Below are positions 1 through 64,000 of a stretch of 64,000 nucleotides of DNA, piece after piece. The stretch spans positions 1 through 64,000 of the forward strand of contig JBFLGF010000113.1 in NCBI GenBank assembly GCA_050230475.1, given 5' to 3'. Source of the DNA: Ancylonema sp. (taxonomy: Eukaryota). Made by a program: the position numbers and the translations under genes. The number at the start of each line of letters is the position of its first letter. Position 1 is the first letter of the stretch. A model generated the notes under the pieces. The model did no database searches. It was not told the origin of the DNA and saw nothing but the letters and a program-made list of their open reading frames with translations.

Positions 1-834
1 TTGCTTATTATGTGAGCAAAGAAGGGATTGGATGAAGGGTTCGATTTGACATTTTGATGATGATGACGATGGGGATGTCATGTTTATGATGATGATGATG
101 ATTTTTTTCCCCATAAGTCAATGTGCTTTGGCTCTTTACACATGTATGGAAGGAAAAAATACACGTGAGATATCGACAACGGATATAAACGTCAGTAGTA
201 TTTTTTCCTTTTGTTCACCCCTTGTTGTCCATGTTCCCCCACGCAATTCCTCTACGATTCCGAACAATTTTGTTCAATTCCGTACACCGCAGACAAGTGG
301 TCAAGACAAGGGACCTCTAAATAACAAGGGACAAGGGACAAGGGACCTCTAACACCAGAGGAGATCAGGGCGCCGGAAGGGTAGCCCCCTCTTTAAAAAA
401 CGCAATTATATACATTGTACATGGAGCCCATGATCCCGAGAGGCCGTGAGCCCATGAGCCCGTGTGCTTGTGCGCCATTGGGGCTCTTACATGTTGTGCC
501 ATCGTTTTCGTGTAGCTTCTTGTTAGTGAAAGAAAAGAGAAGTGCGTGATTATTGAGGCATGAGTAGAAACGAAAATCTGGAATTGAGAAGTTGAAGGGA
601 GTAAACCGAAGAGTGTATCTAATGTCCGACCAAGTCAAAGACATTTTTTTTTGGTTTAGTCACCGCCACACGTGTACTTACATAGTTGTTGTCCGCAATG
701 CGTAGTCCGAATTGCCACATCGTTCATCGGCCATACATTTGTACATTTAGGGTTGTATCCTCATTCGCTGGCGTGGGCGTTGACACTACAAAACAAACAT
801 TGCAAGTTGTCATTTCTAGTTGTGCAAATTTGAG

Positions 835-1064
835 CATATTTGGGTGTGGACGCGACCAGGGATCTCTGGACGCGTCTGAATGCGTCCGGGCCCAGCCAAA
901 AACTCCCACCCTTCAAATGGCTAGTACATAGTCTATTTTTTGTTTTTTTCTTTCTTTTTGTTTTTGTCTTTCTTTCCTTGTTTTCCTTCGTTGGCCCCGG
1001 ATGCGTCAGGGATCTCGAACGCGCTTGGGGATTTCGTCCGGGACGCAAATGGGACGCAAATATG
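835..1064. mobile_element. Short MITE of the CATA(G/T)TTG-TIR hAT-related family
   Basis: CATATTTGGG...CGCAAATATG inverted ends; internal GGACGCGTC/TCCGGG motifs shared with the hAT element at 54165-58109; degenerate 8-bp flanks (AATTTGAG/ATTTTGAT). Confidence 0.45.
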
Positions 1065-3033
1065 ATTTTGATCATTATGTGAAGTCACACCGTTTCTCAT
1101 GCAAGGATGTATGAAGCATGTCACAAGAAAAACTTGAACATGAAACTAGTGCAAATTGTAATCAATGCAAGTCCGTACTTTTCTAGATTCACATTACAAT
1201 TCGCATTCGATCCCTATTCCTCATGCAACGAGGTATGCTTGCATTCATATGTTTGCCACTACTTGTTATGTTTCTACCGTTGTATTGGCACTACCACGTA
1301 CTATCATTCTTAGCCGGTACCATTTTTGCCACCTCCAGCGTCCCCACTACCATTTTTACCACCATTTTTTGCCACTTTAATTTTTACCACTACCATTTTG
1401 CCACTACCAATTCATTGCCCCTACCATTTTGGATAAGTCGATGTGGCAGTGTGTTGGAGGTCAGCCTTACTTCGCCACAAGAAGGAGAAGGGACTTTCAA
1501 AAAAAGGAGATCATGAAGTTCACATCCGGATCATGACCGGATCGGAAACGTCCCGATCGGATCGGGTACAATTACAGTGGAGATTGCCACCGTCCGAATA
1601 GTTTCGCCATCATATGAGATTTGTGTGAATTTTGGTATGGCATCACGTGATTGTTTTTAAATCGAGTGAATACCACCTCGAGTCTCGATTGCTGCGAGGA
1701 TAACATTGTTGCACGATTGATTTGAAATATCTTTTTGCATTATGACATCGCACAACCAACCAAGTATATAGTTGCTCAATGCAAACCAGGGTTTGAATTA
1801 CGTTTTCAATCCAAACCGTCAATTTGAAACGTTCCGTAATTAGTCGTGAAGTCTCACACCATACCATTTTTTGTCACAAAAAATAATCAAGGGGGTGAGG
1901 GAGTGAGATTACGAGTCTATTGAACAGGATTGGGTTCATTTGTCATTTGTCATGCTCATCTGCATGTCATTTTGGGCTTATATTAAATAGGATAATCGTC
2001 AATCTTCAATTTGGGAAGATCACAATATATCAAACTCTCGAAGCCTCGATTGGGATACGAGGTTATGATGTGAGAATCCTAGAAATATGGACCATATCCC
2101 GACAAGACCTACGTAGTTCAGGCCGAGTAGACATCTAGAACCACACCTAGGCGTGAATTGTTGTTGCTTGTCCGTTGTCCGTTTCAGCTTCTGGAACTAT
2201 TTAGATGATGCAATATTCTAGTAACCGTAGTTGGGCGCGAACAACTAAAACCGCGCACATATTCGGAACATGTGCGCTCCACCCGCGCACATCTTCGCGC
2301 CAAACTATGCTGATAACCGAAAGTGTAAGAAAGTCAGGTAAGTTTCACGGAAGGTTCCTATAAGGGTTTCTACGTTTGAAAACTGAGAACCATACACCTG
2401 GAAACATGCAAGTACTGATACGAGGAAATTATGGACCTCTCAAAACTTATTGAAGGGACACTTTTACTTGGGCATATCTTGGTGCCCTTATGAAGGGTGT
2501 GCCCATAAACAAAGTACTAGAGTTGCCTATGTAGAGGTATAACTACACCTCTAGAACACAAAATTTAAACCGTGTTATTCAGAAATGTTCGAAAAACATC
2601 AAGGTACTTCCGGAAAAAAAACGTCAGAATTCGAAAATCTTTTGGGATATGCGAAAGAAAAATCGGTGAAACGCCAAAATGCACAATGAGAGAGACTTCC
2701 GACAAGCTTTTGAGAAGAATCCGAGAAACATCCGAGAAACTTCCGAGAAACTTTTGAGAGGAACTCGAGAAAGAGTATTTGAAATTACAAAAAAACTCAA
2801 ACTGCAGAACGACCAACGTTCTTCCTACATTATATTTACACATTTACATCCTTCCATATTGTCAATAGGCGACTAATGTACACAAAATTGGCTCATTGTC
2901 ACCGGTTTATAACAACCACTTGATGAAAACCGATTTGCAGCGACTGTTCTGAAGTGTCTCGCCTATGATCACTGCTTTATAATGACCTGTTTGTGATAAC
3001 CGAATTATGATAACCGGAATACGATAAGCACAT

Positions 3034-4769
3034 TCACTTTGGTAGACTGGCATACACATCTTGCACTGCTTGGGAGATTTCATTCACCCTAAGAAGAATC
3101 TCGTTTCGTTGTTTGTCATCCAATCGTATGTTCCACTTTTGAGAAAACTTGTCTGCATCCCACCGAGAATGAAACACATGCTATAATGTCAACCTCCATG
3201 TCCACCATGTCTTCCAAGCACAATTTGTATAATTGTGGACACAAAAACACGTGTCCAACCGATACACGCGACCCGCCCACAAAACTTGAGTAAAATCTCC
3301 CACAAACATAACAAAAATAGGCGACCAACATCAGAAATTGTTTATGATGATGAATAGATTTTGAGAACGAAGTTCTTTATCTCGAGAGAAAGAAATGGAT
3401 GCAGTTGAATTATCTCAACTGGAAGTCAACGCCTCTCAAACAATACACCCTCGATATAAGAAACCACAAAATTTCCAAATGTTATATCTCTCATACCGAA
3501 TAACTCTTGTATGAACCACATTTTGTGAAACGTAAAATCCCAAAAAAAAAGTTTCTAATAAGCAGGTACTTTCATTTTTCGGGATCATTTCGTTCCTTGT
3601 ATCCGGGTGTAACAATTACCTGGATGCCACCTCATAATCTCCACCCGAACAACTTTCCTGTGTTCCGTTACAGGCACACCCTGCAGCACCACAGTTCCCA
3701 GCTCCCCCTCCCTCCCCCTCTCCACAGGGAATGGGATATCCTTAAACCCCAAACCAAGATTGCACGAACCCTCAAAAGCCGCCCAATTCTCCTTATACCT
3801 CATCTGCTGCCCAACCACCCTCCCCAACCGCACCCCCTCCCTCCACTCCCTATCCTTCCTCTCCTCCTCCTCCAAGATCCTCTGACTCTCCCTCTCCCTC
3901 CCCTTCCTCTCCCTCTCCCTCTGGCCCATCTCCTCCGCCTTTGCCCGAAAGGTTCTAGAAGCTTCTAGAACCTCCGCAGCCCTCTTCCTCATCCCACGCG
4001 CGATCGAATCGCGCCACTCGTCCTCGTCGCCGGCCACATCAGCGGCGTCCACGTCAGCTGCCACGTCAGCGTCCCCGTACCAGTCGTTCCCCGCCTCTGC
4101 CCCGTCCCCGTCTTCGTACATCGCCTCCCACAGTCTCTGGCCCCAACCGCTGACCTCATCCCCGCCGGAACCGACGGGGCGTCTGACCTCAGCAGATTGC
4201 CCCCCACCTCCCGTGCTCATGTTACTCCTCAGACCCTGAAGTTTTTCCTTAAGGATTCCCAGAACCGTCTCCCCCCGGTTATCGGCCCGCCCGAAATCCG
4301 CCCCCGCCTGCTGCAGCGCAGTTAGGACGTCTGTGTGCCTCTGCCGGGCGGCGACATGGGCGGGATCCCTGCCCTTATTGTCCGTTATATGCACCCTGCT
4401 GCCCCGTTGTAAGAGGTATTCCACCACATCCACAGCTCCGCAAAAGGATCCGTGGTGGAGAGCCGTCCACCCATCCAGATCTTGCGCATCGAGATCGATT
4501 CTGGGCCGCCGATCTTGGAGCCGCCTCTTCTTTCCCTTATCTTTCCGTACCTTTTCGTACGAATATGGGTCGTCGCTCCCTGAAGAATTGTCGTCGATAT
4601 GATTGCTCCCTGGATCAGCTCGGCCGGAAGCGTGTTTTCGTGTCCGATTAGTCTCAGGACCGGAATTAGAACCACGCTCTTGAGATGATAAATATTTTAT
4701 AACACGCTTTAACGACCCCTTGGCTGCTGCAGTCCAAAATTTCCGCTCATACTTCGCTTGTCTACTCAT
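3034..4769 (-). CDS. Ankyrin-repeat protein with NFKBIL1 (IkappaB-like protein 1)-type C-terminus; 2 exons (4769-3620, 3152-3034)
   Basis: Ankyrin motifs GWTALHHGSFCGAVDVVEYLL and GRDPAHVAARQRHTDVLTAL; DIPFP motif; a GT-AG intron (3619-3153) restores MRWHP|DKFSQKW and ends in frame at ...RVNEISQAVQDVYASLPK*. Confidence 0.8.
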
Positions 4770-5046
4770 ACTGCGTACGGTCAGCCCTCTTTATAATATA
4801 TCTGGCTAAAGTTTTGTATCGCATCCTCTGGTTCAGCATGTACAGCATGTGTAGTATGATGAGTGCTCAAACAACTTTCTCCAAAGAAGGAATTCACCAA
4901 CTTCGTATCCTTTCCCGATTCAGATGATGTTGTTCCGAACCAAGGAGACCAAGGGCACAGATGCTAAAACAAAAGCCAAACATCTCAGCTACCGTTGGCC
5001 CACACGGCGAACGCCCGCCCCCGTCGTGCTCATTGTCCTCATCATA

Positions 5047-8000
5047 CAGTACTCCCTCGACATAACGACCCTCTTTATGACGACAACCTAGATATAACGA
5101 CAGTTTTTTGAAACTTTTTTAAAATCAACATGACATCGCCCTCGATATTAGCATAACGACACTCTATATAATGACAAATTATTTCAGAAATTTGTTTCTG
5201 AATGTCCAGAACTAAGCTCCTGTATATGTAGCAATAGTTCCTCCCGGGTTGCGAAGCACTCACAAGTTACACTCATTCAATGTGAACGTTAGCAGTTGCT
5301 CGAAAATGTCCATGTTGTTCATTGTTCCAACCGTCCAGTGCTTTTACTCCATGTCCAACAAAATGTGCGTGTCCAGTGTTGCTTTGTTACAACCTTAATA
5401 CCTCCCCACCTCTCCTCGTAAAGTTTGTGGTACATTTTGTCCATCCACATATATTGGTATCATGACGCACTTGTGTAGCTCGTGCATCAACACTAGGGTG
5501 GGCACCCGCCGTCCAGCTGCCGGCCAACCGGCGGCCGGCCGCCATTTCACCAGACCTCCTTCCACCCGGATTTCCGCCACCCGACCGCAATTGTGCCGTC
5601 CGACCGTCCGACCGCCACCCGTTGTCCGACCGCGCCCCGACCGCCTTCGTTGTCGCCGGCGCGGGCCAGAATCGCGGGCGGTTGGTGTTCGGAACGGTCG
5701 GGTGGTGGCGGAGGCGGTCGGACGGCGGTCGGGGCGGTCGGAGTTCGGTTGAATGAGCCTTGAGGAGGTTAGCATTAACTGTAGTAGTTTGTTTTGTGTG
5801 TTTTATTTTTATTTTTATATACTTTCTCATTCCTTTGGTTACATGTTCTTATTGACTTACTCTGCCCATTGCAGTCGGAGGGCGGTGATGTGAAATATTA
5901 AAATAAATAATTCTCTAAACGTTGGAAACCCGATTGGGTTTCCAACGTTTTGCCTCCTAAGGTGCCATCGTTGCCATTTTTTATGAGTGCACATCATAAC
6001 ACCATGAGAAACGGAAAACGAAAAAAATTGATGGCTACACGCACACCAAATTGTTTACTTTAACCATCTTGTAAATTGCGAATTGTGGTACACAACACTT
6101 ATGGACAAAAATTCATGGGTGAAAATAAATATGTACGCCACGATATTCCAGAGTACCGTCAATCATTTATTTGTAACCACATTATTTATGCAAACTGGTT
6201 CCAAATGCCGGTTCAAAATAATATATGCTTCAAATGGAAACATCATGACGATTCGCAATACACGGGATCACAAATCAGCATCCACAATCGCGAAAAACCG
6301 AGAGTGTTCAATACTCGTACGAACTATGCGGAGCTACCATGAACATATCCAGTGTTCCAGTGTGTTTAAGGGAACGCCTCGTATTTTTCGCTTTCCCCCC
6401 CCCCCCACCCACCGCCGTCCAACCGATCCAACCGCCAAATAATGGCGGTCGGACGGCGGAATCGCGGCTGGACGGCGGAATCGCGATCGGGTGGCGGAAA
6501 CCCGGCCGGGTGGCGGCCGGGGCGGTTGGAGGCGGTCGGAGGCGTTCGGCGGGCGGTCGACCGTCGACCGCCACCGATTCTGGCGGGCGGGTCCCACCCT
6601 AATCAACACACACGCTGAATTGGATAATCATGCCAAGGCAACTTACTCTAGGAAACACATAATAAACACATTTGCTTACTCACTTTGCTTCATTCGCGAA
6701 GTCCCTCGATACAAGTACATAGATTTCAGATTCTAGTAGTAAATATCGTTATACCATAGATGGGTCTTTGAAGTGCGCGTCCCGCACGTGTTTCGCACGC
6801 GTGCGCAAATCTCGCGCACGGTGCGCGCCCGTAGGCGTTAAAATTATGTTATTATTACTTGGAGGGGGGGGTACATCCTACACCCCAGGGGTGCCGGGAT
6901 GTTTCCAAATTCATGAAATGTATTTGTTGAACCGGTTACAACGCGGCAGTATTCAATTTAGGGCCTGAAACGTTATATCGAACCACTTACAGTGCAAAAT
7001 TGTTTAGTATTCACTACTTAGTCTCGACGTCTGAAATCGATTTCTGAAATTGTCACTATGTCGAATGCTAGGGCTATCACTATACACTGTATAGTGACAT
7101 TTGATAGGGCGACAATATGCAAACGTCACCATTTCAAGAGAAAGTGAAATGTAGGTCGGTATTTTGAAGGGAGGTCGAACATCTACAATTTAGATGTAGA
7201 TTCTACATCGCTTGTTATGATATCCTCTCGCTACTCTAAAATTTGTCTACATCACTAATGTTGGAACCATTAAAAAAACGAAATTAGACTGGTTATTGAT
7301 TTACACGTCAACTTTTGGGTGAAAACCGAAAATCGGGCGGAATCGGTCGTGACAAGTTATTCATTTTCACAATACGAATTTTGACAAGATTCACCGTATT
7401 GTGACATTGCAATATTAAAATCTGGGATTTTGTGGTCAGTATAACGTATGTCACTATAGAGATTGTCACTACATAGACTTGGGTTTCATATAGGATTAGA
7501 AAACGGGCAAAAAGAATGTCATTATATCGAGATTGGCACAATAGAGTGTGTCACTATATCAAGACTGCACAATAGTAGTACCCGGATGGGTCAAAGCTAT
7601 TTACGGACGCGTCCAGAACACATCCACCGACGGACGCGTCCGGATCAAGTCCACTAACGGACGCGCCCGCGACTTCTGAGTGGTACTTCGGGGTTATTAT
7701 ACGAAGTAAAAGTTGCCGAACGACGGTGACAGTTATGTTCTTCCGGTCTTGAGATATAACAGCCTCTAGTATACCGGGCAACTTTTAGACGTCATCTAAC
7801 CGTCCATACCACACGCTATACACCGTCCACCACCGTTGCGTTTGCGCAAATTTACGGCCTCGATTAACAAATCGCAACCCGACTCACTTGATGAACGTCG
7901 CGTCACGTCACGTCACGTCACTCTACGACAAATCATGTGTCACTACAATTGGTGAATCCTTAAAGTTGGTTCCAATATTTGCATTGATGTGGCAAACTCA

Positions 8001-8527
8001 TCAACAACGAGAACATCGATCAGTATCAATCATTGTTCTTTTAAGTCGTAAATCTCTATTGTCCTTGAATCTAATGACCAACACAACGAGAAATTTGGAC
8101 CTCTATCGTACAGAAAAAATATGACTGCGTTTATTGAGGACCTTCACGAGGAGATTTGGGTAAGTATTAAGCACGAAGCATCACTATACTCGAATAACTT
8201 GTCGAACATGGAGTAAATCCAATGGTCATGAACGTTAAATATAAGTTTGCACCCATAACTTTGACTAGAATCGACGTAATTTGTGATTTTTTAATTCTAT
8301 ATTTTTTTCGATTACCATACATCGTTATATGCGAGAAATAGCGTTCTATACACACTCTGGGGACAACTTAAATAACAAATTTATGAAACAACTTTGTGTT
8401 CGAGAGAGTGTCGATGGCCTACGCTTATATCGAGGGCGATTTTATATTCATTTTAATGAATTTCAAAAAAATGGCATAACATCGAGATTGTCTAAATAAA
8501 GAGGGTCGTTATATTGAGGGAGCACTC
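5047..8527. mobile_element. Non-autonomous Tc1/pogo(Tigger)-like DNA element with nested insertions
   Basis: Imperfect long TIRs: CAGTACTCCCTCGACATAACGACCCTCTTTAT vs reverse complement GAGTGCTCCCTCAATATAACGACCCTCTTTAT; TA on both flanks; no transposase ORF. Confidence 0.55.
5494..6601. mobile_element. Non-autonomous hAT element (TAGGG-type TIR)
   Basis: TAGGGTGGG...CCCACCCTA termini; perfect 8-bp TSD ATCAACAC (5486-5493, 6602-6609); GC-rich CCGAC/CCGCC subterminal repeats. Confidence 0.8.
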
Positions 8528-9578
8528 TAGTTGGACACCCAAAATGGCGCCCTCGTACAAGTAGAGTGGCGGTCTACCCTTAATCCGCAAAACCCTTAAT
8601 CCGTTATCTTGAGTAGGAACCCGCAAATAACCCGGCAGCCGAAAGCCGGGGTCAAACCCCGGAAAAACCCGGAATAAGCCTCGTACCCGAAAATACCCGG
8701 AATACCCCTGGGTATTTTTGTTTTTTCCGGGTATTTTAGGGTAATTCAGGGTACACCACGGTAGGCGGGGGTGGACAATACGCAATACGCTATCGATACG
8801 CCGTATATCGCGTATTGAAAATTTTCTCGATTTGATTATACGCGTATTGTCAATACACATGCGTTTTTTCACAGTTTTAGATCCCACACATCCAGAAGTA
8901 GAATGGTAACATCGGGTGCTTATCCTAGATCAGTTGGGCATCAAACGGATGTATTTATCCATGAAATACATGACACGTGCATGTTCTACCACTAAATGTG
9001 CATTTGTTTTATTCATTTTGCTGGTGACCGCCTATAATCGAAATTGGCACAAGTTTATGTACAAATTGTACGGAAAATACGTGCGGAATTTATGTCTCGC
9101 AAGAGCTTGTGTACGACCAGACCCGTGCGCCGACCTACGGATACGAATCGGACGACAGAATGGAGATGGACGGTATACTAGAGGGACATCGTCCGTCCAG
9201 CCCGGGATTCTGTGACGAATATCACAGATCTTCTAACGTTCATACCGTCGTTCAGGGTTTCAGGAGGGATTTTAGGGGTTTTAGGGTGGCTCATATGTGA
9301 CAAATTAATTGCCGGGAAGGGGTGGGCGAATTGTTGGGGCTTGAAAATTTATTGTTGGGGGGTGGGCGGATTGCTGGGTCTTTGGCTTATTATTTCCGTT
9401 TCGGGTAGGGTGGGGCATTAAATCTGGCCGGTACGGTAAACCCGAATCCGGGTATGAGAATTTCAAGTAGATTTGGGAGGTTATTTACTTACACAACGTT
9501 AATTTCGACAAGTTTCACTCTACAGTGTCATCTCAATAGTAAACCCTGGGAAACTTTGGTCACTATAACGTGTGTCAC

Positions 9579-11477
9579 TAGGGTTGTGCAACCTTAAAAA
9601 CCATAGCAATTTAAGAGCCTTAATTAAGGTTTTTGAGTTAAGGTTTTAAACCCCTTGCGTTCTCGGACCCTTAAAATGTGGTCCCCTAAAAACCCTTCAA
9701 AAATGTCACTTAACAAGAAGTCCCAAGAAATCCCAGAGGACCAATAGATGCCGAGCACCGCGAACCAACCGCAGAAGGTTCGTGGTCACCGAAATTCAAC
9801 GCTAGCAAGACTAGAACATTCTCGTCCTTAATCCTCGGTATAACGAACACAAGCACCTGTATGGCCTATAACGACAATGCAACCCCCTACACACACACGA
9901 GGCCCCTCTATGGTCTAATTAGGGTTGTGAAATAACCGTAAATGGGATTTCGTCCCCGTAACTACCGATCAAATTACGTGATTACGCGTACACCGCGTAA
10001 TTTGTAATTTGGGAAGCGTCACTTTACGCGCGGCCCGTTTAGACACAATGCTTCGGCGACATGTCGATATTATGCCGGGATTTCCACTATCACACGTGTA
10101 GAAACCAAAAACCACGTACGGACTCGTCCGGTTTCTATGATCGAATGTTTCTACTCACAAGTACTATCGTACAATGAAACAAAAAATGTACGGAAAATAT
10201 ATATTTGTCTTTTACTGCACATGTATTTGCACAACATACGCTCGATATACGAAAATTGTTCAGTATAATGTGCACGGTTATCTACGGTATGTGTACGACT
10301 ACACTTACAATCACATTTTTGCCAGGGTATTGGCGATTCCGGGCCCGACATGACCAAAAGTAGTAAATCGCTGTAATTCGTAACGTTACCGAGGGGGTGT
10401 GTGTAATTACGAGTCAAAATGATGCGTAATTTATTGTCAAGCGTAAGCGTCACGGTAACGTTCACAACCCTATCCATATACAGAACACCGTTTGATCACG
10501 AGAGGCTGCACAAATTTCCCAGGACTTTACATCAAGCGACCCTTTCAGCCAACCTTCCATTTCGTTGGATCGAAAATTACTACGTGAAGTTGGCGTTTGA
10601 GATGCGTAGAGCCGGCATCAAGATGCCTGACAGGACTAAACCGTCAAGTTCTAGTTTATTGAATGTTTTATGATATGTTGTTTTGAAAAAACCCGACGGT
10701 TGTCGAGTTCATTTCTATGGTTCCATGTCCTTTCGTTTCGCTATGTCCACAGTTCACAAATAACTCAAAAGTACATTGTGTTCTTCTTGCGGGTCCTTTG
10801 CTGGACGCCTAGTACAATGTACAGGAGGGTTCCTTGCACGAAGCTATCACGGTGGACTATAGGAAAATGCATTTGTAGGGTGCTATTGTGCTGTCGAGAA
10901 CGAGGAAGGATGTGTTTGCAAGATGGTCTAACACATTTAGAGTGTAAGTTGAACTTCTATTTCATAAAAAAAATTATAGTTTTAGACTCGTCTTATAAAG
11001 ACCGAGAGTCGTTTTCTTTTTAAGATGAGATAGAAATGAGAGCAAGATTATTTGTGATGTCCTTTCATTCATGGTCTACAAACATTATGATGCCATTTAT
11101 CACTATTTATCCACATCCTGGAATTGCCTCAAGACATAGTGGTTATCATTTACTACCAACCGAGTCAGCGTTTTCCTTAGACTTGTATGTGCATGAGAAT
11201 AACAAAGATGTACGAAGAGATGATATACAATGAAAATTAACATAAGTTCACACACATCAATGAAAGGTTTGCAGATCAGCATATATGATTTTGTGTGAAA
11301 CGTTATTTTTTCTTCATAATTGATAGTTTTTAAGGTCGTCAATGAGTTGAGTGGTATGATTTGGCTCCGCAAACACCTCTATTGTGGATTATAAACAAGT
11401 TAAGGATTTTTAAATTTTAAGTGTTGAAGGTTATAAATGGACCGGGGGGGTACCGAAGGCTTTAAAACCCAACCCTA
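9579..11477. mobile_element. Non-autonomous hAT element (TAGGGTTG TIR) containing a second TAGGGTTGTGAA-terminated element at 9920-10472
   Basis: TAGGGTTG...CAACCCTA termini; 7/8 TSD TGTGTCAC/TGCGTCAC; inner element TAGGGTTGTGAA...TTCACAACCCTA has no clear TSD. Confidence 0.6.
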
Positions 11478-12185
11478 TGCGTCACTATATCGATTGTCAC
11501 CATATGGGGTGGGTTTTTATATAGGATTAAAAAAAGGATATCGTGATTGTCACTATATCGAGTGTTACTATGGCAAGGGTTTACTGTATACGGAGGTGCG
11601 ACTGTATGATATGTGGCAGAGAAGGAATTGTCCACCTTCGTCCCGTCACGATTTTGTCAGCAGACCGACGGGGGGGAGGGGGGAGTGTTTTCTGAGAAGA
11701 CTGGTTCAGGAATATGTGGATGAACTCGGCATGTCGCAGAATAAGAGAGTTTGTCGGTGGCACGAGTGCACCTGTATGCTGCGTGCGGAGAGCACGTGTG
11801 ACGCAGCGGAAGGGTAGGGTAAAACGGAGAAAACGACTGTCGGATGTGTCTCATCTGCCACATCGTAAAAGTATGTAAGCGCCTTCGTGCATGTCGAAAA
11901 TTGTTTGTCTCGTCCCACTCTATCTATACCATCCACTATGCTTTCACTCTCACAGACGAATCACGGTCGATAGTTTCCCGAATCTCTTCGATAATAGCTA
12001 TAGTGCGTTCAGAGGGATGTCAGCTAACGACAGAACGCGCGTTCCGAATTTTCTAGCACCTACTCATTTCTTCCGAATCCATCGCCGGACCTACCGCGAG
12101 ACTTGATCGTCCATCAAATCGCTTCTTTCTCTCATTCCGTTCGCTCTTCTATCCGCCATTATCGACCGCGACTTTCGATCAGATC

Positions 12186-15131
12186 ATGGCGCTATCCGTC
12201 ACATCCAGACTGTACTCAGTTAGGCATCGATCTTGCATTGCGCCCCTTATTGCGCCCCTCCTTGTGATACTGGCCCTTCATCTCTCACTGACTGGCGCCA
12301 CTACCGCCGGATATGATGACACGTGGCAGCCCGCCAATGGGACTTGGTACCCTGGCACTCCTGGTGACGGAAATCCAGACGGTATGTTTAACACCTGAAT
12401 TAAGTTCAGTGTAACAAAAGTTGGCACACTGCCAGATCTGTTTAGAGGGAGGACAATCCTACTCACCCGTTTCCTCGTAATTCCTCCGTTATCCCTTTCA
12501 CCAGTCAGATCCCAAGTCCTTCAATTTCAACTCCTATTTCTAAGTCACTTCCCTCTTCTTCCCTCCCCCCCCCCCTTGTGTCTGTTTGACTCCTCCTTCG
12601 GAATTTATATCTTCGTTTTTTTTTGTTTTTTTTTGGTTTTTGTTTCAATAATACTTACAAAAATAATAATGATTTCCGACCTTCGCTTTCATACATCAAT
12701 ACACCCAAACAAAAAAAAGTTGATCTTTATAACGTAATAAAATAAATGCCACATTGACAAATTCCCAAAAGAGTGACCCGACGTGAGGTACAATCTCACA
12801 CGTGTGTGCCACCCACTCCCATTCATCCATCCCCCCAGGCGGCGCATGCGGTTACGGTGTCCTCTCCACCACGGTTATGGGTTACACCGGGTCCACCGCC
12901 GCCAGTCCCGCCTTCTTCCAACACGGACTCGGGTGCGGTTCTTGTTATCAGGTGGGATCGAATTTTAGGCCCTCCCTATAGTCACGTAGTAGATCGGTTT
13001 CGAGGGCCTATCTATAGTCGCGTACGAGGCATACCCTTGGATTGATATCAATCCCCCACGGCCCTTTTTAGATGTTTTCAGTGCCAAACTTCTTTGCCCA
13101 CCTTGCGACGCATGATTTAATTTTTGCCACGACGTACATGAATTTTGCTTGCGTATTGCGTAAATATTGCATAAATTTCACACTTCGATCCGCCATGACA
13201 TCTACCAAATATATCACAACGAAGTCCGCGATATGTGTCAAGAATCCACAAACATCTGATCCCCCCCATACAATGAAGAACTGAAAAAATAATAACACCC
13301 CCCCCACGTTAAAAGCCCCCAACAAAAAAAACAAACACTCGAATCCATGTCACGTGTATCCGCATATGTGACTCTCTATTAAAAAAAAAAAAAATAGTGA
13401 ATTTCAATAGAAGAACCATTTGTTACAAGGAAACGATTTCCCCAACCATTCTCATTTTCTTCTACCAAGGTTGGCGGACTGCATGCGGCTCCCCTCATCG
13501 TATGATCAACCTAGTATTAACTCATAACCACCTAACATCAACATACAACCAACTTACAATCGACCCACAATCAAATCAAAAATCAAATTAGAACCGTAAC
13601 AACATCACATCACCTTTTTAAAATCTCCTCATTTTCTCCTTTTCTCCTTTTCTTTTGGAGCAGGTAATTTGCACCAACCACCCGGAATGCAGCGGCGTTC
13701 CCACCCAAGTCACGATAATCGACTTGTGCCCTGGCGGCTTCTGGTGCTCCAACGGTTGGCACCACTTTGACATGTTGCAACAATCGTACGGAGCCATGGG
13801 GTCGCCTGGAAAAGAGGTCGAACTGGCGACGCACGAGCCGTCGTTGATTCGATACAAGAGGTGCGTGTGGGTGCACTCTCAAAATCCATTTAGCAGGATC
13901 TTTTTGCCTTGTTACCTATTTTGCCTTTTTTTCTCCACCTCGTCGCTTTTTATGCCTTCTCACCTCTTTTCCATTTTGTCGTTTCACCTTTTTGCCTTTT
14001 TGCATTTTTGCCTTCAAAACCTTTTCACCTTTTCACCTCTTTGTCATTTCCCCTTTGTATGCCGTATCAATTTTCTACACTTCTCTCGTTTTCACATTTT
14101 GCCTTTTTGTCTTTTTGCCTTTTTGCCTCCCCTAGAGTGCCTTGCAACTACGGCGGCAGCAGCATCAAGCTCCAGTTAGACCCCTCTTCTCTCTACCCTT
14201 GGTATATGGACATCATCATAAGAAGTGTGGAGGGGCCGGGGGCTATTATCAATGCCGAATTACAAGTGGTGAGGGGAGGAACATCGGTTGGTTAGTTGAT
14301 GGCAAAGAAGGGAAACCAAAACAAGGACAATCAAATGTGAAGAAGAGAGAAATTTACGCATTGTTGGTCTCGATTTTGTGGACTTGTTCTCCTCTTGTTG
14401 TCTACTTTGCTTTGTGCTCACCCACACGCGTACAAGAAATAAATTACGAATCTCTCTTTTCTCTGAGTCTCGACCGTTTTCAAGTACAACCAACCTTTAA
14501 TAAATGCACGACACTTCATCAAATACATGCTCACACACAAAAACTTGTTTTTCTTTAACCCCACCTCCACAAAACAGTCGAACATGTTTCCAACCGAAAT
14601 CAACGTACTGTTCTCGCACCAATCCTTTTTTTTTTTTTTTTCACCTTCTTGACTCACATATATTCAATGTTTCTTCTTCTTTTTCTTCGATTCAACCCCC
14701 AACATTCATCTAGCCATCTCGTTTTGATCATTTCTTTTTGCATTTTCTCTTGTCCTCCCCCTTCTCCCCCCTAGTCCAACTCCCCCACTTGGCAACCTCT
14801 GACCCACAACTGGGGATCGCACTGGAAGCTCGCCAGGATCCCCGGTCCCTTACCCGGACCCGTCACCATCCGGTTAACCGCATCCGTCAATGGCGCAAAT
14901 CAAACCGTCCTCTGCAATGGATCCATCCCCTCCCAATGGTCCCCCGGCGCAACCTACGACTGCGGGGCGCAATTCCCGCGCTCCTCCCCGCCCCCGCCCC
15001 CGCCCGTTTCCGCCGCCCTGCCTTCTCGGAAGGGGGGCCACCATCATCATCACAAGCACAAGAAGTCGCCACGTGTCGTTGTGAGGAGGAAGCACAAGCA
15101 CAGGCGTTCGCCCCCACCTCCTCTACATTGA
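12186..15131 (+). CDS. Expansin with C-terminal Ser-Pro(n)/His-Lys-Arg-rich tail; exons 12186-12381, 12839-12951, 13664-13860, 14136-14268, 14775-15131
   Basis: Hydrophobic signal peptide; GGACGYG, GLGCGSCYQ, IIDLCPG, HFD and RVPC motifs; C-terminal Trp motifs WQPLTHNWGSHW and WSPGATY; all junctions are GT-AG and in frame. Confidence 0.9.
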
Positions 15132-17252
15132 CTTTGACTCTGACTTTGACTTTCACGCGATTTTGAGCGGTGTCAGTTGGTGATCGCGAACGGTTCTCAC
15201 GCTCGAGAATGGTCGTTGGGTGCTACGATCGTTGAAGATTTGCGAAGGTAGTCATTTTATGTGCAGAAAGTTGCGCTAGGTCTGTAGATGTGATATGATT
15301 TTAGTTTGTGCCAAATCATTTATTCATTTTATTCACATTCTTTGGGCGCTGTGAACGGCCATGGTAACACTAAATTTAGCATTTTTTCACAACAATCATG
15401 CTAATGTGTTGGCACATACGATGAAGACTTGGTATTCGTTTGTATATATGAAAAGAAACATATAGCGTATGCACGCTTAGCCCAGAATGGGAGCTTAGGT
15501 TGTTAGTTGAGGTGGTTGCGAAATAGTTCTGAGGAAATTTTGCGGTAGTTGCGAGGTAGTCGCGTAGCAGATCTGACGAAAGTGTGAGGAAGCTGCGAGG
15601 TAGTTGCGAGGTAGTTGCAAGGTAGTCATAGTGTTCATATTCTATGCTAGTAGGGGCCATAGTGGCAATCTCAATATTTAGTCCACAGTACATGATCAGA
15701 GATTGAGAATTTTATTTATTATTTCAAGTTCTAGTAATCAAAGTTCAAGCGACAAAACTTTGTTTTATGGTATCGCATTCACGCGTAATTCGCAAGCGTC
15801 CTCAAAACGACCGAACAATCCATCGTTGTGTGTATTCGTCGCCTTTCTTTGCCAAATAATTTATGCCTAGCATATGTGGCAATTGCGCCGACCATTTGAG
15901 CTAGTGTTTGTGCCACGATTCGCGTAACAACGGTTTGTTACCTCATATCCATAACACATCCCTCTCGTTGGCCTCCGAGTTTCCTTTGTTTATTTTGTCA
16001 TGCCATGCAACATCGTGTCCCTGACACATGTTATATGAAAATCACCAACGAACACACACACTATCGTGTTGCACTACAACGGTACAACGAAAATGAATTC
16101 AACGGCAATCGGCTCGCACGCGTCATGCCGACCATACACATCATGACATATTCATCTCAAGCAGGCGAACGACACCATGAGCCCAATCGGGTGACTGCAC
16201 GAATGCGTATGTGAATAGTCGCTCTGCTCCCAAAGGCAAAAGACGGGTACGTAATGGGCTCTTTGAGCTCTCGGCACCGATTCTTCTGTGTCCGCCACAA
16301 CTGCCACAACGGGGTAATTGATTGGAGGGTGTCATGAGAGAACGTGAAGAGGACGGCAAGCACATGTGGGTCACAATCTTTTAAGAGCTAAAGAAAATAT
16401 CCTCCTGGCTTCTCTAGTGACGGAATGTTACGCCCATACCACACCGGTCGTACCAACAGTCGTGGGCACGTGTGGCATGTGGTGGTGTGGGAGTTATAAA
16501 AGCATTTCTTGTTCAACGCGTAGGAGGGGCATGTTTGTTGACCGCATTATTTTTTCATGAAAACATGCCAAAGTGCCATCTCTAGGATTATGTTTCCTCT
16601 CCCTTCAATCGACATTGCAAGTTTTTTTTGTCGCATCGACATGCTTGTGGTTTTTGTGAAGTATAAAAGTCCTCAAAGTTCTACGATCATCTCTACGGTG
16701 TTCGAACCGATAGCCTTTTGAGCACTCTTAGACGCCTTTCAGCACTCCTTGCAAGGATGGTTTGGCACGCGTGACACATCTAACACGTTTGACACGTATG
16801 ACACATGTGGCATTGAAAAGCATGGTACGCCAGCATGTCATGTCACAAAACACCATCTTTCTTTACGCCTATTCTCCGCGACCAGACACCTAATGGGGTC
16901 GCCTTCGGGAGGGGGCACCAAGTTAGATATACAATGATGTTTGGCATGGAAATCAAATAACTTTATTGTACGGTGGCTTACATTGTTCTCGCATGGTCTA
17001 ATACTTCCTCATCGTACATTATATAATGTTGTCTAGCGTGGAAAATATGTTATTATTGTACGGTACATAATGTTGTCTAGCATGGGAATCAGAAATTGTT
17101 GTCATTTGGATTTACGGGTCCGGATTAGGGTCGAGTGTTGTTGACTGTTGGTGAGGTGTTAGGCCGCATATGACTTCGCAATGCGCTTCCCTCGTCAATT
17201 CTTTCACACCCATGAGTCGCTAATATGACTACAAATAGCCTCACTCGCAAGT

Positions 17253-17550
17253 CTTTGTTTTTGTTGTTTTTGTTGTTGTTGTTGTTGTTGTTGTTATTGT
17301 TTTTGTCGTTGTTGTAATGTTTTTTGTTGTTAATGTTTTTTTTATTTTTATGTTGTTGTTGTTGTTGTTGTTGTCATTATTGTTGTTGTTATTGTTGTTG
17401 TTGTCGTCGTTGTTGTTGTTGCTGTCGTTGTTGTTGTTGTTGTTGTTGATGATGATGCTGATGTTGTTATTGTTGATGTTGTTTTTGCGTTTGTTCTTGT
17501 TTTTGTAACTGTGGTTGTGGTTGTTTTCAGTATTGTTGGTGTTGTTGTGT
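17253..17550. repeat. (GTT)n/(TTG)n degenerate microsatellite
   Basis: Direct reading of the trinucleotide tract. Confidence 0.95.
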
Positions 17551-17923
17551 GCTTGCACCTTGTCGCCACATGGCAGCAACGGTTGATAGATGAATACAAG
17601 ACTTGTTTGTTTGTCCTTAGATTATTTTCGACGAAAATACGAAAAATGTTTTCGTGGTGATATGGATCATATATGGATCACAAAAATTCAATTTCACACA
17701 AGTATTACCGTTTTAGTCAAAGATACGAAATACATATAAAAACATATTCACACACATGGCAGAGAGGAGTATAAATGACAACGTTGTAACTCCTCGTCCA
17801 CTTTCCGCCCAACTTTATTTACACCAACGGAGCAAAACTGAGTACTCCACTTACAAAATTGGTAGATGCATTCGTTATTGCATATACAATCGGGCTACCT
17901 CCTTCATTACTTGCCCTAACTGG

Positions 17924-20900
17924 TTATTGCGGGACCAAGGCGTCCACGAAGGCCCTCGCTTCAAAAGGTTGCAAGTCTTCCAACCCCTCCCCGACTCCCA
18001 CAAACTTGACGGGAATCCCTAGCTCGTCCACCACACTCGCCTACAATCCCCCACAGAAAGAATAAAATTGTGACGGGGTGGGGGGGGGGGACCAACATTT
18101 TGGGTGCAAAAAATATGGCCTTGATACAAGAAGGTTTGCATCGTGTACATAAAAGTAATGCATGCTCTCAAATGGCTGCATCCAAGAGTGAATCCCATGA
18201 TGGGACGCGATTTGAGGACGAAGATGGATACAAGAAACGAAGTTCGTGGCTCTTCCCCTTCTCTTATGCCGAGGTTTTTCTTCTATCGAGGTTTTCCTTC
18301 TATCAAGATTTTCCTAGTATCGATCACCACTCGCCGAGCGATCAAGTCATTGCAACTCGACAAAATAGACCAGATTTGGCTGAGAGAATAGGGACAAGTA
18401 GGGCCGTGAAACATCCATTCAAGAAATTTTTGGCAAGATGAGTGACCCTTAAGTAAGTTAGAACATGTAGAAGCACACTCGGTATAGGCGCATTCGATAT
18501 AGGCATAGAATGGGCACATTCGTCATAGGCACACTCGGTATAGGCGACTCACCACACATCCTCCCCTTGCGCTTCCATCCAATTTCGTTAAAACGAATCC
18601 CGTCACTCCCACAATCTGTAGCACAGGGGGACTTGACCATGGTTAGGCAGTAGGGTTCAAAGGCAACACTAGGGTTAAAAACACTAGGGTTAAAAGCACT
18701 AGGGTTAAAAGCACTATGGTATTGTTGTAGGCGAGCGAGGGGCGGGTTGTTGTTTGTGGGTTTGGTACATCAATTGGCTTCTTGCGATTTGAGGGGTCAA
18801 TTTCGATTTTTGAGATTTTGTGATTGCTAATTTGGGGATGAGAAGAAAGGAAAAAAATTAAAAATGAGGGCACACACATGACTCATAAGTTTGTACGAAT
18901 TGTGATGATTACATTGACACCTGTATGTACAAATATGTTCACATTCATGAATACGTAAATTCATGTTTGTACTTCAAAATACGTCCACGGGCATTTATCA
19001 CCATAGAAAAATATCGGCACTAGGTGGGAGGGGGGATCGTGGGTCGTAGAGATACCCCTTTGTATAGGGACACCGAGTAGAAAAAGGCAAGGCACCAATC
19101 AATGCATTTAAATTCGACAATTTGGAAATTTGGCACTTTGGCACTTTGGCACTTGAGAAATTCCGCGATTTAGCAATTTGGCGATTTCCCAATTTGGATA
19201 TTCCGCAATTCGGCAATTTGGAAATTCGGCAGTTTGGCGATACATCCCGGTTTCGACTCTACCCTCTTTGTGTAGGCACCTTTCATCAGTTTTGTGTGCA
19301 ATACACATTATATAACCAAGTTTCTTATATCGAGGTTTGAGATAAGTACCTCATTGAACTCCCTCGCTTGAGGCAACATGTTGAGCCCAGTCGTACCGTC
19401 AAGCACCATCAAAACCTCCTACATTAAAAAAGACACCACGATCCGGTTTTGTTCTTTTGCTTCTTCGACAACAAAATCAATGTTTTGAATACCAATTCGG
19501 GAAGTGAAAGACACGAAGAAAAATAAATGTAGAAAAATTATTCTAGAGACAACTATTTTTCTATAATCGCCGTTATTCACACCATGACATGGGAGACAAC
19601 ATTTTCTTATTTTTGTGCAACAAAATAAAATCTTTGTTGTAAACACCATCCGGCCCTCCGTCTTTCTATTCTTTACAAGCACACATGCGGATAATTTCAT
19701 ATTCTCTCCTCTTATCTTATCTTCCATACCTTCGTTTCCAAAACGGGCAAAGAAAAAAATCGACCTATCTTTTTTTGTATCCCCTCATTCAAGCCACAGG
19801 TTTTGTACACACAAGGCAGTGTGCCTAAATGTAAGGTAGTGTGCCTATATAGAAGGCAGTATGCCCACACAGAAGATAGTTTGCCTTTGTCCCCCAAGTT
19901 TGGTTTTGTTCCCCATCGGGGTATGGTTTGGTGTTCCTCACGTGTGGCGCCCCTTGGATCGCATTTTGGATTGCCTTTTTGCATCCCTTCAGTTCCTCCA
20001 TCAACTTGTAGTTGGTGTGGAGCCCTTAGGAGAAAGGGAAAAAAAAAAAAAAAAAAAAAAGGAGAGAGCTTAACCCCGATATAAGTGACTTCGTTGCAAA
20101 AAGGAAGGAGGACAAAAATACACCTTGGTGTGAGAAACTCTCTTATAACGAGAGGGAAGGGAAAGACGGAAAAGTACCTCAGTGTAAGAAAAGGTTCGTT
20201 ATTAGGCACCCCTATGTTGGTTTTTTCCAGTTTTAAAACAACAATAGGTGATCTATACGCATGATCTTCCTGGTCATGAATCGGAAGCTTCCTGGAAACT
20301 CACTTCCCGAAGTGTCTGCGAGCACAATGTCGACTCCCCCCTCTAAGGCTCTCTCCACTGCTGACGTCAGCACTGCACAACAGGGGGGGGGGGGGGGGGG
20401 AAGCCACGTCAGCACGGACAAATGAGGTACTGAAGAAGGGGGGGAAGTGAGAGTTTGCATATCACACGTAATGGTTCTGTGGATTTGTAAACCCTATTAA
20501 CAGAAATGAACAGTCGTCAAGATTCCCTTTTCAAATGTGGTGAATCAGGTGCATCCCAATCCCGATCAGAACAAGAAAACAGGAATTATAAAAATAGAAA
20601 AGAAAGAAATAGAGAGAGGAAAGAAAGGAAGAAGAAAGAAAGAAAAGAAAGAAATAGAAGAAAGAAAGAAAGAAAGAAAGAAATAAGAAATAGTAAGAAA
20701 TATATACATCCATGATATCAAAGGGAAAGGAAGAAGGGAAGGGGGGGGGTAAAACACACCAATTAAAAAAAATAAAAATATAAAAATTAAATATAAAAAT
20801 AAAATAAAAAGGATGGAAAACGGTCTGACCTTGTGGTGGTTTGTCCTTCCCCCCCTCCCCCCTCACGAATTCCGCCCCCGTCCTCCCCGCCCACACCTCC

Positions 20901-21893
20901 AACTGCTCTGACGCGGCGGCGCGGAAGGTGTCCCCAGCCGCCATTAAAACCTAAAGGGAACAGAGGGGGGGGGGGGCTGAGGGTTAAAGTGGTCAACCTG
21001 GTTTCCCTTGGTCGTTGTTGTTGTTGTTGTTTTCTGTACTGTTTTTATTTTTTTATTATTTTTTCTGGATTTTTTATGAAGAGACGAGATTCATCCTGCA
21101 GTTCTATCTTTTGGGTGTTTCTGGATTTTCTTTATCGCGAGTCTATTCGATTCTGTTACTGCGTTTCTTGTTTTTTTCCTTCTTCTTGCATTTCGATTCC
21201 TGTTTTCAAGGGGTTTTTTTTCAATTTCCCCACCCCCCCCCCCTTGAGAATATTGATTTTGTGTGATCAGCCCTCCTTGTGTTGGGAGTTTGCAATGATG
21301 CGGGAAAACTAGTGAAGCTTGATAGTGTGGATACTGTGGGGGGGGGAAAAACTATATATTATTTGGAAAAAGAAAAGGGGGTTACAATGTTAGGGATGGT
21401 ATTCATTTCTCTGATTTCGGATCGCGTATGGCTTTGAGGAGGGGGGGACAATGAATAGGGGAAAAGGGAGAAGAAATAATGATTTGTAACAAACGGGAAA
21501 GAAAAGGAAGTTGTCCGGAAGAAGGGGAAGGGGACGGGGAAGGGGAAGAAGAAGAAGAAGAAATAGAAGAAGAAGGGGAAGGAGTAGGGGAAGGGGAAGC
21601 GGAAGGGTAAGAAGAAGGGTAAGAAAAAGGAGAAGGAGAAGGAAGAGATGGAAATAGTAGTATCATAAGGGTAAGGTAGACAGATGAGGGGTAGGGGGAG
21701 GAGGGGGGGGAGGGGAAAGGCTGAGTGGTCGTACTTTGCTACCCTCTGAGCTGAATCGATGGGCAAGTTTTCCTGGACAGGGAAGATCAAACGAAGAGGA
21801 AGAAGAAGAAGAGGAGGAGAGGAGGAGAAAAAAACACGATCAATCTCAAGCATTGGGAGGGACGAGAGAAGAGATGGAGGACGCCTGAGTCGG

Positions 21894-21928
<35 letters not shown>

Positions 21929-24900
21929 GGAGACAAGTGTGGGGAAATATGAGCAGGTAGAAATGGAAGTCAGACCCGACTAGGTACACTATACATTGTC
22001 AGGGAAGTGCAAAGCTAGCAAGAAACTAGAACAAGGCAGGAGACTACGGCAGTGGCCAGGAGGTTACAACAGCACAGCAGATTATAAAAACACCAATCAC
22101 ATGAACTTTTTTTTTTTTTTTTTTTTTTTTGGGAAGGTCACCTATCGTTGTTGTCTTCCCCCCCCCGTTCACCCCCACGATCATAAACACTGCAGGGCCG
22201 CTGGATAACCACACCAATAACCAAGGGGAAGGAGCAGGAGGGGGGGAAAGTAACCACGGGTTAGGTACCAAGGTCAACAGAAAAAACTGATGCAGGTCCC
22301 AAACATGGACGGTTAGTTTTAGAGTAACCACGGTTAGTTTGAGAGTAACCACGGTTAGTTTGAGAGTAACCACGGTTGGAGGTAGGGTTAAGATGAGGTG
22401 ACAGCATTACACTTATCGTCTTTTCATGTAAGAAAACAAGAGATATCACATACCACACTACATTTCAAAAGTGATGTATGTAAGGTATTGAAATTGAAAT
22501 ACCACAAAATGGCATATGAATACATCATATCTTTCGGATGGATGAGAAGAAGATGGTGATAAGTAAGAGATGTATACAGACACATGAATTTGTTTGAATC
22601 ACTATTATTCTATAAATCTGGGAGAACAAAAATAAAAACAAAAACGAATGAAAACAAATAAAAAGGAATGAAAACAAATCAAAACAAATGAAAACAAAGG
22701 GGTGGGAGGGCAGACAAGGAGCCAGCGTTTGCATGGTTTCTTATCGCAAATAGTTGCATGTAACGAAGTATCTTTTCTAGGAAGGCTGTTCCCCTACCCA
22801 GGTGTAGGGGAAGAGATATGGGAGGGGGGGTGGGGGGAGTGGGGGGGGTGGGGGGGGTGGGGTGGGTGGGGGGTGGGACCCATCTCGTCACCTGTCCGGA
22901 AAGGAGAGTTCGGAAGAGGGCTTGCTTTTGGTGAGCAACGTCACGATCGAACACTTCAAAGCTTCCTGAAGTAGTCATAGGTTTTGGAAATAAAAATTGT
23001 TGATTTTGAAATAAGAAGTAAATTAATAGCTGAATAAGTAGGTAGATAAATAAGTAGGTAAATGAACAAACACACGATTACATCAATTGTGATGGGTGGT
23101 GAATGAATGCATTGCCACTACACAATGAGATGAATAGAGGAATAGATGTGAAAAGATGACCACCGAAGAGACGGTACACTGAAACCTGTCTTAATTAATG
23201 ATGTGCTAATAAATAACCTGTCTTATGTATTAGAAACTCTTCCGCCCGAATTCGAGTTGTCACCCAAAATCTGACGTGCTAATTCATTGCCTGTCTTCAG
23301 TATTGTTTTTTTTCCGGTCCCGACAGGATTAATTAAGACAGGTTTTACTGTAGTCTGCAGTCTCTCAACACTGTCTATGGAATCTGAGACCAGGTACAGT
23401 ATGACACTGTGGAAGAAGCCAATCTATTTGAGCCACGTCAGCATGCCACGTCAGCATGCGGAGTTACCTTCCTGACTCTGACCGGAATCAAAAGCCTCAA
23501 AGCTGGGCCCAAGTTTCATCCACAAGTCGTCTTACTCTGTCTCCATCTCCATTTGAAATTCCTGCTCCATATTATCTTCATCTCTCCTGGATTGAGTGGT
23601 CATAACATCCCGCTTTCCACGATGATTTGGTATAAACGGACCTTGATTTGCGGCCCTGTTTTCAGTGTCCCCGCCCGTATGTCATCTTTGAGCGCGTCCA
23701 CGATTTTGAACGAAGTTTTGGGACCGAAATCGGCCATGAGGAGGGCCTGCAGAGGGGCACACCCTCGATATAAGCACACCGCTGATATGAACACACCCGC
23801 AATGTAAGCTCACCCACGACATAAGCACACCCTCGATAAAGGCACACTCACGATGATAGAAACCTTTCGCTGAAGAATTTTTTTTTCGGCTTTTTCTGTC
23901 GCTTTTACGCTCAGAATGTGGTTTCTGTGAGAAACATTCGTTGTAAGAAACAGTCGCCTCAGCTTTTTTAGATTTCTTATTTCGGGGACTTACAGTGTAG
24001 GCACACCCTCGATTGAGAAATGTGGTACGCTCAGATACCGACATAAAAGCCATTTAATGGCCAAGAAAATTGCTTCACATAAAGATTTTTTCATATATGT
24101 CACAGATTGGGTGTGAAATTCTTCATTAAAACCAAAAAAAAAAAAAAAAAACTTACAAAATGGTTTCTTACAGCAAATAGTTTCATGTAACGATTTATCT
24201 TCTCTGGGAACCTTTTTATGGGGTTTGGATGTACCAAACGTGAAAATAATAATTAAATACGACGGAAATTTAATGTATTTAGAGTCTGGTAATTTGAAAT
24301 CTCCGAAATATCAACAGAATATCACTCTACTGGAAGTAAGAGGCGTTATGAAGTAGGCAGAAAACTCACCTCAACGTACCGATATGTCTTACAGGACATT
24401 TCATACAGATAATCTATTACTAAAATAAACAAAAATAATAAAATTTGTGTAAATAAATGAATAACTAATCACTGATAGAAACAGCAAAACAAACAGCGAA
24501 ACCCATTATTAGAATATATCTAAAAAAAAAAAAAAAAAAAAAAACGTAAAAAAATACTAAACTAAAACCGAACATAACATCTTCCGCCCCTAACATCTTC
24601 CACCTCTTTTGTCGACCCCCGATATAGCGATGGCACCCGGGTACAGGCACAAAAGAATGGTCTCTACAACAGGGTTGCGTGTTGCTTGTCTACGTGTCCT
24701 TACATCTTCCAGCTCTTCCAGAACGTTTTCTGAGTCGCTCAGCGTCCAATACGCCAACAGCTCATCGACCACTTGCAGACTCTCCCGCGTCTTTTTCACG
24801 CCCTTGAAAACGCGGGCGAAATCGGACGCAGCTTTCTCCTTCACCACCCTCCCCAGCCTGCCCAGAAATCCGCCTGCCTGCCCCGTGGCAGCAGCTCGAA

Positions 24901-25165
24901 CCGTCAGATTACGTCTACGGGCCGGGTGAAGCGTTGGATTGGACCATAGCGTTCTCGCGGTACTTGTACATCTGAAACTGGCGTATCCGGTCGTCCCGGT
25001 TAACCTTGTTCGACTCGAACTGGTCGGACATCTTCCTAGGAAATCTGTGACGCGTTCAGTGGTCCGGACATAAATGTGTTCCTCTACGAATACTGCACGT
25101 GGAACTGCATTTGACCTAAGGGCATCTGAGCGAGAAGGTAAAGCAGTGGCAGACAAGGCCTGCAT
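17924..25165 (-). CDS. cpFTSY: Chloroplast SRP receptor cpFtsY; 11 exons (25165-24704, 23746-23642, 22965-22892, 22200-22142, 21772-21735, 20950-20830, 20372-20304, 20024-19942, 19418-19350, 18615-18553, 18040-17924)
   Basis: Transit-peptide-like N-terminus; SRP-GTPase motifs GVNGGGKTTTIGKLA, DTFRAAA, DTSGRLHTN, LDGTTGLN, TKLDGSARGG and GIPVKFVGVGE; exon phases are consistent. Confidence 0.93.
23177..23350. mobile_element. Pogo/Tc1-type MITE in cpFtsY intron 2
   Basis: TIRs CACTGAAACCTGTCTTAATTAAT / ATTAATTAAGACAGGTTTTACTG; TA on both sides. Confidence 0.65.
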
Positions 25166-26760
25166 TGTGGCGGGAAATAATTCAAGAGGAGTCAGTTGAG
25201 AGTCTAAAGTCGGTTTCGGGATTGACGCAGGGGGTGCTCAGTAATTAAGACCAAGCTCAGCAACAAAGCATTCTGTTCATTTATCTGTCCGAACAACTTT
25301 CTGTCCACCCAGGAGAAAATACTAGGATAAAGCTAGCGAGCTGTGCTAATACGTGTGGAATGCTACGGAATGGATTTCTCAGAAAACAGACGAAGACCTC
25401 TCCTACATTGCAGCTCCGACAAACTCCTCAAGGATTCAGTTCGTTGTTACCAGAAATGGCTTTGCAGCCATGATCTTTGCAGCCAGGTCTCAGTGTCGGC
25501 CCCTTCCCCGCCAGGCAGGGGCACGACTCCGTTCCGGTCGACCCTGCCCGCGGGGTAGTACCAGCCGCGGCTGGGGAGTTTCACCGGGTAGGGGAGAGGA
25601 GGTGGTTTGCACTTTTTTTGGTTTTTGTTGGGCGATTGACGGTGGAGATGTAGTGGGACTTCTGCCGTACGATGTCGAGAGATGTCAAAGTCACTCACAC
25701 GTGCCAAAATTATTGCGAGACTTCGCATGTACATACTACACTTTAGGCCACGAAGTTGCGTCATCGTCGTATTGTACCTTGAAGTATTTTGTAAGAGTGG
25801 GGGAGCATATAGAGGTGTTGTAACCGTGTATGACAACATCGTGTGTTCTAAGAAAGTATGTATATTGACATGCAAGTCCAAATGGAACGGTTGAAGACCT
25901 GATACGTGTAAAAAAAAATAAGGGACTATGACATCATCCTACGAAATACATGGACTTCGTGTGCTCCCTAAGTTGGAACTCATATCAATGTTTCACTTTT
26001 GCATTCCACGCACTCATACTTGAGTGATTGGTTAATTTAAGGCAATGATAGTATTGCGCATGCGTGATGTTGAACATATTTGCTGTCACACAACGTGATG
26101 CAAAACAATAACTTTGACAATCATCACAGATGTCACTCGGCTTATCATGAAAGCGCACATGGTGGGCGACTTATTGGTGTCTCCTTCATACTTTTTATTT
26201 CATTTGTTTCCTCGTATTAAAAAAAAAAAAAAAACATATTTTAATGTCCACATGTACCAAGTTCCGTACATGTTTGACGACGTGACATAACTTATTTGAA
26301 AAACCATCAAAAAACGAAAATGTAAGAAATGCAAGAATGACAAATAGCTTAACCCTTGTGGTTTGTAACTTCGAAATTGAGAAGATGCCTGTGATCGATC
26401 GGAAGTCCAAGCATCAATCATATTCGGTAATTGAATCCTTCAATCGAGTCAAAGGCAAGTACGCAATCGTGTATTCCTCTCGGTTTGTAAAGATCGCAAG
26501 TGAGTTAGAGGTTAGAGGTTAGATTGGCATGGATAGCCATGCCAATCTTGGACAACAACAATATTTTATTGCACTTTTGATGAATCGAGACGGAAGACGA
26601 AAATCGAGTATTGTAAACTAGCATTATGTCGAAAAAAAAATAAGACGTACAAGAGAAGGATTAGGGAAACCCCAAACATATACAAATGAAGACTTCCGAC
26701 GTTGGGAAATAAACCTTCGATGGTAATGAAACTCGGATACGCCTCATGGTGCCTACTAAT

Positions 26761-27279
26761 CTACGCCAACCAACTACCAACTTCAACTTCGGCAATGAGC
26801 TTGGCGTTGTCCGCCGCGGCATTTACTTTCTCAGTTGCCTCTTCGTCGTCAATCAGGACGGCATTTTGCCACACCGTTGAAGGTGCCGAGGGATACCACT
26901 GAGCGAGGCGGGGCGGGGCGGGATGTACAGTTACGGGGCGGTGCAGGGCCTGCTGGTTTTCATACATGCACGGGCACGGGTACATGGGACGCGTCCTCAT
27001 TTCTGCCGCGTCCCGGGTGGGCTCATTTGTGCTCCTTGATGTGTACCTCAGGAGCCCGTTGCACCGGGCGTTGGGGCCGCGGACTGCCACCGCCTTCCTG
27101 TCATATGCCAGGGCGGCTTCATACGCGCTGTCGAAAGTTCCTATCCAGAATCTTTCTTTGATGTTGGGCAGGCGTATCTCGGAAACATACTTGTCTTTTC
27201 TTAAGCGTGCGCCAATGAGTTTTGGCCGGGTGGAACTCTGGCCTTGTTTTGACTGAGTACGTGGAGCTTTACGTGCCAT
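26761..27279 (-). CDS. Intronless single-AP2-domain (ERF/DREB-type) transcription factor
   Basis: VSEIRLP...[32 protein letters not shown] matches the AP2 domain core. Confidence 0.85.
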
Positions 27280-27994
27280 TGCAAGAAGAAGAAGATCGCT
27301 CTTCTATTGGCTGACAGGAGTATTGGCGGCAGAGTCGGTGGCTACGGGCAAAGAAAGTATCTCAGGGTGGGACGAGAACAATGGGACATGGTAAAGCATC
27401 TTATGGGGGGAAGCTTGAAGGGGATATTGCGGGCGACAGGATTGCAGGTGGGTAGAAGGTTCCCTTCGGCGGCCAGTGACAACTGGCAGGCTGGCGGAAA
27501 TATTTTAAGATCCCCCATGTCTAGACTGTCCTAGCCCAGGTAAGTAGGCTTAACGTAATGGTTCGACGGCTGACAGATGGCAGCATGGGTCCGCAGACCG
27601 CATGTGCGGTCAACGGTCAGTCAGTCCAGTGTCGAGTCCACACCAATCAACGAAATTCTTGAGCCGGGTATTGCGGGATCCGTATCACGAAAAGGACAGT
27701 CAAAGGTTTTTTCGTTTTTCGTTTTGCCGCCGTCCAGAAAGGTCGGAGGGCCGTACATTTTCACGGGCTGGTTGACCGTTCAACTTCCCTGGAACTTACT
27801 CCAGGTGTCAACCGACGACCTCGATCGACCACGCGAGATCGTGTCCACTAGACGCGTGCGACACACCCGTCACAGAGATTCGCATGCGATTTTTCCCGAG
27901 ATTCGATCGTCATTCGCCAATGACAGCGCTCATCTGAGCCCGTAGTTTCGCTCGGAGCCCGGATCTCGTGCCCCGGCTCGGCGGACAGACCTCT

Positions 27995-28490
27995 CAGGAA
28001 GATACCCGACCCGTCCCGGTCGAACTCAGGTAACCGGATCCAGACATACTAGTACCCCGAGGGCACCGTGGTCCAACCCTATGCTTCATCCAGCCCGTGC
28101 ACGTAATCTGACGGTTCGGGCTGCTGTCGCGCTGCAGGCGGGTTGTTGGGCGGGCTGGGATAACCGATTTCGGTCCCGGTCTTGCACTCCGTTCAAAATC
28201 GTGGATGCGCTTAAAGATGACATGCAGCTGGTGAAGTTGGAATCTGGGCCGCAAATCAAGGTTATATCTAAACCTAGTAAAGGCCAGAAAAAGGAATGAA
28301 TCAAGACGAGTTCAGGATGAAAAAATCACGAAAATGAGCTTATTCTTATAGAGAATAAAAACACGAAGTTAAGCTAGAGGTGAGATGGTATCCTGATAAA
28401 ATGGGGGCTACCGGGCCTCCTATTTTATTTAGAGGTAGGCAGGATCAGAGGCAGGCGACGGAATGCTGACATGGCGCAACTGGATTGGCG
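27995..28490 (+). pseudogene. Inverted, internally deleted partial duplicate of the cpFtsY 5' region
   Basis: LHPARARNLTVRAA and FKIVDALKDD...GPQIK|gt match cpFtsY exons 1 and 2; downstream ATGCTGACATGGCGCAACTGGATTGGC resembles cpFtsY intron 2. Confidence 0.8.
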
Positions 28491-28659
28491 CAGTCATTCA
28501 TGATTACACATCTTTATTGAGGTCATTCACACAGAATAAATGCAGACTACACACTATTGGTATAAGTTCAGGTTCGCAATAGAAAAGAGATCTAGCATTA
28601 CAATTACAATAATGTTAATTGAAGTTGTTTTGAGTAAGTATGCTCATTCGTTGATTTAT

Positions 28660-28890
28660 CTACACTCACTATGCATCTTTGTATGTGGGCAGGTTTATAT
28701 TTTTGTATATGTGTATCCAAGTATGCATGCATGCCTGAATGTATGTATAGCTGTATTTTTTTATGTATGTATGTATGTATGCGTGCATGTGTGTATATTT
28801 GCACGCATGTACGTATGCCTGTATGTATGTAGTAGGTTACGTATGTATGTATGGATGGAGGTATGTATGTTTGATGTATACAGACAGACA
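28660..28890. repeat. Degenerate (TGTA)n/(TATG)n low-complexity repeat
   Basis: Direct reading. Confidence 0.8.
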
Positions 28891-29704
28891 GATTGTGAGA
28901 CTGCCTCGTCACTGTCTCAACGCTATTCGACTATTGGACGCATATGTTCTACAAAACCTTGAAGCACAACCCCCCCACAGGTACCAAACCGAAGTGACGG
29001 CAAACAAATGGCGGCCTACAGATAAGGGCGACTGAATACTGTGTGCATTCATTCGTTTTCATCTCTTTGCATGCATATATTAGANACCACGCCAAGCTAG
29101 GCAAAGTGCAAGTTTCATCTTATAGTTGGCTAAAGTGATATCACCCATGTACGGGTAGTGGCGAGAGGGTGGTCCCTCGCGAAGCCTATGTCAGGAGTGA
29201 CAGTTAAACACTTGAAGAGACTTCAAATTAAGTTTTATTTGACGATAGTCTTGTTTATTGGATAAGGATTTCCTACCGAGTTGGGTATGGATTATAAAAG
29301 ATAATGGAGATAAGTCCACTAGGGTGGGACAAGAGTCCGAAACCCTGACTTAAAGTCACGGGTGAGCTAAGTATGGCAACATTTGTACTTTGTCAAATAA
29401 ATGATTTGATTGTATGGGGGAGGAGTGACCACCTCAAAGAATGTTTGGATGAGCATAAATCATTTATTGACTATGGGTACTGGTGCAATGCCTGAAATCC
29501 TATCTTGTTCTTCGACCTTTCCAATATGCCAGCGCATGTGTATAAGTGCATGCCTCCTAGCAAGGAGATAAAAGACTGCATGATGCACTTTAATACAATG
29601 ATAGGATCATTTAAGTGTATATTTATGAAGCCGCATGCAAGCCGCACTAGTTTGCCGATTGCATTTCAGGTTGCTAAGCAAATCATATAGTTTGAAAATG
29701 TCAA

Positions 29705-32700
29705 TCAGATGCATGCGTAAGGGATAACCCTCACTAACTGCCCTGAAGCACATAACTTGATGATTGGTGTAACCAATGCANAGGTTAGGGCACTCTCTAA
29801 GGTAACCCTAGGGACAATAGAGAGAGTCCTAATAGTTGCGGGCACAGCTGTGGGGGAATCTGGGGAGAGAGAAACTGCAGACAGGGGGGCTATGGTGCAA
29901 GGAAGGGTTGCTGCATGAAACGCAAGGTAAGTAGCAGGGCCTAACACCAGCTCACTCTGCACCTGTACATCAGCATAGCAAATAGTCCCCAATTCTTCTC
30001 TTTTCTCCCTAAACTCGTCATGACTAGATGGCAATGGAAATTTGCTACAGCAATATGCAAAAGCGTTGGCACCACCCGGGGTGTGCTTGATCTGGAAACC
30101 ATATTCCTGCAGGATGAGGGACCAGCGAGCTAACCTGCCCGTAAGCCGGGACGTGGTCATCATCCACTCCAGCGCCTTGTGGTCGGTCAGCAAAAGGAAG
30201 GGGCTCCCGATGAAGTAGTGGCGGAAGTGTTGAACTGCCCACACCACAACTAGACTTTCTCCGTCGTACGCGCTCTACTTTCTTTCCGCGTCATTGCAGC
30301 TGCGGCTGGCAAAGGCCACCACAAACTCCTGCCTAGCCTCATCATGCTGGCTGAGGACGGCGCCCCACCCATCCTGGCTGCAGTTGGTCTGTAGCTGGAG
30401 GGGCCGACTGTAGTCAGGACGCCTCAACACTGGCTCAGAACAAAGCAGTTGCTGAAGCTTCTGCATGGCTGCTTGCTCTTTCCCTCCCCATAACCAGGAG
30501 GCATCCTTCTTGAGTAACCTGTTGAGAGGGGCTGCAATCACCGAGAAGTGTGGAACAAACTTCCGGTAATAGAAGAACAACCCTAGCAATGCACGCAAGC
30601 TAGAGAGGTCTGTGGGAGTAGCCATCTCCCGAATATCTTTAGTCTTCTCTATTTGTGGGCGGATGCCGTAGGCATTGACCCGGTGCCCTAAGAAATCAAC
30701 TTCCTGAGCAGCAAACAAGCATTTTCCAGGGTGTACTTTTAACCCCCACTTTTCCAAGCGTGCAAACACTAGTTCCAAGTGTTTCAAATGTTCAGAAAAT
30801 GAAGAACTCCAGATGATAATATCGTCAATGTAGCAACGGGCAAAAGGTAGCCCAGCAAGAACCTCGTCCATGAGACGTTGAAAATAAAGAGGGGCGTTCT
30901 GCAGCCCGAACGGTACGACGTTCCACTCCCACAACTGTCGTCGATTTTCTCAGAAGGTGGTCTTACCCTTGTCATGCTCCGCCACTGGGATCTGGTGATA
31001 ACCGGACTTCAGGTCCAATTTGCTGAGGATGGTGGCGCCTTGTAGTTCCTGAAAGATATCTTCAATAGAAGGCAGGGGGTACCTATCCAGCTGAGTGTAA
31101 AGGTTCACGGGACGATAGTCACCACACTGACGTAAGTCCGTGTAAGCACCTGCCTCGTCCCGCTTCCGCACCACCACAGTTGCAAAAGCATATTTAGACT
31201 GAGAAGATGGTCTGATGAGCCCCTGCATATACAATTTTTGGCAATTTTCCTCTACAAAGTCCCACTCTCTCTTCCCTAGCTTATGAGCATGCGAGAAGAT
31301 GGGTTTGTCAGTGGTGAGAGGAATCTCCATGGCAGGTCCAGTAACCCNAGGCTGCTCATTTACTTTTCTCTTTGAGTTTAGCTGGTTAGACAGCGCTTGC
31401 TCCTCTTTTTCTTCCCTTGGGATCTCGGTTGAGAGAAGAGCCACACCCTTAGTGTGGGTGGTGCAAGTGCTTCTTGTCATACGAGCCTGGGCACTGGAGA
31501 AAGTAGTTATACACTCCCTGCTCAGGTTCTACATGACTTCGGAAAACAGTTGCCCCTGCCTTATCTAACAGTGCCCGACTGACCTGCGAGATTTGGTACA
31601 ATGATGACTGAACTACCTTAGCTGCTGCTTGTGCACTCTTCACATGATCTGCAATCTCACTAAAAGAAAATCTGCCTGGTTCTTCTGGCAAAACATTTGA
31701 AGGAGGTTCGTCTTCTAATGTAGTACCCGGCTCTATATCACCGAAATCCCTTTGACAAAAACTAAGGGGAAACTTGGTTGTATCACCTGATCTGCCGTAG
31801 TCTGGCCCTTGACCTCGTCCGCTGGCAATGGGTGCAGATGTTGGGAGCGAACGACCCGTTGGTACCGGCTGTGGTGGCTGTCTCATGGATGAAGTAGGTG
31901 CAGGCCCAACATCAAATGGATGCGGGGTAGACTGCAAAGGACTGACCAAAGGTTGTCTAGCTAGCCGCTCTCCAAAACGGCTGTTGCTGCCTGCATCCGT
32001 CTCCACTGCTACTGGTTCCTTCAAGACTGCATCCCACACCACGCGTGGTCCAGCTGCTTCTATTGTTGCGACTTTGGCAGATCGACGAAGGGCTGCATCG
32101 TCTGCAACATGCTACTCACTGAGGATGGAGAGGGGAGGCTGGCGCTGAAACGGTTGCAGGTGACTTCCAAGCGGGTCCAACCCAAGGCTTTGAGGCTCGG
32201 GGTGGACACCAATTACTCGGTCCCTGTTTTCAGCTCGCGGCGCCAACGCACGCACCTCGTTCCTGGTAACTGTTGACTGGTCTTATTGCAACTCTTGTTG
32301 TTGTTGCAGACGGTCTTCACGGCAGCGACCCATCGCTGCATCTGGGGTAGTGCTACATTCGTCCCGGAGAGAGAGGGGAGGCTAGCGCTGAAACGGCCGC
32401 AGGTGACATCCAAGCGGGTCCAACCCAAGGCTTTGAGGCTCGGGGTGGACGCCAATTACTCGGGCCCTGTTTTCAGCTCGCGGCGCCAACGCACGCACCT
32501 CGTCTCTTGTAGAGGTCGTCTGATCTTCTGGGAACTCTGGTTGGAGTTGCAGGGTGTCTTCATGGCAGCGACCCTTCGCTGCGTCAGGGGTAGGGCTTAG
32601 GTTGTTAAGGAAACAGAAGGGAGTCTGGCGCTGAAGCGGGTGCAGGTGACTTCCATGCAGGTCCAACCCAAGGCTTTGAGGCTCGGGGTCGACACCAATT

Positions 32701-34392
32701 ACCCGGGCCTTATTTTCAGGTCGCGGCGCCAGCCCACACACCTCGTCCACTATTGATGTCATCTAGACTCCTTGCATGCCTGGCTGTTCGTCCAAGTAGT
32801 AGCCATACCCGGCGTTGTTAAATGATACCTGCTCCTTGCAATGAATTGCGGCTGCTTGCTGCCGGTGAAAGACTGCACTAAGTGCTGATGAAAGGTCCCT
32901 TCCTGCGCTGGTACCTCATTTTGCTGAAGGTGTTGTCCTGGCGTGTATGCAGGATAGGGGACAAGAGAAGGATTCGGTGGCAGCCCACGCTTCTTGGTCA
33001 AGCACTGCGCCTCCGTGTGATGCTGCCGCTTGCAGTAGTTGCATGAGGCTGCAGGTGTCCGATCCTGGTCGGTGATCTTGTACCGAGGTCGCGAAGGTCT
33101 AGCACCGGCATCTGGAGTGATAGAAGGCTGCCTTGGCTACTGACTCCTCCCTCCAGGTGATGGCTGCTTCAATGGTGGCTCGCTGCTAGGTTGTCCTGCT
33201 GGCACACCCGTCGGTTTGTAAGGGCAGTTGGCTCGCACGTGTCCTGACTGGCCGCAGATGTGGCACGTCCTTGTATCTGGTGGCGGCGTGTAGACGTCAG
33301 GAAGAACAGGGACAAGGGTGTGGTAGACACGAAGGAAGGGAGAGGAATTGGGAGTCTGGTGCGGAGGCGGCTGCAGATGTTTTCAAGAGGAGTCAATGAG
33401 AGGCCGAGGTTCCTGTATCGAGCTCCCACTTATTGAGCCTTGTTTTCGGCTCGCTGCGCCATGTCGCGAACTTCTTCTCGAGTCATCGAAGGTAGTCTCG
33501 GATCTTGCTACCATCGATGCTTCTGCTCTGCATTGTAGTCCGGCGTGATGATGGTCTTCGTCGGTTTTGGCAAGAAACGGTAGAAGCGGAGAGCGTTGTC
33601 TGCAAGTGTAGTCATACCGCCCGCGTCGGTGGCGGATGCTGGTTCGTCCACTCGTACAAACAAAGTGTGGACGGAGTCGCCAGCTTTTGGCCTCAAGTTT
33701 AGCAGCTTTGCGTTAGCTTCACCGCAGTTGGTTTGGAATCGTTGGCGTAGAGCTCGAAAGAAATCGCTGATTTGGTCGGGCGCAGGAGCTGGAACTGCTA
33801 GTTTATGCGCCCGATCCGCCTCCATCCAATAAGCTCTATAGTTTCGGAAATCAACTCGCACAGTAGCCCGTGCTTGAGCGACCGCACGCTCAGGTCCGGC
33901 TGCTGTAATATTTTGTGCATCCAGTAGGAGCTGGTCTAGGATAGGAAGCGCGTCTGCTCCCAGAAAGTTCCGCAAGTCCATATCCAAAAACTCCAGTTGC
34001 CCGTAGCCCTCCATAGATTGTAGCACTCGATCCTTCCGCAGACACATGCGCGTGAAATGTGTGCGCACCTGTGTGAAGAAAGACTCTTGCTGCTTCCCCA
34101 GCTCCCCATTGTATTTGGGAATTACTGGCTCCGACATCCCGTCGTCGTCGTCGTCCGCTGACGAGAAATTGACAGCTGACGTCGCCGAAGAGAGAGAAGG
34201 AGAATCAGGAGAAAATGGAGCGCGTCGCAAGTTGCGAAGAGACTCGTTCAAGGCTTCAAAGTCGAGCTGGTAATTCGTACCAAGCTTTTTTGATAATTCT
34301 GACTCGGAGGAATGATAACCCCAATGAATGCTTTCCGGTGAATTCCGGATTAACCTCCCAGAATTGGGACTTCTATTGCGTGACCAGGACAT
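29705..34392 (-). mobile_element. Degenerate Ty3/gypsy LTR retrotransposon (gag, RT, RNase H; stops and frameshifts)
   Basis: gag-like ORF 33508-34392; CX2CX4HX4C knuckle (CNYCKRQHHTEAQC) near 33000-33045; RT motifs DYRPVN, LDLKSGYHQI, VPFGLQNAP and YIDD; RNase H VAFASRS and TDHKAL, RLARW; no integrase recognised. Confidence 0.9.
32125..32750. repeat. Three imperfect ~240-bp tandem repeats inside the gypsy element
   Basis: GCGCTGAA...CAGGTGAC...GGTCCAACCCAAGGCTTTGAGGCTCGGGGT recurs near 32140, 32385 and 32627. Confidence 0.85.
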
Positions 34393-35939
34393 TCAAGGCC
34401 AAGCAGGACCACTGAAGCATCCGATCCGCGTGGTTCGACTTTCTGACAACAATTATCCAAAGCAATGTAAGCTCTGGGTGCCGATAATGCGAAGCGTAAC
34501 TAGCGCACATGCAGGCTCAGAGGTGTTCCAACTACGACATAATAACAGATTGCGCAGAGAAGACACGATTTGCACGTACACAAGATATTGAATTAAGTCG
34601 TCTGGGAAATGTTGTCGGAAATTGAATACAAGAGTCAACCCTAGACGTATAAAAGTGGAGTACCAACCCGCTCGTAGAGTGGCGGCTGGACCAAAAGTCT
34701 AACTGACGGTGATGTGGCCGTTCAATCCCGGTCGTTCACTTAAATGGCTATTGGAACCCGTAACTCAATAATTGGTCAAGTAAGCGGGGGCGCCTATCAT
34801 ACTCAAGCCTAAGAAGATCCGCAGAAGCGTCCCATTCACCTTTCTCCTACTAGGGCGTGTTGCGCTCTCTACTCCGTTGTAACGACACAAAGTTTGAAAG
34901 CCTGGATATACTGACTCGTTCCTACACAACGGTGCTTGTCTCGCGTTATAACGACACGAGCCTATACACTACGACACATTACCTTCCCCCACTCGTTTTT
35001 ATGGTTGTTACACCACTTCATCCCCCTTGTCGAAAATATCAAGTAAATATGTAACCCTATCTTTTTTTTTTCGTTCTTTTTGTTCTTTCACGAATTATAA
35101 ATTAAAGAAGAATGCCAAAGGATTGTGGTCCGACCGGGTCCCGATTCTGGACGCGGACGGACCGCGGTTCGAAAAAAATGGTGATTTTCGTGCAAGTATG
35201 CGGATCAGACCCGATCGAGATGAGCGCCATATCGAGTATTTGCCGAGATCCCCATGGTATAGTTGCACGAACCGCCTGGACCAGTTTCTTATGATTCGGT
35301 CTCGGACCGGGGTCCGGTCTTAGAGGCAAAAAAATCTAATGACCCGGCTAAAATAAAAATGAACTCGTTTATTGAAGACCCCAAAAATTAATTAGGAAAA
35401 TCGACAATTAAATTCCAAACAGTATGTTGTGGCCCATATACACACAAAAACATAAGAAGTTAAAATGGATCATCATTATCTATGACCACTACCGTAAGTT
35501 ATGCATGCCGTACCGCACCAATATCGTCTACCGTACCAGTACACATGTACATATAAAATCGATCTCACTCCATACGGCCGATTTTGTGAATCCAGCCGCT
35601 AGCGGACCTCGATGAGAACATGGGCCACCGGGACTCAGCAACATAAACGTAGGAAATCACCAATACCGTTTTGAGATCATGACCCACTTCACGCAAATAA
35701 ATGACCCGACCCACCCCTTTCTGAATTATTAATGGGTCATTATCTATGATCGGTACGGTAGTCATACCAAGATTCCTTACTGATTCGCCGAATAGCAAAC
35801 AAGTTACTTGCTAGTTGCAACATTCATAGGGATATTCAATATTGGGTGGGAAGAGGCTAACGATAAGCGGGGTTGCATGCCACGTAGACAATGGAAAATA
35901 TGCTAAGACGGCTTATACTACTATACCACCTATACACTA

Positions 35940-38900
35940 TGTTAGAATATTTTGGATAGCCATATGTTATGCGTGCTAGTCCAGGTGTGACCGGTTACTC
36001 TAACCGGGAGCAATATTCTAGATGTGCCTGTATGCGGTGCCGGGCAAGTTTGTGCCCTGGCACCTGACATGTTTCCGACGCTTAGAGACGTTATTTGGTC
36101 GACGCGTCGTGACTGGCTAGTTTTGTCGTGTCAGAAATGTCCGGCATGTGCCGTTGACATTTAGAAGAGCTGTCAGTCTATGATAGGCCGACGGTCAATT
36201 GTGCCGACCGTCGGCACGCAACAATCTGTAAAGAGCATCGGGTATTACCATCCACGATGCAATCACAATAATAATTCGTTCCACACACGCAACTCCTGTC
36301 TCGTTGATCATCAGTGATAGAGATCCTTTTGCGTACGGTTCGTTTTGTCGCCCACCAAATTAGTCCGGCAAGTCTAATCACTCAAAAGCTTAGAGGTTAT
36401 GGGCCCACCTGCGGTCTAGTTCAGACGCCGTGTAGGTTAAAAACTAAAGGCTCCACGCGATTTCGCTGCGACAATCTCTGTGAACGGTATATTCTGCCAG
36501 TGAGCGCATATTCGTAGTTGAAGGTCTGCACGTAATTCTGATATTCTTTGACATTGCGCTGCAAGTTTTCGAGCTGAGTGCTGCAGTGCAGGAATTGCAC
36601 TGAGAACTCGAGCTGAGCGAGAAATTTTAAGAAATCCTACTTAATTGCTGTCACAATGTCGGATAGGTCGCAAATCCCGCAATTTACAGGAGCAGATTAC
36701 ACAGGATGGGCCTTTAAGGTCAAGTATGGGTTAGCAGATAAGAAGCTGCAATCGTGTGGTCATGGATTGGGACAGCCTGCTTCGGAGGTGTCGTCCAGAC
36801 GTTATAATGCCATTGACACCAGAGAATGAGCTGCATTTGTTGCTAGGGGGATCGATGTGGATATCGAGAGAATGGCTAGGGAGCAGCAGATTTCCCAGGA
36901 GCTTCCGCAGCTGGAGAAATGGGATGAAGACAATCTGGCTGCTATGTCATACATTGTGAAGCACTTAGGTCCTTCGGAGTTGACGCACGTCACGGACTGC
37001 ACGACAGCTGCCGAGATGTGGGAAGCCTTGAAGACTTTCTACACGGTTCAGGGAGCGATTGAGATCGCCAACACTGAGGCGTTGCTGAGCGCTATCATTC
37101 AGACGGAGGCTCAGGACCTCAACGCATATGTGAAGCGGCTGCAGCAGATCCACCAGGTGCTGAAGAATCTGGGTGCGCCTGTGACACCAATGAAGCAAGC
37201 GATCAACCTGCTGAACTCCCTCAACACTCACTACAGCCCTATGGTTTCTACGCTCATGACGCTCGCGGAGTCGTCACCACACCTCGTCACGATTCCCCAC
37301 ATCGTGAGTGCGCTGCTGCGCGACGACATCAGAAAAGAGCTGAATGAACGTAAGAGGGGGGCGCTGCCAGGAGGTCACCAAGCGCATTATGGAGGACCTG
37401 GGGGGGGAAACGGAGCTGGAGGCAGCAGCAGATCTGGTGGTGGGACTGCAGCTGGTCGCAGAGACGCTGCAGGCGTCGAGTGCTTCGGCCGCCACAAATT
37501 TGGCCACATCAGAGCGCATTGTCCTTCACCAGGCGTTGGCGGAGGCCATGCTGGAGCTAGGAAATGCCATAGGTGCCTTCAGCCAGGACATAAGGCCGCA
37601 CAGTGCAGAGCGGCGGCCCCATCAAAACATCAGGGAGGAACAGAAATTCAGTGGCATGAATTGAGTGATTGCGAGTCTAAGGACAGAGCTCAAGCTAGGC
37701 TTTCAGCATGCTCCGACGATCCTGTTTGCTTATCATTCCATAGGGCTTATGGAGCATCTTCAGCAAGAGGCGTGGTTTAATGAGAAGGAGGGGCGTTTGA
37801 TCTTAGACTCGGGTGCATCGGACCACATCTTTCCTAGTTCGGATTGCATGACTGGGTATAGTCAATTGGCCAGCCCCGAATACGTCTACACGCCTACAAC
37901 AAAGCCCACGAGGTGAAAGGAAGCGGCTTCGTGACCCTTGCCGTGCAGTGTGGCTCGGAAGTGGTGCATCGCCGGCTGATCGCACTCCATGTGCCAAGCA
38001 TTGAGCAGCAGCTGGTCAGCATGACGCGGCTGAACGAGAGGGGGGATGTGGAGTTCCACTTGAAGGTTGGGGGGTGTGTCTAGTTTGACTAGGGGGGGTA
38101 GGAAGTGGTGTGACGTGGGGGCATAATGGATTGAATGCAGGGCTCCATTATTCAGCCCAGAAGGATGCAAGTGAATCTCGTTCAACGCAGGCCTGAACCT
38201 TTGAAACCTCAACCCTTACCTTCCCCTCAAATCAAAGAATTTGAAGCTCAAGAGCCTCTACCCCGACCTTCCACCATCCCTGAAACACCTAAGTCCATGA
38301 ACTTGAAGTCAAAGTTGGGTGGTTTAGGGAGAAAAACAGGATATGAGATCCTAGAGGAGTTGCTAGGTGATAGCAAGGCATATGGGGGTGCCAGAGGGCA
38401 GGTGTTAGTGAGGGATAGGTCCAGGATCAGGACAGGTGTCATAACAAACAGTCCACACCTTACCTTAACTTCCAAACCCTACGCCCCGCCTGACTTTAAC
38501 GGCTGATGGTGTGCGCGGTCTGGTGTAGTGGTCATGGGGGTGTGCTAGCTGGATGCTAGGGGGTGTGGGACAGATTTAATTGTCATGTTGGTTATGGTAG
38601 GGGGCATGCCGCCCAAGTCTTTGGAGGATAGATTGAGGGTGATAAATGAGTTCTGGAGTCTGCACAGTCTGCCACCAGTACTCCAGAAAATATTTTACAT
38701 TGGGCTGAGTATTTGGTCGTTTGTTGATCTGTAATCTAGTCAGGTGCCTGATAGGGTTGAATAGAGGTGTATCTAGTTTGAAGTCATTTGGATAAGTGAG
38801 CTGAAAAGCTGGTTGTTGTATAGCGTCCAGCAGGGTAGCGTCCAGCAGGGTCTAGGTTTTGGACGGTTATACTGAAACTGGGGGTGTCAGGTCTTTTCTT

Positions 38901-40018
38901 TTATTTTTATGATCAGAGGTTTCGAATGCCATGCATGTTGGCAGGGGGTGTGTTGTTATATTTCTTTTTCAGGCAGAAGTGATGGGGAGGGTACACCAAC
39001 TTCAGCTCATCCAGCTAAGTCACACTTTCACCCAAACACCTCGAAAAGACACCTTGAAAACGCTTAAGTACACTTTGAAATCAGAAAGTGTGAATCTTCT
39101 GCTCAACTTTAAACTTGTCAGTTTGTTCTGTCTGTCTTAATCATTGTTGCAAAACTTGTGTCAAAAGTTGGTGCTGATAGGACTTGTAATTTTGAAGTTA
39201 TGCTGTTTTGAGAGTTTTCTGACTGGAAAGTAAGTGTGAAGTTTTCAGTCAGAATCTCGTGAAGTTGAAAAAGTTAAGAAATCAAAAATATTTTCATAAG
39301 TTTTTTTGTTTTTCGCCTAACTTGTGGCATTTGTTTGTATGTGCAGGGCTTCTGCACGAAAAACGACAAATGACATGGAGAGATCGTCTTCTGAAGTTCC
39401 GATCTGCTTCCGATCGTCTTCCGATCGTCTTCCGAACGGCTGCATTTATCGATAGTTCCCCTAGCCCATTTTATGCTAGGGAAGACCAAAATTGTTTGTA
39501 TATGTGATGGTTCTGATGTTTTGGCAATGACTTGGTACTCCTTTTTGATGTCTGCATTTATGCCAACTTTAGCATGGCATCCGAGGGGGTGTGTTAGAAT
39601 ATTTTGGATAGCCATATGTTATGCTGCTAGTCCAGCTGTGCGGTTACTCTAACCGGGAGCAATATTCTAGATGTGCCTGGGGGCCGGGCAAGTTTGTGCC
39701 CGGGCACCTGACATGTTTCCGACGCTTAGAGACGTTATTTGGTTAACTGGCTCGTGTCAGAAATGTCCGGCATGTGCCGTTGACATAGAAGAGCTAGTCA
39801 ATGATAGGCCGACGGTTTGTGCCGACCGTCGGCACGCAACAATCTGTAAAGAGCATCGGGTATTACCATCCCCGATGCAATCACAATAATAATTCGTTCC
39901 ACACACGCAACTCCTGTCTCGTTGATCATCAGTGATAGAGATCCTTTTGCGTACGGTTCGTTTTGTCGCCCACCACCAAAAAATTAGTCCGGCAAGTATA
40001 ATCACTCAAAAGCTTAGG
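35940..40018 (+). mobile_element. Non-autonomous Ty1/copia element with gag and protease only; LTRs 35940-36394 and 39592-40018
   Basis: Paired LTRs starting TGTTAGAATATT; 5-bp TSD CACTA; PBS GGTTATGGGCCCA (36395-36407); PPT GAGGGGGTG; gag with TAAEMWEALK and zinc knuckles; protease motif ILDSGASDH. Confidence 0.92.
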
Positions 40019-40049
40019 CACTAGACAATCGTACTTGAACAAACCAAGT

Positions 40050-40400
40050 TTCACCCAACACCCCGCATCCAACATCCACCATTATTTCTGGGCACAAAAG
40101 CATTACAATATACGAAAAATAATGGTATACCGGAGTGGCTAGAGATAAGGGGACCCGGGTAAAAATAAAACCAAAAACAATTATCGGGGGGACCCACCAT
40201 CTTGACCCAAGCAGACTTAATGGGAGACTTGCGACCGAAAAATATGACCCAGGTAATGTATATATAATATACCATGACCCGGCGAGAAAAATGACCCACC
40301 CCAAAATTATGTGTAGTATTTTCCCGCACTAGTACCGCACTTACCACGGTAATGTGAATGCCTTAACCCTCGGGTGAAAGAAGTAACGGGAGTTTTCGGC
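40050..40400. repeat. Dispersed repeat family with ATGACCC(G) subrepeats; related copies near 35340-35770, 59385-59640 and 60800-61085
   Basis: Shared GACCCGGG...ACCCACCA...TGACCC...AAAATGACCCACCCCAAAA...CCCTCGGGT blocks. Confidence 0.6.
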
Positions 40401-41580
40401 ACTAGATTTTGGCCCTCTGGCATATTGTTTGACCTGGACATGAACTCTTTGCCTTGATAGTAAGTACTAAACTTTTTCGTTGATCGTCATAAAAAAAATA
40501 TGTTGATAAAATGGATTTTAATCGGTGGAAAAAATACCATCAAGTTAAATGTTCAGAACAACAAATGTTTTAACTCCCCGACAAGGTAAACGTATTCATG
40601 ACTTGTACGTTATAACAAACGTTGTTTTGATGGTAGGGATGGCCCCTACCATAGCTTGGTCCCGGACTTGGATCGCGGACGCGTCCGGGATACGTCCGGC
40701 CCCCGATGCTTCCGGGACGTGTCCGGAGATCCCCGGGTCGTCCGGGGCTCAACATATATTTTGTATTTTTGTTTATATTTTCCGGGGGTAAGTTTGTTGA
40801 AAGTATTTTGTATTCACATATAAGACTTCAAAAGCTATAATCCTCACTCACATGTAAATGTGCATGTGTCTTTGTTCACGTCATTACATTCTACCACGAT
40901 CCCAGCTTGGGACGCATCCCACGCTTGGAATCGTCCAAGACGCGTCTCGAAATCTCCGGGCTGTCGGGTACCCAACAATGGCACCTAACCGTTTTCGGCT
41001 CGTGGTTGGGGGTAGCCTACCCGTTGGGTAGGACGGAATTTGCTCGAGTGTAGTGACGGGTAGGGGGGAGGGGGTAGGGGGTAAGTAGCAATTTTTTCTT
41101 CTCTTCACCTTAGAGTAGGTAGTGTGTAAATTTCGCACGTGTGACCATACACGTGCAAAACTCGCTCCAAAGAAAAAATACATTTAATTGGTTAAAATAA
41201 ATTTATGGTCCTTGTCAAACATTCCGTCCCACCTCCCTACCATTTCCTATTAGTTTCTCACATTACGAAGGAATGGGAGGACAACGATGGTACGGGAAAA
41301 TACGATAAACGGGAGACGTGCTAAACGACAGAGTTGTAGCTTTCAAACGACAAGGGGGAATTGCGAACGGGGACGGGATAACGACGGAGTACATAATGTA
41401 ATGAATCAGTACTACACAAGGATAATAATCCATCGCTCACAGGGGTATGGGGCTACTATTTGTTTGTTTTTAAGTTCTTGTGGGTCCCGCATCGCTTGCG
41501 GATTTTGCGAGCCCGGCTGCGAGCCAGCGCACGCGCGGTCCGGCTCTGGCTCCGGCTCCGGGACCCGCTATGTTTCATTC

Positions 41581-43477
<1,897 letters not shown>

Positions 43478-44470
43478 ATATTTATCCGCACATATCAAAA
43501 TTATATGTGGGTTGTTAAGTACGACATCAAAACACTTGCAAAAACACATCCTAATCACGAAAAATAATAACAATATTATCTACATGTATAATTAGACTCA
43601 ACTATTAAGAGTAAAATGAGTAAGATTCAATTGAGCATATATTTTTAAACGGAAATTTATTTATTCCATAGCGACATCTATATATCATTATGTAGAAGTC
43701 CAAGACTCTGTCTGTGGGGGGCGCGGGTAAGTTTATTGGGGGTGTGGAAGGTTTTTCTTTTTTGAATTCCTCTTTATGTAACCCGCGCATTTTTCATGTA
43801 TTTGTTTTGGTTAATACATAAAAATGAGTACCACATGTGTCTTCCTAGATTTCCTTCTCGGATTGGGCCCAATGTTTAGCTTGGTGTTGTTTGTTGATAT
43901 ACCAACAAAAAAATACAAAAGATGCAGAACGCATTGATTTCTCGGACCATATTTCGACCACGTACGGAGTTGGGAATTAGTCAAAGGGTTTTCAATTGCC
44001 CGGCACTTTTGGGACAGGAGATACTAATAAATCTTCGATACATGCGCTCTTCTTCCATTCCCGCACACAATGTACGTGCCAAAATGATAAACACAACACT
44101 TTAATCTCGAATTCCTAATGTGTATAAGATTTAAGTCCGGAGGAGGAACGATATGCTCCATAAGTTAACATCATAGTCAACGTGAGCGACAATTGGTTGT
44201 ATCTAATATCCACTTCGGAAGCGGTTCTGAGTGTGTCATAAAGTGACTACCAATGTGGAATAGCTTCCGACCAGTACACACGCGGTGTGTTCATGCTTCG
44301 TAGTTTATATACACAATGCCAATGAATCTTTGCGTCAATGTAACACATGAAGAAATAAAAGCGGAACGCCTACGTTGCAACAATAACGATTGCACGAGGG
44401 AGTGCATAGTGTCAATACATTTTGTTGACCTATGAATTCTTAATCATTCCTAATGCGGAGCCTTTGTAAC

Positions 44471-44762
44471 CATAGTTGCGTCCCGGACGCGAAAATCCCG
44501 GACGCGCCCGGGACCCATCCAGCCGCGGACGCGCCCGGGACACATCCAGCCCCGGACACGTCCTGGACGAAAATCCCCGGACGGTCCGGGACACAACAGA
44601 GATGCGAATAAACAAAAAGGTTTTCATTTTGAAGTCACATAAATGAAAAAGGAATATTAGTTTGTAGCTTACATGTCCAGATGACGCGTCCGAGATGTGT
44701 CCCGGCCCGGACACATCCCGGACGCGTCCGAAGACGCCCACACACTCCAGGGCGCAACTATG
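44471..44762. mobile_element. MITE of the CATAGTTG-TIR family
   Basis: CATAGTTGCG...CGCAACTATG termini with CCGGAC subrepeats; no TSD match. Confidence 0.6.
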
Positions 44763-45612
44763 ATAGTCACACATACAACGGCAATTTCTATGAACTTCAA
44801 CTTTTTGGAAATGGTTGATGTAAATATTGCCATTCCTATATTTTCAGGATTCTCTACACAGGTGTTATTTGCGCCTATACGAATCACTTATAGTATCCCA
44901 GGTCATGTACCGTTATACACATCAAGTTGTGAAAGTAACATCTACAATTGCGTGTTGCACTTCAAAATTAGAAAACATAAACTGAAAATCCTACTATAAC
45001 CGGACTGCCATTTTGGTCTAAGAGGTTGGACCCCAGTTCGGAGCCATCTCGGAACCCCAGGTCATAGGTCTGTGCATGTACAGAAAAATCAGGGATACAT
45101 GTACAGTATCCTTGCTTCACAAGTCATACAAGGCTTTATTCCATCCGAAGTATTGCGTTAGGGTACAACAACCCTAACACATAACAAAGCAAGAATACCA
45201 TTTGAGTTCATTAGAGTAACAAGACAAAATATTAATATTATTGATTCTCATTAACAGACAGATATTACTGAAAAACCATCATGTGACTTATCATTTCCCT
45301 GAATCATGAAGTATACTCTCCACCCATAGAGGTAATTCCTCCATAGAGGTAAAGACAGGCATACAAATATTGGCATCACTATGGAAAGACGTACTCTTAC
45401 CTACCCACTCATTTTCCTAGTCAGTATAGAGGGATTTTTCTCAACCTGTAACAACAAGAGTAAAACTGCATGATACCAACTTGAACATCGCTAACATCTT
45501 ATAGGAAATGTACATATACTTCCCTGCGCACCAATTATGCACCAGGTATAAAGATTATTGATTCAATCTCACCTGATACCACAAGTAACGTCAGCCCCTC
45601 ATGAAACACACA

Positions 45613-45720
45613 TAGCACTTCTCTACACAACAATTGTGCTGGTCAGGTTCGAAGGGTATTGTGTCAGCCTCACCTGATAACAGCAATGATGCTGCTACCA
45701 GCTGAAGCACCCCTAGCGCC
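45613..45720 (-). promoter_or_regulatory. TPP riboswitch aptamer 3 of the THI1 3' UTR (distal, partly degenerate)
   Basis: GGCGCUAGGGGUGC-P3-GGCUGACACAAUACCCUUCGAACCUGACCAGCACAAUUGUUGUGUAGAGAAGUGC; substitutions in the CUGAGA and GCGUAGGGAA consensus motifs. Confidence 0.8.
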
Positions 45721-45833
45721 AATCAAACCTATAATTACTTCACACCAAATCCCGCCCGCTAGGAAGTTGGGCAAGTGGCTCTCCCCCTCAACTGACAACA
45801 ACGGAGTTACTGCTACCAGCTGATGAAAACACA

Positions 45834-45941
45834 TAGCACTTCCCTACGCAGCAATTGTGCCGGTCAGGTTCGAAGGGTATTGTCTCAGCCTCACCTGATG
45901 ACAGCACTGATGCTGCCACCAGCTGAAGCACCCCTAGCGCC
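45834..45941 (-). promoter_or_regulatory. TPP riboswitch aptamer 2 of the THI1 3' UTR
   Basis: GGCGCUAGGGGUGC...GGCUGAGACAAUACCCUUCGAACCUGACCGGCACAAUUGCUGCGUAGGGAAGUGC; full TPP consensus with P1-P5 pairing. Confidence 0.95.
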
Positions 45942-46090
45942 ACACAAAATATAAATAAATTTCATACCACATATCTCCATACCTTTGCCTGCTAGTCAGT
46001 TACATCGGCCATAACTCCGCCTCAACTGATAGTAACAGAACTGCGCTACCAGCTGATCATCCCTACCACACAACAATGCAAGAACACACA

Positions 46091-46197
46091 GACGCTTCCC
46101 TACGCAGCGATTACGCCGGTCAGGTCCAAAGAGTATTGTCTCAGCCTCGACTGAAAGCAACATTACTGTTGCTGACAGTGGAAGCACCCCTAGCGCC
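46091..46197 (-). promoter_or_regulatory. TPP riboswitch aptamer 1 of the THI1 3' UTR (proximal)
   Basis: P1 GGCGCU/AGCGUC; GGGGUGC; long P3; CUGAGA; ACCUGA; P5 CGGCG-UAAU-CGCUG; GCGUAGGGAA. Confidence 0.95.
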
Positions 46198-46496
46198 GTT
46201 GTGCAAACAAAGAAGTCTGACCTGAAGGTATGTCCCCAACCATGATGCGGGTCAACCTGGGTTATCAACAAGCGGAATGCCGACCAGATGAGTTCCGAAA
46301 TTACTGAATGATGTCTACACCCAGGAACTGACGTTGAGCCGACCAGCAACTACACTACATGAAGGGGTCCGACAAATTTACAGTCAAAGATTACAAACAA
46401 CTCTCTCCGAACACAGCACCTGACATATCTGATCGTTCCACACTGCTACGATTCAACCACTGCCCTGCGATCACAATCAATGTCTTCCATCATCCT

Positions 46497-52809
<6,313 letters not shown>

Positions 52810-53447
52810 CTCCCACTGATTGACTAGTTGGCAGGTAAGTCTCGGATGCTCTCTCGTACCTCTCTTTCCCACTGTCTTTGTAGTGAGGAATTCTATCTGA
52901 GGTAAGATTGGCTGGATATTTTTAAAAGGCGTTGTAAAAAAAATCCCCTTTTTTTTTTAACATGCCCTTGCGTTTCCGCATCTGTGGTGCTACTTGACCA
53001 TTTTGGGCCATTATTTAATTATATATATTATTTTTCTATTTTGTGCTATGATTTTATGTGCGTGTACCTGTTTATTGTCTCTTTTGCAGTGAAGGGCAGC
53101 AGACACAAGTGGATTTGCCGTATGCTGCGTCAGTTAGTTTCAAGACTTGACGCCATGGTTTTCGCTGGCATGTATGAGAAACCCTTTTTTGGAGTTGGAG
53201 TATGCAGGAGATTTTGTTTTTGCTACGAGGCCATTGATTGCTTGCGACTAGAATCGGTGGAACGCAAACCCGTGAGACAATGAGCAAATAGACCAAATTT
53301 TGTGTGCTAAAAAAAACGAGGGAGTATCGCGGACTTTTGATCTGACCGACGACCGTGACCTTCCACTCTGCTTCCAGGTCCGGAATGAAGTCACATATCT
53401 GCATGAAAACCTACGGTGTAAGTTAACCTACTCGTTTGTGAAGTGAG

Positions 53448-53556
53448 GGCACTAGGGGTGCTGCAGCTGGCAGCATCAAAAAAATGATGCTGTCAGTTGG
53501 GGCTGAGACTAAACCCTCACTACCTGACCAGCATAATTGCTGCGTAGGGAAGTGCC
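53448..53556 (+). promoter_or_regulatory. TPP riboswitch aptamer 1 of the THIC 3' UTR
   Basis: P1 GGCACU/AGUGCC; GGGGUGC; 15-bp P3; CUGAGA; CCCU..ACCUGA; P5 CAGCA-UAAU-UGCUG; GCGUAGGGAA. Confidence 0.95.
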
Positions 53557-53600
53557 TTTTCTTTTTTTTTTTCTTTTTTCTTTTCTTTCTTTATCATCAT

Positions 53601-53705
53601 GGCACTAGGGGTGCTTCAGCTGGTAGCAGCTGCTAGCCGCTATCAGTTGCGGCTGAGACTATACCCTCACTACCTGACCAGCATAATAGCTGCGTAGGGA
53701 AGTGC
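53601..53705 (+). promoter_or_regulatory. TPP riboswitch aptamer 2 of the THIC 3' UTR
   Basis: GCACUAGGGGUGC...GGCUGAGACUAUACCCUCACUACCUGACCAGCAUAAUAGCUGCGUAGGGAAGUGC. Confidence 0.93.
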
Positions 53706-53735
53706 ATGTTTTATTGATCCATTCCTTTGTTATCA

Positions 53736-53793
53736 CACTAGGGGTGCTTAACTGATTGGCGCCTTCATGGCTGTGATCAGTTGCGGCTGAGAC
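53736..53793 (+). promoter_or_regulatory. Truncated third TPP aptamer (5' half: P1/P2 5' strands, P3, CUGAGA)
   Basis: CACUAGGGGUGCUUAACUGAU...AUCAGUUGCGGCUGAGAC, then similarity is lost; no P4/P5. Confidence 0.75.
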
Positions 53794-53948
53794 AGGAGGT
53801 TCAGTAGGTAGTGTAAGTGTTTATTGCCAGAACTGTAGTTGGCCCAATTTTTCCCGATCCCTGGCCCAGATCAGGATCTCGATCCGGATTGGACTTGATC
53901 TAGTTCGGCTCGAAACCGAATTTGATATGGTTCGGGTCCGATCTGGAT

Positions 53949-54108
53949 TGGCGCCAGATCGGAACTATTCTGATCGCAGCGGAGCTAACAAGGGATAATA
54001 AACACAAACGAAGTCGAATAAACGCGTTGGCGCCAGATCGGAACTATTCTGATCGCAGCGGAGCTAACAAGGGATAATAAACACAAACGAGGTCGAATAA
54101 ACGCGTTG
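53949..54108. repeat. Near-perfect ~79-bp tandem duplication
   Basis: TTGGCGCCAGATCGGAACTATTCTGATCGCAGCGGAGCTAACAAGGGATAATAAACACAAACGARGTCGAATAAACGCG occurs twice. Confidence 0.9.
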
Positions 54109-54164
54109 TTGAAGCTTTACGCCGCAAAGGGTGTTCACCATTTTTCAATGTTTGTATCGAGAAG

Positions 54165-57100
54165 CATAGCTGGGTCCCGGACCGTCCGGGGATCTTCGGA
54201 CGCGTCCGAGACCGGTCCGGGCCCGGACGCGTTCCGGACGCGTCCCGTACCCGGACGTCACACCCAAAATTTGAACTCCGTATGCGGCTAAGTATTCCCG
54301 GACGCCTGAACTGGCCGGCGCATTGCGAGTAGTATGCAACACAAGACAGGTTATTCCTCGGCAAGCGACGCGGCTGTAACGTGATGCGGTGAACACTTGA
54401 GGGGCATAGTGGTGTATGATGTTGCAGTGTGTAAAGCTTTCAGAAGTGTATATTGGTTAGTCTTGGAAAAACAATTCGGACAGAGTGGATGCTGCCTACA
54501 CGGCGACTATCAAGAATAATTTTACTATAGTAACATGCGGCGATGGAAAGGAAAACGGCAATGCTCAGTGGAACTGCAATTTTAGTGCGAAGAGCATTAG
54601 TGGTACCGCAACCAGGCTACCATTGCATCTTACTCGACGGAGATCGGACGAAAACCACTGCTACAAATTTCCAGACGTTGAACGAAAGAAGATGAATAAC
54701 TCGACTTTGTAGCAAACAACAACGGGGAAGGTACCAGTTTGTAGAATCACGCAACGGATACTCAACAAGGCGAGAACCTCCTCGGCTTCCACGACACCTG
54801 AAACCTTCAAGCGACTTGGAAAGGGAGACGTTGACGAGAAGGTGGAGCTAGTGTTCATCGCGAATGGAATGCCCTTCAAAATAGTGGAGTAAGTATGATT
54901 TGATCGGGAATGATCTAAGTGCTATTTTGCTTCCGTTGTCATCAGTGATATTCTGCGAATCTTTAAAGCCGTAGAATAGGTTTGACTGTAGTATATCTGC
55001 TACAGTCAAACCTATTCACTCCATTGGGTCTGCAGATCACCAGAGTGGAAGGAAATGGCCAGGGCGATGCAGACCCAAGGGGGCACATACGTTTCACCCA
55101 GTAGGAAAACTCTCGCGGAAAGCTCCTCAAGAAAGCGCGGCGAAAGACAGCTGAAGCTTCAACAAACGTGGGAGGAAGAGGGCATAAAGAAGACAGGTTT
55201 TGTGCTTCAGTCGGACGGATACGACGACAACAGCAAGCGACCTCTCATCAACACCCTGCTGTCTACACCAAGAGGCTCAAAATTCCATTCAGCTAAGGAC
55301 GCCGAAGCTACCTGATGTCTCACATTTCAGATTGACTTATCATTGGTATTCAGTGTGCCTTCGCAATATGATGGAGATTTTGTGTCAAGGTTTTATTCTC
55401 ATCTGGTCATTCCGTAGTATGTTTCTTATTACAAGCCATACTATACTTGTAGGTGCTGAGAAGAACGCAGAATACCTAGCCGCCCATTGGCTGGAGACGA
55501 TTGAGGAGTATGGACCCAACAATATCACTGCCTGCACAGACGGCGCCCCTAAAAATGTCAAGGCGGCAGCGATGGTCAAAGATGTGTAAGTATCCACTCT
55601 CTAATCATGACCATATCTGATACGTGATTAGACTTGCTTGTAGGCACCCACATTTTCCCTGCATGCTCTGCTTTGCGCACTCCAGCACCCTTTACTCCTG
55701 AGCAGCTCGAAAAAGTAGTCAGACATGTGACCTTTTGTTGGACATGCTTTTAGGTACCCACATATCTTCTGGGTGCACTGCACTACCACGCCCTCGATTT
55801 ACTTCTGGAGGACATGGGGAAAATTCTGTTCCGAAACAACATTGAAGCCGGCAGGAGGATAATCAAGTTCCACCGAGGACATCAGCGATCGCGAGCGTGG
55901 GTGCGAGAGTTCTCTCCAAACAAACAACTCAGGTCACCAAGTAAGTTCTCTGAAATTATTGTTCAGCTATCTATCCTGCTCCCATCACCAAGCACAAGTC
56001 GCATAAACTTTGTATATGTGTCTTCCAAATGCTACACGCTTTTACACGGAGTTCCTGGCGGCCGAGCGACTTTTGGATCTGAGAGCGGTGTTGCGAAGCA
56101 TTCAGAAAGACACTCGCTTCATTATGTGTTACCTGCAAATCGGGGAGAGGCGGGCTGGGTACAGTTGATGGTGGAGGAGAATGAGGATTTTTTTGCCCAG
56201 CTTCAGCTGATTGTGAACCTCTTTGGCCCGATTGTTGACCTGATGAAGATGACTGACAAGGACGTGGCCACTATGGGGAAGGTATGACTCCTTCAATTCA
56301 ATGATATCAATGATTGTCTTACTTGAGTGTTTTGTCATCAATCCCTTATTTTATATTATTATATGTATTTAAAATCATGAATTTTGCCCTTTTATTGTAC
56401 CCTTACTCACAAGTGTACAGTCGTGCCCAAAGATTGATCACACGAGTCAACACTGTCGAGTCCCCTCATTTCACCCCCGATGTGAGGACTGCCGTGAACA
56501 AAGTTGTGAAATCACGCGTGGCGAAACTCATCAGCCCACTCCACGCAGCTGCGTATGCCCTAGATCCTGAGTTTCAGGGTGAGAAGAAATCTTCAAAGGT
56601 GAGAGCGCATTTCGAGGAAGTTTGCGTGACCATCTTAACACCGGAAGAATGTTCGCGAGCCAACCTCGGGCTCACTGCGTTCAACAACAAGTTGGGTGCT
56701 TTTGGGAGGTCGGGTGTACTTGACATGGCCGACAAGATGCCAGCACACCAATGGTGGCTAGAGTGCGGAGGCGATTGGTCTGAGTTGCAGAGGGTGGCAG
56801 TGCGGATTCTGGCCATGGTGTCGGGCTCCGGGGCTTGTGAGCGCAATTGGCGGGTCTTCGACTTCATCAAGAGCAAGAAGAGGAACCGCCTTACTCCAAA
56901 ACGAGCCATTCTACGTCTTTCACAACAACAAGTTGCTCAAGAAGCTCGAGGAAGACCTGAAGAAAGAGGCTGAAGGAGGTTTGGGGAGATTTGTGGCATG
57001 GGGTGAAGCGAGGTTGGTGGGTGAAGAGTGGGAAGATGACGATGAGGAGGAGGAGAGGGAGGAAGAGGTGGACAAGGAGGAGGAGGTGGACGAGGAGGAG

Positions 57101-58109
57101 GAGATGGAGGTGGGGGAGGAGGGGGAGTGGGAGGAGGAGTCGGCGGAGGAGGAGGAAGAAGAAGATTGCGATAGGAGGAGGTTGGAGAGGTGAGGGTCAC
57201 GGATATGGAGGGTAAGAGGGGAGGGATGGGAGGATCTGGAAGCGGGATGGGACGAAGAGGACGGGAGACGGACATGGAAGAAGATGAAGAGACATCGGGA
57301 GGTGATGATGATCTCGAAGACGAGGACGAGCACGAGGACGAGCACGAGGACGAGGCTGGGACAATGCGAGAAGAGATGCGTACTACGCTCTATATAATAG
57401 CCAATAGTGTATGGTATATTAGAAACCCACTACATGTGTGTCCACTGAAGGTATGATAAGATGTATACGGGCGCGGTGCGTTGTACATGGGGATTGTACC
57501 TTGAGAAATTTTATCTCAATTGTGTTTGTATCGTGAACGAGGCCGTTTGATGTATAAAATGACTAAAAGACTTGAAGAAGCTGAACGCCATCTCAAATAC
57601 AGTAGTAGTTCACCGAAAGTATGATGTAGAACTCTTTACGAAACTCTCTTGGTGATTAGTGTGCATGCAATTTTTGCACTGGTATGAAATGCGTATGCGT
57701 CTCATACAGTTGAAGATGTCCCAAACCGGTTACACATCGTTAAATACGCAAGTCGCAACTTACAACATACATTGAGCGTGGAAGAATAATTTTTACTCCA
57801 ACGTCACGTGTGAAAAGATGACGTCACATGCATATGTGTATGTCTGTGTACATGATTCGTGTTGTAGTCCAAATGTAATTACAAATCACATTCCTCAGGA
57901 ATTAAAAAATGTTGAGACATTATTGATTGCATATTTGTAGTTACAATTGTACCGCTATGTTTGCTACAACTGAAAAAAAAAGTTTGTTTTTTATAAAAGT
58001 TTCCATGGGTCCCGGACCGTCCGGGGATCTCCGGCCGCGTTCCGGATGCGTCCGGGGCCGGACGAGTCCCGGACGCGTCCGGGGTTCTCGCGTCCGGGAC
58101 CCAACTATG
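54165..58109 (+). mobile_element. hAT DNA transposon with a decayed, intron-containing transposase gene
   Basis: TIRs CATAGCTGGGTCCCGGAC / GTCCGGGACCCAACTATG; perfect 8-bp TSD TCGAGAAG; transposase fragments LQSDGYDDNSKRPLINTL, TDGA, PLHAAAYALDP and WWLECG..ELQRVAVRIL..SGACERNW. Confidence 0.92.
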
Positions 58110-61100
58110 TCGAGAAGGGCATAATTGCGGATACCGTAAGTTCATTTACGTCAAGTGCCAATTCCACGCAAAGATGACTTAGGATTAACGTCTAATTTTA
58201 TTCGTTTGACATGATGAACGATAGAGATTGGGAGTACGAGACTTTGCATCGCAATAAAAAATATAAGAAGCTTTACACCACTCAGGGAAGAAGATGACTT
58301 ACAATGGGACATGTATATAGGCATGCCTTCCCACCATGCCTTTCCCCGAGCCGGAAAATTTGCTCGTCGGCTGGGAGCCGGGCTCGCAAAATCCGCGAGC
58401 GAAGCGAAACCCACAGGAAAAAAAATAAAAAATAATAAAAAAATAGCCTTGTCCCCCGCTCAGTGGTTGACTATTATCTTTGCGTAGTGATATAACATTA
58501 CCAATGTTACATTACATTTTGTATTCCGTCATTTTACCGTCCCTGTTCGCAATTCCCCCTTGTCGTTTAAAAGTTGCAGTTTGTCGTTTGTGTCGAAGAA
58601 TCTATCAGTTTTTTAAGAAATGCCGCATCTGATGGGTGAATATTGGTCAGTGCCCCGTCCCTCCCCTAGATGTCGTCCGATTCCCGTAATGTCAAAAGAT
58701 CTTTAAGATTCGTTACAAAATCTTTCAGCTGCAAAAAAAAACCGGATCCGACGGACACAGTATCCATCATAATATAGTTACTATGTTCCGGAAGTACTGC
58801 CCGAAGTACTAGTAACTAGTTACTACTTGCTTCGTAGAGGAGGATTTGTACTTCGTCGCATTTCCATGTTTCGTTTTTGCGAGGCGGCTCTCGCGCGCGC
58901 CGGCTTGGAGCCGGGCTCGCAAATTCCGCTAGCAGAGCGGGACCCACTATGTTTTCCACCACTTATTTGGATCCACCACCCAACCTGGTCCCACAATTCA
59001 AAATCTCGACGACCATTCATTGTACTTGTTTGTATGCTTGCATTTGAATAGATTGCATTAGACACAAAGAAAACAGGAAATAACAACAAATAACTTACCG
59101 CAAAGAAACATCTATCGAAGCCGACAAAGTTGTAACGATGTTGGTTGCAAACCTATGGTTATGTTGGTAGAAAATCCTTTTATTGTATCATCGGTTGGCC
59201 TTGGGTCAGTATTATTGGTCACGTAGATTCCAACGCTCATGTTCTTGCCATATAGTTACATGAAAAAATAGGATGCATTACCACCTATGCATATGCACTC
59301 CTCGGATTCCTAAAACTCCTCCGGTTCAAGTTCAACTCTTTGAATGTATTCAGAACCACTGAATGATGTCTTATTGTCCACACAACATACCGTAGTGGCC
59401 ATACATAATGACCCGGGTTATAAAAATTTTAAAAAAAAAATGTGGTGACCCACCACCATGACCCGGGCAAAATATATTTATTACTCCGTGACCCAAAATT
59501 ATGAACCGGATAAAAATATTTATTATATCGTGATCTGGCAAGCAAAATGACCCACCCCAAAACAACGCGTTAACTTTACCACACCACTACCGTACTAATC
59601 ATGGTACTGTAAACCCTGTGTGCGGGGTAACTTTCGGCCGTCATTTTTATTCTATTTTTTTCCGGATTTTTCTTTTCACTTCACCGTTCACTTTATACCA
59701 TATCATCCGTTCACTTTCCTTCTCCTCAAATTTATTCGTCGTTCATTAGTTCACTTTACACTAAGAAATCCGATCACTTTTCTTCATCTCAAATTGATTA
59801 GCGGTTCATCCAATCACCATACACGATAAAATTCATTCACTTTCCTTCATCTCAAAATCATTCGCCGTTCATCCGTTCACTTTACAATAAAAAAAAACCG
59901 TTCACTTTCCTTTTTCTCAAAATCTTACGCCGTTCATCCGTTCACTTTCGTTCAAAATACTTATCTCGGTGCGGTGCGATCTGGGCCTTAGATTGCGGCC
60001 CTCCAGACTGCAGCAGACTTTCAAACCTGAACACAGATGGATGAAATGGAAGAGTAGATAGTGATAGAGTATGAGTAGTGCGTAGGTAGTATTGAGTGTG
60101 TGGAAATATCCACATGCTTTTCGGTCGGTTTTTGGATTTTCTATACTTTTCGGGATTTGGGATTCGTGGTTTAAAAAATCCTGAAACTATGTTGTTTATC
60201 ATGTTGGCTTGTGCATTTTGCAAAATTATAAGAAAATTGTACACCTTAACTATTCCCCGACATGTCCATCCCCCCCCCTAAATTTGCGTTAAGGAAACCA
60301 ATGACGATCGATTAGGCCGCTACCGGACCACGATTGAATCTTGGGCGACCGGGATCCAACCACATATATATATTTTGAGCAAAAAAATCGAGCTGCATAC
60401 ATTATCTGAATCGTAATAAAACCAATTTTATGATGTTGACCCACTACGCCGGATTTCGGGATTTATGGCGTGACCCAACCCCAAAAAATGAATGAATAAT
60501 TCGACCCGACCCTCCTCCCTTTCAATAATCATTTGCGGATCATTTTGTATGACCAGTACGGTATTAGGAGACCCAATGCCAAGTATTTATCATGATGTCA
60601 AATATCCACAAATATATTCCATGCAGCTAAAAGATGGTGTCGTTTGGAGAACGCGAAGGACATCATGACGAATCGAACTATTCAACTTGGACCATATACA
60701 AATACCTCCACCCTCCAAATAGGAAGGCTCGGAATCTTTTACTACACAACAGATTTGACCCGTGTAAGGGGGTTTTTTGGGGTGTCCCCCGAACACGATC
60801 GATATATATGTATATATACCGTAGTGGCCATACATAGTGACCCGGGGCAAAAAAAACAAAAAAAAACGTGGTGACCCACCAACTTGACCCGGGCGAAGTA
60901 TATGAATCATCCCGTGACCCAAAATTATGACCCGGATAAATCATATATCTTATACCGTGACCCAGCTAGCAAAATGACCGACCCCAAAACACCGCGTATT
61001 TTTTACGGCACCAATTGCATACTAATTATGGGACTGTAAACGCTTACACCCTCGGGTAAAAAAAGCGGAGGAGTTGTCGGCTCTAGATGGCGGCCCAGCA

Positions 61101-61206
61101 AAATGTCACACCTAAGCAGTGAAGAGTAGGTAGTGATGGAGTATGAGTAAGACGTAGTGAGTAGTGAGTAGTAAGTGAGTGATGGAGATGTTTGCATAGT
61201 TGCACG

Positions 61207-61452
61207 CATAGTTGGGCGCGCACATGTGCGCGGGTTTGGCGCACATGTTCGGAACATGTGCGCATCGCGCTCCTCTTGGCAAAATCAAAATTTGATTTTT
61301 TGACCAATCAAAGAGCCGCCGCTCATAGTAGTAAGTATTTGAAATATTTTTATCTAAAGTATTTTTTCCTAGTTGGGCGCGCACATGTGCGCGGGGTTGA
61401 GCGCACATGGTTCGAACATGTGCGCGATTTCATTTGTGCACGTCCAACTATG
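61207..61452. mobile_element. MITE of the CATAGTTG family (shorter relative at 2226-2309)
   Basis: CATAGTTGG...CCAACTATG termini; 7/8 TSD GTTGCACG/GTTGCGCG; GCGCACATGTGCGC palindromes. Confidence 0.65.
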
Positions 61453-62329
61453 GTTGCGCGCGTGCTTTCGGTTATTCGATTTTTCCATACCTTTTCGGAT
61501 TTTGAAAGGTGTATTGTGTTTTGAATAATCCGGAAAACTCTTTGGTGTTTATTATGTTGGCTTGTGCGCGGTGCAAAAATGTAAGAATAATGTACACCTT
61601 GATAATAAGGTGTATATTCGTGGACAAGGGGGGTCTGCGAACACGTATTGTGCTTCGGGAAGCGCGGGAGCTTCTTCACCCAACAACACGCGTGGTGTTC
61701 CCTCCGTATGCGACCCTGGCCGTGGCTCCCGTCCCCACTTGCAGACGACTCTTCTTGATGCTACCCAGTTTGCGGCGTTTCAAGTACTTCTAGCGGGGAC
61801 CGATCTCGCGACATCTAGGACCCGGCTTCGCCCCGTCAGGGTGTTGAATTCCCGACATGCTCGGGAAACAGGTCGACTAGATTCACGACCAGAACGATAG
61901 AAAGCTCTCAATCATTCCATGCGCGCAAAAAACAATTGCAAGCACAAATTGGTGATACTTTTTATTTTTATTTAGTTCCAGCCGCAAAACGGCTGAGATA
62001 CTCCCTGAGCACTGTCGGCAATAGTGTGCCCAGCCCTGTCTACAATTTGACAAGTTACACGACTTTTACACGTCAGCAGACTTTACAGGACAAGCCCGCT
62101 GTATTCAAATTAATGCCATATATCGACATTGACGAATTCTAGCCCCAAACTTGGTACCGACGGTAATAACATCCAAAATTTATATACCAATTTCCTTAGT
62201 AAGTTATCGATGGTAGGACAAATCATTCATGCACCGATGAAAAACAAAAGACAACCTATCGACAACACAATGTGTTGACATTATTCATTCTAACACAGTG
62301 GACCCAGTGCGGGTCATTGGCTAAAGGCG

Positions 62330-63530
62330 TCTCCTATTATTCCCTCCCTTCGTATCCCCCCTCCCCTCTTTCTTAGTGCACTCCGCTTGCGCCTCGGGTT
62401 TCCCCACCCTTGCCTTGCTACCTATGATACATGCGCGTGCGACAACTGTATGGACGCCCTGGGTAGCCATCTTATGGGGTGCACTCGTGGGGGGGAGCGC
62501 ACTGCATCTCATGACGCGGTGCGTGATTCCGTGTTTCACATCGTCCCCGAGTCGAGTCAGTATGCCCAACGGGAGCGTACCGAATGTCTTCCGTCCTATG
62601 CTCCCATTGGTCGTGGGGGGTGGGATGATATTGTTATTTCGGATTTGGTGGAGGGCCATATTTTGGTCGATGTGGTCGTCGCTGACTCCACGCGGCTAGT
62701 CGAGGGTTGGTGGCCGCAGAGGATGCGGAGCGGCGCAAGGAAGCACACTATTGTGATCGCGCGGCGGGGACCAAGATTATTCCGTTTCCGTTGGAGACGT
62801 TCGGTGTTACGACCGTGGCCGGGCCGTGCTTTAGACCACTTCGCAACCGGGTCATAAAAGGCACAATGTCCAAGATGGGACTTGGACAACACTGATATAA
62901 AATATACGAAGATGCCGTTCCCTATCACTTTCTCCCCCTCAAGGGTTCGCATCCCAAGAACCCCCAGCACCCCCAAGAATGACCGACGGAAGCCGCGCAC
63001 ACGGGCACCCCCCCCCGAGGGTGCGCCCCGCATGTGAATACGGGCCGAACAATACATAAATTGTAAACCCCCACGGCAAGCCGTGTGAGCGGGAAACTAG
63101 AAGAATGGGATCCGAACCAGCGCCCACCCGCATCTTGGACATCATGTTACGACCGTGGCCGGACCGTGCTTTAGACCGCTTCGCAACCGGGCTATAAAAG
63201 GCGCAATGACCAAGATGGGACTTAGATAGCACGGATACAGTTTGTACCAAGATGCTGCTCCCAAACATATGGTGCACTTTCCGATGCGAGCAATCGGTTG
63301 CTAGTGGATTGTGCTTCCCGTGCGGCGCATTTGAATGGGCGGTCGGGGCAAAATACCGGTTTGCTAGTTACATGGTTTCGGCACAGAGTTTCGGTCGCGT
63401 TACAACGTTCTCTAGCACATGCAATCCATGCTAGGACACTGCGGTTGGAGCATGGGCATGGCTTTGTTACCTTCCCCCCGCGGGTGTCGTTGTCGTCTGT
63501 AGAGTTACGAATTGTTGCTCGGGTATTTTA
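62330..63530 (+). mobile_element. 3' fragment of a non-LTR retrotransposon with a restriction-like endonuclease (CRE/R2-type C-terminus), interrupted by an insertion
   Basis: RLGFPHP..C.C....D..G.HLMGC..GGERTASHDAVRD, DIVI..VDVVV and PFPLETFG; homology resumes after ~63270 (WFRHRVSVALQRSLAHAI). Confidence 0.7.
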
Positions 63531-64000
63531 GGGTGGGATATACCTCCCTTTTTCTGCTCCTTTAGGGTGGTGAATTATTGACGGTCTTGTACTCAGATGG
63601 GGTTCCCATCGTGCTTAACAAATTTCATTTATCTCATAAGGTACATTTACGTGATTGTGATTCAATAAGCCTATGGACTTGCTTTGTAAAAATTGTATAC
63701 GCCTCACTTTGAGCCACAAAATTCTGCTTCGAAATCTATTTAGCCAACTCATCACATACGTGAACCGCACTCGCACCACTAAATCAAATGTGAAACGTGT
63801 GAAGGAAATTGAATCAAGTGTGAATAATAAAGAGGACAATTACCCATTTCTTTGTGTAGAATATGAAAGTGAGGGGTGAGAAGTGTTTTGAAGTTGGATT
63901 GAAGAGTGAATGTAAGGTTGTGGGCGAAAAAATAAATCCAAGATATAAACTGTTGGATATGGGTGTTTTGATTTTTACGATTAATTTCATGTTTTTTTTT

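Follow-up and report, generated by a model that had tools for sequence, protein, structure and literature searches.

Two intact TPP aptamers among decayed copies in the 3' UTR of Ancylonema THI1, with a second array on the adjacent THIC gene

Can a eukaryotic thiamine gene carry several TPP aptamers in one 3' UTR, and would these aptamers act together on splicing? The question is raised by a 64,000-nt stretch of an Ancylonema contig (JBFLGF010000113.1; hereafter the window), in which a first-pass annotation had reported three complete TPP aptamers behind THI1 and had proposed a multi-aptamer splicing riboswitch. According to the relevant passages of PMC10226581 and PMC3597705, the free P4-P5 strand of the plant aptamer masks a 5' splice site in the 3' UTR, which yields a short and stable mRNA, while TPP binding frees the donor and allows splicing to a long and unstable mRNA. 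The acceptor in plants and green algae is an AG in P2, as described in part of PMC9544697. In the portions of the literature covered, the tested eukaryotic riboswitches are single aptamers. Here we report that the array behind THI1 is real and wider than first noted, but double rather than triple.

The THI1-THIC locus and its aptamers

THI1, which encodes thiazole synthase, occupies 46497..48078 on the minus strand. The gene is intact, with an open frame of 357 amino acids in four exons (48078-47470, 47330-47127, 46898-46803 and 46661-46497), GT-AG introns of 139, 228 and 141 nt, a Pfam Thi4 match on exon 1 (E 5e-60) and a stop codon at 46499-46497. A protein tree placed THI1 among the streptophytes with no supported sister except a 93% identical relative, and the best named full-length match was that of Spirogloea (79% identity), which together with the habitat would fit a zygnematophyte ice alga. 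The RNA evidence consisted of contigs from four ice metatranscriptomes of one study, the only runs in which the sequence turned up, with 14-19% of the sampled words in each; joints in these contigs bridged all three THI1 introns.

Head-to-head with THI1 lies THIC (48760..52809, plus strand), with Pfam ThiC on two exons, RNA-contig joints over introns and a candidate start taken from the open reading frame. Each of the two branches of thiamine synthesis begins with one of these genes, THI1 or THIC, which together span 46497-52809. Because they are arranged head-to-head with start codons (the THIC codon being a candidate) about 680 nt apart, the arrangement suggests that they share a promoter. 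A literature search found no paper on a head-to-head THI1-THIC pair. Outside the gene pair, GC-rich palindromic repeats of one family at 44490-44760 and 54165-54256 form inverted arms, 9.4 kb apart, that flank THI1-THIC, and a similar stretch is found near 40650-40700. A long run of TA dinucleotides lies at about 41600-41900, and interrupted reading frames at 54700-56000 resemble a hAT-type transposase remnant.

The three THI1 aptamers were found on the sense strand, 300-880 nt past the stop codon, at the spacing of 256 and 221 nt that the first-pass annotation had given. A search with Rfam RF00059 (gathering score 54.3), which had been suggested with the annotation, matched all three copies on the minus strand: A1 at 46080..46201 with 53.8 bits (E 2e-8), A2 at 45824..45945 with 57.1 bits (E 4e-9) and A3 at 45603..45724 with 38.0 bits (E 2e-4). 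Only A2 exceeds the gathering score; A1 falls short by 0.5 bit and A3 fails. We consider A1 and A2 intact and A3 damaged. In A1 the J3/2 and GCG motifs are present, and all 16 of the tested pairs in P1, P2, P4 and P5 can form. The folding z-scores are -2.4, -3.9 and -4.1 for A1, A2 and A3, respectively. Each copy has an AG in the 5' strand of P2 in the alignment, and the candidate 3' splice AG ends at 46190 in A1, 45934 in A2 and 45713 in A3.

The claim of three complete aptamers does not hold for A3, in which three bases of the ligand pocket and P4 are lost: CUGAGA has become CUGACA (G to C in J3/2), the C of the GCG pyrophosphate motif in J5/4 has become U, and a G to A change breaks a P4 pair. 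According to part of PMC3764141, the J3/2 UGAGA and the pyrophosphate-side G, C and G are conserved ligand contacts. A1 and A2 keep these bases (UGAGA in J3/2, and G, C and G in J4/5-J5/4), as do the two intact THIC aptamers described below. A1 and A2 are predicted to be TPP sensors; A3 is likely no longer a sensor. Across ten aptamers, 98% of 200 cells of the P1-P5 three-way junction pair, compared with 38-59% in slid controls, although the structure was drawn from the same sequences; the sole break in P4 is that of A3. The compensatory change that had been noted in P5 does exist, as G-C in A1 and A-U in A2; its position closes the loop, however, and is not among the four pairs that the Rfam model assigns to P5.

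The last position of L5, which would correspond to a known base of thiM, is a pyrimidine that can pair across the loop in four of the five window aptamers, and a purine in the five outside aptamers. Since the corresponding base in thiM approaches the thiazole ring (PMC2018614), ligand affinity or specificity may differ in the window aptamers, a point that counts against the switch proposed below.

A second array, absent from the first-pass annotation, follows THIC on the plus strand. It contains two intact aptamers, C1 at 53444..53567 (57.7 bits, AG ending at 53455) and C2 at 53597..53717 (61.3 bits, AG ending at 53608), and a half copy, C3, at 53731..53794 (nhmmer E 2e-7, AG ending at 53741), which runs from P1 to CUGAGA and is without P4-P5. 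A near-perfect 79-nt tandem duplication at 53948-54105 lies 150 nt behind C3. In the last THIC coding intron (52593-52671), just before the acceptor, stretches match or complement the aptamer P3 (15 of 16 nt, E about 0.25), possibly by chance.

Duplication, selection and relatives

An nhmmer profile of five aptamers detected three or four decayed copies in the THI1 array that are absent from the first-pass annotation, all on the minus strand: R1 at 45975..46073 (E 9e-6; AG at 46063), R2 at 45740..45827 (E 2e-5), R3 at 45504..45596 (E 2e-8; from the P3 3' strand to P1) and a weak, possible further relic at 45389..45448 (E 9e-4). The profile matches themselves cover 46065-45990 in R1, 45824-45780 in R2 and 45582-45512 in R3. 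R1 and R2 keep the P3 hairpin, and R1 has a P4-P5-like strand complementary to the flank of the candidate donor discussed below. The array thus reads intact, relic, intact, relic, damaged, relic, with an aptamer plus a relic as the repeat unit, and probably arose through successive local duplications. A strong donor-like CAG|GUGAG occurs in the P3 3' strand of A2, A3 and R3 (45894, 45673 and 45572, minus strand), 40 nt past the AG of each copy; such sites could define mini-exons.

A3 is 92% identical to A2 and is a recent copy of it. No intact copy in the window exceeds 81% identity to A2, so A2 is not a fresh copy of one. We counted differences in an alignment of 105 columns, with a core of 48 columns that was derived from five outside aptamers only. 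A1 and A2 differ in 23 columns, of which 3 fall in the core against 10.5 expected (P 3e-4), and pairing is kept for two of these three. Because the differences avoid the conserved core, both A1 and A2 are likely kept by selection, though the counts are small. C1 and C2 differ in 14 columns, with one in the core (P 1e-3). The 8 differences between A2 and A3 include 4 in the core, with 3.7 expected, and all four are derived in A3; since the split from A3, A2 has gained a derived compensatory G-C pair in P3 and no core change. Judged by this pattern, A3 is decaying.

The two arrays also resemble each other. In the P3 interior, THI1 and THIC copies are alike in 20-27 of 33-34 columns, compared with 19 of 34 for A1 and A2 and 23 of 33 for C1 and C2. 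Because the ten-aptamer tree resolved no window clade, it is this P3 identity that points to copying between the THI1 and THIC loci in this lineage.

To place the array among relatives, we used 80 of 107 THI1/THI4 loci, all 80 scanned with a local profile and 36 of them with Rfam. An aptamer-like match was found in 19 of the 80 loci, and it lay behind the gene in 11. Ten of these 11 are moss-like and partly redundant, with a single copy each in 534-5632 nt of sequence behind the gene; the remaining eight matches were single and lay on the 5' side or inside the matched region. No close orthologue with a 3' UTR was seen among the 80 of 107 loci. An exact pattern of the window P4-P5 variant had no match in metagenome contigs and none in bacterial and archaeal genomes; therefore, no orthologous array was found in these collections, nor any sign of a bacterial donor.

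The eleventh locus, L061, is a contig free of introns; it encodes a protein with 97% identity to one from Cymbomonas and carries two aptamers of 66.1 and 57.3 bits. Both pass the gathering score, and one of their 15 differences falls in the core. The pair has one common complement before a GU near the stop codon, and in folding the predicted openness of the donor was 0.34, 0.42 and 0.53 with none, the first and both aptamers bound, with the hand-over between aptamers that a shared site predicts. Because the L061 aptamers group apart from the window copies in the aptamer tree, the doubling at this locus arose independently.

This green-algal pair bears on the statement in the first-pass annotation that tandem TPP aptamers are a bacterial feature. 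That statement is contradicted in print as well: Saprolegnia NMT1 has two TPP aptamers in 5'-UTR introns, for which no mechanism is proposed in the passages concerned (PMC5882874). The window resembles Saprolegnia NMT1 in having duplicated TPP aptamers on one biosynthesis gene of a eukaryote, and differs from the oomycete 5' UTR in its 3'-UTR position, its green lineage, its two genes, its relics and its candidate shared donor. A Micromonas gene bears aptamers in its 5' and its 3' UTR (PMC4260697, in part), and a plant-wide THI1 survey, in the parts covered, places 3'-UTR aptamers in non-seed plants, with a gene duplication as its sole 'tandem' (PMC11521341). We found no paper on tandem TPP aptamers in a green-lineage 3' UTR in a full-text search that covered mostly titles, and the supplements of PMC4260697 and PMC11521341 may list some; nor did the literature search return a paper joining riboswitch, Zygnematophyceae and thiamine.

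A candidate shared 5' splice site

A scan of the 340 nt before A1 for the best complement of the P4-P5 strand returned the same stretch for A1, A2 and A3, at 46335..46360 on the minus strand, which we refer to as the anti-aptamer stretch and which is the predicted expression platform. A candidate regulated 5' splice site, GUCAGU (46327..46332, minus strand), follows 3 nt after it, 164 nt past the stop codon. GUCAG also begins a THIC coding intron. The duplexes of the anti-aptamer stretch have energies of -27.6, -24.7 and -18.5 kcal/mol for A1, A2 and A3, respectively. A window anchored on the donor fell within the top 0.3%, 1.1% and 2.7% among 1500 random windows, and it was matched by 12, 21 and 49 of 523 donor-like windows; 3, 11 and 29 of 100 shuffles reached the duplex value, with a null step that was coarser and therefore favours the observed value. 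Four donors in the THI1 tail were tried, and those at 46424, 46304 and 46221 were set aside for weaker pairing or too short an intron. Applied to four moss-like control loci, the donor test failed at the GUAAGU donors of every one; in one of these loci a better complement lay at another GU, 126-135 nt from the acceptor.

Introns from 46332 would measure 143 nt to A1, 399 nt to A2 and 620 nt to A3, compared with 139-228 nt for the coding introns. A YTRAY branch point precedes none of the four THI1-array AGs, whereas 8 of 13 coding introns and 6 of 7 outside aptamers have one; in the THIC array, two of the three AGs have it. Behind THIC, candidate 3'-UTR donors lie within 52835..53134 on the plus strand, GUAAGU at 52835 (acceptor at 53089) and GUCAGU at 53129, both complementary to the P4-P5 of C1 and C2. 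Their windows rank in the best 2% of random windows and are equalled by 33-37 of 523 donor-like windows; in whole-region folding, pairing between P4-P5 and donor reached 0.28 at best.

In folding of the THI1 3' UTR, the anti-aptamer site is predicted to pair with A1 (0.89) when the transcript ends after A1, and with A2 (0.76) when it ends after A2. When A1 was forced into its bound fold, the site stayed on A2 (0.77); when A2 was bound, A1 did not take over the site (0.03). The donor at 46332 was unpaired at 0.35-0.43 in all states at 37 C and did not open upon binding. The relic R1 forms a duplex with the donor flank of -26.3 kcal/mol, and it wins the anti-aptamer site (0.89-0.96) in four of the five transcripts that are long enough to contain it. 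Since R1 is unable to bind ligand, masking would at equilibrium become independent of ligand. Thus, either the shared-site model works only within a brief window during transcription, or this pairing is mispredicted.

The RNA contigs were also inspected around the donor. Near-identical contigs cross 46332 unspliced, one of them consistent with splicing over two THI1 coding introns (one study), as would be expected of the ON form. Near-identical contigs end at 46276, 46280 and 46294, inside the predicted intron; these ends would suit a short 3' end, but they reflect absence of cover in one study and were not counted as evidence. Contigs that are at least 80% alike touch the bins 45788-46081 in one of four runs and 53432-53725 in two of four runs. 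No splice joint into any aptamer was seen in the assembled contigs of this one environmental study.

The array is like the plant 3'-UTR TPP riboswitch (Arabidopsis THIC and THI1 of non-seed plants) in aptamer class, genes, sense position in the 3' UTR and AG in P2, and also in the predicted masking of an upstream donor by P4-P5; the two candidate 3'-UTR introns of THIC have a counterpart in Arabidopsis THIC (PMC9972560, in part). Unlike the single aptamers of plants, the window has arrays on both genes, a longer P3, a reversed central P5 pair and an L5 that can close with an extra pair, and its THI1 AGs are without a clear preceding branch point. By analogy with the plant riboswitches, we infer that the array may control splicing, and its most likely mode of action is that of a plant 3'-UTR splicing riboswitch that has a second aptamer under selection.

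Readings of the array and what it would mean

We propose, tentatively and with a probability of about 0.42, that the two intact THI1 aptamers work jointly through a single 5' splice site, as an OFF switch of splicing of the plant type. By the plant THIC model, a free P4-P5 strand would pair beside the donor when TPP is scarce, the intron would be retained, and a short stable mRNA would be cut inside the retained intron. Upon TPP binding, the P4-P5 strand would be withdrawn and the intron removed by splicing to the AG of an aptamer; the resulting long mRNA would decay. By the usual rule on the distance from stop codon to junction, nonsense-mediated decay of the spliced form is plausible, because the junction would lie 164 nt behind the stop. 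What we would add to the plant model is that OFF should require both A1 and A2 to be bound, because either free aptamer could mask the same site.

The dose response of such a switch was calculated for independent aptamers. With two copies that must both be bound, the 10-90% range is 40-fold, compared with 81-fold for a single aptamer, with a Hill coefficient of about 1.2 and a midpoint of 2.4 Kd; three independent aptamers would give 32-fold. If any bound copy sufficed, the slope would be the same and the midpoint 0.41 Kd. The steeper response foreseen in the first-pass annotation is thus possible, but small. Of the multi-aptamer eukaryotic splicing riboswitch that it proposed, the plant-type 3'-UTR array with two copies under purifying selection stands, while three working aptamers do not, with A3 decaying.

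The locus can also be read as an ordinary single riboswitch: control of the intron would rest with A1 alone, and A2, A3 and the relics would be leftovers of duplication, or spare acceptors, in a copy-prone region. A1 is indeed nearest the donor, with the strongest duplex and a normal intron length, and at least four other array copies have decayed. With some 400 nt between the donor and A2, transcription may reach A2 too late, and of the 11 related loci with an aptamer in the 3' UTR, 10 carry a single one. We nevertheless regard this reading as rather unlikely, since the differences of A2 from A1 spare the core, A2 has gained its derived compensatory pair and, at no more than 81% identity, is no fresh copy of any intact window copy, and the core-sparing pattern is repeated in C1/C2 and in L061. 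Selection on both copies would equally fit two aptamers acting in series, with A1 controlling the first intron and A2 a later splicing or processing step, or with one copy sensing while the other lends its AG, so that any bound copy acts and the curve is pseudo-cooperative, as in bacterial tandems. Each copy has its own AG, and donor-like sites occur between the copies (46003 and 45982) and in P3 of A2 and A3 (45894 and 45673); but the best complement of the A2 P4-P5 is the site of A1 (in a scan limited to the 340 nt before A1), and the nearest donors would give introns of 49-70 nt, below any intron seen here. Action in series therefore seems to us unlikely.

It is very unlikely that the aptamers are conserved without thiamine-responsive gene control, or that the array is an assembly error. 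Conserved yet unresponsive aptamers have a precedent in diatoms (PMC9544697, in part), and the missing branch points and the ligand-blind relic R1 would be in keeping with an array of that kind, but the AG that is missing from the diatom aptamers is present here; as for the assembly, divergence of 8-24% between copies and the relics interspersed among them are not what an assembly repeat would show. Still more improbable is that all three copies work, with A3 shifted to thiamine or its monophosphate so that the array reads several vitamers. A3 keeps its fold (z -4.1), and bacterial variants with P4-P5 changes lose phosphate discrimination according to passages of PMC5473149 and PMC9481103; yet A3 also alters the J3/2 base that binds the pyrimidine (PMC3764141, in part), and half of its 8 differences from A2 lie in the core, as chance predicts (3.7).

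The shared-site switch that we favour may be compared with bacterial tandem TPP riboswitches, for which a review counts 213 cases, one of them triple, and makes no mention of eukaryotes in the sections concerned (PMC9481103); a TPP-TPP-TPP arrangement precedes Bacillota thi genes (PMC12452182, in part). Like these, the window has two or three aptamers for the same ligand per transcript and possibly a steeper response. In bacterial tandems, however, every copy comes with a separate expression platform and ligand binding to any one of them is enough for OFF, whereas one shared platform is predicted here. Dual aptamers on one platform are given only for glycine and guanidine-II in the table of the review (PMC9481103). 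The ghost aptamers of the glycine riboswitch, as described in part of the same source, are non-binding remnants beside an intact aptamer, as are R1 and R2, but the glycine ghosts support the folding of their partner, whereas R1 and R2 are known here as sequence remnants only.

A bolder proposal, which we hold to be doubtful, is that green algae have more than once built multi-sensor TPP switches in which the aptamers compete for one splice site and repression needs all of them bound. At this locus, the head-to-head THI1 and THIC would exchange copies and tune their threshold by the birth and death of copies, and the relic R1 would be a timer that closes the decision window.

With intact, dying and dead copies next to one another on both of its genes, the locus is a record of how a riboswitch multiplies and moves between genes. 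If the two intact copies share a splice site, the locus would be a rare multi-sensor switch in a eukaryote and, if true, the first eukaryotic riboswitch in which aptamers for the same ligand share one platform. Steepness would increase only a little, and the predicted shift of the threshold is upward, opposite to the downward shift of bacterial tandems. From a double aptamer of this kind one would learn how logic can be added to splicing switches.
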